From positions 23,607 through 87,606 of the forward strand of contig JALUYA010000007.1 in the NCBI GenBank assembly GCA_027018875.1: a stretch of DNA of 64,000 nucleotides, in the 5' to 3' direction. Both the position numbers and the translations under genes were made by a program. This DNA is from Gammaproteobacteria bacterium (lineage in GTDB: Bacteria; Pseudomonadota; Gammaproteobacteria; JAKDMP01). The notes beneath the pieces were generated by a model, which was not told where the DNA came from, ran no database searches, and saw only the letters and a program-made list of their open reading frames with translations. Positions 1-64,000 of the stretch are shown here, one piece after another (position 1 is the stretch's first letter; every line of letters begins with the position of its first letter).

Positions 1-1215
1 CAGCCGGTCCTGGGAGCACCGGGAATGGAGATTTCGCCTCTGTTCAGTGAGTTCGGCATGGTCGCGTATGACCCGGGCTTTGCCTCCACTGCCAGTTGCG
101 AGAGTGCCATAACCTACCTGGATGGCGCCCGCGGCGAGTTGCTGTTTCGGGGCTATCCGATCGCACAGTTGGCCGAGCACTGTAGTTTTCTTGAGGTTTG
201 TTTTCTCCTGTTACATGGAGAGCTGCCTAATCAGGCCGAACTCGAAGCTTTTAAGCGGGATCTCGGCAGGGAAGCCGTGTTGGAGCCATCGGTTCGACGT
301 GTAATCGAGTCTTTTCCGGTTGAGTCACACCCGATGGCCATGTTGATCAGTGCGGTGGCGGCGCTTGCGGGGGTTTATCACGATTCGACGGATATCCATG
401 ATCCGGTTGCGCGGACCCGGTTCGCTAACCAGGCCATTGCCAAAATGCCGATTATCGCGGCGGCCATCCACAGGCATCGGACCGGGCAAGCCATTGAATC
501 GCCGCGCAGCGATTTAAGTTATACCCAGAACTTTCTTCACATGACTTTCGGGTCCCCGGTGGCGGATGTTTCGGCGCAGGCGTTGGATCTGTTGTTTGTA
601 TTACATGCGGATCATTCGCAAAATGCCAGTACTTCCACGGTTCGCTTGGCCGGCAGCTCGGGAACGGACCCCTATGCTGCATTGGCGGCGGGTATAGCCA
701 GCCTTTGGGGGCCGGCACATGGCGGGGCCAATGAGGCCGTGTTGCGGATGCTGAACGAAATCGGCAGCGCGGATCGAATCGAACATTTTGTTGCCCGAGC
801 CAAGGATCGTAATGACCCTTTCCGGCTCATGGGATTTGGTCATCGGGTCTATAAAAATTATGACCCCCGGGCCATGATCATTCGGCAGATGGCGCATGAC
901 CTGCTGCAGCATCTCGGATCGCGTGATGAGCCCTTGTTCGAGCTTGCCATGCAGCTTGAGTCCAAGGCGCTTGAGGACGAATATTTTGTGTCCCACAAGC
1001 TCTATCCGAACGTGGATTTCTATTCCGGTGTCATCTATCGGGCGCTCGGAATTCCGGTCGAGATGTTTACCGTGATGTTTGCGATTGCCCGCACGGTAGG
1101 CTGGGTGACTCATTGGCAGGAGATGATTGCCGATCCGAAGCTGCGCATCGGGCGTCCGCGGCAGCTTTATATCGGGGCTGCACGGCGGGAATTCGTGCCG
1201 CTGGGGCAGCGATAA
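1..1215 (+). CDS. gltA: Citrate synthase (type II), 5'-truncated by window edge. The listed ORF starts at 25, but the reading frame is open back to nt 1 and about 45 N-terminal residues are missing compared with E. coli GltA.
   Basis: Strong similarity to E. coli GltA: DPGFASTASCES, LHADHSQNASTSTVR, GFGHRVYKNYDPRA, PNVDFYSGVIYRALGIP. Confidence 0.9.
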   Translation, partial: QPVLGAPGMEISPLFSEFGMVAYDPGFASTASCESAITYLDGARGELLFRGYPIAQLAEHCSFLEVCFLLLHGELPNQAELEAFKRDLGREAVLEPSVRRVIESFPVESHPMAMLISAVAALAGVYHDSTDIHDPVARTRFANQAIAKMPIIAAAIHRHRTGQAIESPRSDLSYTQNFLHMTFGSPVADVSAQALDLLFVLHADHSQNASTSTVRLAGSSGTDPYAALAAGIASLWGPAHGGANEAVLRMLNEIGSADRIEHFVARAKDRNDPFRLMGFGHRVYKNYDPRAMIIRQMAHDLLQHLGSRDEPLFELAMQLESKALEDEYFVSHKLYPNVDFYSGVIYRALGIPVEMFTVMFAIARTVGWVTHWQEMIADPKLRIGRPRQLYIGAARREFVPLGQR

Positions 1216-1249
1216 GGCGGCTGATCCGGGAGCCGTTGGACTGGCTTGA

Positions 1250-1873
1250 TCAAGGCGAGGCGCAGATCGGCCTAGCCGGTGTCTCATCCAGCAGGGCTTT
1301 TAGCATGCGGAGCCCAATTCGTCGTGCCGGGCGCCCATCCAGGGGATCGGTTGGGGGTTCACGTAGATCATTCAGTGTGAAGGCCAGTGCCTCGATGGAT
1401 TGTCCGTGGTATTCGAATTTGAATAGGGGTACGGTATGTGTGCGCCCATTGCCCCAATGCAGGCGGCGCTCGCCTTCTTGAAAATCCAGCCCCTGCTCGA
1501 TCAAGCGGATCGCCAAGCGTTCGGGCGGCTCGATAAAAACGTGTAACTCAACTACGGAATGGGCGGTGGCGAAGTCTTCGGTTACGCTACCGGCAGCCCG
1601 AGTTTCGATTCCAGCCATTAGCCGTGTCATGGCGGCGTGGGCTGCGTGGCGCAACCGCCGCAGGTGTACGCTGGGTGGCGGTGTCACCGTGAACAGTCGC
1701 AGGCGATCCGCCAGGGCATCTCGGATTTGCCGATTGGTAGGTAGATACCGTTGGCCCAAGCCCAGGCGTGCGGCCGCCTTGCGTTTTGCCTTTAGGTAGT
1801 CCTTATGGCCTTCTTCTGCCAGGATTCGAGCGGCTTCTTGAGCCAGGATACAACGGATGCGTGATGGATTCAT
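1250..1873 (-). CDS. Conserved hypothetical protein, 207 aa. Start moved to the internal Met MNPSRIRC so it does not overlap mrcA. Weak resemblance to a degenerate minimal nucleotidyltransferase motif (AGSVTEDFATAHSVVEL).
   Basis: Long ORF on the same strand as mrcA and abutting its stop (1873/1879). No confident family assignment. Confidence 0.45.
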   Translation of the reverse strand: MNPSRIRCILAQEAARILAEEGHKDYLKAKRKAAARLGLGQRYLPTNRQIRDALADRLRLFTVTPPPSVHLRRLRHAAHAAMTRLMAGIETRAAGSVTEDFATAHSVVELHVFIEPPERLAIRLIEQGLDFQEGERRLHWGNGRTHTVPLFKFEYHGQSIEALAFTLNDLREPPTDPLDGRPARRIGLRMLKALLDETPARPICASP

Positions 1874-1878
1874 GCGGG

Positions 1879-4350
1879 TTATCCTCCACCATACAGACTG
1901 GGAGCCTGGTTGGATTGTTGCCGAGGGGGGACGTGATCGGTACGGAACACCTCCCATATGGCGTTGGGATTTCCGGGACCGCAGCGCAGTCCGGTCTTGG
2001 CATCGATCCGAACCGTTACCAGGCCGGGGGGAATGGGCCAGGTCCTGTTGGGCACCCCCTTCAGGGCATCACGCATGAAAGTAATCCACATGGGAAGAGC
2101 GGCTCGGGCTCCGGTTTGCCCATCGCCGAGTGTGGTGTTCCGATCATAGCCTACCCAGGTGATGGCAACCAGCCGGGGGGCGTATCCGTCGAACCAGGCG
2201 TTGGAGTAGTCATTGGTTGTTCCGGTTTTCCCCGCCAGATCACTGTGGCCGATAACCCGGGCGGCCCGGCCGGTTCCTTGCTGGATGACTCCTTGCATCA
2301 TATTGGTCATCAGGTAGGCGATTTGCGGACTGAGGGTCCTGGGTGCGAGACGGATTGGGAAAGCGGGTTGGCGCTGTGACAGGACGGCATGCCCGGTAGC
2401 CGCGGTTGGCGTGGTTCCAGCGGTCGTGGATACGGACGGTATTGCGATGGTTTGCGGTGCACCCAGAGTAGTTGCCGCAACCGGTGAGCCGAGGGTCATG
2501 GGAGCTCGTGCGGGGAGGGGCTTGGCGCAGGCAGTGCAGGCGACCCAGGGGTGCGCCCGAGCCAGCAATTGATCGTCCGGGCCTTCTATGCGCTGAATGA
2601 AATACGGGCGTACCAGAAACCCTCCATTGGCGAATACGGCATAGCCGCGGGCCATCTCTAGAGGAGTCAGGCTTGCGCTACCGAGAACCATGGTAAGGTT
2701 ATGCGGAATTTGCGCGGGGTCGAAGCCAAAGCGGCGCACCCAGCGAATAGCGGCGGGAATGCCTACTCGTTCCAGCACGCGCACCGAAACCAGGTTGATG
2801 GAATGAATCAATCCTTCGCGCAAGCGAACCATGCCCGAAGTGTTGCGTTCATAGTTGGTAGGCCGCCAATATTCGGCCAGCTGTTGGTTGGCCACCGCAA
2901 TCAGCGGGGCGTTGGAGATTAAGGTTGCCGGGGTCAGGCCCTGCTGCAGGGCCGCGGAATAGATGTAGGGCTTGAAGGAAGACCCCAGTTGGCGGTGGGC
3001 CTGCAGGGCACGGTTGAATTTACTCAAGGTATAGGAAAATCCCCCATCAAGCGCAACGATTGCGCCATCATAGGGATCAAGGGCAACTAGGGCTCCTTGA
3101 ACCGCGGGAATTTGGAAAATCTGCCAGCCGTCGGGCCGATGTTGGAGGTAAACCACATCTCCGGGCTTGAGGAAGCGGTTTGCCTGGGTCTTATCCCCCG
3201 CGGCCCAGCTCAGTGCCTTCCAACCCAGGGGGATATCGCCTGTGTTGGCCACGGCGACCGTGGCGGTCCGTGGCGCAACCCGGGTAATGATTCCGGGAAC
3301 AAGGTCGGCGACTTGCGGAAATGGTGCTAACTGGGCAGCCAATTCCTTGGGTGAATGGTTGTGGTCCAGGGGGATATTTGCTACTGGCCCGCGCCAGCCT
3401 CGTTCACGAGTGATCCGTTCCAGGTTGCGGACTAAAGCCAGGTGCGCCGCCTTTTCAAGACGCGAATCGATGGTAGTGGTGACCTGGAACCCAGCGGTAT
3501 AGACTGCATCACCATAGTGTTGAACCATATAATTTCGCACCATCTCGGCGACGTACGGAGCCTGAACACTGACCTGGGGAGCATGAAGACGGGCTGAAAT
3601 CGGTGCGGCCATGGCGCGTTTATAAGAACCGGTATCTATGAAACCCAGATCACGCATGCGCCCGAGCACATAGGCACGTCGCTCCAGGGCACGGCGTGGA
3701 TCGGCGATGGGGTTGAATATTGATGGTGCCTTGGGAAGCCCTGCAATCATGGCCATTTGGGCCAGGTCGAGCCGCCAGACATCCTTGCCGTAATATACTT
3801 CTGCCGCCGCCCCGACACCGTAGGCATGATTACCGAGATAGATCTTGTTCAGGTAAAGGCGCAGGATGTCTTCCTTGCTGAGTTCATTTTCAATACGTAA
3901 TGCCAGGAAAACTTCACGAATTTTGCGGATATAGAGCTTTTTTCGGGTTAGGAAAAAATTGCGTGCGAGCTGCATGGTTATCGTGCTGGCACCTTGGGAT
4001 TTGCGCCCCGTCAATATCAGGTTGATAACCGCCCTGGCCATGCTGCGGATGTCGAGTCCGGGGTGCTCGAAGAACCGGTCGTCCTCGGCGGCAATAAAGG
4101 CCTCGACTTGGAGCGGAGGAATCTGGGAGTAGTCCAGCGGGATCCGGCGTTTAGTACCGATTACGGATATTAGACGACCATCGCGCGTGTAAATGCGCAG
4201 GGGCACCTGCAGATGGATATCTTTCAGAATGCCTACCGAGGGTAGACTTGGGGCTACATACAGATAGATTCCGAGACCACCGCCGATCCCGCCCAGTCCT
4301 AACGCGGCCGCGCCGAGCAGCAGGTAGTGCATCATGCGGCGGCGCGTCAT
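1879..4350 (-). CDS. mrcA: Penicillin-binding protein 1A (bifunctional transglycosylase/transpeptidase)
   Basis: 823 aa. N-terminal TM segment, GT51 motifs (EDDRFFEHPG, RKSQGASTITMQLARN) and a transpeptidase SxxK/KTG region. Divergent from pilM as in Pseudomonas ponA. Confidence 0.95.
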   Translation of the reverse strand: MTRRRMMHYLLLGAAALGLGGIGGGLGIYLYVAPSLPSVGILKDIHLQVPLRIYTRDGRLISVIGTKRRIPLDYSQIPPLQVEAFIAAEDDRFFEHPGLDIRSMARAVINLILTGRKSQGASTITMQLARNFFLTRKKLYIRKIREVFLALRIENELSKEDILRLYLNKIYLGNHAYGVGAAAEVYYGKDVWRLDLAQMAMIAGLPKAPSIFNPIADPRRALERRAYVLGRMRDLGFIDTGSYKRAMAAPISARLHAPQVSVQAPYVAEMVRNYMVQHYGDAVYTAGFQVTTTIDSRLEKAAHLALVRNLERITRERGWRGPVANIPLDHNHSPKELAAQLAPFPQVADLVPGIITRVAPRTATVAVANTGDIPLGWKALSWAAGDKTQANRFLKPGDVVYLQHRPDGWQIFQIPAVQGALVALDPYDGAIVALDGGFSYTLSKFNRALQAHRQLGSSFKPYIYSAALQQGLTPATLISNAPLIAVANQQLAEYWRPTNYERNTSGMVRLREGLIHSINLVSVRVLERVGIPAAIRWVRRFGFDPAQIPHNLTMVLGSASLTPLEMARGYAVFANGGFLVRPYFIQRIEGPDDQLLARAHPWVACTACAKPLPARAPMTLGSPVAATTLGAPQTIAIPSVSTTAGTTPTAATGHAVLSQRQPAFPIRLAPRTLSPQIAYLMTNMMQGVIQQGTGRAARVIGHSDLAGKTGTTNDYSNAWFDGYAPRLVAITWVGYDRNTTLGDGQTGARAALPMWITFMRDALKGVPNRTWPIPPGLVTVRIDAKTGLRCGPGNPNAIWEVFRTDHVPPRQQSNQAPSLYGGG

Positions 4351-4393
4351 AGGCCCGCTCCTTTAATACAACTTAGGTTTCTAGTCACTTGCA

Positions 4394-4421
4394 TTGACAA
4401 CTTCATCCGATACACTATATT
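4394..4421 (+). promoter_or_regulatory. Candidate sigma70 promoter for pilMNOPQ: TTGACA (4394-4399), 16-bp spacer, TATATT (4416-4421).
   Basis: Hexamers read directly in the 124-bp mrcA/pilM divergent intergenic region. Confidence 0.35.
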
Positions 4422-4474
4422 CTGCGTTAAATGATGACAGGGGGAACAGACCCATTCCGGGCCGAGCATAAAAC

Positions 4475-5536
4475 ATGATGCGCAAGCTGAAGCCAAAACC
4501 TGTTCTCGGGGTGGATGTCAGTACTTCCTCGGTCAAGGTGCTGGAACTCGTAAAAACATCTACATCCTATCGCGCTCGCTGCTATGGGGTGGAGCCGGTG
4601 CCCGCGAATGCGATCGCGGGCAAGCTTGTGAGCGATATCGAGGCGGTGGGTCAGGCGGTGCGCACGGCCTATAAACGTTCCGGTAGCCGACTGAAGGATG
4701 TTGCCGTGGCGCTCGGTGGCCCGACAGTGGTTACCAAGGCCATACGGATCCCTGCCGGTTTGAACCAGCGCGAGCAGGAGGAGCAGGTAGAGGTCATAGT
4801 CGGGCGGGAAATTCCCTACCCTCTGGATGAGGTGGCGTGGGATTTCGATTGCCTGGGGCCCGTGGAAGATCAACCGAACAGTATAGAAGTTCTGATTGTT
4901 GCCACCAGGCGCGAAAATGTGGAGAATTTTCAGGCGGTGCTCGAATATGCCGGCCTCAAGGGCTACATCGTGGATACCGAGGCCATGGCGCTGGAAGGAG
5001 CCTATGATCTATTGCGGGACCAATTGATTGATAAGGGAAGGAATCGTACGATTATGCTGGTGGACTTTGGCTCATCCACTACAACCTTCAGCGTTTTTCA
5101 TGATAATCATATTGTATACACCCGGGAACAGAGTTTTGGCGGCCGGCAATTAACCGATGAGATTATGCACCGTTATGGCCTTTCCTACGAAGATGCCGGA
5201 CGCGCCAAGCGCCGGGGGGGGCTTCCGGAAGATTACGAAGAAACATTGCTGGGGCCATTCACGAAAGACATGGCCCAGCAAGTCAACCGGGCGCTACAAT
5301 ATTATTATGCTTCAACAACCGAGCATGCAACGGTTGATCAGATTGTTATTTGCGGCGGTTGTGCGGCAATTCCCGGGGCCGTTGAGGTAATTGCCGAAGC
5401 GGTGAGCATGCCCGCGCTCGTTGCCAATCCCTTTACGCGGATTTCCTTGTCGGGCAAGGCGCAGGCACAGGGGATCGAACAGGATGCACCTTCACTGATG
5501 ATTGCGACCGGCCTGGCGCTCAGGAGTTTCGGCTGA
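4475..5536 (+). CDS. pilM: Type IV pilus assembly protein PilM (actin-like ATPase fold)
   Basis: 353 aa. LGVDVSTSSVKVLEL N-terminus typical of PilM. First gene of the pilMNOPQ operon. Confidence 0.9.
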   Translation: MMRKLKPKPVLGVDVSTSSVKVLELVKTSTSYRARCYGVEPVPANAIAGKLVSDIEAVGQAVRTAYKRSGSRLKDVAVALGGPTVVTKAIRIPAGLNQREQEEQVEVIVGREIPYPLDEVAWDFDCLGPVEDQPNSIEVLIVATRRENVENFQAVLEYAGLKGYIVDTEAMALEGAYDLLRDQLIDKGRNRTIMLVDFGSSTTTFSVFHDNHIVYTREQSFGGRQLTDEIMHRYGLSYEDAGRAKRRGGLPEDYEETLLGPFTKDMAQQVNRALQYYYASTTEHATVDQIVICGGCAAIPGAVEVIAEAVSMPALVANPFTRISLSGKAQAQGIEQDAPSLMIATGLALRSFG

Positions 5537-6120
5537 TGGCACGGATTAACCTGTTACCTTGGCGCGAGTGGGAACGGCGGCGAAACCGCCAGCGTTTCTT
5601 GGCGGTATTGGCATTTAGCTTTGTGCTGGGGATCGTAGGCGTAATTGTCGCCTCTCAGGTGGTTGCCGCTCGGGTGGAGAAGCAGCAGGTGCTCAATATC
5701 TACCTGAAGCAGCAAATCGTCAAACTGAATCGGGATATCTACACGATTCATAACTTGAAGAAAACCCGGGAATCATTGTTGGCACGAATGCACGTCATCG
5801 AGCGGCTGCAAAGGAGCCGACCGTTGGTGGTGCACCTATTCGATCGGCTGGTGCGGACGCTGCCCAATAATGTGTATTTGACCAAAGTGGTAAATCGATC
5901 GAGCCGACTTACCATCCAGGGTATTGCCGACTCACCGGCCGGGGTTTCGAATTACATGCGCAATATTGCGGCCTCCGCCTGGCTGGGTCCGCCCAATCTT
6001 GAAGTAGTGCGTACCACTGTCAAGGCAGGTCGCCAACGGAGTCACTTTACCGTGACCACAAAACTGCAACCGCCGCAGGAGCAGCAGGATGGATCGGGTT
6101 TTGGAGGGGCGCGGTCATGA
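5536..6120 (+). CDS. pilN: Type IV pilus assembly protein PilN
   Basis: 194 aa. INLLPWRE motif and a single N-terminal TM helix. Start overlaps the pilM stop. Confidence 0.85.
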   Translation: MARINLLPWREWERRRNRQRFLAVLAFSFVLGIVGVIVASQVVAARVEKQQVLNIYLKQQIVKLNRDIYTIHNLKKTRESLLARMHVIERLQRSRPLVVHLFDRLVRTLPNNVYLTKVVNRSSRLTIQGIADSPAGVSNYMRNIAASAWLGPPNLEVVRTTVKAGRQRSHFTVTTKLQPPQEQQDGSGFGGARS

Positions 6121-6752
6121 CGTTGGATGAATTGCGCAATCTGGATTTACGCGATGTTGACCTGGGCAACATCGGGGAATGGCCGTTGTGGGGGCGCGCA
6201 CTCGTGATTTTGGTGTTATTGATACTGATATTCGCAGCGGGCTATTTTATCGTTATTCGCGGTCAGTTGGAGGATTTTGCCGCTTCACAGCAGCAGGAGG
6301 CCGTGCTTAAGCAGCGTTTCGAGCGTAAACAGCACCTGGCAGCCGGACTCAAGGCATACCAGGTACAATTGGCTGAAATGCGCAAAAGCTTCGGTGAATT
6401 ACTGGCTAAATTGCCGAGTAAAAACGAGATTGATAATCTGCTTCGTGATATTTCCCAGACCGCGCAGCAGGATGGGCTGAATCAAAAGTTATTCCAACCC
6501 CAGAAAGAAGAGGATAAGGGATTTTATGCCGAAAAGCCTATTAAGATGGAATATACAGGTGGATTTCAGCAAATTGCCAAGTTTGTAAGTGATGTATCCG
6601 CACTTTCGCGGATTGTCACCCTGCGTGATTTTGCACTTAAGCCGGTCAAACCGGGTGATGGTTCCCGATTGGACTTTTCCGTTACGGGTGTTACCTACCG
6701 TTACCTGAGTGATGGAACAACAAGCAGTTCACAACCCGGGGGGGGCAAATGA
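6117..6752 (+). CDS. pilO: Type IV pilus assembly protein PilO
   Basis: 211 aa, bitopic. Position in the operon between pilN and pilP. Confidence 0.8.
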   Translation: MTLDELRNLDLRDVDLGNIGEWPLWGRALVILVLLILIFAAGYFIVIRGQLEDFAASQQQEAVLKQRFERKQHLAAGLKAYQVQLAEMRKSFGELLAKLPSKNEIDNLLRDISQTAQQDGLNQKLFQPQKEEDKGFYAEKPIKMEYTGGFQQIAKFVSDVSALSRIVTLRDFALKPVKPGDGSRLDFSVTGVTYRYLSDGTTSSSQPGGGK

Positions 6753-7273
6753 ACCGGTCGTTGCGACGGCTTACCGAGTCGCTTGTCATGTTGTCCCTGG
6801 TGGGTATACTCACGGGCTGTGGGGATGGCGGGATGGCGCGCCTGAGGGCTTGGGTGGCACAGGTAGATAAGCGCCCGGCGGGAAAAATTCTCCAGGTGCC
6901 GCAACCTATCTCTTATCATGCCTTCGTGTATCGGGACGAATCGCTGCGTTCACCATTTATTCCGGTGGTACATTCCAGCCGCAGAGTGCGCCCTAATTTC
7001 CATCGCCAAAAGCAATACCTGGAACGATTTCCGCTCGATGCCCTCAGCCTGGTCGGTGAATTGACTTTCGGGGGCAAGACCTATGCCCTGATCGAGGACC
7101 CCAAAGGAATGGTGCATCATGTAGTCATCGGTAATTACCTGGGGCAGAATAATGGTCGGATTATGGCCATATTGCCAGGCGAGATTCGTATCAGGGAAAT
7201 TGTTTCCAATGGGGCAGGAGGTTGGCAAAAGAAGATTACCTCGCTCTCGTTGAGTCAGAAACCGGGAGGTTAG
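6749..7273 (+). CDS. pilP: Type IV pilus assembly lipoprotein PilP
   Basis: 174 aa. Lipobox LTGC near the N-terminus. Position in the operon. Confidence 0.8.
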   Translation: MNRSLRRLTESLVMLSLVGILTGCGDGGMARLRAWVAQVDKRPAGKILQVPQPISYHAFVYRDESLRSPFIPVVHSSRRVRPNFHRQKQYLERFPLDALSLVGELTFGGKTYALIEDPKGMVHHVVIGNYLGQNNGRIMAILPGEIRIREIVSNGAGGWQKKITSLSLSQKPGG

Positions 7274-7277
7274 TATT

Positions 7278-9503
7278 ATGCGCGGGATTAAATTCATATT
7301 TACGGCTGCCCACGGCCGAACGGGTTCGGCGCATACAAACGTGCGTGGTGGATATGAATCGGGTGGCAGGATTGGGGCGATTGTTTTGCTGCTGCTGTTG
7401 AGCTTGGTATCCATCTATGCGGTGGCTGCTCCAACTCCGGTGCGTAAACTCAAGGCGATTCAGACTATCGCATTGCCGGGAGGAGGGGTGCGGGTCGATT
7501 TGCAGTTAAGCCAGACACCCACGAAACCATTGAGTTTCAGTGTAGATCGACCTGCCATGATTGTCCTGGATTTGCCCGATACACACCTGGCCAAACCGAT
7601 ACGGCGCAGCAATATCAATCTGGGCGATTTGACGGCGGTGGAAACCGCGGCGGCCGATGGCCGTACTCGGGTGGTTCTAAGATTGGTCTCCATGTCTCCA
7701 TACAAGACCCGAATTTCTGGGAACCATGTTTATGTCACTATTGGTGCGCTCGTCAAAGTTGCCTTACAGGCAAGAAGTGGTGCCACCAGAACCTTTGGCC
7801 CCGTTTCGGGACAACATATTGTAAACAGCCGGACCAATACCGTGACGAGCCTCCGGTTTCATCGCACGCAATCCGGGGCCGGCCGTGTTTTGATCGGGCT
7901 TTCAAGCCCATCGGCCAGTGGAAATGTCAACCAGGAAGGGGATCGGGTGGTGGTGCGTTTCCCAGGGGTGATGCTACCGAAGCGATTACAGGAACGTCTC
8001 AAGGTTAGTGATTTTGCAACTCCGGTAGATACCATTACCGCCCGGCAAACAGCGGCCGGTGCCGAGGTTGTGGTCAAGGGAAAAGGATCATTCGATCAGC
8101 TTGCATTTCAGACCAACAAAACTTTTGCGCTGGAGCTTAATCCGGTCAATGAGCAACGGCTTGCGATCGAGGGCAAGAAGCGTTATACCGGAAAACGCTT
8201 AACACTAAATTTTCAGAAGATTCCGGTAAGGGCGATACTTCAGATACTTGCTAAGTTTACGGGGAAAAATATTGTAGTGTCGGGAGGTGTTAATGGCGAT
8301 ATTACCTTGCGGCTGCATAATGTTCCTTGGGATGAGGCGCTGGCGATTATTCTAAGGTCGCAGGGTCTGGCGATGAAAAAGATCGGCAATGTGCTCATGA
8401 TTGCGCCGGCGGCCGAGTTCGCACGCCAGGAGCAGCAGCAACTGCAAGTGCAAAGCCAGATGCAGAAATTGGCACCACTGCAAACCGCCTATATGCAGAT
8501 TAATTACGCCAAGGCCGAAAATCTGGCGAAACTGATCAAATCGCAAAAAAGCACGCTACTGTCACCCCGGGGGACGGTGACAGTTGATCCACGTACCAAT
8601 ACATTAATCGTTCACGATACCGCGGCGCATATCGGGCAGGTTGGGAAATTGGTACATGTGCTTGACATTCCCGTGCGTCAAGTTCTTATCGAGTCGCGCA
8701 TCGTTATTGTACAGAACAACTTTGAGCGGGATTTGGGGGTGCGTTTCGGCGTATCCGGTTTGCACCAGGGGCCGAACAGCGTTATCTCTGTCGATGGCAG
8801 CGCGATTGGCAACAACAATATGTTGGCCAGTTTGACCAACCCGACTGGAACCGGAACCGGTGGCAGCAATCCTGGGAAAGGTACCTATGTCTATCCTCAA
8901 CTGAGCAATCGGTTGAATGTCAATATTCCCGTCACGAATCCGGCCGGGCAGTTTGCAGTGGCGATTCTAAGCGGTAATTTTCTAGTCGACCTGGAACTTT
9001 CCGCATTGCAGGCCGAAGGCAAGGGCGAGGTGGTTTCCAGTCCGCGGGTGATAACCGCCAACCAGCAGAAGGCCACCATTGAGCAAGGGGTGGAAATCCC
9101 TTACCAGAATTCCACCTCAAGCGGGGCAACTTCGGTACAGTTCAAAAAGGCCGTGTTAAGTCTCCAGGTGACGCCTCAGATCACGCCGGATAACCGGATT
9201 CTGATGAATATTGAGGTGCATAATGACAGCGTCGGTAAGTATGTTCCGACTACCAACGGCGGACAGGTTCCCAGCATCAATACCCGTACGGTTACCACCC
9301 AGGTTTTGGTGGATAACGGGGATACGGTTGTGCTCGGAGGTATTTATCAGACCACGCGCAACAAAACGACCAACAAGGTTCCGTTGTTGGGCGACATCCC
9401 CCTGCTTGGAGTGCTTTTCCGCAATACCAAAGTGGTCAATAATAAGGTTGAATTATTGGTTTTTGTGACTCCCAAGATTCTTGCCGCCAATCTCTCCCAG
9501 TAA
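7278..9503 (+). CDS. pilQ: Type IV pilus secretin PilQ
   Basis: 741 aa. AMIN/N-domains and a C-terminal secretin domain (VLVDNGDTVVLGGIYQ, LLGDIPLLGVLF). Confidence 0.9.
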   Translation: MRGIKFIFTAAHGRTGSAHTNVRGGYESGGRIGAIVLLLLLSLVSIYAVAAPTPVRKLKAIQTIALPGGGVRVDLQLSQTPTKPLSFSVDRPAMIVLDLPDTHLAKPIRRSNINLGDLTAVETAAADGRTRVVLRLVSMSPYKTRISGNHVYVTIGALVKVALQARSGATRTFGPVSGQHIVNSRTNTVTSLRFHRTQSGAGRVLIGLSSPSASGNVNQEGDRVVVRFPGVMLPKRLQERLKVSDFATPVDTITARQTAAGAEVVVKGKGSFDQLAFQTNKTFALELNPVNEQRLAIEGKKRYTGKRLTLNFQKIPVRAILQILAKFTGKNIVVSGGVNGDITLRLHNVPWDEALAIILRSQGLAMKKIGNVLMIAPAAEFARQEQQQLQVQSQMQKLAPLQTAYMQINYAKAENLAKLIKSQKSTLLSPRGTVTVDPRTNTLIVHDTAAHIGQVGKLVHVLDIPVRQVLIESRIVIVQNNFERDLGVRFGVSGLHQGPNSVISVDGSAIGNNNMLASLTNPTGTGTGGSNPGKGTYVYPQLSNRLNVNIPVTNPAGQFAVAILSGNFLVDLELSALQAEGKGEVVSSPRVITANQQKATIEQGVEIPYQNSTSSGATSVQFKKAVLSLQVTPQITPDNRILMNIEVHNDSVGKYVPTTNGGQVPSINTRTVTTQVLVDNGDTVVLGGIYQTTRNKTTNKVPLLGDIPLLGVLFRNTKVVNNKVELLVFVTPKILAANLSQ

Positions 9504-10020
9504 GGCCGGGGACGATCGTCCGATTGCTCTTGTCGGTTTACCGGGGGTGGGAAAATCCACCTTGGGCGCCTTATTGGCGGAGCAGTTGGGATGGGAGGTT
9601 CGTGATACCGACGCTCTGCTGGAGTCGCGGATGGGTTGCCGTATTTCCGACTATGTGGCATCCAGGGGATGGGCTGTCTTCAGGCATGAGGAATCTTGCC
9701 TCCTGAGCGAAGTAGTCGGTTTTCACCGGAGCGTGCTTGCAACCGGTGGCGGGATAGTAGAAAAGGAAGAAAATCGCCGCCTGCTCGGTACGCGAACCCG
9801 GGTGGTTTGGTTGCGCGCCGGCAGTGCAACTCTACTTGCTCGTCTGGGGGAGAATGGAGATGACCGTCCTCTGCTTCGTGATGATCCGGATCGGAATCTG
9901 CGGGAACTTGCGTTGCGTCGTAACCGCTGGTATGCGGAACTGGCGGAGTGGGTGGTTGAGACGGACCGGGGTTCATTTCGCTCTCTCGTTCAGCAGATAA
10001 TCACCCACTTCGGATTGTGA
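9481..10020 (+). CDS. aroK: Shikimate kinase
   Basis: P-loop LVGLPGVGKST and overall similarity to E. coli AroK. The start overlaps the pilQ 3' end by 23 nt. Confidence 0.9.
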   Translation: MPPISPSKAGDDRPIALVGLPGVGKSTLGALLAEQLGWEVRDTDALLESRMGCRISDYVASRGWAVFRHEESCLLSEVVGFHRSVLATGGGIVEKEENRRLLGTRTRVVWLRAGSATLLARLGENGDDRPLLRDDPDRNLRELALRRNRWYAELAEWVVETDRGSFRSLVQQIITHFGL

Positions 10021-10030
10021 ACCGCCGACA

Positions 10031-11116
10031 GTGAAAATTTTATGCCAACCCGGGCTTGGGTACCCGGTTTATGTGGGTGATAAAGGCGTGAATGAGCAAA
10101 TCAACCGGTTGATCGGTAAACGTTCTGCTCTGTTGGTTACCGACGAAAATGTGGCGCGATCACAGCGGAACGTATTACGTGATCAGCTTTCCGGCTTCCG
10201 GCTGGAGACCCTGGTGCTGCCTCCCGGCGAGGAACAGAAAAAACTGGAAGGTTGGTCTCGGATTTTAGATGCCCTGGTCAACGGTCATTTTCACCGTGAT
10301 GCGGTGCTTATCGCCTTTGGGGGGGGGGTTATCGGGGATTTGGCAGGGTTTGCCGCCGCTTGTTATCAGCGCGGCATCGACTGGATCGCCGCTCCGACCA
10401 CTCTGCTGGCTCAGGTGGATGCAGCGATTGGAGGGAAAACGGCGGTGAATCATCCCGCCGGGAAAAATCTTATTGGGGCCTTCCATGATCCGATCGCGGT
10501 ATGGATTGACCCGACATGGCTGCAGACCCTGCCACAACGTGAATACCTATCCGGTTTTGGTGAAGTGATCAAGTACGGCTTGGGATTCGATGCGGAGTTG
10601 TTTGCCTGGCTGGAGGCGCATGCCTCCGCCCTGGCCCAGCGGGACAGGGATTTTCTCGCGGCAATGATTCCGCGGGCCGTGGCGATTAAACTTGCGGTTG
10701 TAGCCCGGGATCGAACCGAAAAAGGCCCACGTGCACTATTAAATCTGGGGCATACTTGGGGGCACGCGATCGAGACCACCCTGGGCTACGGAACCTGGCT
10801 GCATGGCGAGGCCGTTGCCTCGGGTTTGGTCACCGCGGTACGGCTTTCCATTGCACGTGAACGAGTACCAGCGCGGCTGCTGGAGCGGCTGCTGCGGGTA
10901 CTCCAACGGTTGGGATTGCCAAGTACTTGGCCTGACACGATCCAGGTCGAGGATTTGCGCACAGCGCTTGGCCTGGATAAAAAAATTCTGAATGATCAAC
11001 TGCGATTCATTGGCCTGGGCGCCTGCGGCAGAGCGGAAATATGGGACGATGTGAGCCGGGCCGAGGTCGATGCCCTACTTGAGCGGGGGTATTCTCCGCC
11101 GTCATCCGGGACTTGA
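10031..11116 (+). CDS. aroB: 3-dehydroquinate synthase (GTG start)
   Basis: GGGVIGDLAGFAAACYQRGI, PTTLLAQVDAAIGGKTAVNHPAGKNLIGAFHDP match E. coli AroB. Confidence 0.9.
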   Translation: MKILCQPGLGYPVYVGDKGVNEQINRLIGKRSALLVTDENVARSQRNVLRDQLSGFRLETLVLPPGEEQKKLEGWSRILDALVNGHFHRDAVLIAFGGGVIGDLAGFAAACYQRGIDWIAAPTTLLAQVDAAIGGKTAVNHPAGKNLIGAFHDPIAVWIDPTWLQTLPQREYLSGFGEVIKYGLGFDAELFAWLEAHASALAQRDRDFLAAMIPRAVAIKLAVVARDRTEKGPRALLNLGHTWGHAIETTLGYGTWLHGEAVASGLVTAVRLSIARERVPARLLERLLRVLQRLGLPSTWPDTIQVEDLRTALGLDKKILNDQLRFIGLGACGRAEIWDDVSRAEVDALLERGYSPPSSGT

Positions 11117-11165
11117 TGTGGGACTGGTACAATTTCCCTCTTTAATGAGGGGGGGATACATCTCC

Positions 11166-11876
11166 ATGTCGCCTGAGTCCTTGCGGGAGCGGCTGATTTT
11201 TGCACTCGATGTGCCTTCGCTAGTGGAGGCGCGGGGCCTGGTCGAGCGGCTTGGCGATGCTGTCGATTTTTACAAGGTTGGGCTGGAACTGTTCACGGCA
11301 GGTGACGCGGTGGGTTTCGTGCGTCATCTGAAGCATGCCGGCAAACGGGTGTTCGTGGATTTGAAACTTTTCGATGTTCCGGCAACCGTCGCCCGTGCGG
11401 TGGCGCGGCTTGCCGCGCTAAAAGTGGATTTTATTACCGTGCATGGTAATCAGGCCATGATGCAGGCTGCGGCCGAGGCCAAGTCTTCTAGCCGGGTTCT
11501 GGCGGTCACCGCCTTGACCAGCCTGGACGCCGGGGATCTTGCCGATCTCGGGTTTCAGTGTGATATCACCCGACTGGTGGTATCGCGGGCGGAAAGAGCC
11601 ATGGAGGCGGGCCTGGACGGGGTTGTCGCCTCGGGGCGGGAGGCTGCTTGTTTGCGCCAGGCGGTCGGGCCCCGGCTCCTGATCGTAACCCCCGGTATTC
11701 GCCCGGTACTCAATCGGTGCGAGGATGATCAGAAACGGATCATGAGCCCCGCCGAGGCAATGAGTGCCGGGGCCGATTACCTGGTGGTCGGTCGTCCCAT
11801 CCGCGATGCACCCGATCCGCAACGGGCCGTAGAAACCATTCTGAGCGCCATGTCCGCGGGAGTCGAGGGCTTATGA
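11166..11876 (+). CDS. pyrF: Orotidine 5'-phosphate decarboxylase. Start placed at MSPESLRE (listed ORF starts at 11070).
   Basis: DLKLFDVPATVA, LVTPGIRP, DDQKRIMSP, GADYLVVGRPI motifs. GA-rich RBS upstream of 11166. Confidence 0.85.
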   Translation: MSPESLRERLIFALDVPSLVEARGLVERLGDAVDFYKVGLELFTAGDAVGFVRHLKHAGKRVFVDLKLFDVPATVARAVARLAALKVDFITVHGNQAMMQAAAEAKSSSRVLAVTALTSLDAGDLADLGFQCDITRLVVSRAERAMEAGLDGVVASGREAACLRQAVGPRLLIVTPGIRPVLNRCEDDQKRIMSPAEAMSAGADYLVVGRPIRDAPDPQRAVETILSAMSAGVEGL

Positions 11877-12919
11877 AGTTGGAGAACCGTTGCTTGATAC
11901 AGGCCTTGCGCCGGGAGCCGGCGGATCGCCGGCCCGTGTGGCTGATGCGCCAGGCGGGGCGCTACCTGCCGGAGTATCGTGAACTTCGTTCTCGGGCAGG
12001 CAGTTTCCTGGCCCTGCTCAAGACCCCCGAGTTGGCGGCGGAAGCAACGCTGCAGCCGGTGAATCGTTTTGATTTGGACGCGGCGATCCAGTTTGCTGAT
12101 ATTCTTACAATTCCCGACGCCATGGGGCTTGGCCTGGATTTTAGGGTCGGGGAAGGGCCGCATTTTCGGCAACGCATAGCGCGGGCCGGAGATGTTTCTG
12201 CGCTGCCCGTGCTCGACCCCGAACGGGATTTGGACTATGTGCTCGCCGCAATCAAGGCCTCCAAACGGGAACTGAGCGGGAGGTTGCCCTTGATTGGTTT
12301 CGCGGGCGGACCATGGACGTTGGCGGCGTACATGCTCGAAGGCGGGGCGGGCGGAGGGAGCTTCCCGGTGGCCCGGGCGGCTACCCATGCCGATCCGGTC
12401 CTGGTCGATCGGTTGGTGTCACGCCTGGGCGTCGCGATTGCCGCCTATCTCACTGCTCAGGCACATGCCGGAGCGGATGTACTGATGCTGTTTGAAAGCT
12501 GGGCCGGGTTGCTCGATCCCCCGGGATTCAGGCGGTATCTACTCGATCCAATGGCAGAAATCATTACTGGGATCAAGGCCGACACCCTGGCCCGCCATTG
12601 TCCATTGATTGTTTTTCCTCGTGGCGCCGCGCAGCATCTTGTTTCCCTGGCCGCGTTGGATCTGGATGCACTGGGGCTGGACTGGACGGTTCCCCTGGGA
12701 ACTGCTCGCACGGCGGTCGGCGCAAAGGTGGCGCTCCAGGGCAACCTGGATCCGGCCGCATTGTATGCGCCCGAGCCACGGTTGCGTGCCGCCATTCGTG
12801 CCCTATGCGCCGAGTATGGTCCGGGGCCCGGGCATATCTTCAACCTGGGGCACGGTATTTCCCCCGATGTCCGGCCCGAGAGCGTGGCAGTGCTGGTGGA
12901 CGAAGTCCACCAGCACTGA
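11873..12919 (+). CDS. hemE: Uroporphyrinogen decarboxylase
   Basis: RRPVWLMRQAGRYLPEYR N-terminal signature. 348 aa. Confidence 0.9.
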   Translation: MKLENRCLIQALRREPADRRPVWLMRQAGRYLPEYRELRSRAGSFLALLKTPELAAEATLQPVNRFDLDAAIQFADILTIPDAMGLGLDFRVGEGPHFRQRIARAGDVSALPVLDPERDLDYVLAAIKASKRELSGRLPLIGFAGGPWTLAAYMLEGGAGGGSFPVARAATHADPVLVDRLVSRLGVAIAAYLTAQAHAGADVLMLFESWAGLLDPPGFRRYLLDPMAEIITGIKADTLARHCPLIVFPRGAAQHLVSLAALDLDALGLDWTVPLGTARTAVGAKVALQGNLDPAALYAPEPRLRAAIRALCAEYGPGPGHIFNLGHGISPDVRPESVAVLVDEVHQH

Positions 12920-12940
12920 GCCGTGCGCCCCACGGTCGCG

Positions 12941-14608
12941 TCAGGAGTTTTCCCCGCGCAGTTCTCGGCGTAGGATTTTCCCTACGGTGCTCTTGGGTAA
13001 TTCATCGCGAAATTCCACATAGCGTGGAATCTTATAACCGGTAAGATTTTTCCGGCACTGCGCGATGATGGCCTCTGCGGTAAGATCGGGATCCTTGCGT
13101 ACCACGAAGAGCTTGACCGCTTCGGTGGATTTAGGGTCGGGAACCCCAACGGCCGCCACCTCGCGCACGCTATCCATGGCGGCGACCACCTCTTCGATTT
13201 CGTTCGGGTAGACGTTGAATCCCGAGACCAGGACCATATCCTTTTTCCGGTCGACGATATAGACGAATCCGGTTTCATCCACGCGGGCGACATCGCCGGT
13301 ACGCAGGTAACCCGTAGAGGTGAAAACCCGTGCAGTTTCATCGGGTCGCTGCCAGTAGCCCGAAGTTACCTGTGGTCCCCGCACTCCCAGCTCTCCGGTT
13401 TCACCCACGCCGAGTTCTTCGCCTTCGTCGTCCAGGATCGCGATTTCGGTTGAGGGGATCGGCAAGCCTATCGAGCCGGTAAATTCGTTTTTACCCAAGG
13501 GGTTGATGGTTACCGCGGGAGAGGTTTCGGTCAGGCCGTAGGCTTCGAGGATATGCATTCCCGTTATTTTTCTCCACCGCTCGGATACCGCCCGTTGCAC
13601 TGCCATGCCGCCACCGAGAGTGAATTTCAGGGTGCTGAAATCCAGCCGAGCGAAGTCGGGATGGTGCAGCAGGGCATTGAACAGGGTATTGACCCCGGTT
13701 ATGGCACTGAAGCGGTGTTGTCCGAGTTCGGCAATGAAAGCGGGGATATCACGTGGATTGGTAATAAGGATATTTTCCCCACCCAGGTGGCTGAAGGTGA
13801 AACAGTTGGCCGTTAGCGAGAAGATGTGATACAGGGGGAGTGCGGTGATCATCTTCTCCTTGCCGGGCTCCAGTTCTTGGCCGAGCCATGCCGTGGCCTG
13901 GAGGATATTGGCCACCATGTTCCGATGGCTGAGCTGGGCACCCTTGGCAACCCCGGTAGTGCCTCCGGTATATTGGAGAAAAGCCAGATCTTCACCCGTG
14001 ATAGTGACCGGTTCAAGCGTTTGGTCCCGGCTGTCGGCAAGCACCCGGGTGAGCGATATGGCGTCTGGAATTCTCCAGGCGGGAACCATGTGCTTGATCC
14101 GCCGCACGATAAAATTGATCAGCCAACGCTTGGGTTGAGGGAGAAGATCAGCGATCTCGGTCACCACGACTCGCTCCAGGGCGGTGTTCTCGCGGGCTTT
14201 TTCCACCACGTGTGCAAAGTTGGCCAGTACCACCATGGCTTTGGCACCGGAATCGGCGAGTTGATGCTGTACCTCATGGACCGTGTAGAGTGGATTGAAA
14301 TTGACTGCGATCAGTCCCGCCCGAAGGATACCGAACAGCACGACCGGGTACTGGAGTACGTTCGGCATCATGATCCCGACTCGTTCGCCCTTGGAAAGCC
14401 CCAGGTCTTTTTGCAGATAAGCAGCGAATTGAGTGCTCAGCCGATCAATTTCAGAATACTTCAGGCTGTACCCGAGGTTGTGAAAGGCCGGGCGATCGGC
14501 GAATTTCGCAAAGGCTTCGGTCAGCAGATCCACCAGGGATGCGTAACGATCCGGATCGATCTCCTGCGGGACCCCCTTGGGGTAATGTTGTAGCCAGATT
14601 TTTTCCAT
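12941..14608 (-). CDS. fadD: Long-chain-fatty-acid--CoA ligase (AMP-forming)
   Basis: Colinear with E. coli FadD from the N-terminus (KIWLQHYPKGVPQEIDPDRYASLVDL, MMPNVLQYPVVLFGILRAG). AMP-binding motif YTGGTTGVAKG. Confidence 0.85.
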   Translation of the reverse strand: MEKIWLQHYPKGVPQEIDPDRYASLVDLLTEAFAKFADRPAFHNLGYSLKYSEIDRLSTQFAAYLQKDLGLSKGERVGIMMPNVLQYPVVLFGILRAGLIAVNFNPLYTVHEVQHQLADSGAKAMVVLANFAHVVEKARENTALERVVVTEIADLLPQPKRWLINFIVRRIKHMVPAWRIPDAISLTRVLADSRDQTLEPVTITGEDLAFLQYTGGTTGVAKGAQLSHRNMVANILQATAWLGQELEPGKEKMITALPLYHIFSLTANCFTFSHLGGENILITNPRDIPAFIAELGQHRFSAITGVNTLFNALLHHPDFARLDFSTLKFTLGGGMAVQRAVSERWRKITGMHILEAYGLTETSPAVTINPLGKNEFTGSIGLPIPSTEIAILDDEGEELGVGETGELGVRGPQVTSGYWQRPDETARVFTSTGYLRTGDVARVDETGFVYIVDRKKDMVLVSGFNVYPNEIEEVVAAMDSVREVAAVGVPDPKSTEAVKLFVVRKDPDLTAEAIIAQCRKNLTGYKIPRYVEFRDELPKSTVGKILRRELRGENS

Positions 14609-14664
14609 TTCCGGTTCCTTGTTGATGTGTTTACCAGGTAAACTTTAGCGCATATGGGGAGGGA

Positions 14665-15678
14665 TCATACGAGCCGGTTCCGAGACCCCCCCGCAAGATA
14701 ATCGGCAATGTTCATCCCGATTTGTTCGATGGCACGTTGGCGCGCCTCCCTTGCCGCCCACGCGATATGGGGAGTGACGATGCAGTTTGGCAGCCGGGCA
14801 TCGAGCAGGGGGTGGTCGGCGGGCGGGGGTTCGGCGCTGAGCACATCCAGCCCCGCCCCACCGAGGTGTCCCCGGCGCAATGCCTGCGCGAGTGCCTGCT
14901 CGTCCACCAACGCCCCGCGGGCGGTATTGATCAGCAAGGCACCCGGTCTCATCAAGCGTAGTGCGGTGGTATCGATCAAGCCACGGGTTGCGCCGGTGAG
15001 AGGGGCATGCAAGCTGACGATGTCGGCACGGGCAAGTGCGGCTTCGAATTCGATCCTTTCCCGGCGTGGCGCCCGGTGTCCTCGCCGTTCGCTGATCAAT
15101 ACGGTCATACCCCACTGCCGTGCTTGTGCAGCGACCGCCCTCCCCAGGGTTCCGTAGCCGATGATGGCCAGGGTTTGCCCTTGTAGTTCAGCGATCGGAT
15201 AATCCAGCAGGGTAAAAGTCGGACTTCTTGACCAAGCGCCGGAGAGAAGCCGATTGTGGTAGTCGAGCAGGTGGGTCCGGAGCGCCAGAACCAGGGAAAA
15301 GACGTGTTGAACCACGGATTCGGTGCAATAGTTGCGAATATTGGTGACTGCGACGCCGGCCGAGCGGGCCGCGTCGAGATCGATATTATCGCTTCCCGTG
15401 GCCGCCAGGCAGACCAGGCTAGGGTGATGCCGCGAAAAGAATTCGGCATCGAGACGGACTTTGTTCAGAATGAGGCAGTCGGCTCCCCGGGCATGGGCAG
15501 CGAGCCGATCCGGATGGGTCATGGCGAAGCGGCGAAACAGGTTCGCCCGGCACTCGATTGGCGTCAGATCGAGATCCCCCCGGGTAAGCGTGGCCAAATC
15601 AAGAGCGGCTATGGTATCGAATCGTACCGCCGCAGGGGCGGCCTGTAAGCCGGGCTTACCGGGATGGTTCGGGGTCAT
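14665..15678 (-). CDS. D-isomer-specific 2-hydroxyacid dehydrogenase (glycerate/phosphoglycerate dehydrogenase family). Start chosen at MTPNHPG; the listed ORF extends to 15816.
   Basis: NAD-binding GYGTLGRAVA, catalytic region IVSLHAPLT, TPHIAWAAREA. Confidence 0.75.
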   Translation of the reverse strand: MTPNHPGKPGLQAAPAAVRFDTIAALDLATLTRGDLDLTPIECRANLFRRFAMTHPDRLAAHARGADCLILNKVRLDAEFFSRHHPSLVCLAATGSDNIDLDAARSAGVAVTNIRNYCTESVVQHVFSLVLALRTHLLDYHNRLLSGAWSRSPTFTLLDYPIAELQGQTLAIIGYGTLGRAVAAQARQWGMTVLISERRGHRAPRRERIEFEAALARADIVSLHAPLTGATRGLIDTTALRLMRPGALLINTARGALVDEQALAQALRRGHLGGAGLDVLSAEPPPADHPLLDARLPNCIVTPHIAWAAREARQRAIEQIGMNIADYLAGGSRNRLV

Positions 15679-15992
15679 CGACCGGGATGGATCGGGTGCC
15701 GTACCCTGCAGGCGGCGTGCTTGAGCCGGGCATTGGCACCGGGTATGCCGGTGGGCGCGGACGGCATGATCCGACCGCTGGCGCCTAGGCAGTCCACACC
15801 CGCGGTGCTGGCCCAATCTACCACCGTTGGGGTGAAACCTTTAAACCGCATGCCGGCGTTGGGGTTCGTGGTGAGTGCCGGGTCGGGGGTGAGCAGAAGA
15901 GCCGAAATGAAAGGATTGTTACCCATATGCCCGCTACTTGACCACTACGGATCAGTATAGGCGACTCGGGTTATTATCGGAAAGTACCTCGT

Positions 15993-17966
15993 TCAGTTTC
16001 CGAGTAGGCGATTAACCGCTTGCTCGATGTTCTCGGGTGTGCCATAGACCACCAGGGTGTCACCGGCGCGGAGTCGAGTTTCGGGGTCGGGTTCGCGCCC
16101 GACGATACCTTCCCGGCGCAGGGCGTTGACTCGAACATCCAGTTCTTCCAGACCCAGTTCTTTCAGCTTGCGCCCGATTGCATGCCCGCCCTTGGGCAAA
16201 GTGATGGCATCGAGCTGTTCCCGGAAGGCATGGTTTTCGTCCAGTGGTTCGGCGCCGCCGCGACGATAGACGTTACGCATAAGCGCGTAACGGTCCGAGC
16301 GAACCTGGGTCACCCGCCGGAGGATGCGCCGCATGGGTACGCCCAGCAAGGCCAGCAGGTGGGCCGAGATCATCAGGCTGGCCTCCAGGGTTTCGGGGAT
16401 GATTTCATCGGCTCCTGCCGCACGTAGCTCCTCCATGCGTGAGTCATCGCGGGTTCGAACCAGAATCGGTAGATCTTGTCGTAGGGTACGCACGGTAACG
16501 ATGATCCCTATGGCGGTATCGACATTGAACTGCGTGATGACCAGGACCTTGGCCCGAGCCAAGCCGGCCGCGGAGAGGATTTCGGATCGCGTAGCATCTC
16601 CATAATAGACCGGATCACCGCCTGCATGGGCTTCCCGGACCCGCTTGACATCGAGATCAAGAGCCAGGTAATCCAGGTTTTCTTCCTCCAGGAAGCGGGC
16701 GATATTCTGGCCGATGCGCCCGTAACCGACTAAAATGACATGCCCGGCCAAATTTTGTTCTTGGGGAAGAGATACCGGCTCCATCTCCGCCTCGGGTGGG
16801 GCATGCGGGGCAAGCCGCCGGGCGAGGCGGGCATTGTGGCGGACGAGAAAAGGGCTGACCAGCATGCTGAGTACCAGGATATTCAGTGCCAACTGGGCAT
16901 TCAGACCACTCAGGTAACCCCGGGCAAGCCCCAGAATCAGTAATGCCAGTCCGAACTCGCCTCCCTGCCCCAGAACCAGGCCGGTACGCAGCCCATCATG
17001 CAGGCCGACTCCGATCAACCGACTTGCCCCGGTGACGATCAGTATCTTGAAGACAATGAGTACGGCCGTACCGATGAGAATGACAGGAGCATGATCGAGC
17101 AGCAGCCTGGGGTTGGCATACATGCCCACCGCCACGAAGAACAGCCCGAGAAGGATGTCGCGAAACGGGCGGATATCGGCCTCGATCTGGTGCCGATAGG
17201 CGGTTTCAGCCAGCAAGACCCCTGCCACGAAGGCCCCGAGTGCCAACGACAATCCCATGGCTTGGGTTGCCCATGCTGCGGCCAGGGTGATCAATAGCGA
17301 AACCAGCAGAAACAACTCCGAGGAGCGGTGGCGGGCGATTTCATACAGAAGGGGGCGGATCAGGCTACGCGAGGCCAAAAACATCAATACCATTACGGCA
17401 AGCCCCTTGCCAAATACCAGGCCCAGGGTGAGCCAGGGGGCTCCATGCTGAGTGGAGAGCGCCGGGATCAGAATCAGTAGCGGGATGACGGCAAGATCCT
17501 GGAACAGCAGGATACCGATCGCCAGGCGACCGTGAATTTGCCGGAGTTCCAATTGCTCACCGAGTTGCTTGGCGACCAATGCGGTAGAGGACATAGCTAC
17601 GGCGCCGCCGAGAAGCACGGCCACGGTGGGAGAGGTGCCGGTGACGAAAAACAGGATGGTGGCCACGATGGCGAGACTGCCCGTGACCTGGATTCCTCCC
17701 AGGATAAATACTTCGCGGCGCATTGCAATCAGGCGGGGGAGTGAAAACTCCAGTCCCAGGGTGAACAGCAGGAATACGATGCCGAATTCACCTAGATGTC
17801 GGATAGTGCCGCTATCGCGTATCCAGCCGAGCAGATGCGGACCGATAACCAGGCCGGTAAGCAAATAGCCCAGAGAAGCCGGCATCTGCAGTCGGCGCAT
17901 GATCCACACAATGGTGACGCTGGCTGCAAGCAAAATTAGGATGCCGGTGTAAATATTTTCCTGCAC
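15993..17966 (-). CDS. CPA2-family K+/H+ antiporter with C-terminal RCK (TrkA-N/TrkA-C) domains (KefB/KefC-type)
   Basis: 657 aa. About 13 TM helices, then VILVGYGRIGQNIARFL (Rossmann) and a TrkA-C tail. Confidence 0.85.
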   Translation of the reverse strand: MQENIYTGILILLAASVTIVWIMRRLQMPASLGYLLTGLVIGPHLLGWIRDSGTIRHLGEFGIVFLLFTLGLEFSLPRLIAMRREVFILGGIQVTGSLAIVATILFFVTGTSPTVAVLLGGAVAMSSTALVAKQLGEQLELRQIHGRLAIGILLFQDLAVIPLLILIPALSTQHGAPWLTLGLVFGKGLAVMVLMFLASRSLIRPLLYEIARHRSSELFLLVSLLITLAAAWATQAMGLSLALGAFVAGVLLAETAYRHQIEADIRPFRDILLGLFFVAVGMYANPRLLLDHAPVILIGTAVLIVFKILIVTGASRLIGVGLHDGLRTGLVLGQGGEFGLALLILGLARGYLSGLNAQLALNILVLSMLVSPFLVRHNARLARRLAPHAPPEAEMEPVSLPQEQNLAGHVILVGYGRIGQNIARFLEEENLDYLALDLDVKRVREAHAGGDPVYYGDATRSEILSAAGLARAKVLVITQFNVDTAIGIIVTVRTLRQDLPILVRTRDDSRMEELRAAGADEIIPETLEASLMISAHLLALLGVPMRRILRRVTQVRSDRYALMRNVYRRGGAEPLDENHAFREQLDAITLPKGGHAIGRKLKELGLEELDVRVNALRREGIVGREPDPETRLRAGDTLVVYGTPENIEQAVNRLLGN

Positions 17967-18249
17967 GCGGTACCTCGCTCCGGATCAGCCGATATTCCAG
18001 TGTCGTCTTGTCTTTTCAGCTCGCATGAAACCTGGGCGCGGAATTCGTATTTGCCTGGGATATACCCTCCTCGCCATGGCACGGCTATAATTCAGCAACG
18101 CACCTTTGTCGACTACAAAAACCGCTAACATCCCCATGTCGCTTGTAAAATGAAACACTAGCATATACTGGTTATATGACAGGATCGAGAAAATAATGAG
18201 ATTTTCCTTGTATCTTCTGTATCCGGCGGTAACCGTGGGCTGACCCCGA

Positions 18250-20373
18250 GTGCGTTTCCCTGCGTTTTTTTTCAAATCTCGTGCCCTAGGTGGTGAAAGT
18301 CCGGAAACCCTGGCCCGGAAGCGAACGACACGGCTTTCTTTTTTGGCCCTTGGGGTCGTGTTTGGTGATATTGGTACCAGCCCGCTCTATGCCATGCGTG
18401 AGGCACTCGCAGCGGTAGGCAATGCCCCCGCACGGGAGGATGTGCTTGGGGTGTTGTCGCTGGTGATTTGGGCATTGATTCTGGTTATATGCTTCAAATA
18501 TCAAATTTTTGTACTGCGCGCCGATAATCGCGGGGATGGGGGAATTATCGCGCTCGTGGCATTGCTGCGGCAACGTAATCGAAAAACTTGCGATCAAGGG
18601 ACGGTGGATACTCACTCAAGGCGCCGACGCAGGATTTTCACCGGGGTCTGGGTGTTGATACTGGGTACATTCGGCGCCTCTCTGTTATATGGAGACGGCA
18701 TGATCACCCCCGCGATTTCGGTGCTTTCGGCGGTAGAAGGTCTGCGGGTGGCGACTCCCAGCCTGGATCGACTGGTTATCCCAATTACCGTCATCATCTT
18801 GTTTTTTCTGTTCTGGTTTCAACGCCGGGGTACGGCGGGAATTGCGCGTTGGTTTGCACCGATTATGGCGCTCTGGTTTTCAGTTTTGGCTGCCCTGGGC
18901 CTGATATCTTTGGTGCAAATGCCGGCGGTGCTGGCGGCATTCAATCCCGAATATGCGATCCGTTTTTTTATGGCTCACAAGGAGATGGGCTATATCGCCC
19001 TCGGTTCGGTATTCCTTGCGGTGACCGGTGGTGAGGTGCTCTATGCGGACCTCGGGCACTTTGGTGCCCGTCCTATCCGGATGGCCTGGTTTGTCTTGGT
19101 GTTTCCGGCGTTGATCTTTAATTACCTGGGGCAGGGGGCGCTTGCGCTGCGTAATCCCCAGGCGATCAAAGGGTTATTTTTTGCCCTGGTGCCGCCGGGC
19201 TGGGGCATTGTCTTTGTCTATCTGCTTATTGTGATTGCCACCGTGGCAACGGTTATCGCCTCCCAGGCCGCGATTTCTGGTGCCTTTTCTCTTATGGGCC
19301 AGTCTATCAGCCTGAATATCAGTCCCCGAGTTCGGGTGGAGCGGACATCGAGGACCGAACGGGGGCAGATTTACATCCCCTCGCTCAACACCATACTGAT
19401 GGTGGCATGTATCGTTCTGGTGCTGGGCTTTCGCACGTCGGCCAATCTCGCCGGTGCTTACGGGGTGGCTATCAGTACCGATATGTTAATTACGACCATC
19501 TTGATGTTTCTGGTTATGCGTCGCCTGTGGCATTGGTCCCTGACCGCCGCGTTGGGCCTGACCGTTCTGTTTCTCAGTGTGGATATCCCGTTTTGGGGGG
19601 CGAACATGATCAAGCTGGACCAGGGGGGCTGGGTGCCTATCCTGATTGCGCTGGTTTCCTTCACGATTATGCGTACCTGGACTACGAACCGCGAACGCCT
19701 GGTGTCGACCCTGCGCGGGAGAACCGAGCCGCTGGCGGTATTTCTGGATCGGCTGGGACACCACATGCCGCCGCGAGTGCCGGGGACGGCGGTATTTCTA
19801 ACCGCTCCCGGGTTGGGTGTTCCCCCGATGCTGGAATACCATCTGCGCCACAATCAGGTATTGCACGAACAGGTACTGCTGTTGTCGGTGATTACGACCG
19901 ATGAACCGTTGCTGCTGATGAATCGTCGACTGCAAATCGTACCCTATGGTTACGGCGTCTACGGGGTAAACCTTTATTACGGATTCAAGCAGGAACAGTG
20001 GGTACTCAGAAGCCTGGAATATGCGGTAAAAAAGAGACTCCTGAAAATTGATTTTAGCAAGATAACTTTCTATTTTGGCCGCGAAACGCTGGTTCCCTCG
20101 CCTTATGGCGGGCCACTACTGGGGTTCAGGCGCTGGTTGGCCGGTCGCTGGCGACGTTGGCGAGGTTGGCCCGAACCATCGCCCGGGGCGGTTCACAGGG
20201 TAGGTTTGCGCCAGGCATTGTCCGAGCGGATGTTTGTCGTCATGCATCGCAACGCGATGCGGGCTACTGATTTTTTTAAGATTCCCGAAGATCAGACGGT
20301 TGAAATTGGGATGCGCCTGCATGCGACTTCACTCTCTCCGGCGGGAACTGCAAAAAACAGCGATACTTCTTAG
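18250..20373 (+). CDS. kup: KUP/HAK/KT potassium uptake protein (GTG start as listed; true start may be slightly downstream)
   Basis: GVVFGDIGTSPLYAMRE, RADNRGDGGIIAL and colinearity with E. coli Kup throughout. Divergent from the kefB/C-type gene. Confidence 0.85.
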   Translation: MRFPAFFFKSRALGGESPETLARKRTTRLSFLALGVVFGDIGTSPLYAMREALAAVGNAPAREDVLGVLSLVIWALILVICFKYQIFVLRADNRGDGGIIALVALLRQRNRKTCDQGTVDTHSRRRRRIFTGVWVLILGTFGASLLYGDGMITPAISVLSAVEGLRVATPSLDRLVIPITVIILFFLFWFQRRGTAGIARWFAPIMALWFSVLAALGLISLVQMPAVLAAFNPEYAIRFFMAHKEMGYIALGSVFLAVTGGEVLYADLGHFGARPIRMAWFVLVFPALIFNYLGQGALALRNPQAIKGLFFALVPPGWGIVFVYLLIVIATVATVIASQAAISGAFSLMGQSISLNISPRVRVERTSRTERGQIYIPSLNTILMVACIVLVLGFRTSANLAGAYGVAISTDMLITTILMFLVMRRLWHWSLTAALGLTVLFLSVDIPFWGANMIKLDQGGWVPILIALVSFTIMRTWTTNRERLVSTLRGRTEPLAVFLDRLGHHMPPRVPGTAVFLTAPGLGVPPMLEYHLRHNQVLHEQVLLLSVITTDEPLLLMNRRLQIVPYGYGVYGVNLYYGFKQEQWVLRSLEYAVKKRLLKIDFSKITFYFGRETLVPSPYGGPLLGFRRWLAGRWRRWRGWPEPSPGAVHRVGLRQALSERMFVVMHRNAMRATDFFKIPEDQTVEIGMRLHATSLSPAGTAKNSDTS

Positions 20374-20434
20374 CCTGGATTTTTCTCATTTTTTGTTGTA
20401 CGGCAATGGCCCCTCATGACGCGGCCCGGCAGGT

Positions 20435-20508
20435 TACCCGGGAAAATATGCCGTCTTTAGCAGCGAGGTCCTACCGTAGCAGCGAGGTCCTACCGTTTTC
20501 CCGGGTAA
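20435..20508. repeat. Perfect 13-bp inverted repeat (TTACCCGGGAAAA / TTTTCCCGGGTAA) enclosing a tandem duplication of a 19-mer TAGCAGCGAGGTCCTACCG (20458-20476 and 20477-20495)
   Basis: Read directly. Lies 60 bp downstream of the kup stop. Confidence 0.7.
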
Positions 20509-20684
20509 TACATAGAAAATTGGAGAGCAATTGAGTGTGTGGAACAGATGAATCCAGAATTGGCGCTACGGTTTGAAGATTTGCCGCTTGCGGGTACCCG
20601 CCTGGGACCGCGGCGTGAGTTGACGCCGGCGGCTTCCGTGCGGGATCATGTCCGTACTTGAACGCTTGAAGGGAGAAGAAAGGT

Positions 20685-21362
20685 ATGAGCAGTACCAAGG
20701 GAACGGTTGTTCGCGCAGCATTGTGCTGCTTGCTGGGACTTGTGGTAGTTTATCCGGCCTTTGCCCAGGGCGCAGGACCAAGAAAGCAGTGGTATTTCGA
20801 CTTGAATGGGGGGCAAAGCAGTCTGACCCAGGGCCATGCGATCGGAAATTCTATCCAGGCCGCTGTGGGGCAGTTTGGCCCTTACCAGAGCACGAACAAC
20901 GTTACCGCTTCCGGGCGCGGGATCAGCGTAGGTTATTCCTACAATCCCTACTACGCGGTTGAATTGGGGTACGTCACGTTCGGTTCGGCAAGCGGGACGG
21001 CATATTCCACGGCCACGCCGGCCAATGCCCTGAGTTACCAACTCAAGGGCAAGGGCATGGTGTTGAATCTGATTGGAACCTATCCGATCACATCGATCGT
21101 GGGCGTGTTCGGCAAGCTTGGCGCGATTCGCTACCATGTTCGTTACGATTGCCATGGCGGCGGAGCGTTTACTTGCGTTCCCCCCGACAGCACGAGCGAT
21201 GGCGGGCTGGGTTCCTTGTGGGGGGTCGGGGTGAGTCTGCGCATCGTCCATCACTTCGGCCTGCGGCTCGGCTGGACCCAGTACCGCGACATCGGCAATC
21301 GTGAAACTGGAGGAAACGGCTATATCAACTATACCTACCTGAGCGCCATCATTCGCTTCTGA
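20685..21362 (+). CDS. Outer-membrane beta-barrel protein (OmpA-like/OmpW-like 8-strand barrel family)
   Basis: Signal peptide (LLGLVVVYPAFAQG), alternating amphipathic strands, C-terminal aromatic ...IIRF terminus typical of OMPs. Confidence 0.7.
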   Translation: MSSTKGTVVRAALCCLLGLVVVYPAFAQGAGPRKQWYFDLNGGQSSLTQGHAIGNSIQAAVGQFGPYQSTNNVTASGRGISVGYSYNPYYAVELGYVTFGSASGTAYSTATPANALSYQLKGKGMVLNLIGTYPITSIVGVFGKLGAIRYHVRYDCHGGGAFTCVPPDSTSDGGLGSLWGVGVSLRIVHHFGLRLGWTQYRDIGNRETGGNGYINYTYLSAIIRF

Positions 21363-21380
21363 GAAACCAAGGAACGCCGC

Positions 21381-21410
21381 AAACAGGGGGCTTTATCCAG
21401 ACCCCTGTTT
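21381..21410 (+). terminator. Stem-loop (9-bp stem AAACAGGGG/CCCCTGTTT, 12-nt loop) 19 bp after the OMP stop. No U-tract follows, so it is an intrinsic-terminator-like hairpin only.
   Basis: Read directly. Confidence 0.3.
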
Positions 21411-21958
21411 ACGGCAGGATCGCTTCAGCCGCAAGCGGCCTGTATCGCCGGGCAGGGCGGCCAGGGCGGATACGCAGGTTACGGCGGGTGCCCGATAGTC
21501 GATCCGGAGGTGGAATGAGCCGAGGATATGCCGATGAACCTTCTCCGGCCGGGGATCCAGCCAGAGCATGACCGCATCGTCCTGTCGCGGGTGCGCAAGG
21601 TGGGTCTTTTACCGGGGATAGGTTCCCCGCTACCGGACTCGGTAAGCTCAGGCAATGGATTGTGTCGGCGGTTTTGGCCAGGTGGCAGCTATTGGCCGCC
21701 GACCCGGAAACAGGCACCGAACATTTGCTCCACCTGGCGAAATCCGTTTTCACCGCTACCCGGGAGGTTGCTTCCCCTGGGAACCTGCCGGGCTTAGGCG
21801 ACCGTAGCAAGCACGGTAGGGGAGCGAATCAAAATATTTCTGATTTTTAGGCCCGAAGTGGGCCCGGGAAGCAAAAAATCGGAAATATGATGGCCACTAT
21901 CCCCCCACCGCGGTAGATTGTTCCTGATCCAACAGGCTTCTAGTCATGGGCCTACAGA

Positions 21959-21972
21959 TTAGGTTAACCTAA
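21959..21972. promoter_or_regulatory. Perfect 14-bp palindrome TTAGGTTAACCTAA 37 bp upstream of the skp-like start. Candidate operator.
   Basis: Read directly. Confidence 0.3.
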
Positions 21973-22008
21973 TCAATTGTGTGGTTTAAGGCAAGTACAG
22001 AGGAGACT

Positions 22009-22530
22009 ATGCGTAAATTTGTTTTCGTTTTGGCCGTCGCGATACTGATGGCTGCGCCTGCCGCCCTGGCAGCCGGTGAAAAAATTGGTGTTGTTAATCC
22101 GGGTGCCGTGTTGGAGGCCAGTGCAGCGGGAAAAACGGCCATGAAACAGCTCAAGGCCTTTGGGCGGCAACAGCGCCAGGCTCTCAAAAAAGCCCAAAAA
22201 CTTTTGAAGACAGAGCAGGAGACACTGAAGAAAAATATCGGAATAGAAACCAAGGCGGTGCAGGAGCGGGCCATCAAGCGATTCCAGAAGCATGTTCAAG
22301 CCTTTCAGGAGCGGTATCAAAAGAGCCAGGAAGCCTTTGCTAAAAAGCGCCAGGCCTTGTTGCAGCCCCTGCAGGCTAAACTCTATGATGCTATTCGCAG
22401 CTACGCCAAACGCCATGGGTATGTGTTGATCTTGAACAAACAGGCAGCCATTTATAACGCCTCTGCCGTAGATTTGACCCAGCCGATTTTGCGGGCTTTT
22501 GAGGCGGGTGCGGGTAAAGGCAAGAAGTAA
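22009..22530 (+). CDS. OmpH/Skp-family periplasmic chaperone (stand-alone paralogue, not in a bamA-lpxD context)
   Basis: Signal peptide then a Lys/Gln-rich coiled-coil tentacle region. 173 aa. RBS AGGAGA 3 bp before ATG 22009. Confidence 0.75.
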   Translation: MRKFVFVLAVAILMAAPAALAAGEKIGVVNPGAVLEASAAGKTAMKQLKAFGRQQRQALKKAQKLLKTEQETLKKNIGIETKAVQERAIKRFQKHVQAFQERYQKSQEAFAKKRQALLQPLQAKLYDAIRSYAKRHGYVLILNKQAAIYNASAVDLTQPILRAFEAGAGKGKK

Positions 22531-22540
22531 GACCCGTATC

Positions 22541-23320
22541 GTGGCCGGATCGCGCCTCTTGGGGAGATACCTGGGGGCGCTGAGCATCTTGGCCCTGCCG
22601 GGCTTGTTGCTCCCGCTCAGTGCCGCTGCCGCCTTGCCGCGGGGGGTCGCAACGGCCTTGAAGCGGATGGATCGCGGGCAGGCGGATTTGGCTCGGGCCT
22701 GGAGTTACCGCAAACTTCTGGTGACCTCCAAGGGCAGCGAGACGCTTACTTATGATCCGCGGCGCGCCCCAGGAAAGCGCTGGCGGATCGCGCAGGTCAA
22801 CGGCAAGCCTCCCGGGGCCGCCGAACGCAAGCGGCTTGTCCGGCAAGCCGAGACGGCGGCCAAGGCGGGCCGGGCGGCAGGTCTTGTTCTGGCACCGGGC
22901 TGGTTACGCCGCAGCCGCTATCGGCTGGTGGAGCAGACCCCCCGGCGGTTGGTTTATCGCATTATCCCCCAGGTCGGCACTCGCGGGAAGATAATGACCC
23001 GCAACTTGTTGCGGCATCTATCGGGACGCCTGGTAATTACCCGGGTCGGTTATTGGCCGGTGGAATTGGTGCTTGGCAACTCGGTGCCTTTTTCACCCCG
23101 TTTCGGGGTGCGGGTAACGGGGGTTAGCTTCAAGATACACTTCGTCCGCCTGGCTCCGGCCGGGCCCGTGGTCATGGCGAAAACGAGCATCGAGGTGCAG
23201 GGTAAGGTGTTCTGGGTAAAATCCTTTGCTGCCGGAACTCGGGTCGCACTGAGTGATTTTCGCCCGGTTGCCCCTGTCGTTGCCGCGCCGCCGGCCGCCA
23301 CCGGCCACGGCACGAGTTAG
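22541..23320 (+). CDS. Hypothetical secreted protein (signal peptide; Arg-rich). Start placed at GTG 22541 just after the skp-like stop.
   Basis: Long ORF with a credible signal peptide (LGALSILALPGLLLPLSAAAA). No family recognised. Confidence 0.5.
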   Translation: MAGSRLLGRYLGALSILALPGLLLPLSAAAALPRGVATALKRMDRGQADLARAWSYRKLLVTSKGSETLTYDPRRAPGKRWRIAQVNGKPPGAAERKRLVRQAETAAKAGRAAGLVLAPGWLRRSRYRLVEQTPRRLVYRIIPQVGTRGKIMTRNLLRHLSGRLVITRVGYWPVELVLGNSVPFSPRFGVRVTGVSFKIHFVRLAPAGPVVMAKTSIEVQGKVFWVKSFAAGTRVALSDFRPVAPVVAAPPAATGHGTS

Positions 23321-23559
23321 TTGGTATGGCGTAGGGTTCAAATTCAAGATTCACCTTAAACCGGCCGTTACTGCGGCGCTTGATCCAAAAATCGTATTGG
23401 CATATCCGGCGCCAGGGCGGATGCCGGGGAGGGTTCAGGCCATGCCAAGGTTTGCGGCACATCCAGAGCGCCGGGATTTTTGATCCGGGCCGGGCGAATA
23501 GGGGTGGTTCTCATTATTGCACTGGCGCATTGTTGGCGCCGCCTGGGCGAATCATGTCC

Positions 23560-24545
23560 GGATCTATGACTTTGTCAGCGACGCTACTGGCGATGGTCGC
23601 CGGCTCAAGTGCCTGTGAAGGTGTGTGCCGAGTTCATGCGCCGCGGCATTCACATCGAGGTGCTCGCTCGGTGCGCCCGATGTAAAGCGCGCGCTGGAGG
23701 CCCTGAGCTACGCGGGGCTCGATGAGAAGAGCTTCGGGCGCGGCGGCCACCACTACGTCTCGGTGCTGCACGACATCAGCGGGCGGCGAGTGATCGAGGC
23801 GGTCCCGGGGCGCACCCGCAAAGGCGCCGATACGCCACGGGCGACGCTTGCCGAGGCGCACGGGCGTCGCTCGCGGCGGTGGCAATGAACATGTTGGAGC
23901 CCTATATGGGCGCCACGCGCGGGGCCGCCCCCGAGGCGGAGATCGGGCACGACAAGTTCCACTGTGCCAAGGAGCTGAATAAAGCGGTGGATCGGGTGTG
24001 TCGGGGCGAGCACCGGGCTCTGGAGGTCCAAGGGCGCGAGATGCTCACCCGCACGAAGTGCCTGTGGCCTGAAGAGCCCCGAGCGCTGGACGAAGCGCCA
24101 GCGCGAGCATCTCCCCTCAAGCTCAACAGCCTAAAGTGGGGCCCTGCCTGGGCGATCAAGGAGGCGTTTGCCGCCTTCTGGGGCTATCGCTATGCCGCCT
24201 CGGCACGCAAGTTCTTCGAGCGCTGGGACTCCTGGGCCACCCACTCGCGCCTGCCCCCGATCATCGCCGCCGCCAAGACCCTCAAACGCCACCTGCCGGG
24301 GCTACTCGCCTATGTTAAACACCGCATCACTAACGCCACCGCGGAGGGCACGAACGGGACCATCCAACTGCTCAAGGCCAACGCCCGCGGCTACCACCGC
24401 TTCGCCCAGTATCGCACCGCCATCCTCTTCCATTGCGGCAAGCTCGATCTTTACCCCGCAGGCTGCGCATCATGACTCCTCGGCAACCGACCCACACGAA
24501 AGTCGGAATAGCCATTGACTGGTGCAGTGAGCATGGGCTTGACAA
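23560..24545 (+). mobile_element. Remnant of an ISL3-like insertion sequence (5'-truncated; the transposase C-terminal two-thirds only, with a frameshift)
   Basis: Two adjacent ORFs in different frames (23625..23888, 23879..24475) together reproduce the central and C-terminal parts of ISL3-family transposases. The N-terminal zinc-finger third is missing. Confidence 0.6.
23625..24475 (+). pseudogene. ISL3-family transposase, truncated and frameshifted near 23880
   Basis: GLDEKSFGRGGHHYVSVLHDISGRRVIEAVPGR, then KWGPAWAIKEAFAAFW, WATHSRLPPI, ITNATAEGTNGTIQLLKANARGYHRF, AILFHCGKLDLYP (recalled DDE_Tnp_ISL3 signature). Confidence 0.7.
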
Positions 24546-24548
24546 CTC

Positions 24549-25073
24549 TTATAACGCCTTGATCAGCATGTGTACGAGCTTGCCATCGGCTTTCTGGGTG
24601 CCTACGGGTCTAAATCCCAGGCTTTCGTGAAATCGCAGTGAGATGTCGTTGCGAGGTTTGAGGTTGACTTCGCAGGCGAGGATGGGTTTATTGGACTTGC
24701 GGGCCCAGTCGGCAAAGGTTTGATACAAATTTTTTCCTAATCCTCGGCGGGTGTATTCCGGGTCGATTACTACCCGGTCGATGTAGGCAAAGCGGGGGTA
24801 ACGGTCGCCGAAGAACCGATAGTTGGCGCTGTTGTAATCGGCATTTTCCACGAGCCCCAAAAGAAACCCTACCGGATCTTGTCCGGCCAGTACGATACGA
24901 GTCCAGGATGATATGACAAACAATTTTTCCAGTGCGGTTTTTGTCAGGGAGTTAACAGCGGGTTTGGCGGTATTGTTGAGTCGTAGCAAGATGTCGATCC
25001 ATTCGGAGCGGTACCGGAGGAAGGAGATTTTCTTGCTATCGGAGAGGGTGGCTCTTATCCGGACCTTATCCAT
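24549..25073 (-). CDS. GNAT-family N-acetyltransferase (its start overlaps the typA stop; co-transcribed)
   Basis: Acetyl-CoA binding region RRGLGKNLYQ and the GNAT fold pattern. 174 aa. Confidence 0.75.
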   Translation of the reverse strand: MDKVRIRATLSDSKKISFLRYRSEWIDILLRLNNTAKPAVNSLTKTALEKLFVISSWTRIVLAGQDPVGFLLGLVENADYNSANYRFFGDRYPRFAYIDRVVIDPEYTRRGLGKNLYQTFADWARKSNKPILACEVNLKPRNDISLRFHESLGFRPVGTQKADGKLVHMLIKAL

Positions 25074-26880
25074 GGCGTTTGGCGCGGCGGCGCATGCCTT
25101 CGGAAAGTATTTTTTTTCGCATCCGAATGTGATGTGGGGTTACTTCCACCAGTTCATCATCGTCGATGAATTCCAGGGCTTGTTCCAGAGTTAACCGGAT
25201 GGGTGGGGTCAGGACGATGTTTTCGTCCGTGCCGGCGGCACGAATGTTGGTCAACTGTTTGGCCTTGAGCGGATTGACGACCAGGTCATTCTCGCGCGAA
25301 TGGATGCCAATGATTATGCCTTCATAGACTTCTTCCCCCGCTCCGGTGAACAGGCGCCCGCGCCCCTGCAAGTTAAACAGGGCATAGGCCAGGGTCTTGC
25401 CGGTACCCTTGGCAATCAGCACCCCGTTGGTGCGTCGGCCGTATGTGCCGCGCTTGAGCGGGCCGTAATGGTCGAAGACGTTATAGAGCAGCCCCGTTCC
25501 CTGAGTGGCAGTCAGGAATTCGGTGCGGAATCCGATCAGGCCGCGAGCGGGAATGATGTAGTCGAGGCGTACCCGGCCCTTACTGTCGGGCACCATGTCC
25601 TTGAGGTTGCCGCCCCGTTCACCGAGTTTTTGCATCACGCTGCCTTGATGAATTGTTTCTATATCGACCGTGAGTTGTTCGTACGGCTCCTGTTGCTCTC
25701 CATCTATCTCCCGGATGATGACTTCGGGGCGGGATACACCGAGTTCATATCCTTCGCGGCGCATGTTTTCAATCAGTATCGATAGGTGTAATTCGCCGCG
25801 CCCCGAGACCTTGAACTTGTCGGGATCATCGGTTTCCTGGACCCGCAAGGCAACGTTATGTATCAGCTCGCGCTGGAGGCGCTCACGAATCTGACGACTG
25901 GTGACGTATTTGCCGTCGCGACCGGCGAAGGGCGAGGTGTTGACCTGGAAGGTCATGCTGATGGTGGGTTTGTCCACACTGAGCGGGGGTAGGGCCTCAA
26001 CCTGTGCCGGATCGCATAGCGTATCGGAGATGTTGAGCGGGGAAAGCCCGGTAAAGGCGATGATATCCCCTGCACTGGCTTCCGGCACGTCCACCCGTTC
26101 CAGCCCTTGAAACTCGAGAACCTGCAATACCCGCCCCGAACGGTGTTTGCCCTCATGATCCACCACGGTAACGTTCATGTTGGCTCGGATCCGGCCACGG
26201 CGAATGCGCCCGATACCGATTACGCCGACATAGCTTGAATAGTCCAGCGAGCTGACTTGTAATTGCAACGGGCCATCCAGATCCACAACGGGAGCGGCTA
26301 CGCGGTTGACGATCAGTTCGAACAGGGGGGTCATGTCGCCTTCGCGTACCTTCGGGGTGGTGCCGGCATAGCCGTAAAGCGCCGAGGTGTAGAGGATGGG
26401 AAAATCCAGTTGCGCATCGGTTGCGCCAAGGCGATCGAACAGGTCGAAGGTCTGGTTTAGCACCCAGTTCGGGCGGGCACTGGGGCGATCAATCTTGTTG
26501 ATTACCACGATGGGGCACAGTCCCTGCGCCAGGGCTTTTCGGGTTACGAACTGGGTCTGCGGCATGGGACCGTCAACGGCGTCCACCAACAGTAGCACCG
26601 AGTCGACCATCGATAGCACGCGCTCGACTTCACCGCCGAAGTCGGCATGGCCGGGGGTATCGACAATATTGATGTGGTAACCGTTCCAGTCGATCGCGGT
26701 GTTTTTGGCCAGGATGGTGATGCCGCGCTCCTTTTCCAGGTCCTCGGAGTCCATGACTCGCTCGATCGGCTCGCTCCGGGTGTTCAGGGTGCCGGATTGT
26801 TGTAGCAGCTTGTCGACCAGTGTGGTCTTGCCATGATCGACATGGGCGATAATGGCGATATTACGAATTTTTGAGTTCAT
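25066..26880 (-). CDS. typA: Translational GTPase TypA/BipA
   Basis: [33 protein letters not shown]. 604 aa. Confidence 0.95.
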
Positions 26881-27020
26881 ACAGGTATGACTAATCTCCG
26901 AGGAACGGTAAGCCGAGGGGGGCAGCGGATTTTACTGAAAATTCCCGTACCACTTTTTATCGCGGGTTTGCCGGGGCTTGGGCAATTGAATTTTGAACCA
27001 ATAAGACGCTATTTTACAGG

Positions 27021-27635
27021 ATGAGCTTTTTCACGTTGGCGATTCATGAGGCGACACCGTATCTTGAGCGCTATGGTTATTTTGCTATTTTCGTGGCGAT
27101 CTTTCTAGAAGGCGTGGGGATTCCGGCACCCGGTGTGACGCTGTTGGTGGCGGGCGCATTGGTTGCGGGACGCGGTGAGATGTCCTTGCCGCTGGTACTG
27201 GGTACTGCTTTGGGCGCCGCGATTCTGGGGTTCAATTCGGGCTATTGGTTGGGTTCGATCGGGGGGCAGGCAGTCTTGCGGCGCCTGCCGTTTGTGAATC
27301 GGGCGCATGTCGAGAAGCTGCATCGGCTCTTTATGCGTTGGGGTGTCTTGTTGGTGCTGGTGGCCCCCTTTATCGACGGACTGCGCCAGATCAACGGCTA
27401 TGCCGCGGGAATCGGGGAAATGTCGTGGCCGCGGTTTGCCCTGACCAATCTGCTGGGGGTTTGTGCCTGGGTCGGGGTGTGGGGTGGGCTGGCCTATGAA
27501 GCCAGTACCCATGTCGTCACTCTTTATCGCTTGTTGCGGGTTGGTGATCCTCGGTGGTATTTGGCCGCGGGGCTGGTGGTTCTTGTCGTATTGGCGTATC
27601 TGTTCTGGAACCGGCGCCGCAAGGAGGTCAAATGA
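27021..27635 (+). CDS. DedA-family (SNARE-associated/TVP38) inner-membrane protein
   Basis: YGYFAIFVAIFLEGVGIPAPG signature of DedA proteins. 204 aa. Confidence 0.8.
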   Translation: MSFFTLAIHEATPYLERYGYFAIFVAIFLEGVGIPAPGVTLLVAGALVAGRGEMSLPLVLGTALGAAILGFNSGYWLGSIGGQAVLRRLPFVNRAHVEKLHRLFMRWGVLLVLVAPFIDGLRQINGYAAGIGEMSWPRFALTNLLGVCAWVGVWGGLAYEASTHVVTLYRLLRVGDPRWYLAAGLVVLVVLAYLFWNRRRKEVK

Positions 27636-28684
27636 GGCTCTTGGTCTCCCGGGATGATCGTCTGGGGGACTTTATGCTTGCGTGGCCGGCCTTGCAGCTA
27701 ATCCATCGTAACCTGCCTGAGGCGAGCCTTAGCGTGTTGGCCGGGGCCGGTGCCGCGGCGTTGGCCCCCCTGTGCCCGGGGTTGAACCAGGTGATCACGG
27801 TGCCACGGGATGGCGGGGAACTGGCCCGCGCGCGGCGGTTGGCCGGGCATTTGCGTCCCTACCGGTTTAGCGCCGCCCTGGCGCTGTTTTCCCGCTTCGA
27901 CCTGGCCTTGGGCTTGGCGCTTGCCCGAATCCCCTTGCGGTTGGCGCCGGCAACCAAGGCGGCGCAGGTTTTCTACACCCACCGGCTGCGGCAGCATCGT
28001 TCCCGTTCCGAGAGGCCGGAGTATGTCTATAATCTGGAGCTTGCCGAGCACTTTCTGGCCCTGCTCGGGGTGCGTGATCCGGTACGTCCCGAGCCACCTT
28101 TTCTCCGCTTTGACTCCGCCGTGGTGAGCCGTTCCCGCCTGGATCTGGCCGCTCGGCTGGGCTTCGACGAGCAGCTTCCCGTGGCGATGCTGCACCCCGG
28201 GCATGGCGGCTCCGCACCGCGCCCCCCAGTGGCGTTGTTCGTTGAGATTGCCCGGGAACTTGCGGCTGAGCGGGCCGTCGTGCTGATCTCGGAAGGCCCC
28301 GCGGATACCGCCGCGGTTGCGGAGTTGGACCAGGCGCTCGGCGGCGTGGCACACAAGGTGTTCCGATCCGTTTCGGGTTTGATCGATTACGCCAGGTGTC
28401 TCGCGCCCGTGGATCTGTTTATCAGTGGCTCCACCGGACCTTTGCATATCGCCGGGGCGTTGGATGTGCCTACCGTTGCCTTTTATCCTCGCCGCCGTTC
28501 GGCTACGGCACTGCGTTGGCAAACCTTGAACCGGCCCGAGCGTCGGCTTGTGTTTATGCCTCCCGCCGAGGCACCGGAGAACGCCTTTGATGCCCTGGAT
28601 GCCGGGCAAGTTGCGAGGCGGATCAGGGGGTTTTTTCGGGCGGTCCGGGATCATTCCGCCGCAGCCACAGGTCCGCGTACTTGA
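27632..28684 (+). CDS. Glycosyltransferase family 9 (LPS heptosyltransferase-like). Start at ATG 27632 (ATGA overlap with dedA; RBS AAGGAGG).
   Basis: MRLLVSRDDRLGDFMLAWPAL N-terminus and a C-terminal FISGSTGPLHIAGALDVPTVAFY region typical of GT9. Confidence 0.8.
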   Translation: MRLLVSRDDRLGDFMLAWPALQLIHRNLPEASLSVLAGAGAAALAPLCPGLNQVITVPRDGGELARARRLAGHLRPYRFSAALALFSRFDLALGLALARIPLRLAPATKAAQVFYTHRLRQHRSRSERPEYVYNLELAEHFLALLGVRDPVRPEPPFLRFDSAVVSRSRLDLAARLGFDEQLPVAMLHPGHGGSAPRPPVALFVEIARELAAERAVVLISEGPADTAAVAELDQALGGVAHKVFRSVSGLIDYARCLAPVDLFISGSTGPLHIAGALDVPTVAFYPRRRSATALRWQTLNRPERRLVFMPPAEAPENAFDALDAGQVARRIRGFFRAVRDHSAAATGPRT

Positions 28685-29402
28685 CGAAGGTCGAATGGGC
28701 CGAAAGCAGGGCGAGAAGGAGACCGGCGCGTCCATCCAGAAACCCCGTCTTGAGCAGGTAGATGCGCAGGAAACATCCCAAACCGTGGCCGAGTCCGGCG
28801 GCCAGCGAGGCTTTGTCGCCGTTGCGATCGCGCATCTCCGCCCAGGCCGAGGCGTAACGGGCGGACTTGACCAGGTAATCGTTCAGATCGCGATAGGTAT
28901 GATGATATAGCGGTGATTTAAGTTGCCGGACCCGAACCTGCGGATCGAGCACGACTTTTTCATGTACCAAGGCGTCGTCATAGCGGCCCCGTTCGCGGTG
29001 ATAAAGCCGTACTACGGGATCGGGCCACCAGCCCCCATGGTTCAAATAGCGCCCGAAGGCCCAGGTGCGGCGGGGCAGAGTGTAGGCTAGGTGGGGGTGA
29101 TTTTCGTTGACTGCAGCCCGAATTTCTTCGGCCAGGGCCGTGCTGATCCGTTCGTCGGAGTCGATCATCAGGATCCATTCGTATCGGGCCTCGGCCTGGG
29201 CGCGGCGGCGTTGGATTCCGAAACCCCGCCAGTCGGGGGCATGGACCACCCGGGCACCATGCGCCTGGGCAATCCCGATGCTGGCATCGTGGCTGCCGCC
29301 GTCATAGACTAGAATCTCATCGGCGAAGCCGAGTGAGTCCAGGCAGGCTCCGAGTCTGTCCGCCGCGTTGTGGGCGATGACGACGGCCGAGAGTTGGGGC
29401 AT
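28623..29402 (-). CDS. Glycosyltransferase family 2 (LPS core WaaE/KdtX-like). Start placed at MPQLSAVVIAHN.
   Basis: LSAVVIAHNAADRL, DGGSHD, IDSDE (DxD-type) motifs. Convergent 3' overlap with the GT9 gene. Confidence 0.75.
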   Translation of the reverse strand: MPQLSAVVIAHNAADRLGACLDSLGFADEILVYDGGSHDASIGIAQAHGARVVHAPDWRGFGIQRRRAQAEARYEWILMIDSDERISTALAEEIRAAVNENHPHLAYTLPRRTWAFGRYLNHGGWWPDPVVRLYHRERGRYDDALVHEKVVLDPQVRVRQLKSPLYHHTYRDLNDYLVKSARYASAWAEMRDRNGDKASLAAGLGHGLGCFLRIYLLKTGFLDGRAGLLLALLSAHSTFVKYADLWLRRNDPGPPEKTP

Positions 29403-29454
29403 GTGGTACCAGGTAACTGCGGTACCATATATTGTAAGTACCTTGATGTAGCTG

Positions 29455-29724
29455 GTGCGTTTCCAGATGTTCCAACGTATTGTCGGAATGATTGTTACCA
29501 TGGTTGGGGTAATCCTTGCGCTCATCGTCGGATTCTGGGCGCTCCTGCTGCTGGCGTTGTTTGCCCTGCTTACCTTTAGCATCTACCTGGTGCGAGGACG
29601 CATAAGAACGGGCCGCCGAAGGTCTGCAGAGGATGTGATCGAGGGGGAGTATGAGGTCGTGAACAATAACGATAATGACCCATCCGGGCGTAGGCGCCAC
29701 AAGGATGAGAAACCGCCTCGATGA
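29455..29724 (+). CDS. Possible small membrane protein (one or two TM helices, basic tail), immediately upstream of dusA with a 4-nt overlap
   Basis: ORF with a strongly hydrophobic core (IVGMIVTMVGVILALIVGFWALLLLALFALLTF). No homology recognised. Confidence 0.35.
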   Translation: MRFQMFQRIVGMIVTMVGVILALIVGFWALLLLALFALLTFSIYLVRGRIRTGRRRSAEDVIEGEYEVVNNNDNDPSGRRRHKDEKPPR

Positions 29725-30719
29725 GCTCGAACGCAGCCGGAGTACTACACCGCCGGTGGCTTTCTGTAGCGCCGATGTTGAACCGTACCGATCGGCATTT
29801 TCGTTATCTGGTGCGCTTAATTAGTCGCCGCACCTGGTTGTACACCGAGATGGTCACGGCCCAGGCATTGCTGCATGGCAATCCTTCTCGGTTATTGTCG
29901 CATGCAGGGGTAGAGGCGCCACTTGCGGTACAGCTGGCAGGGTCGGATCCGGCTGCGCTGGCCCGTGCCGTTATCGTTGCCATGGAGTTTGGATTCGATG
30001 AAATCAACCTAAATGTCGGTTGCCCGAGCCCCCAGGTGAGCGCGGGCCGTATGGGTGCCCGCCTGATGGCGGAGCCGCAGCTGGTGGGGGAATGCGTTGC
30101 GGCAATGTGCGCGGTAAGTAATTTGCCGGTTACCGTCAAGACCCGGCTGGGAATTGATGAGTATGATGATTTCGAGTTTCTTTGCCGATTCGTCGAGACG
30201 GTTGCGGCGGCCGGTTGTCGCACGTTCATCATCCATGCGCGCAAGGCCTGGCTGAAGGGACTCGATCCGAAGCGCAACCGTACGGTTCCGCCGCTGGATT
30301 ACGCTTGCGTCAGGGCGCTCAAGGCGGCTTATCCCCGGCTTGAATTTATTCTCAATGGTGGATTACAGGATCTTGCCATGGCCCGTGAAGCCATTGCATC
30401 GGGCCTGGATGGGGCCATGATCGGACGTGCGGCCTATGCTCGTCCCTGGTGTCTGGCTGCGGCCGATCGGATTTTCTATGGGGAGCATGTTGCCATGCCG
30501 AGCCTTGCTGAAGTACTCGACGCCTACCTCGTGCATATCGGGAGAGAGCATGCCGCCGGGACTCCCCTGGGACCGATGCTGCGCCATATTCCCGGACTTT
30601 TTACCGGGTTATCCGGGGCGCGTGCGCTACGCGCCCGGATCGGTGCCCAGGCTGGATCCGGCTCGCTTGATTCGCTTCGGGAGGCCCTGGCCCCTGTATT
30701 GAATGCGCAAGCCGCCTAG
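29721..30719 (+). CDS. dusA: tRNA-dihydrouridine synthase A
   Basis: LSVAPMLNRTDRHFRYL, EINLNVGCPS, FIIHARKAWLKGL. 332 aa. Confidence 0.9.
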   Translation: MSSNAAGVLHRRWLSVAPMLNRTDRHFRYLVRLISRRTWLYTEMVTAQALLHGNPSRLLSHAGVEAPLAVQLAGSDPAALARAVIVAMEFGFDEINLNVGCPSPQVSAGRMGARLMAEPQLVGECVAAMCAVSNLPVTVKTRLGIDEYDDFEFLCRFVETVAAAGCRTFIIHARKAWLKGLDPKRNRTVPPLDYACVRALKAAYPRLEFILNGGLQDLAMAREAIASGLDGAMIGRAAYARPWCLAAADRIFYGEHVAMPSLAEVLDAYLVHIGREHAAGTPLGPMLRHIPGLFTGLSGARALRARIGAQAGSGSLDSLREALAPVLNAQAA

Positions 30720-30727
30720 TACTATCT

Positions 30728-31549
30728 ATGCCGAAACGCAATTCCCTGAAAACCAGTTTGGCCGATCGCGCCGATCGTTATCGACTATACGAGCAATCGG
30801 TTCAGGATCCGGTAGCCGAGGTCGAACTGTTGCAGGATTTTTATCGCCGTGCTCGAGGGCGGGCGGCCCGGAGCCTGCGGGAAGATTTTGCCGGAACCGC
30901 GCGGGTGGCCTGCGAGTGGGTATCCGGCAACACTCGTCATCGGGCGGTTGCGGTAGACAATGATCCGCGGGTGTTGCAATGGGGTCGAGAGCACAACTAC
31001 CAACGACTCAAACCCGGTGCGCGGCGGCGAATCGAGCTGGTTTTGGCGGATGTGCTTGAGGCGCCACGTGGCCCTTTCGATCTGATCACCGCGATGAATT
31101 TTAGTTATTGGTTGTTCCGGGATCGGGCGAGCCTGCGTCAATACTTTGCCTCGGTGAAGGCATCACTCGAGCGCAACGGGCTGTTTCTGCTCGATGCCTA
31201 TGGCGGCTACGATGCTTACCGGATGCTCAGGGAGCGGCGTAAAGTAAGAAATTTTACCTACATTTGGGAGCAGGCTGACTTTGACCCGGTGAGTTCCTGC
31301 GCCGTTTGCCACATTCATTTTCGTTTTCGTGACGGTTCCAGCCTGAGACGCGCCTTCAGCTATGAATGGCGACTGTGGACCTTACCCGAAATCCGGGAGT
31401 TGCTGGCCGAGGCGGGTTTTGCCGAATCCCGGGTGCTATGGCAGGGGACCGACGTGCGCACCGGGCAAGGAAACGGGGTGTTCCAACCCACCGAACGCGG
31501 TGATCCCGACCCGGCCTGGATTGCCTATATCGAAGCTGAACCCTATTGA
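30728..31549 (+). CDS. Class I SAM-dependent methyltransferase-like protein (motif I degenerate)
   Basis: Rossmann-like layout with VAVDNDPRVL and FDLITAMNFSYWLF (motif II/III region). 273 aa. Confidence 0.55.
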   Translation: MPKRNSLKTSLADRADRYRLYEQSVQDPVAEVELLQDFYRRARGRAARSLREDFAGTARVACEWVSGNTRHRAVAVDNDPRVLQWGREHNYQRLKPGARRRIELVLADVLEAPRGPFDLITAMNFSYWLFRDRASLRQYFASVKASLERNGLFLLDAYGGYDAYRMLRERRKVRNFTYIWEQADFDPVSSCAVCHIHFRFRDGSSLRRAFSYEWRLWTLPEIRELLAEAGFAESRVLWQGTDVRTGQGNGVFQPTERGDPDPAWIAYIEAEPY

Positions 31550-31559
31550 GAGAAAGGCC

Positions 31560-32678
31560 GTGAACGATCAGGAAAAAGGGAGCTTGTTGACCCGGGGGGT
31601 GGTTCGCTTGCCCGAGCCACTCAGGCTTTATCGGGGGGGTGAACTGCAAGAGGTGGACGTTGCCTATGAGTCTTGGGGGAACTTGACGGGAGGCAACCTG
31701 ATTCTGCTGTTTACCGGGCTTTCCCCGAGTGCTCATGCGGCCTCATCCCTAGTGGATCGTTCCCAAGGCTGGTGGGAAGGAATGATCGGGCCGGACAAGC
31801 CTATCGATACCCGCCGCTGGTGTGTCGTGTGTCTGAACTCGCTTGGGAGTTGCTTTGGATCCACCGGGCCCGCCTCGATCAATCCCCGGAGCGGTGAACC
31901 TTACCGGCTCGATTTTCCCGCCTTGGCGGTCGAAGATATTGCCCGGGCGGGCTACGCGGCCTGCCAGGTCTTAAAATTGCCCCGTCCCCGGATGGTGATG
32001 GGACTTTCGCTGGGAGGCATGAGTGCGTTGGCGTTTGCGGCCCAGTTTCCGGAGGCGGTACCGAACCTGGCGATCATTTCCGCCGCGGCGCATGCCTGGC
32101 CGTTCGCGATCGCCATTCGTTCGTTGCAGCGCGAAGCTATCCGCAGTGATCCGGCTTGGGAATGCGGTTACTATGCGCCGGGCAAGGCGCCGGTGAATGG
32201 CATGCGCCTGGCCCGCAAAATTGGAATGCTTTCGTATCGCTCGCCCGAGGAGTGGCGTCAACGGTTCGGTCGATCGCGGGTGCGCCAGGATACTTCACGT
32301 GGGGTGGCTTCGTTTGGAATCGAATTTGAGGTTGAGAGCTATCTTGAGGCCCATGCCGATCGATTCGTCGGGCGGTTCGATGCGAACAGCTACCTTTATC
32401 TGTCACACACAATGGATCTGTTTGACGTTGCCGAGCACGGGAATGGTGATGTCATCGAGGTGTTTAGGCGGCTGCAGACCGAGCAGGCGCTGATAATCGG
32501 CGTTGCATCCGACCTGTTGTTTCCCCCCGAGCAGCAACGTCAACTGGCGCGGTGGATGCGCCAAGCCGGAATTCGTGTTACATGCGAAATTCTCCCCAAT
32601 CTGCAGGGGCATGATTCTTTTTTAATCGATATCGAACGGTTTGGCGGGGTGATCAGCGGGTTTTTGGACGGGCTATGA
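31560..32678 (+). CDS. MetX-family alpha/beta-hydrolase acyltransferase (homoserine O-acetyltransferase paralogue). GTG start at 31560, just after the upstream stop.
   Basis: Colinear with MetX: GxSxG-type GLSLGGMSALAFAA, FDANSYLYLSHTMDLFD, GHDSFLID. A second, canonical metX lies at 51440. Confidence 0.75.
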   Translation: MNDQEKGSLLTRGVVRLPEPLRLYRGGELQEVDVAYESWGNLTGGNLILLFTGLSPSAHAASSLVDRSQGWWEGMIGPDKPIDTRRWCVVCLNSLGSCFGSTGPASINPRSGEPYRLDFPALAVEDIARAGYAACQVLKLPRPRMVMGLSLGGMSALAFAAQFPEAVPNLAIISAAAHAWPFAIAIRSLQREAIRSDPAWECGYYAPGKAPVNGMRLARKIGMLSYRSPEEWRQRFGRSRVRQDTSRGVASFGIEFEVESYLEAHADRFVGRFDANSYLYLSHTMDLFDVAEHGNGDVIEVFRRLQTEQALIIGVASDLLFPPEQQRQLARWMRQAGIRVTCEILPNLQGHDSFLIDIERFGGVISGFLDGL

Positions 32679-34333
32679 GCCCCGAACTCGCGGCCGCTCT
32701 TGAACGCCAGGCAGGGGATCCCCGGCTACGGCGGTGGCTGCGCCGGGAGCGCCTGTGTTCCGGCTCGGCCAACGATTGCCTGGAGGTTTCCACTGCATTG
32801 CATCGACAAGGGGATTATCGTGCCGCGGCCTTGTGGATGTTGCGGGCCTGCCGACTTGTTGCCGCGGAGGGGACGAACGATTCCTGGCGCTATCGACTGG
32901 CAAATGCGTTGCGATGCGCGGGCCGTAATCGTCTCGCCCGGATGATCCTCGAGGATCTGGTTCAGCGTTATCCGCAGTGGGCCGAACCGGCCCGGAGCCT
33001 GGCCTGGCTGCATCGGCGGGCGCGCCGTACTGGAGAGGCGGGGGCGACGCTCGAGCGCTTGGCCCAAGCCGCCGGCTATGACCCTCGGATCGTTTTGGGA
33101 TCAAGTGGATTTCTGCAGGAGATGGGACTGTACCCGGCAGCCGAGCGTCTCGTTTCCGCTGCACTTCGTTCTCGTCCCGTGGCCGCCCTGTATGCCGAGC
33201 GGGGTACGATTCTCGCGAGTCTCGGCCGTTTTAAGGAAGCTGAAGATACCTTTTCCCAGGCCTTGGCACGCGATCCCAATCAGGCGGGGGTCTGGTTGAG
33301 GCTGGCCATGATGCGGTCCTGGAACGATGCGGCAACCAGTCCGCTGGGCTTTTTTCAGGCCGCACTCGAGCGTTCCGACCTGAAACCGGACACGCGAACA
33401 ACCCTCTACTTCGCCTTGGCGAAAATCGAAGATGATCTCGGTCGTTTTGAATCGGCTTTTTACCATGCCAAACAGGGTAATATTCGGCGGGCCGGAGAGG
33501 TCCGGTTTGATCGCAAGGCCTGGGCAGCCTGGGAACAGTCCCTGTACACGGCGTTACCGATTGGCTTTTTCGATCACCGACGGGAGGTTTCGGTATCATC
33601 CGAGGCCCCGGTATTTATCGTCGGTATGCCTCGAAGCGGCACGACCCTGGTGGAGCGGCGCCTGGCGGGGCATCCCGCACTCGAGGGCGTAGGTGAACTG
33701 GAGACGGTCGAGGCGGTCGGACTGAGCCTCGCGGGGGCGGCGGGACTGCCCGCAGGGCTGGTGAATGTTCGCCGCGAGGCACTGACCGCGGCCGTCCATG
33801 ATTGGCGTGCCCGTCTTCCCGAGACCGTGCCGGAAGGCGCTCGGATCGTCGATAAAAACCCGCTTAATTTTCTTCACCTGGGGTTGATTTCTCTATTGTT
33901 CCCACGGGCCACTATTATCCGGATACGCCGTTCGCCACTGGATACGGCGGTATCGCTTTACCTGAACCACTTTGCCCACGCCCGGATGAGTTTCTCCTAT
34001 CGTTGGGACGACATCGCCTGGATGTACGCCATGTATCAACGGTTGATGGCTCACTGGCAGCGGGTGGTTCCCATCCCGATCTACGAACTGGATTATGCTT
34101 GCCTGGTCGCCGAACCCGAAGCAGAGTTGCGTCGATTACTGGATTTTCTCGGGCTGGAATGGAACCCGCGTTGCCTGGAAGCCGTGGCGGACCAGGGCGT
34201 TATCGCTACGGCAAGCCTGTGGCAGGCACGCCAACCGGTTTATACCCATGCGGTGGGACGGGCTCGGCACTACGCGCCCTGGCTCGATCCGCTGCGTGAG
34301 GCGTTCGAACGCGAGGGCGTAGAAACGGGGTGA
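32675..34333 (+). CDS. TPR-repeat protein with C-terminal sulfotransferase domain
   Basis: N-terminal TPR-like helical repeats, then the PAPS-binding 5'-PSB motif IVGMPRSGTTLVERRL and a sulfotransferase-like tail. 552 aa. Confidence 0.7.
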   Translation: MSPELAAALERQAGDPRLRRWLRRERLCSGSANDCLEVSTALHRQGDYRAAALWMLRACRLVAAEGTNDSWRYRLANALRCAGRNRLARMILEDLVQRYPQWAEPARSLAWLHRRARRTGEAGATLERLAQAAGYDPRIVLGSSGFLQEMGLYPAAERLVSAALRSRPVAALYAERGTILASLGRFKEAEDTFSQALARDPNQAGVWLRLAMMRSWNDAATSPLGFFQAALERSDLKPDTRTTLYFALAKIEDDLGRFESAFYHAKQGNIRRAGEVRFDRKAWAAWEQSLYTALPIGFFDHRREVSVSSEAPVFIVGMPRSGTTLVERRLAGHPALEGVGELETVEAVGLSLAGAAGLPAGLVNVRREALTAAVHDWRARLPETVPEGARIVDKNPLNFLHLGLISLLFPRATIIRIRRSPLDTAVSLYLNHFAHARMSFSYRWDDIAWMYAMYQRLMAHWQRVVPIPIYELDYACLVAEPEAELRRLLDFLGLEWNPRCLEAVADQGVIATASLWQARQPVYTHAVGRARHYAPWLDPLREAFEREGVETG

Positions 34334-35765
34334 TCGCCTCGCGGGTTGCGGTAATGGCCGTTTCCAGGGGCACTTGGTAGCGTGCAGTCCCGTTGATCAG
34401 TACCGCAAAGGCCCCCCAGCCACCGGTGGCAAAACGCAGGTAGCCGGCCAGTGCAAATACACTGTGAGGCTGATTCAGCGAACCGGTTTTAACCGCGATT
34501 CGACGCATCCACATCGGATCCGGGGCAAATTTGAGCAGCCCGGATGGGGTGTGGGCCGGCACGGTCAGGGTGCCGAGAAAAGTGGGTAACAGGCCGAAGC
34601 GGCGGTAAAGGACCTGGAGCAAGGCGACGACGTCTCTGGCACTGGCGCGGCTGTCGGTGCTCAGACCACTTCCGGAGTAGAGTTCCAGCGCGGGACGATG
34701 GTCTCGCAGGACGGGAGCGAGCGCTTCCAGCCTGCGTGCACGGCGAGTAAGCAGTGTGCCCGCCGCGGCCAGGCTGAGTGGGGGGGGCCGCCGGCGGTGC
34801 AGCAGGTCCAGGGCCAGGGTGTCGGCCATGAAGTTGTTACTCCAGGTCAGCATGCGCCGAATTAGGATCCACAGAGGTTGGCTTTCGGTACGGGCCAGTG
34901 TTTTGCCGGCCGGGGTGGAGTGGAATCGAATTTGCACCTTGCCGGTGATATGAACCCCGGCCTGGGCGAGAAAGGCCCGCAGAACTTCGCCGCTGAAGCG
35001 CAGTGGATTGGCGACGGCGCGATAGTAACGCCTTGGGGGTGCGCCGGCAGGCACATTTCCGGCCACCTGGAAAATATTATCGGTATTGTTGCTTTGCCTG
35101 CGCGTTACGACGATTTGCCATGGGCGCCCGGGGGAAACGGTTTCGATTCGCCCCCGAATGACGAGGCCGGGCAGGGGGAAGGGCTCTATTGCCAGCCGGG
35201 CGGGATGCCCGGGGCGGCTTGCCGGCATGACCACGAGCGCCGCCGTGCCGAAATCCACCACGGAGGCGCCGATTCGCGCGTTATAGGCATGGTTGCTCAT
35301 TGCCTCTCCGCGGCACCGGTCCCGGGTCGTGCAGCCGAGGCGTCCGAATCGACTTGCATCCATTACCAGGTCGCCGGCCACGCGGTGAATGCCGCGTTCG
35401 TGAAGATTCCTAGCCAGTTCCCATAGTCGGGCATCGGTAAGCGCCGGATCCCCGCCACCCTGAAACACGAGATTTCCTTCCAGGATCGTTCCGCGGATCG
35501 GAGCAGAACTGGTGAGTCGGCTGGTAAACCGGTGCTGTGGTCCCCACTGTGCGAGCGCGATCGCGGCGAGGTACAGCTTGCTGACCGATGCCGGTGGCAG
35601 TGTTTGACCAGGATTGAGCGCGGCAAGAATTTTACCGTTATCCAGGCGAACGACTAGGGAACTGACTCGGGCTCCCGCCTTTTGTAGCGCCAGTAAGGGC
35701 GCCATTGGCGGCGCTGCGATCGCCGGTAGGGCCAGAATCAGCCCCAAGAGAACACTAGCCCTCAT
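34206..35765 (-). CDS. dacB: D-alanyl-D-alanine carboxypeptidase/endopeptidase (PBP4, peptidase S13). Start placed at MRASVLLGL; the C-terminal 40 aa overlap the sulfotransferase gene antisense and may not be real.
   Basis: Signal peptide, SVSKLYLAA (SxxK) and overall PBP4-like domain order. Confidence 0.7.
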   Translation of the reverse strand: MRASVLLGLILALPAIAAPPMAPLLALQKAGARVSSLVVRLDNGKILAALNPGQTLPPASVSKLYLAAIALAQWGPQHRFTSRLTSSAPIRGTILEGNLVFQGGGDPALTDARLWELARNLHERGIHRVAGDLVMDASRFGRLGCTTRDRCRGEAMSNHAYNARIGASVVDFGTAALVVMPASRPGHPARLAIEPFPLPGLVIRGRIETVSPGRPWQIVVTRRQSNNTDNIFQVAGNVPAGAPPRRYYRAVANPLRFSGEVLRAFLAQAGVHITGKVQIRFHSTPAGKTLARTESQPLWILIRRMLTWSNNFMADTLALDLLHRRRPPPLSLAAAGTLLTRRARRLEALAPVLRDHRPALELYSGSGLSTDSRASARDVVALLQVLYRRFGLLPTFLGTLTVPAHTPSGLLKFAPDPMWMRRIAVKTGSLNQPHSVFALAGYLRFATGGWGAFAVLINGTARYQVPLETAITATREAITPFLRPRVRTPHAADRARARSAEPVPPHGYKPVGVPATGLP

Positions 35766-37110
35766 CTTTACCGGGGCTGGTCGATTCCACCACTGCCCGG
35801 AGTGAACCCCGCGCCAGGCGGGCCCGAACCGGATCACCCGGATGCACCTTGGCGGCATCGCGCAGAACCCGATCCCGGGTATCGAACACGATGGCGTAGC
35901 CGCGGGCAAGCGTTTGCTCTGGACCCAGGGAAGCCAGGCTGGCGGCCAGCGCCGCGAGCACCGCTCGCCGCTGTTCCAGGCGGATACCCAGCGTTTGCAC
36001 CAGGTTCCGGCGTAATGTTTGAATGCGTTCGGTGCTGCGCCGAAGGCGTTCTCCGGGAGAGCCACGTGCCAATTCGGCACGTACCGTAGCGAGGCGGGCC
36101 TGGTGGGCGCTTACCAGTCGCCGGGGTGCCGCGGCGAGCCGTGTTGCTAGTTCGTCCAGGCGTTGGGCCCGGGTTTCGAGGTGTTTGCGGGGATGCTGTA
36201 GCCCGAGCCGTTGGGTGAGTGCCGCCAGTTGGCGCCGGTGTTCGTTATGATCGCGTCTCCAGGTCTGGCGCAGGCGGGCCTGCAGGTGAACCAGGTCGCT
36301 AAGCAGCTTGCTTTTGTCCGGCACCACCGCGGCTGCGGCCGCCGAAGGGGTAGGTGCACGCCAGTCCGCGGCCAGATCGGCGATGGTGAAGTCGGTTTCG
36401 TGCCCCACTCCGCTGATGACCGGAAGGCTGGAGGTGCGGATGGCACGAGCTACTTTCTCCTCGTTAAACGGCCATAGATCCTCCAGCGATCCGCCGCCAC
36501 GGGCGAGGATGAGCAGATCGCAGTCCCGGCGCTGCGACGCTACCCCGAGCGCTGCAACGATGCTCTCGGCCGCGCCGTCTCCTTGCACCGGCGTGGGATA
36601 AATCAGCACGTCGGTCGGCGGCCAACGGGCCGCCAGCACCTTGAGGATGTCGCGAATTGCCGCACCGGTGGCCGAGGTGATTACGCCGATCCGTTGCGGG
36701 TAGCGCGGTAGGGGGCGCTTGATTTCGGCGGCGAATAGACCTTCCGCCGCGAGTTTTTGTTTTAATTGCTCAAAGGCGTGTTGCAGTGCTCCCAACCCGG
36801 CTTCTTCGAGATCGGTGACATAAAACTGGAAATCACCGCGGGTGGGATAGATCGATAGGCGCCCCCTGGCCAGTACCTTCCGGCCATCGCCGGGCATAAA
36901 CCGGGCGCGCAGTACCTCACGGCGAAACATCACGCAACGAATCTGGGCCGCGGCATCTTTCAGGGTGAAATAGATATGCCCGGAACGGGGTTGGACTAGG
37001 TTGGATATCTCGCCCTCGACCGTAACCCCTGGAAATTCGTTTTCCAAGAGCGACTTGGCCGCATTGACCAACGCGGATACCGAATAGATCGCCTGGGTGC
37101 CGTTGCTCAT
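35755..37110 (-). CDS. xseA: Exodeoxyribonuclease VII large subunit
   Basis: N-terminal OB-fold region VEGEISNLVQPRSGHIYFTLKD typical of XseA. 451 aa. Confidence 0.9.
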   Translation of the reverse strand: MSNGTQAIYSVSALVNAAKSLLENEFPGVTVEGEISNLVQPRSGHIYFTLKDAAAQIRCVMFRREVLRARFMPGDGRKVLARGRLSIYPTRGDFQFYVTDLEEAGLGALQHAFEQLKQKLAAEGLFAAEIKRPLPRYPQRIGVITSATGAAIRDILKVLAARWPPTDVLIYPTPVQGDGAAESIVAALGVASQRRDCDLLILARGGGSLEDLWPFNEEKVARAIRTSSLPVISGVGHETDFTIADLAADWRAPTPSAAAAAVVPDKSKLLSDLVHLQARLRQTWRRDHNEHRRQLAALTQRLGLQHPRKHLETRAQRLDELATRLAAAPRRLVSAHQARLATVRAELARGSPGERLRRSTERIQTLRRNLVQTLGIRLEQRRAVLAALAASLASLGPEQTLARGYAIVFDTRDRVLRDAAKVHPGDPVRARLARGSLRAVVESTSPGKDEG

Positions 37111-37211
37111 ATCGCGGGCCGGATACCGTCACTCATGGGCCACATGATACGTCTTGGCTCCCTGAACGGGTAGGATTTGTATGGGGTACCATCCGTACAT
37201 CGGCCGCGGTT

Positions 37212-38015
37212 TCAGGACGGTGGTTCGATGGGCGTTACCAGGGCCAGCACGCCAAAGGCGGGATTGTCGAAGTATTGCAGTTGCCCCGGTGTGAGCATGG
37301 CGCGTTGGCGAAGCAGGAAGCATTGCTGGCCGGGGGGCGAGATATCGGATCGGGGTTGGGGCGGCAGGACGGTGTCGGCTTGCGGCAAGGCTCGGGTGAC
37401 GGCGGCTGCGGCTCCCATTGTGGCGACTTCGGTTGCCATCGGGGGAGGCTGCAATACCAGGCCTGGTGGGCGCGGTTCGCATAAACGAAGATTCAGTGCC
37501 AGGGCCGGTTTCCGGTTAATGACCAGCAGGGTTGCGGTTCCCGTTACCTGGACTTTTCCGGATGGTGCTGGTTGGGGGCCGGGAACCGGGGCAGGGGCCG
37601 GCCCGGTGGTGCTCACGGGCAGGGGGGCGAAGCTGACCGCGCGGGCCATGTTCGGTGTGGTGGCGGGTTGCCGCCAGCCAAGCAGGCGTACCGGCGCATA
37701 TTCCGCGGTGTTGGCCAGGCGGTTTTCTGCATTGGTGATCGGCCCGGACATGCGTGTGAGCATGGCGTATGGTCCGGTGGCTACCGCCGGCGGATAGACC
37801 GCGCCCTTAACGGGCGGAGACGATACCTGGGCTGGCCAAGTCTCGCCGAGGGCGGCGCCCGGCTCGGTATAGCGGAATATCAGTACCTCGACGGTATACC
37901 AGTTTGGTGGCGAGGTTGCGCCTAACCCGGTGGGAGCCGAAATAGCGGGGGTGGCAACGAATCCAGGTAGGGCGAGTGCCAGAATTGCGCAAAATTTTTG
38001 TACCCGCATAGACAC
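37212..38015 (-). CDS. Pro-rich periplasmic protein, possibly CsiV-family (peptidoglycan-binding), adjacent to mfd
   Basis: Signal peptide. C-terminal YFDNPAFGVLALV motif and mfd adjacency, both as recalled for the CsiV family. Low certainty. Confidence 0.45.
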   Translation of the reverse strand: MSMRVQKFCAILALALPGFVATPAISAPTGLGATSPPNWYTVEVLIFRYTEPGAALGETWPAQVSSPPVKGAVYPPAVATGPYAMLTRMSGPITNAENRLANTAEYAPVRLLGWRQPATTPNMARAVSFAPLPVSTTGPAPAPVPGPQPAPSGKVQVTGTATLLVINRKPALALNLRLCEPRPPGLVLQPPPMATEVATMGAAAAVTRALPQADTVLPPQPRSDISPPGQQCFLLRQRAMLTPGQLQYFDNPAFGVLALVTPIEPPS

Positions 38016-38029
38016 TTTGGTTCCGGCGG

Positions 38030-41000
38030 CTAGGTTTTTATTGTAGTCGCATTCGGGGTGGTTTCCGAAATGGGGGTAATTGCATCGAGCACTTGCATGA
38101 TGCTCTTTTCCCGGGATTTGAATTCGGCCAGGTTCCGGCGGAGTTCAAGCCGTTTTTCGCCATATAGCCGGTAGGCGCGAGGATTGGCTTGAACCAGGCG
38201 TATCAGCGCCAGGGCATCGAGCCGGGGCATGGGGCCGAAGTCGAATCGTACCCCGTTGGGACCGGCATGGATTCGGGTTATTCCAAGGTGCCGCGCGTGC
38301 TGCTTGATCCCGGCGACGGCAAGCAGCCGCCGCGCCGAATCGGGCAGGGCACCAAAACGATCGACGATCTCCTCGCTTAGCGCCTCAAGATCCGCTGCAC
38401 TCTCGGCATTGGTGATGCGCTTATAGAACACGAGGCGCAAGTGCACATCGGGGATGTAATCATCGGGCAGTAACGCAGCCTCGCCCAGATCTACCTCGAC
38501 CCCGGGGTCGAGTTCGGTTTCCGGTTCGATTTCGCCGCCCGCCTTGAGGGTGGCGATGGCACGCTTGAGGAGTCGATTGTAAAGATCCAGTCCAACTTCT
38601 TCGAGCTGTCCGCTCTGGGCATCGCCGAGCAGTGCCCCGGCACCGCGAATTTCGAGATCCTGGGTGGCAAGAAAGAAACCGGCACCCAGATCTTCCATGC
38701 TCACAAGCGCCTCCAGTCGGGCCTTGGCATCACGTCCCAGCAGTTCTTCCGGAGGCGTAATGAGGTAAGCATAGGCCTGGTGGTGGGATCGACCGACGCG
38801 ACCGCGCAACTGGTGCAGTTGGGCTAGTCCGAAGCGGTGAGCATTATGGATGACGATGGTGTTGGCGGTGGGAATATCGATGCCGCTTTCGATGATGGTG
38901 GTGGCGACGAGGACATCGAAACGACGGTGGTAGAACTCCAGCATGAGTTGTTCCAGTGTCCGCTCGGCCAGCTGGCCATGACCGATCCGAACCTTCGCTT
39001 CAGGAACCAGTTGCTCGATGCGTGAGGCCAGCGCACCGATGCTGCGTACCTCATTGTGAACTACAAAAATCTGCCCTCCGCGGCGGAGTTCACGCAGGAT
39101 TGCATCGCGAATTTGTGCATCTTGCCATTGGTTGACGGTGGTTCGGATTGGTAGCCGTTGTTCGGGTGGCGTGGCAATAATGGACAGGTCGCGAATCCCG
39201 GAAAAAGTCATCGAGAGGGTACGCGGAATCGGGGTGGCGGTCAGTGTCAGGACATCCACCTCGGCACGAAGATGTTTGAGCCGTTCTTTATGGCGTACCC
39301 CGAAGCGATGTTCTTCGTCCACGATGACAAGGCCCAATTTGTCGAAGCGAATGCCGCGCCCAAGTAGGGCATGGGTGCCGATTACGATGTCAACCTTGCC
39401 TTGGATCAAATCTTCCAGAACTCTGGTGCGGTCTTTAGTGCTGCGGAATCGGGAGAGCAGTTCAATGCGCACGGGCCAGTCGGCAAAACGGTCACAAAAA
39501 CTGCGGTAGTGCTGATCGGCCAGTAACGTGGTGGGCACAAGAACGGCCACTTGTCGCCCCGCATAGACCGCAACGAAGGCGGCGCGGAGTGCAATTTCGG
39601 TCTTACCGAATCCGACATCGCCGCAAACCAGCCGATCCATCGGCCGCGCCGTAGTCAAATCAGCCAGTACATCGGAACTGGCGCGGCTCTGGTCGGGGGT
39701 TTCATCGAAGGGAAAGGCCTGGACGAAGCGCTCCCACGCGGACTCATCCAGCGTCAGGGCGGTGCCTCCGCGTGCTTCACGTTGGGCGTAAAGTTCCAGT
39801 AATTCGGCTGCCGCGTCCCGGGCGCGTGCGGCGGCTCGGCGTCGTGCCCGGTCCCATTGGCCGCTGCCGAGCTTGGTTAATGGGGCGTGCTCGGCGTCGG
39901 CGCCGAGGTAACGGGACAGTCGGTCAAGTGCGGCAACCGGAACATACAGGCGATCCCCCCCCGCATATTCGAGTTGTACAAATTCAACCGGATGATCCTC
40001 TACGGTACGAGTTACCAGCCCCCTGAAACGACCGACGCCGTAATCCTGATGTACGACCGGAGTCCCCTCGGTAAGGTCGGTGAGATCCCGGATGATGCTT
40101 GCCGGATCGCGTACTCGGTGGTGATATCGCCGCCGGGTGGCTGCACGAGCGCCGAATACTGCGGCATCCGGTACTATGGCAAGTCCCGCCTCGGGGATCT
40201 CGAACCCGTCTTCGAGTGAGGCAACGGCAAGGACAAACGGACTGGTTGAGGCCCGGGCGGCGGTCCAATCCTCGACCGGCTCGGGTTTGAACCCGCGGCG
40301 GGCTAATACCTCTCGAACCGTTTCCCGCCGTCCGGGTGACTCACAGGTAAAAATGATCTGCGGGGTTTTATTGATGTAATCAATGAATCGCCTCAGGGGT
40401 TCACCGGCTTGGGGTTGCAGCTCTAGCGGGGGAAGTTCACGAATCCCTCGAGGCGGGTTATCGCTCATGGTAATGTGCGGGTGTCCGGCCAGGGCTTGCG
40501 TGGTTGCAGCCGGTGATAGAAAGGCCTCGTCCGGGGTAAGCAGAGGCCTGGATAGGTCATGACGAAACGATTCGTAGCGCGTCTCGACGGTGGTTCGGGC
40601 CGCCACGAGTGCCGTCTCGAACCCCGGCAAGACGATCAGGCTTGCCGCGGGGGGGAGATAATCCGCCAGCGTGGCGGTCCGGTCGAAGAAAAGCGGCAGC
40701 CAACTCTCAATTCCAGGTGGAACCCGCCCTTCGCTGACCCGGTGGTAAATCTCACTAGCCATCGGGTCACCGGGGAAACGTGCGCGCCAGGCTTGGCGGA
40801 AATGGCGTATGCCGGCTTCATCGAAAGGAAATTCGAAGGCCGGCATCATGTTGATACTCGATAATTTGACGTTGGAGATTTGGGTCTGCGGATCAAAACA
40901 GCGGAGTGAGTCGATTTCGTCATCGAACAGGTCGATCCGAACCGGATTTTCCATGCCGCTTGGAAAAACGTCGAGAACGCTCCCGCGGAGTGCAAATTCA

Positions 41001-41485
41001 CCCGGTGCCCGAACTTCACCGACCATGGCATAACCGGCGGTAATCAGTTGGGTCCGGAAAGATTCGATCTCGATTCGGTCCCCGACCGCGTGTGCAAAAC
41101 CGGCCGCCGCGAGCCAGTCTCGCGGCGGCAGTCGTTCAAGGGCCAGATCGGCCGTGGCAATGATGACTCCTTGGCGCAACGTCGATATGCGGCTCAGTGC
41201 GTACAAGCGGCGGGAGATGACTTCGCGGGCGGGGGAAACGCCGTCATAGGGCAACATTTCGCGTTCGGGGATCGAGATGATCGGCAAGTCATCGGAAGCG
41301 AAAAAACCGAGGGCTTCGTTCAGAGTGTCGCTCGCGTGCGCATCGCTTACCAGCACTAGCAGCGGGCTCGAAACGCGTCGGGCCTGTTCAACCATGGCAA
41401 GGGCCAAGGCGGAGCGGGGGAGGTGTGGCCAGATGTTGCCAGGTGGGGGCAAGAACCGGGTCAGTGGGGTGGATGGCATATTCAT
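38030..41485 (-). CDS. mfd: Transcription-repair coupling factor
   Basis: 1151 aa. Superfamily-2 helicase motifs (GDVGFGKTE, DEEHRFG) and a TRCF C-terminal domain. Confidence 0.95.
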   Translation of the reverse strand: MNMPSTPLTRFLPPPGNIWPHLPRSALALAMVEQARRVSSPLLVLVSDAHASDTLNEALGFFASDDLPIISIPEREMLPYDGVSPAREVISRRLYALSRISTLRQGVIIATADLALERLPPRDWLAAAGFAHAVGDRIEIESFRTQLITAGYAMVGEVRAPGEFALRGSVLDVFPSGMENPVRIDLFDDEIDSLRCFDPQTQISNVKLSSINMMPAFEFPFDEAGIRHFRQAWRARFPGDPMASEIYHRVSEGRVPPGIESWLPLFFDRTATLADYLPPAASLIVLPGFETALVAARTTVETRYESFRHDLSRPLLTPDEAFLSPAATTQALAGHPHITMSDNPPRGIRELPPLELQPQAGEPLRRFIDYINKTPQIIFTCESPGRRETVREVLARRGFKPEPVEDWTAARASTSPFVLAVASLEDGFEIPEAGLAIVPDAAVFGARAATRRRYHHRVRDPASIIRDLTDLTEGTPVVHQDYGVGRFRGLVTRTVEDHPVEFVQLEYAGGDRLYVPVAALDRLSRYLGADAEHAPLTKLGSGQWDRARRRAAARARDAAAELLELYAQREARGGTALTLDESAWERFVQAFPFDETPDQSRASSDVLADLTTARPMDRLVCGDVGFGKTEIALRAAFVAVYAGRQVAVLVPTTLLADQHYRSFCDRFADWPVRIELLSRFRSTKDRTRVLEDLIQGKVDIVIGTHALLGRGIRFDKLGLVIVDEEHRFGVRHKERLKHLRAEVDVLTLTATPIPRTLSMTFSGIRDLSIIATPPEQRLPIRTTVNQWQDAQIRDAILRELRRGGQIFVVHNEVRSIGALASRIEQLVPEAKVRIGHGQLAERTLEQLMLEFYHRRFDVLVATTIIESGIDIPTANTIVIHNAHRFGLAQLHQLRGRVGRSHHQAYAYLITPPEELLGRDAKARLEALVSMEDLGAGFFLATQDLEIRGAGALLGDAQSGQLEEVGLDLYNRLLKRAIATLKAGGEIEPETELDPGVEVDLGEAALLPDDYIPDVHLRLVFYKRITNAESAADLEALSEEIVDRFGALPDSARRLLAVAGIKQHARHLGITRIHAGPNGVRFDFGPMPRLDALALIRLVQANPRAYRLYGEKRLELRRNLAEFKSREKSIMQVLDAITPISETTPNATTIKT

Positions 41486-41599
41486 TGCGGGGATATTCTA
41501 AGTAAGCTTCGCCCGCCGGGTGGCGAACTGTGAAAAGGCCGGGGCACTTGAGGGGTTTTTGTACTTTCAATCGGGGGTGGGGCGGGGTTGGTTGGTTGA

Positions 41600-44154
<2,555 letters not shown>

Positions 44155-44164
44155 GGCGCTTGAG

Positions 44165-44503
44165 ATGATGCGCTGGATTGTACTTATCGGGCTTGTGGTC
44201 AGCTTGGTATTTTTACAACGTGCCTTGTGGTTTACCGCCAGCAGCTTACCGAAAGGTCGGTATCTGGAGTCTCGGTTGCAGGTGCAGATGGCAGCTAATC
44301 GGCGGCTGCAACGAGCGAATGCGCATCATTGGGCCGAAGTACGAAGCCTTAAAAGGGGGCTGGGTGCAATCGAGGAACATGCCCGTATGGATTTAGGTCT
44401 TGTCAAGCGGGGGGAAACCTTCTATCAGATTGTGCGGGTACCGGCTCCCCGTACGGCTCCGGAAAGTCCCCGTACCGTTGCGGCACCGGCGGCCGGCGGC
44501 TGA
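44165..44503 (+). CDS. ftsB: Cell-division protein FtsB (septum formation initiator)
   Basis: 113 aa. N-terminal TM helix then a coiled-coil. Conserved position upstream of ispD. Confidence 0.75.
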   Translation: MMRWIVLIGLVVSLVFLQRALWFTASSLPKGRYLESRLQVQMAANRRLQRANAHHWAEVRSLKRGLGAIEEHARMDLGLVKRGETFYQIVRVPAPRTAPESPRTVAAPAAGG

Positions 44504-44516
44504 AGCGGAACACGAC

Positions 44517-45227
44517 ATGGCGATCTGGGCAATTATCCCGGCGGCGGGCCGTGGCCAACGTTTGGGTGCCTTACGGCCTAAGCAATATCTTGCGGTGGCC
44601 GGCCGGGCCTTGATCCTACATGTGCTCGATTGTTTCCTTACCGAGCCCCGAATTTCGGGTATTGCCATCGCCTTGGCACCGGGAGATCGGGAATGGCCTG
44701 AGGTGGCGCCGGTTGAGCCCCGTAAGCCGGTGCTAATCGTGCCCGGAGGGAGGGATCGTTCGGATTCGGTTCTTTCCGCCTTAAACGCTTTGACCGGAAA
44801 ACTGGAAAAAGATGATTGGGTTATAGTGCACGATGCCGCCCGGCCTTGCTTGCGCCCCGAGGATCTCGGTCACCTCATCGATATGGTGAGCAACGATTCC
44901 GTCGGTGGGGTTTTGGCCGTTCCCGTCGTCGATACGCTAAAGCGTGCCGATAGCGGGGGACATATCACCGCGACGGTGCCGCGCAAGGAGTTATGGCGGG
45001 CGTTGACCCCGCAGATGTTTCGTTACGGTTTACTGCAAGCGGCTTTACTTGAATCCCGCTCGGCGGGGAGCCTGGTCACGGATGAGGCCATGGCGGTTGA
45101 ACGCGTGGGATATGTTCCCCGCCTGGTCGAAGGAAGTGCCGATAATATCAAGGTTACTCACGCGCAGGATCTGGTTCTTGCGGAGGCTATTCTTTTGCAT
45201 CGGCACGGTTCCTCCGCAAAACAATGA
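44517..45227 (+). CDS. ispD: 2-C-methyl-D-erythritol 4-phosphate cytidylyltransferase
   Basis: AIIPAAGRGQRLG N-terminal signature. 236 aa. Confidence 0.9.
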   Translation: MAIWAIIPAAGRGQRLGALRPKQYLAVAGRALILHVLDCFLTEPRISGIAIALAPGDREWPEVAPVEPRKPVLIVPGGRDRSDSVLSALNALTGKLEKDDWVIVHDAARPCLRPEDLGHLIDMVSNDSVGGVLAVPVVDTLKRADSGGHITATVPRKELWRALTPQMFRYGLLQAALLESRSAGSLVTDEAMAVERVGYVPRLVEGSADNIKVTHAQDLVLAEAILLHRHGSSAKQ

Positions 45228-45249
45228 TCTCTGGATGTATAATTAATTC

Positions 45250-45423
45250 ATGGCAGAGACATCCACAAAAAAAAATACGCTGCAACCGGCGCCCGGTGGC
45301 GAAAAAACAGGCACGAAAGATGTAGATCCCAAGGAAGCGCCGCGGGAAATTGGTGGGCCCAAAGGACCCGAACCTACGCGCTATGGTGATTGGGAACGCA
45401 ACGGGCGCTGCATCGATTTTTGA
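45250..45423 (+). CDS. Small DUF1674/SDHAF4-like protein (57 aa), not in the supplied ORF track
   Basis: Translation ends in [23 protein letters not shown], matching the conserved C-terminus of SDHAF4/DUF1674 proteins. Located 36 bp upstream of sdhC on the same strand. Confidence 0.6.
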
Positions 45424-45458
45424 ATTGGTCAATTCGCAGGGACTTAGGGGGTAATTTT

Positions 45459-45860
45459 ATGAATAACAGTCGATCCATGCCGCTTTCTCCGCATATCGCG
45501 ATCTACCGCTGGCCACTCTCGATGACGTTATCGATTCTGCACCGGATTTCCGGGGTGGTGCTTTATAGTGGCGCGCTGGGATTGGTCTATTGGCTGGTTG
45601 CATTGGCCGAGGGTCCAAATGCTTTTGCGACGGCGGGCTGGTTTTTCCACAGCTGGATCGGGCAGGTTTTCCTGTGTTTATGGAGCCTCGCATTTTTCTA
45701 TCATTTACTTACCGGGATCCGACATCTGGCCTGGGATTCCGGTTGGGGTTTTGAGCGTCGTGCTTATTACTTCAGCGGTTGGCTGGTGGTGCTGGGGACG
45801 GTCGGCCTCACCGCGGCAACCTGGATTTTTGGCTGGCTGATTGTGGGAGGTGTGCTATGA
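45459..45860 (+). CDS. sdhC: Succinate dehydrogenase cytochrome b556 subunit
   Basis: RPLSPHIAIYRWP, three TM helices. Start placed at MNNSRS. Confidence 0.85.
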   Translation: MNNSRSMPLSPHIAIYRWPLSMTLSILHRISGVVLYSGALGLVYWLVALAEGPNAFATAGWFFHSWIGQVFLCLWSLAFFYHLLTGIRHLAWDSGWGFERRAYYFSGWLVVLGTVGLTAATWIFGWLIVGGVL

Positions 45861-46237
45861 GTTTTCAAACCCCCCTTGGAGTTGCTCGCGGAAACGGTAC
45901 GGCACGCAGCGGCACCGGACATGGGCTTGTGCAGCATGCCATAGCATTGGCATTAATTCCGATCGGATTGGCCGCGGCCGTCCTATTTTTCTGGATGATA
46001 CAAGTCGGTTATGCCGGGGCAGTCTCTTTGCTGCGCCAACCCTGGGTGTTGTTGTTTGTGGTTTTGCTGGTTGCTCTGCCTTTTTGGCACGGGTATCTCG
46101 GGATCAAGGTGATCATAGAGGATTACGTTAGTAACAAACGCTTGGCGTATACGGCGATTACGCTGATACGCTTTCTCAGCGTTGCCGTGGCGTTGCTGGG
46201 GATCATTGCGGCGGCGAAGATCGGATTTGGAGGTTGA
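45857..46237 (+). CDS. sdhD: Succinate dehydrogenase hydrophobic membrane anchor subunit
   Basis: Three TM helices. Position between sdhC and sdhA. ATGA overlap with the sdhC stop. Confidence 0.8.
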
Positions 46238-48027
46238 TGGCAATGCATGGCGATTACAAAATTATTGATCATATTTACGATGTTGTTGTGGTTGGTGCCG
46301 GGGGGTCCGGTCTGCGGGCGACGCTTGGTTTGGCTGAGGCGGGTTTGAAGACCGCCTGCGTGACCAAGGTTTTCCCGACGCGCAGCCACACCGTGGCCGC
46401 TCAGGGTGGCATTGCGGCTTCTCTCGGCAATATGGGGGAGGACCATTGGTCCTGGCATATGTACGATACCATCAAGGGATCGGACTGGCTGGGGGACCAG
46501 GATGCGATTGAATTTCTGTGCCGCAAGGCCCCCGATGCGGTCATCGAACTCGATCACTACGGCGTGCCCTTTTCCCGGACCGAAGAGGGGAAGATTTATC
46601 AGCGTCCTTTCGGCGGTATGACAACGCATTTCGGCGAAGGGACGGCGGAACGATCCTGCGCGGCGGCGGATCGCACGGGCCATGCCATGTTGCATGCGCT
46701 CTACCAACAGGCGCTAAAGCATCGGGCGGAGTTCTTTATCGAGTGTTTTGCGATCGATCTCATCATGGAAGGGGATACCTGTCGCGGCTTGTTGGCCTGG
46801 GATTTGATGAGCGGGGAGTTACACCGGTTTTCCGCCCAGATGGTGATCTTGGCAACCGGCGGCTATGGCCGGACTTATTTCTCTTGTACCTCCGCTCATA
46901 CCTGCACCGGCGACGGTAACGGGATGGTATTGCGGGCCGGGTTGCCGTTACAGGACGTGGAATTCGTCCAGTTTCACCCCACGGGGATCTATGGTGCCGG
47001 CTGCCTCATCACCGAGGGTTGTCGTGGCGAGGGTGGTTATCTGACCAACAGTGAAGGCGAGCGGTTTATGGAGCGCTATGCTCCACACGCAAAGGATCTG
47101 GCTTCCCGGGATGTCGTCTCCCGTGCTATGACCATCGAAATACGTGAAGGTAGGGGGGTAGGTGAGCACAAGGATCATCTTTTTCTGCATATTGAGCATC
47201 TCGGGGCTGATCTATTGCACGAGCGCTTACCTGGTATCACGGAGACCACACGAGTTTTTACCGGAGTCGATGCGACCAAGGATCCGATCCCCGTGCTGCC
47301 GACGGCCCATTATTGCATGGGGGGAATACCTACCAATTATCATGGCGAGGCGGTTACCTTGCGAGACGGGAATCCCGACAGCGTGGTGCCCGGTCTGATG
47401 GCGGTCGGTGAAACCGCCTGCGTTTCGGTGCATGGTGCAAACCGCCTGGGTACAAACTCACTGATTGATTTGGTTGTATTCGGTCGGGCTGCGGCCGAAC
47501 GCTGCAACGAGGTCGTCAAGCCGGGTGCAACCGCTGCATTACCCGCAAAGGCCGGTGATGCCGCGCTCGACCGGTTCGATCGCCTGCGCTTTTCCAAGGG
47601 CTCGGTACCGACAGCGCAAATCCGGGATCAGATGCAACGCACGATGCAGTCCCATGCCTCGGTTTTTCGCGATGGTGCCACGCTGGAAGAGGGCAAGCAG
47701 AAGTTGGCGGAGATTGCCGCACAACTGAAAGATGTCAGTGTTTCTGATCGTTCATTGGTCTGGAACTCGGATCTTGCCGAGACTTTGGAGCTGGCCAACT
47801 TGCTGGCACAGGCCACGGTCGTTCTCCATGCCGCTGCCAATCGTACCGAAAGTCGAGGTGCGCATGCCCGCGAAGACTACAAGGAACGTGATGATAAGAA
47901 CTGGATGAAGCATACGCTTATCTGGGGCAGTTCACATGAGAATATTCGTATTGACTATCGCCCGGTACACGACTATACGTTGACCAACGAGATTAAACCT
48001 TTTCCGCCTAAGAAGCGGGTTTATTGA
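46234..48027 (+). CDS. sdhA: Succinate dehydrogenase flavoprotein subunit
   Basis: [15 protein letters not shown]-binding motif, [10 protein letters not shown]. 597 aa. Confidence 0.95.
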
Positions 48028-48039
48028 GGATTTTCAACC

Positions 48040-48828
48040 ATGGTGCAATTGCGACTTCCACAGAATTCCCGTCCGCTGAAAGGTAAAACCTATAGGGTTA
48101 AGAACGCGACTCATATCAAGCGGTTCCGGATTTATCGCTATGACCCGGATACGGACGATAATCCACGCGTGGATACTTACGAAGTGGACCGGGATCATTG
48201 TGGACCAAGGGTATTAGATGCCCTGATCAAGATAAAGAATGAGATTGATCCCACGTTAACTTTCCGTCGGAGTTGCCGTGAAGGCGTATGTGGGTCTTGT
48301 GCGATGAACATCGGCAATGGCGCGGGGGGTACCAATACACTGGCTTGCACGACGGGCTGGGAAGATATCAAGGGGGATGTACGCATTTACCCCTTGCCTC
48401 ACATGCCGGTCGTGAAGGATCTGGTGCCTGATCTGACCCATTTTTATGCCCAGTATGCCTCCATAGAACCCTGGATCAAAACTTCTTCACCGCTGCCTAG
48501 CCGTGAGCGTAAACAGTCACCGGAAGAGCGAGCCAGACTCGATGGCCTTTGGGAGTGCGTACTCTGCGCCAGTTGTTCCACCAGTTGTCCGAGTTACTGG
48601 TGGAACAGCGATCGTTATCTTGGGCCCGCCGTACTGCTACAGGCTTATCGTTGGATTTCCGACAGTCGGGATGAGGCAACAGGTGAACGGCTGGATGCTT
48701 TGGAGGATCCGTTTAAGCTCTATCGTTGCCATACGATTTTGAATTGCACCAATACTTGTCCCAAGGAGCTTAATCCGGCTAAGGCCATTAGCGAGATCAA
48801 GCGATTAATCGCCAAGCGTGAGCTGTAA
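48040..48828 (+). CDS. sdhB: Succinate dehydrogenase iron-sulfur subunit
   Basis: [13 protein letters not shown] and CxxCxxCxxxCP cluster motifs. Confidence 0.95.
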
Positions 48829-48847
48829 TCCGGGATAAGGTACAAGT

Positions 48848-49123
48848 TTGATCCCCAGTGTGAGCGAACCGTCTCCTCAAGGCGATCCAGCGGTTGAGCG
48901 CGCGCGGTTGCGTTGGCAGTGCCGGCGTGGGCTGCGTGAACTCGATATACTGTTGAAATCGTACCTGGATACGCGTTATCCATCGGCGTCGGACGACGAG
49001 CGCAAGGCATTTGCCGATTTGCTCCAATGCACCGACTACGAGCTGATGGACTGGATATTGGGGCATGCAAATCCTCCCGATGAGTTGGTGGATGTTGTTC
49101 GAGCGATTACCCCCTCTTATTGA
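48848..49123 (+). CDS. sdhE: FAD assembly factor SdhE (YgfY/CptB family)
   Basis: RLRWQCRRGLRELDILL signature. 91 aa. Confidence 0.8.
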   Translation: MIPSVSEPSPQGDPAVERARLRWQCRRGLRELDILLKSYLDTRYPSASDDERKAFADLLQCTDYELMDWILGHANPPDELVDVVRAITPSY

Positions 49124-49145
49124 CTTGGCGTTGCGTCCGTCCCGG

Positions 49146-49583
49146 ATGCTGACGGGGTTATTAGCCGGTTTTTATGGGGCTGCAATCATTGCTGCTTTAG
49201 CCAATGGGTTGCCCTTGATCGTCCGTGTATTGTTGGCCCTGGTTTTAGGGGGGGTGGGCGGATTCTGGATCTTGTCTCATGCGGTTCGTTATTCCTCATC
49301 TTCGGTGGAGCGATTCGTGTGGCATCCCGAGGGAGAGTGTGTGCTGATTGATCGCCGGGGCCGAACCTTCAGCGGGCGGATCGAGCCGGGAGCCTGGGTC
49401 AGCCCCGGACTCGTGGTATTACAGATTCGGGGTTCTACCTGGAGGCGGCGGGCTCTCGTAGTGGCTTACGATGCAGTGGATCCGACTGCATTCAGGCGGT
49501 TACGCATGCGTCTGCGGATCTCTCCGCCTTCGTCTTCCGGCATGGTAAGAAAACTGCTCCATAGGTTGCCTAAACACCGATGA
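49146..49583 (+). CDS. YgfX/CptA-like inner-membrane protein (partner of SdhE). Start uncertain: the listed ORF begins at 49065 inside sdhE, and candidates are TTG 49125 or ATG 49146.
   Basis: Two N-terminal TM helices then a cytoplasmic domain. Conserved sdhE-ygfX gene order as in E. coli. Confidence 0.5.
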   Translation: MLTGLLAGFYGAAIIAALANGLPLIVRVLLALVLGGVGGFWILSHAVRYSSSSVERFVWHPEGECVLIDRRGRTFSGRIEPGAWVSPGLVVLQIRGSTWRRRALVVAYDAVDPTAFRRLRMRLRISPPSSSGMVRKLLHRLPKHR

Positions 49584-49887
49584 TTGCAGTGAATATGAGG
49601 CGTCCGGATTACCGAGGAGCCCCGTGGGGGCCGGGTTCCCGAAGCCGGTGACAATGTAGCCGGCTCAAGGAGAAAATCGCTCTCGTGCCGAGCGCTGATC
49701 CCTTCGTGTACATCGTCGTTCAGGTGGCTGAATAGCCATTGGTGCAACCCCTTCAGTAATCAAGGCAACATCATGACCCTGGGCCTACAGAAAAGGCTGG
49801 AAGTTGACAATCCTAGATTTTGAGGGTGTAATATAAGTTATGAATTCGGTGGTTTTCACTCTTCGCTCAGCCCGGTGCATTGCTTGC

Positions 49888-49959
49888 ATGATGTGCATGT
49901 GTATTCCGCAACATGCCATGCGGGTTATGGAGAGTGGGCCGGTGATAAGCACCGGATAG
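49888..49959 (+). CDS. Candidate Met/Cys-rich leader peptide MMCMCIPQHAMRVMESGPVISTG (23 aa) in the metY leader
   Basis: ATG-dense stretch read directly. In-frame Met at codons 1, 2, 4, 11, 14 and Cys at codons 3, 5. Lies about 30 nt upstream of a terminator hairpin. No strong Shine-Dalgarno sequence. Confidence 0.4.
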   Translation: MMCMCIPQHAMRVMESGPVISTG

Positions 49960-49987
49960 GCTGAAAAGCCAGCTACACGAAGTCAGA

Positions 49988-50020
49988 AACCCGCGATGGC
50001 GCAGCCGTTGCGGGTTTTTT
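49988..50020 (+). terminator. Intrinsic terminator/attenuator: hairpin with arms CCCGC (49990-49994) and GCGGG (50010-50014), then TTTTTT (50015-50020)
   Basis: Read directly. Sits 100 nt upstream of the metY start rather than after a gene, hence a likely attenuator. Confidence 0.6.
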
Positions 50021-50108
50021 GTTGGTGTCATTCCGCAACGTCGGCTCCACGCATTTGAATTGTCCGGCTCTAGCGAGCCGGGTTTTGGCGTGAAATGATT
50101 TTACTTGA

Positions 50109-52512
<2,404 letters not shown>

Positions 52513-52525
<13 letters not shown>

Positions 52526-53601
52526 AGCGATGGAGAACGAGGGTATTTCTCGCCGGCATGGGTGGGCGGGTCGGGAGTGCCTTGTGCGAACAGCTCGAGG
52601 CGCTGGGTGGGATGGGCCGGACTACCTCTTTCCCCGCTGAATTTTGCGGGGGAGCCAATCGTCGGTGGGTTCAGTGGAGGGGTGTAGATCCGGTTCCGCG
52701 AACACCCGGGGACTGGTCTGGAATTATCGATCGGCTCGCGAGGTTGGACCGGGTTTTGTTTGTCGATTGTACGGCCAGCGAGGAGGTCTCGGCATTGTAC
52801 TCGGAGTTACTTGCCGCCGGTATCGGCATTGTCACGGCAAACAAGTTGGCGCTGAGCGGGCCTCTGGATGGGTATTTGCAGCTGCATCGACTTGCCGCTG
52901 AGCAGGGTGTCCCATTGCGCTATGAAACTACCGTGGGGGCTGCCTTGCCGGTACTGGACTCGCTTGCCGCACTGAGAGCACGCGGCGAGAAGTTACTGTG
53001 TCTCGATGCCGCGCTTTCGGGGACACTGTCGTTCCTATTCTCGGGTATCAACCGGGGAGAGCGCTTTTCCGCAGTGTTGCGGGAGGCATATCGGCGGGGA
53101 TTGACCGAACCTCACCCGGTGGAAGATCTGCTGGGCGCTGACCTGGTGCGCAAGCTGGTGATTTTGCTGCGTGAGTCGGGGGTTATGATCGAACCAGAGC
53201 AGGTTCGGCTGGAGCCGATTTTACCTGCAGGTTGTAGCTGGGCCCATGATCCGGAGCGATTTTTCGAACAATCCCAGGTGCTTGATGAACTGTGGCAAGC
53301 CCGTGCGGCGCGGGGCCCGCTGGCGGCACTGGCACGCTGGAATTTGCAAACCGCCAGTGTCGAAGTCGTCCAGGTAGAATCGGATTCGCCGTTTGCCCGC
53401 CTGGGCGCCGGGGCCAACCTGGTCTGTTGCCATACCGAGCATTATGCTGCGCAACCTCTGGTGATTTCCGGGCCGGGCGCCGGATCCGCTATCACCGCCG
53501 CCGGGGTGATCAGTGATGTGATCCAGGCGGCTTACCGCTTCGATCGCTGCATTCCCGGCGTCTCGACTGCGCTTCGGGTCGGTGCCGATGCGCCGATGTG
53601 A
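52513..53601 (+). CDS. hom: Homoserine dehydrogenase (short form without ACT domain)
   Basis: Rossmann N-terminus (VFLAGMGGRVGSAL), catalytic region LSGTLSF, and C-terminal GPGAGSAITAAGVISDVI typical of HSDH. Confidence 0.75.
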
Positions 53602-53727
53602 TTCTGCCCGGGGTTGCCTTGTTGCAGGACTGAGTCCGGTACCGGTCTGCGGGCCCGATTCGGTAGGCTCGAGACCTGTCCAGCAATCAGGAGTTCCTCG
53701 GGGGTGGAGACAGGGTGGCGAGGGTTC

Positions 53728-55686
53728 CTAGATAGTGTCCAGGCGCTTCAAAATCTTATTCAGGGTATCGATCGCATCCGGGTTCTCGAGTGCACTGGTG
53801 TCGCCTTGGATTGGCCCCTGATCGAGCAACAATTCACGCAATAACCGGCGCATGATCTTGCCGCTCCGGGTCCGCGGCAGGGTCGGGGTAAACACGATCC
53901 GTCCGGGCCGTGCGTAGCGGCCCACCGTCGTGGTAACGGCGGCCTCCAGCTCGGCGCCAAGCGCGGGGTCGGGCTCATACCCGGCGCGCAAGACCACGAA
54001 AGCCACGGGTATCGTTCCCTTGACCGGATCATGGGTGCCGACTACGGCCGCCTCGCCGACGGCAGGGTGGTTAAGCAGTGCCGCTTCGAGTTCCATTGTG
54101 CCGAGCCGGTGTGCGGACACGTTGATGACATCGTCGGTTCTTCCCGTCACCCAGACCATGCCGTCGGCATCGATGAATGCGGCGTCACTGCTGTGGTAGT
54201 AGCCGGCATGGGTGCTGAAATAAGTATTCACATAGCGTTCAGGGTCGCCCCAAACATCCCTGGCCAGGCTGGGGAAGGGAGCGCAGAGTACCAGGTCGCC
54301 GACCTGTCCGCTCGCAACGGGCCGATCTTTTTCATCGAGAACCGAGGCCTGGTAGCCCGGCAGGGGATGGCCACAACTCCCCGGGCGGGTCGCACTCAGG
54401 CCAACCATAGACGATGTCCATGCCGTGCCGGTCTCGGTTTGCCCATAGGTGTTGTTGAGAAAGATATGGCCCTGGCCCAGCACATCGTGGGTCCACCACC
54501 AGGTATCTGGATCCAGGGGTTCGCCAACCAACGAGATGAGCCGGAGCGAGTCGAGGTCGATTCCGTGCAGGTGCTGGTCGCCACAACGGCGCAACATCCT
54601 CAATGCGGTGGGAGCGGTAAACAGTTTGGTGATGCCGTAGGCCTCGATGGTGCGATACAGGCGCCCCGGATCCGGCCAATCCAGTGCGCCTTCATAGAGC
54701 ACATGACTGGCACCGTGAGCCAAGCCGCCGACGGTGGCGAAAATGGGCATCGTCAGCCAGCCGATGTCGGCCGTACACCAGTAGACGTCCTGCGGAGTGA
54801 GAGCGAGAGACCACTTTACGTTGGCATAGGCGCCGACCAGGAACCCGATGCCCGCATGTACCAATCCCTTGGGTTGGGCGCTGGTTCCGGAGGTGTAAAT
54901 AATGAAGCCGGGTTCGTTGGCCTCCATGGGTTCGGGAGGGCAAACGGGCCGTTCGGTCTCCAGGCATTCGTGCCAGTCCAGATCCCGCTCCGTGCGCGGC
55001 GTATCCAGCCCGATTCGACGGGTGATTATGATCTGCTCGATCGAGTCGATTCCCTTCAGGGCTTTGTCGAGCGTCGCTTTTAGTGGAACCGGCCGGCCAC
55101 GACGCAGGCTGGCATCGGCGGTAATGACCACCCTGGGCCTGGCATCGGCGAGGCGCTGCTGGACCGCATGGACGGAGAACCCGGCGAAAATCACACTGTA
55201 GATCGCCCCGATCCGGTAGCAGGCATGAACCGCAACCCAGGCCTCCGGGATATTCGGGAGATAGATCGCCACCCGGTCCGCGCGCCTCACACCGAGACGC
55301 TTGAGCGCATTTGCCAGCCGGGCGGTCTGGCGTGCGAGTTCCAGGAAGGTGACTTGTTCCCGCGCACCATCCTCGCGTTCCCAGTAGATGGCGACCTGGT
55401 TGGGGTGGACCGAGGCCCAGCGGTCGATACAGTTGACCGAAACATTACCCACGCCTCCGGAGAAGTAGCGGAATCTCGGAAAACCGCCATCGAGCGTATG
55501 TATCCAGGGCGCCTGCCACTCCAGCTCACGAGCGATTTGGGCCCAATAGGCTTCGGGATCTCTGCGGGCTGCCTCCAGCAGTTCACCGGCCGCTTTTAGG
55601 GTTAGTCCGCCGGCCCGGGTAAGGTTTGCGGGAGGTGGCACCAGGGGTTGGTTGAAACTCGGTTCAGTTGGATCCTGGCTCATCAT
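53728..55686 (-). CDS. Acetyl-CoA-synthetase-family AMP-forming acyl-CoA synthetase (Acs/PrpE/acetoacetyl-CoA synthetase-like)
   Basis: Colinear with Acs: NCIDRW, RVAIYLPNIPEAWVAVHACYRIGAIYSVIFAGFS, YTSGTSAQPKGL, YWCTADIGW. 652 aa. Confidence 0.8.
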   Translation of the reverse strand: MMSQDPTEPSFNQPLVPPPANLTRAGGLTLKAAGELLEAARRDPEAYWAQIARELEWQAPWIHTLDGGFPRFRYFSGGVGNVSVNCIDRWASVHPNQVAIYWEREDGAREQVTFLELARQTARLANALKRLGVRRADRVAIYLPNIPEAWVAVHACYRIGAIYSVIFAGFSVHAVQQRLADARPRVVITADASLRRGRPVPLKATLDKALKGIDSIEQIIITRRIGLDTPRTERDLDWHECLETERPVCPPEPMEANEPGFIIYTSGTSAQPKGLVHAGIGFLVGAYANVKWSLALTPQDVYWCTADIGWLTMPIFATVGGLAHGASHVLYEGALDWPDPGRLYRTIEAYGITKLFTAPTALRMLRRCGDQHLHGIDLDSLRLISLVGEPLDPDTWWWTHDVLGQGHIFLNNTYGQTETGTAWTSSMVGLSATRPGSCGHPLPGYQASVLDEKDRPVASGQVGDLVLCAPFPSLARDVWGDPERYVNTYFSTHAGYYHSSDAAFIDADGMVWVTGRTDDVINVSAHRLGTMELEAALLNHPAVGEAAVVGTHDPVKGTIPVAFVVLRAGYEPDPALGAELEAAVTTTVGRYARPGRIVFTPTLPRTRSGKIMRRLLRELLLDQGPIQGDTSALENPDAIDTLNKILKRLDTI

Positions 55687-55756
55687 TTTGCTCCCCGTTA
55701 CTATCGAAGTACATCTTAGCGCTTCGGATCCGGGAACCGGGGTGTGAGCTTATGGC

Positions 55757-56746
55757 TCAGGAAGTGGATAGCCCCTTTTCTCGTAGCCAATCCGGGTTAT
55801 ACAGGCGTGAGTAATAGCGCCCGCCACCATCGCAAAGCAGTGTCACGATGGTATGCCCGGGGCCCAACTCGTGTGCCAGGGTCAATGCGGCGGCCACGTT
55901 GACCCCGCTGGAACTGCCGACGAACAGGCCTTCTTCGCGGAGCAAGCGGTAGACGGTGTGCACGACTTCGGTATCTTCGATCCGGATGGCGTCATCGATC
56001 GGTGCCCCCGCCAGGTTTGCCGTCACGCGGCTGTTGCCGATTCCTTCGGTGATGGAAGCAGGCCCGGTCGGCTGGGGCTCTCCCTGCTTGATATAGCTCA
56101 GCAGGGCGCTGCCGGATGGATCGGCAAGAACGCAGCGGATAGCGGGATTTTTCTCCTTGAGATAAAGCGAGACACCCGCCAGTGTCCCCCCGGTTCCGAC
56201 CGCGCAGGTAAAGGCGTCCAGGTTGCCTTCGGTTTGGCGCCAAATTTCGGGGCCGGTAGTGGTGTAATGCCCTTCGCGGTTAGCTGGATTGTCGAATTGG
56301 TTGGCCCACACGGCATTGGCGAGCGATGCGGCGTAGCGCCGCGATTGGTGCACATAATTGTCGGGATTATTGTATGGCACGGCGGGGACCGGCCTGACTT
56401 CGGCTCCCAGGGTGCGGAGCAGGTCGATTTTTTCGCGTGACTGGTTGGCGGGGATGAAAATTACACAACGATATCCCAGCGCATTACACAGGTGAGCCAG
56501 TCCAATGCCGGTGTTGCCGGCGGTGCCCTCGACCACGGTTCCTCCCGGGTGCAGATCTCCCCGCCGCTCGGCATCACGGATAATGGCCAGGGCGGCGCGA
56601 TCCTTTACGGAGCCGCCCGGATTCATGAACTCCGCCTTGGCCAGCAGGGTACATCCGGTACCAGACTCGATGCGGCGCAAATGGACCAAGGGGGTATTGC
56701 CGATAACGCCGGCAAAGCCTTCATGCAGGATTCGGGGTGCGGTCAT
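55757..56746 (-). CDS. PLP-dependent cysteine synthase/cystathionine beta-synthase-fold enzyme (CysK/CysM-like). Start placed at MTAPRILH.
   Basis: GNTPLV, the PLP-lysine region NPGGSVKDRAA, and the GTAGNTGIGLA glycine loop. Confidence 0.8.
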   Translation of the reverse strand: MTAPRILHEGFAGVIGNTPLVHLRRIESGTGCTLLAKAEFMNPGGSVKDRAALAIIRDAERRGDLHPGGTVVEGTAGNTGIGLAHLCNALGYRCVIFIPANQSREKIDLLRTLGAEVRPVPAVPYNNPDNYVHQSRRYAASLANAVWANQFDNPANREGHYTTTGPEIWRQTEGNLDAFTCAVGTGGTLAGVSLYLKEKNPAIRCVLADPSGSALLSYIKQGEPQPTGPASITEGIGNSRVTANLAGAPIDDAIRIEDTEVVHTVYRLLREEGLFVGSSSGVNVAAALTLAHELGPGHTIVTLLCDGGGRYYSRLYNPDWLREKGLSTS

Positions 56747-56816
56747 GTAAAAATCCGGTAAAACAAGGCGCCCGATTTTACCGGGATTACGCCGCTCCTT
56801 GCAGCATCGGGATAGT

Positions 56817-58457
56817 TCAGGTTCCAGGTTTATAGATCGGGATCGATTCGCGGAGCTTAGCCTTGATGATCTTTCCAAGCGGATTCCGTGGAATGCTTGC
56901 GATTATCCACAGGTGTTCGGGTAGCTTGTTGTGGGCGAAACCCCTCTCGGTGAGAAACCGACGCAATTGATCGAGATCAAGGGTTGCTTCGGCCTCGCGC
57001 AGGACGACGAATACGCCCACGCGTTCACCGAGAATGGGATCCGGGACCGGCACGGCGGCGGCATCGGCCACCGCCGGGTGCGCCAGCACGGTGGTTTCGA
57101 TCTCGGCGCTGGAGATGTTGAAACCGCCGCGTAGAATAATGTCCTTGCTGCGGTCGTGAAAGGCCAGGCGGCACTCGTCAACACGCCGAAACAAGTCCCC
57201 CGTGCGAAAAAACCCATCCGCGGTGAAGCTACGGGAATCGAGGTCCGGGCGCCGGAAATAACCCGGGAAAAGATTGGGGCCGCGTATCACCAATTCGCCG
57301 ATTCCACCGATCTGCGTGACCTCTTTTCCGGATGCATCGTCCAGCCGGGACTCGATTCCGGTCAGGTCTTGGCTGAAGCGGCAACCGGGCCCCCCCCAGA
57401 AGGGAAATTGATGGCTGCGGGCCTCGAGATCGGGAAAATCTCCGGCTCCGGCAAGCAGTCCCGTTCCCTCGTTTTGACCCCAGACACAAACCACTTCGAT
57501 ATCCCAACGGCGGCGGAACTCACGCATGGCCCAAGCCGAGGGAGGTGCCGATCCGGTGACGATCGTGCGCACCGATGATAGATCCAGACCTGCGGATTCG
57601 GATTGCTTTGCGATCAGGTTGAGAACCGCAGGAACCAGGATGGTAAAACCGATTCGGTCTTTGCTGAGCTGGTGCATCAGCAGGGGGATATCGATAGGAT
57701 GGTGTAACAGCAGGGTGCCGGCGGTCAGCAACGCGGGGACAAAGTTGACTCCGATCGCGGTCATGTTCACGAGTGGGGCAACGCAGAGAATGCGCTCACC
57801 CGATTCGATTCGGCAGCCCTCGATGACCAAGCCCGCCTGGTAGCGCCAGTTGTTATGGGTCAGCGGGCAGCCCTTGGGCTCGGCCTCGGTGCCTGAGGTC
57901 CAACAGAGGCTGAAAGTCGCATTGGCATTTATTTCGGGGAAGACCACCTCCGGAGGAGGCTGCTGCATCCAGGTGGTGAGCAGATCGAGTGAATAAATAT
58001 ACTGGAATCCGGCTTTTCGACCCAGGGCAAGATGGTCGAATCCTCGAAAGACCGTGGTAAACAGAATCCGCGCCCCGGTTTGTTTGCGTACCATCACGAG
58101 TTCATGCAATCGCCATTGCACCGGTACGGCGGAAAGAACGCCGCCGGCGCGCGAAACCGCATAGTAAAGAACCAATAATTCGAGTACATTGGGTAACTGG
58201 GCAAAAACAATCTCGCCGGGTTTCAGACCTTGGATGAGAAGTTGCGCAGCAACCCGATCGACTGCGTCTGCGAGCGCGGCGTAATCCAATTCTCCGGCAG
58301 GGCTGCCGACCAGCTCTTGACGGTTCGGTGGATCGATGACGGCAATCCGGTTCGGGTAGCGATTGGAATTGGCAATGATTTTATCCAGCAGAGTCTCGTT
58401 TTGCCACACACCTAGTCGAGTGTAATGCTCGATCAGGGATGGTGAATGTGCAATCAT
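56817..58457 (-). CDS. AMP-dependent synthetase/ligase (acyl- or aryl-CoA ligase family)
   Basis: TSGTEAEPKG adenylation motif, GYGQNEGTG-like region, C-terminal lysine domain. 546 aa. Confidence 0.75.
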   Translation of the reverse strand: MIAHSPSLIEHYTRLGVWQNETLLDKIIANSNRYPNRIAVIDPPNRQELVGSPAGELDYAALADAVDRVAAQLLIQGLKPGEIVFAQLPNVLELLVLYYAVSRAGGVLSAVPVQWRLHELVMVRKQTGARILFTTVFRGFDHLALGRKAGFQYIYSLDLLTTWMQQPPPEVVFPEINANATFSLCWTSGTEAEPKGCPLTHNNWRYQAGLVIEGCRIESGERILCVAPLVNMTAIGVNFVPALLTAGTLLLHHPIDIPLLMHQLSKDRIGFTILVPAVLNLIAKQSESAGLDLSSVRTIVTGSAPPSAWAMREFRRRWDIEVVCVWGQNEGTGLLAGAGDFPDLEARSHQFPFWGGPGCRFSQDLTGIESRLDDASGKEVTQIGGIGELVIRGPNLFPGYFRRPDLDSRSFTADGFFRTGDLFRRVDECRLAFHDRSKDIILRGGFNISSAEIETTVLAHPAVADAAAVPVPDPILGERVGVFVVLREAEATLDLDQLRRFLTERGFAHNKLPEHLWIIASIPRNPLGKIIKAKLRESIPIYKPGT

Positions 58458-58573
58458 TGGTATAATCCGCTTGACACCAAGAGGTTATTGTAGCGTGCTT
58501 TACTTTTTTCCACATTTCAAAGTTCTTACAGCTTTAGCCGATAAATTCACTCGGTCGAATGATTGAATAAGGT

Positions 58574-58897
58574 ATGGCGATCAGTCTGAGTGAACGAGCC
58601 GCCGCTCGGGTACGCCGCTACCTGACCGAGCATCGAGACCAGATCGGGCTGCGTTTGGGAGTAAAAAAAACCGGATGCTCCGGTTTTTCCTATGTGATTG
58701 ACTATGTATGCGAAGTCAACCCCGAGGATCAGGTCTTCGAAGACCATGGCATACGCATTGTGGTTGAGCGCAAAAATTTACCCCTGATCGATGGCACCCG
58801 AGTGGACTTTGTTCGCAACGGACTGAGCCAATCCTTTCATTTTTCCAACCCCAACGTGCGCAATGAATGCGGTTGTGGGGAGAGCTTCGGCGTTTAG
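58574..58897 (+). CDS. erpA: Iron-sulfur cluster insertion protein (HesB/IscA family, ErpA-like)
   Basis: 107 aa. C-terminal CGCGESF motif. Confidence 0.85.
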   Translation: MAISLSERAAARVRRYLTEHRDQIGLRLGVKKTGCSGFSYVIDYVCEVNPEDQVFEDHGIRIVVERKNLPLIDGTRVDFVRNGLSQSFHFSNPNVRNECGCGESFGV

Positions 58898-59173
58898 TTC
58901 AAGAATGTAACAGCGAGGGGTACGGCTTAATACAACCTAATGGTTTTTCTTTATTAATAGCGTAACGTGTTGATTTAAATTATTATAGTAAGTTGAATAT
59001 TTTCCTTGTTCAAGTTTTACATGAAGAGGGTCTGCCGGTGATTGACAAGTAGGTGGCGGGCTGAAATGTGATCTTCGGACAACGGTTTGCAGGTGGCCGA
59101 CCTATTCTTTAAACTTTCAAAGGTTTGGGCAAGATTCCAACTGAGAGTGCCTGATTTCTGATACGGAGAACCC

Positions 59174-59605
59174 ATGTCCCTGGAACGTACACTGTCTATC
59201 ATTAAACCGGATGCCGTGGCTAAAAACCATATCGGCGCTATTCTTTCGCGCCTGGAGCGGGCCGGACTCAAGGTTATTGCGGCCCGGATGCTGCATTTGA
59301 CGCCTGCCGAAGCAGAAGGGTTTTATGCCGTCCATCGGGAGCAGCCGTTTTTTGCCGATCTGGTCCGGTTCATGGTTTCCGGACCCGTGTTGGTACAGGT
59401 TATCGAGGGCGAGAATGCGATTGTGCGTAACCGGGAAATTATGGGCGCAACCAATCCCAAGGAGGCGGCCGTGGGAACTATCCGGGCCGATTTTGCCACG
59501 AGCATCGAGGAAAATGCCGTTCACGGTTCCGATAGTCCGGAGACGGCCATGAGGGAAATCGGCTATTTTTTCTCCGTGCTGGATATCTGTCCCCGGACCC
59601 GCTGA
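59174..59605 (+). CDS. ndk: Nucleoside diphosphate kinase
   Basis: [20 protein letters not shown] (active-site His). 143 aa. Confidence 0.95.
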
Positions 59606-59609
59606 GGCG

Positions 59610-60713
59610 ATGAGCAACTCCCGCATCAATTTGCTGGGTTTTGACCGTACCGGCCTGGAGGCTTGGTTTATGAGTCAGGGGGAACGAAGCTTTCGCGCCC
59701 GGCAGTTGATGCGCTGGATATACCGGCGCGGCGAATACGATTTTGCGCAAATGACGGATTTGGCCAAGACGCTTCGCGAGTGGCTCCCGGTCCGGGCCGT
59801 CATCCAGTCACTCCCGGTATTGAGTGACAAGCTGGGTGCGGACGGTACGCGTAAGTGGCTGCTGGGGACCAAATCGGGCGGAGCGGTCGAAATGGTCTTT
59901 ATCCCCGAAGCGGACCGGGGGACCTTGTGTGTATCATCCCAGGTGGGTTGCGCAATGGACTGTGCCTTTTGTGCGACCGGGAGCCAAGGATTCAATCGAA
60001 ATCTCGAAGCCGCCGAGATTGTGGGGCAGGTATGGCTTGCAAGCCGCTTGCTTCCGCCGCGTCGCGATGGGTTACCCGCGGTCAGCAATGTGGTGTTTAT
60101 GGGAATGGGAGAACCATTGGCCAATTACGCCAACTTGGTGCCGGCACTGAGGCTGTTGATCGATCCGCTGAGTTTCGGCCTATCCAAGCGCCGGGTGACG
60201 GTCAGTACCTCGGGGTTGGTACCGGCCATTGATCGGCTCGCCGAAGACTGCGACGTGGCTCTTGCGGTCTCCTTGCATGCTGCTGATGATGTATTACGTG
60301 ATCGACTGGTCCCCATCAATCGGCGCTATCCGATCGCTGAACTGCTGGCTGCTTGCCGCCGGTATGTTTCCCGGAACCCGCACCGGCATGTGACGATCGA
60401 ATACGTCATGCTCGAGGGCGTTAACGATACCGATGCGCATGCCCGTGCCTTGGTGCGCCGACTGGATGGACTCAGCGCCAAGGTGAATCTGATTCCATTC
60501 AATCCGTTCCCGGGCTCCACATTCAGGCGATCCCCCCTGGTACGAATCAATCGGTTTCGCGAGATCGTCCTTGATGGAGGTTACATGACGGTGACCCGAC
60601 GTGTTCGTGGGGATGATATCGATGCGGCCTGTGGCCAGCTTTCCGGTCAGGTACAGGACCGGGTCCGTCATCGTCTGGGCGAGCGGTTGCGTTACGAGGC
60701 AATCCGGCAATGA
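59610..60713 (+). CDS. rlmN: 23S rRNA/tRNA m2A methyltransferase RlmN (radical SAM)
   Basis: CxxxCxxC in [13 protein letters not shown]. Position after ndk. Confidence 0.95.
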
Positions 60714-61495
60714 TCACACGCGGAGTTTTATTCGTCTGGTTGGGGTTGCTCGTTGCCCTTGCGGGTTGTACTTCTCCGGGAGGTGTTTCCAAGATTGGCG
60801 GGAAAAAAGTTTCCCCCCGGCTCGCGGCACATTTCAACATTGAAATGGCCTACCGCTACATGCAGGCCGGCAGCATGGATCTTGCTCAACGCAAGCTGGC
60901 ATTAGCGCGCCGGGAAGCACCCCAAGATCCGGTCGTCTACAATGCCTTGGCTTTCTATTACACCCAAATCGGCAAATATGCCCGGGCCGAACATGAATTT
61001 CGCCAGGCGTTGTCCCTTGGCCCCGATAATCCGGATACATTGAATAATTATGGTACCTTTCTATGCCGGCGGGGGGAATACCGGGTATCGCTCAAGTATT
61101 TCAGTCGGGCGGCAGCAAACCTCAATTACGCCACGCCCGATTCCGCGCTTGCCAACGCCGGCACCTGTGCCCTGAAAATCCCGAATAAAAAAATTGCCCG
61201 GAGGTACTTTGAGCAGGCGCTCGCCATTAACCCCAACCAGCCCGAGGCATTGTGGCAATTGGGATTGATGGCTTTTGAAAAGGGCGATTACAGCAGCGCC
61301 AACAACCGTCTTGGGCGCCTGGTGTCGAGTGATCGGAACGTATCTCCAAGGGTGCTGTGGGTCGCCATCGAAGCTGCTTGGACCGTAGGGGATCAGGTTA
61401 ACGCCAAGCGCTATGGACGCCGGTTGCTCAAGAAGTTTCCCGGTTCCCGGGAAGCACGCAAGTTCATCCATTTGATCAGCCGAACCGGGCCATGA
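60710..61495 (+). CDS. pilF: Type IV pilus biogenesis/stability TPR lipoprotein PilF (PilW)
   Basis: Lipobox LAGCTS, TPR repeats. Conserved ndk-rlmN-pilF-rodZ order. Confidence 0.8.
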
Positions 61496-62334
61496 GCAAT
61501 AACGATCAGGAGCCGACCGATGTGAATGGCCCGGGGCTCGGGGTACGTTTGCAGGGCGCCAGAGAAGCCCTTGGGCTGGAACGGGAGGCTGCGGCCGAGT
61601 CTTTTGGCATCCCCGTACGGGTAATCGAGGCGTTGGAATCGGAAGAGTATTATCGCCTGGAAGCTCCCGTTTACGTGCGGGGGTATCTGCGTAAGTATGC
61701 GCATTTTCTCGGCTTGCCGGAGGCGGAATTGCTTGAAATATATACTCGTTCGGCCGGGTTCGAGGAACCGGTAGTGCGGGCTCATGCCACAACGCAGGGC
61801 ATGTACAATATTTCCTCGCGGTGGTTATTTCCCGCAGGAGTAGGAATATTCGCGGTGCTTTTGATTCTTGCGGGGCTGTGGGCATGGCACCGCTCTCAGC
61901 AGAACAAACGGTTTTCCAATATTCCCCCGACGGCAGTTTCGGCCGCCATGGCTTCAAGCGTCAATGTGCCATTGTCGGCCACTATGGTTCGCTCGGGTGG
62001 TTCGGTAACTGCCTCGCAATACCGCATCTCCTCTCGGGGGGCCGTACAAACGGGGATCAGCCTGCGTTTGCGCCTGCATGTGACGTCACCTTCCTGGATC
62101 GAGGTGTATGGGCCGGATCACCAACGACTCTACTATAATTTGGCCGCGGCCGGTCAAAATATCCACCTCGATTCCGCCCACGGTCCGCTGACGGTATTCT
62201 TGGGAAATGCGCCGGGGGTCGAGATCAAGGTCAATGGACGCCCCTATACGATTTCCCCTAGATTCCGCAAGGGTAAAACGGCACGTTTCCAGATATCAGG
62301 ATCGGTACTACCATCGCCGGCGGTTACCCGATGA
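61492..62334 (+). CDS. rodZ: Cytoskeleton protein RodZ (HTH-XRE + TM + periplasmic domain)
   Basis: N-terminal HTH (LGVRLQGAREALGLEREAAAESFGIPVRVIEALE), a single TM helix, a Ser-rich linker. Confidence 0.8.
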   Translation: MSNNDQEPTDVNGPGLGVRLQGAREALGLEREAAAESFGIPVRVIEALESEEYYRLEAPVYVRGYLRKYAHFLGLPEAELLEIYTRSAGFEEPVVRAHATTQGMYNISSRWLFPAGVGIFAVLLILAGLWAWHRSQQNKRFSNIPPTAVSAAMASSVNVPLSATMVRSGGSVTASQYRISSRGAVQTGISLRLRLHVTSPSWIEVYGPDHQRLYYNLAAAGQNIHLDSAHGPLTVFLGNAPGVEIKVNGRPYTISPRFRKGKTARFQISGSVLPSPAVTR

Positions 62335-63638
62335 GCGGGGGAATTCAGGCAGTCAGGGGATTTAATGATATCCTTCCCGGGCAGGCTACCCGTTGGCAGG
62401 CCATTGAGGCTATTGCGGCGGAAGTGCTCGATACCGCGGGTTATGGCGAGATACGACTTCCGATATTGGAGCAAACTACCTTGTTTGCCCGTTCGATCGG
62501 TACCGGCACGGACATTGTCGAGAAAGAAATGTACAGTTTCGAGGATCGGGGTGGGGATTCCCTGAGCATGCGTCCCGAAGGGACCGCCGGTTGCGTACGT
62601 GCAGGCATCAGTCATGGGCTGTTCAATGGCAGCCAGATAAGGCTCCGGTATGGTGGGCCGATGTTTCGTCATGAACGCCCGCAAAAGGGACGATATCGCC
62701 AGTTCCATCAGATTGGCGCGGAGGCGTTTGGTATTCAGGGAGCGGATATCGAAGCGGAAATGATCTTGTTGGGGGCTCGCCTGTGGCGTCGCCTTGGGTT
62801 AAAGCATATCGGTCTGCGGATAAATTCGCTGGGCAGGCCGCAGGAACGCGAAATATACCGTAGCGCGCTGATCGAATATCTGCACGAGCATATGGACCGA
62901 CTGGATGCCGACGCGCGGCGCCGGCTTGAAACCAACCCGCTGCGCATACTCGACAGCAAGGATCCCAAGATCCGCAAGCTCCTCACCGAGGCGCCTCGCA
63001 TAGGGGATTATTTCGGGGATCAGACCCGGCTTCAATTCGCTGAATTATGCACCCGGCTCGACCTGCTGGGTATCGGCTATACGCTCGATCCGTTTCTGGT
63101 TCGCGGGCTAGATTATTATACCGGGCTGGTGTTCGAGTGGACCACCGATCTCCTGGGCGCGCAGGATGCGGTTTGCTCCGGCGGGCGTTATGACGGTCTC
63201 GTTGCCCGGCTGGGCGGTAGAGATACTCCGGCGGTGGGCTGGGCGTTGGGAATGGAACGGCTGGTATTGTTGGTTGAGGCCGAAGGTAAAACTCCGCCAC
63301 CAACGCCACCGGATGCCTATTTCATTGCCCTGGGGAAGGAAGCCGAGTATAAGGCCCTGGTGCTGTCGGAGAGATTGCGCGACCGATATCCCCGATTGCG
63401 GCTCATGGTCAACATGGGGGGCGGTTCGCTGAAGTCCCAGTTGCGTCGCGCCGACCGGGCCGGCGCGCGCTATGCGCTCATTCTCGGTGAGTCCGAATTG
63501 AACGCAGGTACGGTGATACTCAAGCCGCTTGGCGAAAAGGGGGAGCAGACTTCCGCGGATTTCGAGGCGGTGGCCGATACGCTGATACGAAAACTGCGGC
63601 ACGGATATGCGACAGCGAATAGATTTAACCCTGGTTGA
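62331..63638 (+). CDS. hisS: Histidine--tRNA ligase
   Basis: VRGFNDILPG, class II motifs (MYSFEDRGGDSLSMRPEGTA; GGRYDGL). 435 aa. Confidence 0.95.
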   Translation: MSGGIQAVRGFNDILPGQATRWQAIEAIAAEVLDTAGYGEIRLPILEQTTLFARSIGTGTDIVEKEMYSFEDRGGDSLSMRPEGTAGCVRAGISHGLFNGSQIRLRYGGPMFRHERPQKGRYRQFHQIGAEAFGIQGADIEAEMILLGARLWRRLGLKHIGLRINSLGRPQEREIYRSALIEYLHEHMDRLDADARRRLETNPLRILDSKDPKIRKLLTEAPRIGDYFGDQTRLQFAELCTRLDLLGIGYTLDPFLVRGLDYYTGLVFEWTTDLLGAQDAVCSGGRYDGLVARLGGRDTPAVGWALGMERLVLLVEAEGKTPPPTPPDAYFIALGKEAEYKALVLSERLRDRYPRLRLMVNMGGGSLKSQLRRADRAGARYALILGESELNAGTVILKPLGEKGEQTSADFEAVADTLIRKLRHGYATANRFNPG

Positions 63639-63650
63639 GGAGTAAACGGA

Positions 63651-64000
63651 TTGGAAGGTTACAGTACAGAAGCCGAGCAGCTTGAGGAAATCAAGCAATG
63701 GTGGAATAAAAATGGCCGTTTCGTAGTAGCCGGCCTGGTCATCGCCGCCTTGGTGGTGGGTGGATGGCGTTTCCGGAATTATTGGGAGGCCCGCCAGGCC
63801 TCACAGGCGGCTACCTTGTATCTGGCGGTACAGGCAGCCGAGCAGCGGAATGACAGTCGGGCCGTGGTCAAAGCCGCGCGCGCCGTCATCAAGGATTATC
63901 CCAAGACGGCTTACGGCGCTTTCTCCGGGTTAGCTCTAGCAAAAGTCGAATTGGCAGGGCGCCATTTTGCCCGAGCCGAGCAGTCGCTGCGTCAGGTTAT
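63651..64000 (+). CDS. YfgM-like TPR/UPF0070 membrane protein, 3'-truncated by window edge (TTG start at 63651 after GGAG)
   Basis: Open frame to the window end. N-terminus EEIKQWWNKNGRFVVAGLVIAALVVGGW (the basic-TM pattern of YfgM). Conserved position after hisS. Confidence 0.5.
   Translation, partial: MEGYSTEAEQLEEIKQWWNKNGRFVVAGLVIAALVVGGWRFRNYWEARQASQAATLYLAVQAAEQRNDSRAVVKAARAVIKDYPKTAYGAFSGLALAKVELAGRHFARAEQSLRQV

Follow-up and report, generated by a model that had tools for sequence, protein, structure and literature searches.

The window analysed here, a 64,000-nucleotide stretch of gammaproteobacterial DNA, encodes two MetX-family proteins. One of these, MetX2, lies between a methyltransferase-like (MT-like) gene and a gene for a TPR-sulfotransferase, which raises the question of what this second MetX does. 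A sequence-only reading had proposed that the three genes form an acylation, sulfation and methylation module tied to LPS-type glycosyltransferases. All three open reading frames are present where that reading placed them (Table 1), and it was also right that the window has two MetX-family genes and that the one at 51440 sits in a metY-metX-hom cluster with no metW partner.

Table 1. Coordinates of the features discussed in the text.
Feature	Coordinates	Strand	Supporting match
GT2	28623-29582	minus	
dusA (tRNA dihydrouridine synthase)	29721..30719	+	Pfam Dus, 234 bits
Class I SAM-methyltransferase-like (MT-like), 273 aa	30728..31549	+	Methyltransf_25 below cut-off; fold matches
MetX2, predicted MetX-family serine O-acyltransferase, MetX-G3a / DcsE type, 372 aa, GTG start	31560..32678	+	
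TPR-repeat + PAPS-type sulfotransferase fusion protein	32675..34333	+	PF13469, 143 bits
metY (O-acetylhomoserine sulfhydrylase), MetX1 partner	50124..51443	+	TIGR01326, 688.8 bits
MetX1, classical homoserine O-acetyltransferase type, HALTG turn	51440..52525	+	NF001209, 378.6 bits
Stand-alone homoserine dehydrogenase, like ThrA C-terminal domain	52513..53601	+	NF006959 partial match, 255.8 bits
Cysteine synthase, PRK10717 / Cys1a-like	55757..56878	-	NF007989, 513 bits, cut-off 387

The GTG start read for MetX2 agrees with the source-contig gene call and with homologue N termini. It lies 10 nt beyond the MT-like stop codon (31547-31549; spacer GAGAGAAAGG); the two genes are closely packed and do not overlap. 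The 4-nt overlap described between metX2 and the sulfotransferase gene was found: the stop of the one and the start of the other share ATGA at 32675-32678. Since only 8 nt separate the end of dusA from the MT-like gene on the same strand, dusA may belong to the same transcript, probably as its first gene. The MT-like, MetX2 and sulfotransferase genes are probably co-transcribed, with dusA possibly included. GT2 (minus strand) and GT9 are convergent, and the glycosyltransferases therefore lie outside the trio operon, on other transcription units, with dusA standing between. The proposed tie to GT9 and GT2 is not supported. No transporter, flippase or carrier gene was found in the trio operon.

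MetX2 is an alpha/beta hydrolase by Pfam and NCBIfam. It passes the MetX model NF001209 (387.7 bits; cut-off, 331) and falls below both TIGR01392 (343 bits; cut-off, 500) and the succinyl-specific NF047916 (289 bits; cut-off, 560). Its best solved-structure match was 3VVL (DcsE; 385 bits), with the best homoserine acetyltransferase at 216 bits. MetX1 showed the opposite preference, its best solved relatives being 2VAT, 2B61 and 2PL5 at ~250 bits each. DcsE is an L-serine O-acetyltransferase (PMC10214352) from D-cycloserine biosynthesis in Streptomyces lavendulae (3VVL/3VVM), and its oxyanion-hole turn is of the same type as that of MetX2 (TGLSPxAHAAS). The turn T-G-L/M-S-P-x-A-H was present in all 119 of the 119 closest MetX2 homologues; homoserine acetyltransferases and MetX1 carry H-A-L-T/S-G at this position. 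The DcsE variant in 3VVM (Gly/Pro to Ala/Gly) was a poorer match than 3VVL to MetX2 and a better one to MetX1.

PMC9506716 summarises the MetX groups of Bastard et al. 2017 with the activity of each, and the experimentally validated MetX proteins in Data S3 of that paper served as tree references. The G3a branch, whose enzymes are listed among these validated proteins, was characterised as serine acyltransferases carrying out the first step of cysteine synthesis (PMC9506716). MetX2 grouped with the Halomonas enzyme SST_HALAF at 100% bootstrap (56% identity); the wider clade of MetX2, every G3a SST and DcsE had 80% support, and MetX1 fell in the G1/G2 clade (84%). The G3a enzymes of Bastard et al. 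2017 (SST_HALAF, SST_FRAAD, SST_STEMA and SST_XANCP, as in PMC9506716 Data S3) are equal in length to MetX2 and 49-56% identical to it; they share its GLSP turn, Ser-Leu/Met, Arg, Asp and catalytic triad and are monophyletic with it. Four residue features are listed as required for SST activity, and Ser-Tyr is associated with homoserine specificity in G3b (PMC9506716). MetX2 has all four: GLSP at 53-56, Ser150-Leu151, Arg187 (Arg183 in Frateuria) and Asp352 (Asp360 in Xanthomonas). Its catalytic residues map to Ser150, Asp318 and His351. The phylogeny and the active-site comparison that the sequence-only reading had suggested both place the 31560 paralogue in a MetX branch diverged to serine acyl transfer, a possibility that reading had raised, and not among redundant methionine genes. 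Together, these comparisons suggest that MetX2 is quite probably an L-serine O-acyltransferase of the MetX-G3a/DcsE group that serves cysteine synthesis.

By the ping-pong mechanism of the MetX family, acyl-CoA would acylate Ser150, with Asp318 and His351, and the acyl group would then move on to the hydroxyl of L-serine. The acyl donor is acetyl-CoA for DcsE (51% identical) and succinyl-CoA for the G3a enzymes (49-56% identical); homology to the four characterised enzymes makes succinyl-CoA the most likely donor, with acetyl-CoA possible. DcsE belongs to an antibiotic gene cluster, whereas MetX2 is encoded in the core genome and is closer to the succinyl-CoA-using Halomonas enzyme. A cysteine synthase would convert the O-acylserine to cysteine, and the obvious candidate, likely the consumer of the MetX2 product, is the Cys1a-like enzyme of the window, which is 55-63% identical to eukaryotic Cys1a and 40% identical to TIGR01139-type CysK. 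The same logic, a MetX-family SST feeding a dedicated sulfhydrylase, operates in the fungal and animal Cys2/Cys1a O-succinylserine pathway (PMC9506716). However, eukaryotic Cys2 belongs to group G3c and MetX2 to G3a, and the MetX2 and Cys1a-like genes here are 21 kb apart on separate transcripts. Both HST and SST activity have been described for G3a (PMC9506716), and because G3a enzymes reportedly show some homoserine succinyltransferase activity, MetX2 may possibly have a side role in methionine synthesis.

Neighbouring genes were surveyed at 80 metagenome loci encoding MetX2 relatives. A cysteine synthase gene adjoined the relative in 13 of the 63 loci with enough flank and a cysteine dioxygenase gene in 18 of 68; the neighbours were cysK or cysteine dioxygenase genes, not met, MT or sulfotransferase genes. 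In an outgroup whose MetX2 is 61% identical, a cysteine dioxygenase gene lies 3′ of metX in place of the sulfotransferase gene. MetX2-type genes occupy a conserved core-genome site beside xseA in many Gammaproteobacteria. The flanks of MetX2 are unlike those of related SSTs: no MT gene lies alongside in 79/80 loci, and the MT-plus-sulfotransferase arrangement occurs at a single locus (L127), itself from the source family. Unlike the assayed G3a SSTs, MetX2 is a predicted enzyme of an uncultured gammaproteobacterial family. Xanthomonas campestris and Halomonas anticariensis likewise have a second, methionine MetX paralogue (METXS_XANCP and METXS_HALAF); unlike in these G3a hosts, the methionine paralogue of the source, MetX1, is of the G1-like acetyltransferase type, not G2 or G3b. 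The MetX1 gene overlaps metY by 4 nt and the homoserine dehydrogenase gene by 13 nt, and no MetW-like gene lies 3′ of it.

The MT-like protein scored under the Methyltransf_25 threshold (23.2 bits; cut-off, 27), and its motif I, EDFAGTA, is non-canonical. The gene had been called degenerate, but this odd motif is conserved as EDF[C/A]GTA across a large family (4314 homologues found), and the gene is therefore not decaying. A profile search against the PDB matched 1WZN (E 1e-16), and the top Foldseek matches to the AlphaFold model (pLDDT 82.8) were 1WZN, PsmD, CcbJ, CypM, GSMT and TylM1. Across 80 gammaproteobacterial genomes, the 5′ neighbour of the MT homologue was dusA in 14 and pgsA in 16; a MetX gene lay beside it in 2, both of the source family, and was absent beside it in 78. 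The modelled fold and these loci mark the MT-like gene as a member of an independent, widespread gammaproteobacterial family of predicted small-molecule-type class I methyltransferases.

The third protein combines TPR repeats (residues ~1-300) with a PAPS-type sulfotransferase domain (~310-540) that matches Sulfotransfer_3 and contains GMPRSGTTL, as first read. The family invariants are G317, M318, R320-T323, E341, R419 and S427, and the PAPS-binding and catalytic residues are intact, an outcome the sequence-only reading had left to alignment. The best solved relatives were TPST2 and TPST1 (E 1.6e-8), with which the 5′-PSB loop, the 3′-PB Arg...Ser motif and the catalytic Glu align; the domain is only 21-24% identical to the TPSTs, and the protein is bacterial and predicted to be cytoplasmic, with no signal peptide. 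In Foldseek searches with the model (pLDDT 84.4), the N-terminal part matched TPR superhelices, OGT/SPY, and the C-terminal part matched TPST1/2 (TM 0.55-0.63). OGT and SPINDLY share its layout of an N-terminal TPR superhelix and a transferase domain. We infer that the protein is an intact PAPS-dependent enzyme of the cytoplasm, akin to tyrosylprotein sulfotransferases; by its fold it would sulfate protein, with the TPR arm probably recruiting a protein or peptide substrate.

Could the three products nevertheless jointly modify a small molecule or envelope glycan by acylation, methylation and sulfation, in one pathway possibly linked to the LPS glycosyltransferases? The intergenic gaps of at most 10 nt would suit such a pathway, as would the ATGA overlap, kept in 7/8 family loci while the sulfotransferase itself diverged to 44-51% identity. 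The MT-metX2 gap is 2-20 nt in all source-family members, GT9 and GT2 are kept nearby in every one, the MT fold is of small-molecule type, and the sulfotransferase keeps its PAPS-binding and catalytic residues. The conserved overlap and tight packing fit selection for co-expression and leave room for a functional link. However, the MT, SST and sulfotransferase families each occur mostly without the others, and the trio is found together only in one syntenic clade, a single, monophyletic origin in which conservation extends equally to the flanking housekeeping genes dusA, dacB and xseA. The search for sulfotransferase orthologues yielded matches (44-51% identity) solely in the syntenic block of this one uncultured family, between metX2 and dacB-xseA; the sole more distant TPR-sulfotransferase looked up (40% identical) has a different gene setting. 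Even within the clade, L013 has dusA, MT, metX2, dacB and xseA without the sulfotransferase. With GT2 on the opposite strand, dusA intervening, no transporter, flippase or carrier gene in the operon, and MetX2 nested among characterised cysteine-pathway enzymes, a common pathway is unlikely. We judge that the three proteins are not steps of one pathway, and the co-occurrence comparison gives the proposed module no support.

It is likewise improbable that MetX2 merely duplicates MetX1 as another homoserine O-acyltransferase, whether acetyl or succinyl. Automatic annotation says so: the NCBIfam equivalog NF001209 is passed, and database entries name the homologues "homoserine O-acetyltransferase." G3a enzymes are also described as having HST as well as SST activity. 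Yet the TIGR01392 and NF047916 thresholds are missed, the turn is the serine-type GLSP without ALT/SG, Ser-Leu replaces the homoserine-type Ser-Tyr of G3b, relatives adjoin genes for CysK or cysteine dioxygenase rather than met genes, and a full metY-metX1-hom cluster is already in the window. MetW, of metX-metW operons, is a methyltransferase-fold protein, and in Pseudomonas, Leptospira and other bacteria its gene is likewise packed against a MetX-family gene. That the MT-like protein stands in for MetW as an accessory partner of MetX2, a reading that the adjacency in all family members favours, is nonetheless very unlikely: the order is reversed, with MT upstream, no MetW family match was found in Pfam at E <= 0.01, MT is apart from MetX in 78/80 genomes and missing from 79/80 SST loci, and MetX2 is a predicted serine enzyme. 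G3a enzymes, moreover, are among the experimentally validated MetX proteins and were reportedly assayed in 2017 by Bastard et al. as single purified proteins. The closeness of MetX2 to DcsE, its nearest match of solved structure (385 bits; 51% identity), might suggest that MetX2 makes O-acetylserine for a cycloserine-like secondary metabolite, but there is very little likelihood of this. The D-cycloserine cluster includes an ATP-grasp ligase, a racemase, an arginase-like enzyme and a heme hydroxylase; none of these gene types appeared among the scanned window ORFs (most of the 52 large ORFs), whose matches were housekeeping genes, and the site beside xseA is conserved in the core genome across many Gammaproteobacteria.

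If MetX2 is a serine O-acyltransferase for cysteine synthesis, this organism would divide the two sulfur amino acids between its MetX paralogues, with MetX1 serving methionine alongside MetY and Hom and MetX2 serving cysteine. The flanking MT and sulfotransferase genes look like neighbours restricted to one bacterial family. The serine acyltransferase branch of the MetX family is already known, and MetX2 would be an added member of it rather than part of a novel modification system.

MetX1, encoded in the metY-metX-hom cluster, and MetX2, encoded between a methyltransferase-like (MT-like) gene and a TPR-sulfotransferase (ST) gene, both score above the threshold of NF001209, the NCBIfam equivalog for "homoserine O-acetyltransferase MetX." MetX2 is a MetX-family alpha/beta hydrolase with a PF00561 match, and its triad of Ser150 (GLSLGG), Asp318 (SDLLFP), and His351 (GHD) could be aligned and was conserved in 119 homologues. 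Its best solved matches by far were 3VVL (385 bits) and 3VVM (378 bits), while classical homoserine acetyltransferase (HAT) structures scored only 195 to 216 bits. 3VVL is DcsE of Streptomyces lavendulae, and its Gly-Leu-Ser-Pro turn lies at chain residues 72 to 75 in the alignment with MetX2 (native 52 to 55, assuming a standard 20-residue tag). Exactly two of the turn positions are changed in 3VVM relative to 3VVL (Ala...Gly), which we take to be the changes in the HAT-like mutant that Oda et al. (2013) made. DcsE functions as an L-serine O-acetyltransferase (PMC10214352).

The oxyanion-hole turn of MetX2 is GLSP (residues 53 to 56). All 119 closest database homologues carry the turn T-G-L/M-S-P-x-A-H; reference homoserine acetyltransferases and MetX1 carry H-A-L-T/S-G. 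Among 80 metagenome loci encoding MetX2 relatives (49 to 69% identity; one locus, L127, is from the window's own family), 71 showed a GLSP (67/80), GLSA (3), or GMSP (1) turn. After Bastard et al. 2017, MetX activities fall into G1 (HAT), G2 (homoserine succinyltransferase [HST]), G3a (HST and serine O-succinyltransferase [SST]), G3b (HST), G3c (SST), and G4 (inactive) (PMC9506716). Residues linked to SST activity are Gly-Leu-Ser-Ala/Pro at 52 to 55 (X. campestris), Ser-Leu/Met at 149 to 150, Arg183 (Frateuria), and Asp360 (Xanthomonas) (PMC9506716). Mapping onto validated enzyme sequences from Data S3 of PMC9506716 placed all four features in MetX2. Besides the turn, these are Arg187 (AIRSLQRE), equivalent to Frateuria Arg183 and replaced by Asn, Ser, or Gln in MetX1 and homoserine acetyltransferases; Asp352, directly after His351 and equivalent to Xanthomonas Asp360; and the after-nucleophile pair Ser150-Leu151 (i.e., not Ser-Tyr), a feature that separates G3a from G3b only and occurs as Ser-Leu, Ser-Met, or Ser-Phe in MetX1 and homoserine acetyltransferases too. 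The active-site comparison proposed in the sequence-only reading of this DNA thus came out serine type at GLSP, Ser-Leu, Arg187, and Asp352. On each sequence-level feature that could be tested, MetX2 would qualify as a MetX-G3a enzyme. Assignment as a G1 homoserine acetyltransferase was rejected: the HAT-type turn is absent (TGLSP), and the TIGR01392 score of 343.4 bits is under the cut-off of 500, though the broader NF001209 is passed.

A neighbor-joining (distance) tree of only 25 sequences (362 columns, 200 bootstraps) separated the two paralogues, which share only 39% identity. MetX2 and its homologues grouped with the Halomonas anticariensis serine O-succinyltransferase SST_HALAF (100% bootstrap; 56% identity), and this clade joined the Frateuria, Stenotrophomonas, and Xanthomonas SSTs and DcsE (80% bootstrap; 49 to 51% identity). 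MetX1 fell in the G1/G2 clade (84% bootstrap). The phylogeny called for earlier therefore sides MetX2 with the G3a SSTs and MetX1 with G1/G2. The best solved matches of MetX1 were 2VAT, 2B61, and 2PL5 (~250 bits), and, in a pattern opposite to that of MetX2, it scored higher against the HAT-like 3VVM than against wild-type DcsE. Its gene overlaps metY on one side and the homoserine dehydrogenase gene (hom) on the other and is not followed by a MetW-like gene. By its turn (HALTG), its placement with HAT references, and its met-gene context, MetX1 is HAT type; its TIGR01392 score (411.6 bits) is below the cut-off of 500, so its donor could be either acetyl or succinyl. Halomonas anticariensis and Xanthomonas campestris likewise have two MetX paralogues each. 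The product of hom is more like the C-terminal domain of the bifunctional ThrA than like stand-alone Hom families, with all NCBIfam matches far under their cut-offs.

These results point to MetX2 as a putative member of an enzyme group already defined by experiment; automatic annotation has mislabelled MetX2. It is predicted to catalyze the conversion of succinyl-CoA and L-serine to O-succinyl-L-serine for cysteine synthesis. The acyl donor could be succinyl-CoA or acetyl-CoA: the four closest characterized bacterial enzymes use succinyl-CoA, and DcsE uses acetyl-CoA (PMC9506716, PMC10214352). A DcsE-like antibiotic pathway was also considered and was set aside, as no partner genes were seen among the window ORFs scanned (most of the 52 large ones).

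The neighborhoods of SST-type metX genes in the 80 metagenome loci bear on this prediction. Flanks were long enough to look for a cysteine synthase gene in 63 loci, and 13 of these have one ≤200 nt from metX, always upstream and in 12 cases on the same strand; a representative passes TIGR01139 (cysK) with 405 bits. A type I cysteine dioxygenase gene (PF05995 match of 44.7 bits for a representative) was found ≤200 nt downstream in 18 loci, out of 68 whose flanks reached far enough. The two sets of loci are disjoint, so that a cysteine metabolism gene is directly adjacent to metX in 31/80 loci. The dioxygenase gene is on the same strand as metX and 3 to 190 nt downstream (18 metagenome loci within L121 to L164; also L010 and L177), so that genes for synthesis and for degradation are repeatedly paired. 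Other recurring neighbors were the housekeeping genes xseA, M23 peptidase, ccmFGHI, and der. In the window, a cysteine synthase gene is located two genes away from the metY-metX1-hom cluster. Its product is 55 to 63% identical to eukaryotic Cys1a, versus only 40% to TIGR01139-type CysK, and the Cys1a group consists of O-succinylserine sulfhydrylases. With MetX2 and this Cys1a-like synthase, the organism appears to encode the two steps that lead through O-acylserine to cysteine, and it appears to have a separate metY-metX1-hom route to homocysteine.

Positions of the genes and other features in the window
Feature	Position	Strand	Remarks
ISL3-family transposase ORF, truncated	23879-24475	+	Pfam match limited to the C-terminal part of the model
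GNAT acetyltransferase gene	24549-25073	-	
Small ORF upstream of dusA	29455-29724	+	89 aa
MT-like gene	30728-31549	+	273 aa
MetX2 gene	31560-32678	+	372 aa counted from the GTG start
ST gene	32675-34333	+	552 aa
Convergent overlap of ST and dacB genes	34206-34333		128 nt
metY	50124-51443		
MetX1 gene	51440-52525		
hom	52513-53601	+	
Cysteine synthase gene	55757-56878	-	passes NF007989, 513 bits

Domain searches agreed with the original description of the trio as encoding an MT-like protein, a MetX-family protein, and a protein combining TPRs with a Sulfotransfer_3 domain containing GMPRSGTTL. The MT-like stop codon and the MetX2 GTG are 10 nt apart, separated by the purine-rich GAGAGAAAGG, and the metX2 and ST genes share an ATGA overlap. 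The GTG start is that of the called gene on the 98-kb source metagenome contig and also fits the N termini of homologues. Upstream and on the same strand, dusA ends just 8 nt 5′ of the MT-like gene. A promoter and terminator scan of 28500 to 35000 yielded nothing exceeding shuffled expectation, so operon structure is read from gene spacing alone, by which the trio is likely cotranscribed. The trio had been placed with lipopolysaccharide (LPS) core glycosyltransferases. However, dusA lies between them and the trio, the GT2 gene is on the minus strand, and the GT9 gene converges on it, which makes the glycosyltransferases separate transcription units.

Several smaller features surround the trio. 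The small ORF has a predicted membrane segment and no Pfam match, ends 4 nt inside the dusA start, and occupies the same place in family relatives (37 to 49% identity). At the other side, the 3′ ends of the ST gene and the minus-strand dacB (PBP4) gene overlap convergently, by 0 to 44 nt in relatives. The long PBP4 ORF from 36080 is probably overextended; the called gene starts at 35765 and has an 11-nt overlap with xseA. The remaining window is core housekeeping (gltA, pilMNOPQ, aroKB, hemE, typA, mfd, pyrG, sdhCDAB, acs, rlmN, and hisS), and the adjoining ISL3-family transposase ORF and GNAT gene are located just upstream of typA in this otherwise core-genome region.

The MT-like protein had Pfam matches to class I methyltransferases, all below the gathering score, and was initially read as degenerate. 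Its motif I, EDFAGTA (family consensus EDFCGTA), retains one Gly and departs from the glycine-rich E/DxGxGxG, but this unusual motif is kept throughout the family and is therefore a family trait rather than a sign of decay; a decaying gene copy was rejected on these grounds. The family is large (4314 matches among scored candidates, typically 50 to 60% identical across Gammaproteobacteria), with invariant blocks LREDF-GT, NFSYW, DAYGG, FTYIWEQA, CHIH, and WRLWT. Asp77, Asp108, Asn124, and Phe125 are invariant at sequence positions where SAM contacts are expected and are candidates for the acidic residue that closes strand 2 and for the motif III/IV contacts. A profile search returned the Pyrococcus methyltransferase 1WZN (E, 1e-16). 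The AlphaFold model (pLDDT, 82.8) is a class I methyltransferase with a Rossmann-like seven-strand fold and a beta-sheet cap, and Foldseek matched it to 1WZN, PsmD, CcbJ, CypM, GSMT, and TylM1 (E, about 1e-15). The nearest relatives of the modeled fold are N- or C-methyltransferases that act on small molecules and peptides (PsmD, CcbJ, CypM, GSMT, and TylM1).

We surveyed MT neighborhoods at 80 loci in the genomes of Gammaproteobacteria that were either named or binned, including Chromatiaceae, Wenzhouxiangella, Lysobacterales, and Thiocapsa. The MT gene adjoined a MetX gene in only two, L012 and L013, both from the window's own family. Upstream neighbors were uvrC-pgsA in 15 to 16 loci and dusA in 14; a YgfZ-like gene was a neighbor in 14, and sdhCDA was in 11. 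Loci where the MT gene directly follows dusA include L014 to L016, L026, L027, L033, L042, L043, L054, L058, L063, and L077. The dusA and uvrC-pgsA partners might hint at a tRNA or phospholipid substrate. A MetW analogue was also considered and rejected: the protein had no match to the MetW family (PF07021) at E ≤ 0.01, the gene lies upstream of metX2, and linkage to MetX is absent outside the clade. The MT-like gene is an independent conserved gene.

The PAPS-binding residues of ST, which the sequence-only reading had singled out for checking, are intact. The domain matches PF13469 (143 bits) and carries the 5′-phosphosulfate loop (PxxSGTT), the 3′-phosphate motif (Rx7S), and a candidate catalytic base, Glu341; across 17 family members, GMPRSGTT (317 to 324), Glu341, DKNP, and Arg419...Ser427 do not vary. 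Among solved structures, tyrosylprotein sulfotransferases (TPSTs) come closest (E, 1.6e-8; 21 to 24% identity). In the TPST2 segment CGEET, the residue opposite Glu341 is the second Glu, the catalytic Glu99. In the ST model (pLDDT, 84.4), a TPR superhelix of ~300 residues precedes a TPST-like domain (TM, 0.55 to 0.63), an overall layout resembling that of OGT and SPINDLY (TPR arm plus transferase domain). No signal peptide was evident in the N-terminal sequence. Most economically, ST would act on a protein or peptide acceptor, and, given its resemblance to TPST in fold and sequence and its TPR arm, it may be a protein tyrosine sulfotransferase. A literature search on TPR-sulfotransferases found no characterized bacterial member; a 2010 comparative genomics study predicted peptide hydroxylation and sulfation operons, with partners differing from those of ST.

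ST orthologues, which share 44 to 51% identity and are ~548 aa long, stand apart as a set of ~35 clusters; many are encoded on contigs that also carry the nearest homologues of MetX2 and MT. All those looked up share the block GT9, GT2 (opposite strand), small ORF, dusA, MT, metX2, ST, dacB, and xseA. One more-distant TPR-sulfotransferase looked up (L094; 40% identity) has a different setting. At 6001 to 11655 of L094, three tandem TPR-sulfotransferase paralogues sit beside a TonB-dependent receptor gene, with genes for a 2OG-Fe(II) oxygenase and a group II intron reverse transcriptase further upstream. That is possibly a more telling setting for the family; ST is part of a large bacterial family, and the present locus gives no special handle on its acceptor.

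That the three proteins serve one shared pathway is quite unlikely. Within the family, the ATGA overlap of metX2 and ST is kept in seven of eight loci (the eighth has a 16-nt overlap), and the MT-metX2 gap stays at 2 to 20 nt throughout, but the association is present at 63% MetX2 identity (L176) and gone at 61% (L177, with the order metX, cysteine dioxygenase, M23 peptidase, xseA). Within the clade, synteny extends equally to unrelated housekeeping genes on either side, so the trio occurs together by common descent. One family locus, L013, has dusA, MT, metX2, dacB, and xseA without ST, and in the same genomes ST has diverged to 44 to 51% identity versus 63 to 72% for MetX2. None of the three families showed the association in any independent lineage examined; the proposed co-occurrence analysis thus found the trio together in a single clade.

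The suggested link to LPS or glycan modification fared no better. Glycosyltransferases on other transcription units are not cotranscribed with the trio and are linked to it only inside the one syntenic clade; elsewhere, relatives of the MT, the SST, and the TPR-sulfotransferase lack this linkage. Most likely, metX2 would have kept an old position near xseA, dusA-MT is a pair also found elsewhere, and the ST gene would occupy the slot taken by a cysteine dioxygenase gene in an outgroup. A real functional unit confined to the window's family we consider very improbable. It could take the form of ST or MT modifying either MetX2 or some protein or metabolite that they share, tying PAPS to cysteine precursor supply, or of three enzymes building a sulfated, methylated serine-derived compound. 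Nothing at the trio locus is evidence for a new system.

The main value of the analysis is the corrected functional call for MetX2 and the linkage to cysK and cysteine dioxygenase in its relatives; this repeated pairing elsewhere is small new support for a cysteine role of MetX2-type enzymes. Public sources name GLSP-type homologues homoserine O-acetyltransferase, in what looks like systematic misannotation of the serine-type MetX clade. The signature of serine O-succinyl or O-acetyl transferases is present in MetX2 and in thousands of its gammaproteobacterial relatives. With the labels uncorrected, metabolic reconstructions of these uncultured bacteria would lack the initial step of cysteine synthesis and include a second methionine gene that is spurious.

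Follow-up and report, generated by a model that had tools for sequence, protein, structure and literature searches.

The window, i.e., the whole 64-kb stretch of DNA analysed here, carries between ispD and sdhC a short gene (positions 45250–45423, + strand) that codes for a 57-residue protein of the DUF1674/SDHAF4 family. The reading frame is a genuine protein-coding gene under strong purifying selection, and the gene order (ygfZ<>)DUF1674-sdhCDAB-sdhE(-ygfX), in which <> denotes divergent transcription, is kept across many gammaproteobacterial orders. By analogy with human SDHAF4, the product is probably a bacterial SDHAF4-type assembly factor of the flavoprotein SdhA, co-transcribed with sdhCDAB-sdhE-ygfX. 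Neither the family nor its occurrence in bacteria is new, and the gene in the window is an ordinary member that public pipelines call; the conserved gammaproteobacterial gene order appears not to have been described previously, as far as the searchable literature shows.

SDHAF4 is important for the assembly of human complex II; mice that lose it develop cardiomyopathy, and flies undergo neurodegeneration. What exactly it does is still called cryptic, and the conserved gene order described below offers cultivable bacterial models for this assembly factor.

The DUF1674 gene and its neighbours

The gene extends from an ATG at 45250 to a TGA ending at 45423 and comprises 57 codons plus the stop codon; translation of this segment of the + strand is identical to the product quoted in the initial annotation. 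An in-frame TAA (45244–45246) directly 5' of the ATG makes the start unambiguous, since a longer version of the protein is impossible. The frame had been missed in the underlying ORF track because of its length, as was suspected at the time: it is listed once the minimum is set to 40 aa, and the default of 60 aa had hidden it. The accompanying description of the gene as unannotated holds for that track only. In public data (ENA, JGI, and NCBI assemblies) the identical protein has been gene-called with PF07896 attached, occurring for example in a 98-kb ENA metagenome contig and in a JGI contig. A word-indexed search yielded 5684 homologues (E ≤ 1e-3), a large number of which are named "DUF1674 domain-containing protein" and come from MAGs of Gamma- and Alphaproteobacteria.

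On the same strand, the gene is preceded by pyrG, kdsA, ftsB and ispD and followed by sdhC, sdhD, sdhA, sdhB, sdhE and a ygfX/CptA-like gene. The spacer towards ispD (44517–45227; Pfam IspD, E = 5e-67; TIGR00453; public gene call) is 22 nt long (45228–45249), and that towards sdhC is 35 nt long (45424–45458), which becomes 36 nt if the count goes from the final stop-codon base to the A of the sdhC ATG at 45459; the distance of 36 bp reported earlier is reproduced by the latter count. A promoter/terminator scan detected no terminator-like hairpin in either spacer and no promoter at the ispD/DUF1674/sdhC junctions. The 35-nt spacer contains a Shine-Dalgarno-like AGGGGG (45446–45451), and inspection of the sequence before the DUF1674 ATG revealed no obvious Shine-Dalgarno motif. 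There is no break in GC content across the locus, and a search of the whole 64-kb window against Rfam at gathering thresholds yielded no match, i.e., no tRNA, rRNA or riboswitch, so that the junction harbours neither a known riboswitch nor a known sRNA. With its shared strand, its short spacers, the lack of a terminator between the genes and the conserved adjacency, the DUF1674 gene has the hallmarks of an operon member.

A perfect TATAAT (45238–45243) is located 6 nt 5' of the ATG. A leaderless transcript with its 5' end at the A of the ATG would be expected to have this spacing. Such a DUF1674 transcript could arise from the hexamer; we place no weight on this possibility, given the poor or missing match in the -35 region and the absence of the hexamer from the closest relative, locus L026.

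The position of the gene between ispD and sdhC on one strand, with sdhE and ygfX at the other end of the operon, was found as originally stated. All structural genes of succinate dehydrogenase are present on the + strand: sdhC for the cytochrome b556 subunit (45459–45860; TIGR02970, 121 bits), sdhD for the membrane anchor (45857–46237; TIGR02968, 55.7 bits; public gene call), sdhA for the flavoprotein and presumed binding partner of the DUF1674 protein (46243–48027; TIGR01816, 943 bits), and sdhB for the iron-sulfur subunit (48040–48828; NF004616, 364 bits). They are followed by sdhE (48848–49123), coding for the SDHAF2 homologue and flavinylation factor (Pfam Sdh5, E = 2.2e-22; NF008130, 66.9 bits, which is below the 120-bit cut-off), and by the gene of a YgfX/CptA-like membrane protein (49065–49583; Pfam Cpta_toxin, E = 7.9e-11), which overlaps the end of sdhE. 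Taken at their longest, the reading frames of sdhE and ygfX share 59 nt (49065–49123), as compared to an overlap of 20 nt in E. coli, and the true start of ygfX in the window may be located further downstream. In the public gene calls for the identical contigs L001 and L002, sdhE is missing and an antisense ORF of 96 aa without a Pfam match (9471–9761 of L001, - strand) is called instead; the gene of the sdh operon that public annotation has actually overlooked is sdhE, not the DUF1674 gene.

The remark in the initial annotation that the gene occupies the place where ispF would normally follow ispD is valid relative to the E. coli order ftsB-ispD-ispF, in a positional sense. Searching with E. 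coli IspF did not identify an ispF gene in the 64-kb window or in the related loci, though ftsB-ispD is present, and the notion that the DUF1674 gene "replaces ispF" was dismissed as purely positional.

Similarity to SDHAF4 and proposed role in SdhA maturation

Comparison with the DUF1674 profile, which had been suggested as a check on the family assignment, gave a score of 63.2 bits (E = 2.9e-17) for PF07896, as against a gathering score of 23.5 bits, with residues 22–57 of the protein aligned to profile positions 17–50 of 50. NCBIfam contains no model for the DUF1674/SDHAF4 family. When the 57-aa protein was used to search the sequences of the PDB, only entries 8dyd, 8dye and 2k5k matched. 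The match to human SDHAF4 (8dyd_C, E = 2.2e-11) aligns residues 24–57 with chain residues 67–98, and the C-terminal block that the initial annotation had taken for the hallmark of SDHAF4/DUF1674 is indeed near-identical to that of the human protein, the segment G35–F57 deviating from it just at K38/R and N51/K. Based on the 8dyd_C alignment and the invariant columns of an alignment of 25 homologues, the conserved block comprises 27 residues (aa 31–57; positions 45340–45420) and matches the portion of human SDHAF4 that acquires order upon binding to SDHA. The N-terminal half (45250–45339) is variable, rich in Lys, Thr, Pro, Gly and Glu, devoid of conserved columns in the 25-homologue alignment, and predicted to be disordered. 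An AF2 model based on the same alignment showed no stable fold (pLDDT 55, pTM 0.15; pLDDT 45–53 over residues 1–30), which agrees with a protein that folds upon meeting its partner, although a model of low confidence is not a measurement of disorder.

Residues E33, E41, D56 and F57 are invariant among the 25 homologues. Since the alignment with 8dyd_C is gapless over the C-terminal region, they correspond to E84, E92, D107 and F108 of human SDHAF4. The human protein is disordered on its own, and its last 34 residues order onto SDHA, with E84 and E92 touching SDHA R171 as the initial contact and D107 and F108 plugging the dicarboxylate site, where they touch H407 and R451; mutating E84, E92, D107 and F108 blocks SDHA binding or SDHAF2 displacement (Sharma et al. 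2024, PMC10784507). The terminal Asp-Phe mimics a dicarboxylate, occludes the active site, and is strictly conserved in the homologues (PMC10784507). The protein encoded in the window ends with CIDF followed by TGA, i.e., with Asp-Phe-COOH, and a DF-stop ending is present in 79 of 80 related loci.

Human SDHAF4, yeast Sdh8 and Drosophila Sirup (PF07896; 8DYD, 8DYE) share with the window protein the near-identical C-terminal stretch of about 27 residues, described by GGP[KR], 11 further residues and [RK]xGRCIDF-COOH. Human SDHAF4 also resembles it in the equivalents of E84, E92, D107 and F108, the variable N-terminal part, and the association with SDH and an SDHAF2 homologue. However, the window protein has no mitochondrial targeting sequence, it comprises 57 aa instead of 108 aa, its function is putative, and its gene is part of the sdh operon, whereas the human gene is separate and nuclear; moreover, the bacterial SdhE-SdhA complex is reported to be much weaker than that of human SDHA and SDHAF2. 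The alphaproteobacterial family member RhR2 of Rhodobacter sphaeroides (PDB 2K5K) matched with E = 2.3e-8, both proteins having the ending KEIGG.xGPEP.R[YF]GDWE..G..IDF; RhR2 differs by an Ala at the position of the Cys in GRC that is shared by the window protein and human SDHAF4.

The presumed partner SdhA of the window contains the FAD-linking His49 (in RSHT), Arg121 (in YQRPFGG), and the active-site His and Arg residues. We take R121 to be the counterpart of human R171, based on the human sequence and the 50-residue offset of the 664-residue chain 8gs8_A. As the contact residues are universal in SdhA/FrdA proteins and catalytic, their presence does not separate the hypotheses on the function of the DUF1674 protein. 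SdhA of the window scores 797–857 bits against mitochondrial SDHA proteins and 663 bits against SdhA of E. coli; as judged from these similarity scores, which lend support to it, the SDH system would be of a mitochondrial-like type, and the occurrence of DUF1674 may track the mitochondrial-like SdhA clade.

In the mechanism that we propose, the DUF1674 gene would be transcribed together with sdhCDAB-sdhE-ygfX, and in this lineage probably also with ftsB-ispD. The 57-aa protein on its own would be disordered, by homology with human SDHAF4. SdhE would first promote the covalent linkage between FAD and SdhA, and the conserved C-terminal residues (about 27) of the DUF1674 protein would then dock on flavinylated SdhA, with E33 and E41 beginning the contact at the Arg residue corresponding to SdhA R121, and with Asp56-Phe57-COOH entering the dicarboxylate site as a substrate mimic. 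The inserted Asp-Phe would shield the flavin, help SdhE to leave, and keep SdhA competent for docking on SdhB and SdhCD, to which SdhA would thus be passed on. Binding to SdhA, displacement of SdhE and an effect on SDH activity are what we infer for the 57-aa protein by analogy with its human counterpart. Bacterial SdhA-SdhE complexes are reported to come apart easily (PMC10238741), so the SdhE-displacing step of the human mechanism may be unnecessary.

SdhE/SDHAF2/Sdh5 (PF03937) is another small protein dedicated to SdhA assembly; its gene belongs to the same operon, and it too is conserved from bacteria to mitochondria. The two proteins are unrelated in fold and sequence, and unlike the DUF1674 protein, SdhE, which promotes covalent flavinylation, has been characterised in bacteria; the DUF1674 protein, by analogy, would act after flavinylation.

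As the main alternative, a member of the same family might bind in the same way but have another job, serving as a reversible cap or inhibitor of the active site or as a shield against ROS, on free or assembled SdhA, or else as a small stoichiometric accessory subunit, instead of transiently displacing SdhE. We consider this unlikely. The occlusion of the active site by the terminal Asp-Phe as a dicarboxylate mimic (PMC10784507) and the reported weakness of bacterial SdhE complexes (PMC10238741) would agree with it, and so would the location of the gene as first cistron of a structural operon, which suggests expression near the level of a subunit. However, the conservation of E33, E41, D56 and F57 fits both models and separates neither, and no solved bacterial complex II was found among the PDB matches, which comprise 8dyd, 8dye and 2k5k. 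For the assembly factor that we favour, further support comes from the genomic context in other bacteria.

Gene order in Gamma- and Alphaproteobacteria

The proteins encoded in the window were compared by tblastn with 80 related loci from one-genome-per-species GTDB contigs (at least 593 of the 600 stretches listed encode a relative), taxonomic groups being assigned from the record titles. In all 40 gamma-labelled or gamma-type loci, the DUF1674 gene is directly followed, in the same orientation, by sdhC-sdhD-sdhA-sdhB and usually then by sdhE; the gap between the DUF1674 gene and the sdh genes has a median of about 79 nt. Another 32 loci, all of alpha type, extend for 1.5 kb or more downstream and have no sdh gene there, and the remaining 8 of the 80 loci were too short downstream for a linkage call. 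The split into linked and unlinked loci matches taxonomy, as given by the record titles, exactly. The linked set includes Xanthomonadales (Lysobacter, Pseudoxanthomonas, Tahibacter, Montanilutibacter) as well as Alkalilimnicola/Ectothiorhodospiraceae, Spiribacter, Competibacteraceae, Steroidobacteraceae, Nevskiales, Salinisphaerales, Granulosicoccaceae and Chromatiaceae, and in addition a few MAG contigs with other or unspecific labels (Phycisphaerae, Klebsiella, Enterobacteriaceae, Pseudomonadota, and "proteobacterium"). The unlinked set consists of Alphaproteobacteria, among them Stellaceae, Acetobacteraceae, Acidiphilium, Acidocella and Rhodospirillales. The absence of sdh genes beside the gene in the 32 alpha-type loci (the class of RhR2, the locus of RhR2 itself not being among them) means that linkage to sdh is not universal. 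The alpha-type gene is often found near htpX, coding for an M48 protease, and rsmB, as in L014 (2811–3761, - strand) and L004 (2452–3786, - strand).

Proteobacterial-type DUF1674 loci were also present on short contigs (L026, L030, L067 and L068) from MAGs labelled Phycisphaerae, Klebsiella pneumoniae, Paceibacterota and Enterobacteriaceae. The sdh genes are directly downstream in L026, L030 and L068, and L067 is too short downstream for a call. The four contigs are probably mis-binned.

A divergently transcribed ygfZ gene is located just upstream of the DUF1674 gene in 28 of the 40 linked loci (e.g., L013, 1765–2694, - strand), making the DUF1674 gene the promoter-proximal first cistron of the sdh operon in these loci. 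The product of the upstream gene scores 86 bits against TIGR03317 (cut-off 49) and shares 30% sequence identity with YgfZ of E. coli. YgfZ is a folate-binding protein. It acts in Fe-S maturation and in E. coli supports succinate dehydrogenase (PMC3245475). The window departs from this arrangement together with its nearest relative, L026, both having ftsB-ispD upstream in the place of ygfZ; no ygfZ was found within the 64-kb window.

Co-expression with sdh and an assembly role, both of which had been put forward in the initial annotation, are what we infer from this gene order. The constant location of the gene at the start of the sdh operon in Gammaproteobacteria supports an assembly role shared with SDHAF4, and the position as first cistron, often beside ygfZ, provides strong guilt-by-association for an ancient role in SdhA maturation that would predate mitochondria.

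In E. coli K-12, ygfZ is divergent from sdhE-ygfX (L083, 6417–8294), which is the same frame minus DUF1674-sdhCDAB; the DUF1674 family is missing from E. coli. This suggests that the ygfZ/DUF1674-sdhCDAB-sdhE arrangement is an ancestral SDH-biogenesis locus and that the ygfZ<>sdhE-ygfX locus of E. coli is a remnant of it. The fuller reading, that the gammaproteobacterial DUF1674 protein is a working SDHAF4 encoded by the first cistron of an ancestral ygfZ<>sdhAF4-sdhCDAB-sdhE-ygfX locus and that the E. coli locus was left over after loss of DUF1674-sdhCDAB, is one we hold with slightly more doubt than confidence. If true, such a locus would combine flavoprotein chaperones (AF4 and SdhE), structural genes, and an Fe-S maturation factor (YgfZ), and cultivable Xanthomonadales or Ectothiorhodospiraceae would be the first genetically tractable bacterial SDHAF4 system. 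It would also answer the question, raised in 2018, whether bacteria free SdhE through an SDHAF4-like factor. At that time, no bacterial SDHAF4 homologue was known, according to the field (PMC5773532); reviews published in 2023–24 already mention putative alpha- and gammaproteobacterial homologues (PMC10238741, PMC10784507). The published SDHAF4 alignment includes R. sphaeroides as its only bacterial sequence. The literature searched contained no description of the linkage of the DUF1674 gene with the sdh operon and no genetic, proteomic or transcript data on any bacterial DUF1674/SDHAF4 member.

Selection on the coding sequence

The DUF1674 reading frame is intact in all of the 80 related loci. 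Conservation in orthologous intergenic regions, another check named at the outset, is evident from its retention 5' of sdhC in L026, which is the sole further lineage that has an ispD-sdhC junction, as well as in 39 more gamma-type loci. Nucleotide diversity in the last 27 codons amounts to 0.12 for first, 0.13 for second and 0.52 for third codon positions, and in the 13 codons with an unchanging amino acid to 0.002, 0.000 and 0.475, respectively. The excess of third-position variation is the pattern to be expected of a coding sequence, a point on which the initial annotation had staked its proposal, and it is accompanied by a median NG86 dN/dS of 0.05 versus the window (pairs with unsaturated dS). 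The closest relative, L026, differs from the window by 15 synonymous and three nonsynonymous codons. In shifted frames, stop codons pile up, and residue conservation is 0.55–0.61 versus 0.88 in the true frame. Taken together, codon diversity, dN/dS and the frame data rule out a chance ORF, an antisense ORF, and a leader peptide that is indifferent to its sequence.

A short ORF directly 5' of sdhC, with a spacer of 35 nt, might in principle be a cis-acting leader peptide or uORF, the translation of which, and not its product, regulates sdh. This is very improbable: the amino acids are conserved from bacteria to human, with a dN/dS of about 0.05, homologues in Alphaproteobacteria and eukaryotes are unlinked to sdh, and there is neither an Rfam element nor an attenuator-like terminator. 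The idea that the frame arose by chance or that the 81-aa antisense ORF spanning the region (45187–45432, - strand), which exceeds the threshold of 60 aa, is the real gene has a negligible probability and was rejected, since the Pfam and PDB matches are on the + frame, public gene callers pick the + ORF, and the shifted frames perform poorly.

The part of the gene coding for the predicted disordered N-terminal region contains an A9 run (45267–45275) and an A6 run (45302–45307) within its KKN and EKT codons; such homopolymers are susceptible to slippage as well as to indels in sequencing. The sole related locus without a DF-stop ending is L040 of Alkalilimnicola ehrlichii AK92 (4069–4089), where GAT TTT AGG CGT TAA (DFRR*) is one T short of GAT TTT TAG. 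This ending is either due to an assembly indel in the T-run or a natural extension by two residues; a natural extension, if true, would bury the C-terminal carboxylate that is used in the human mechanism.
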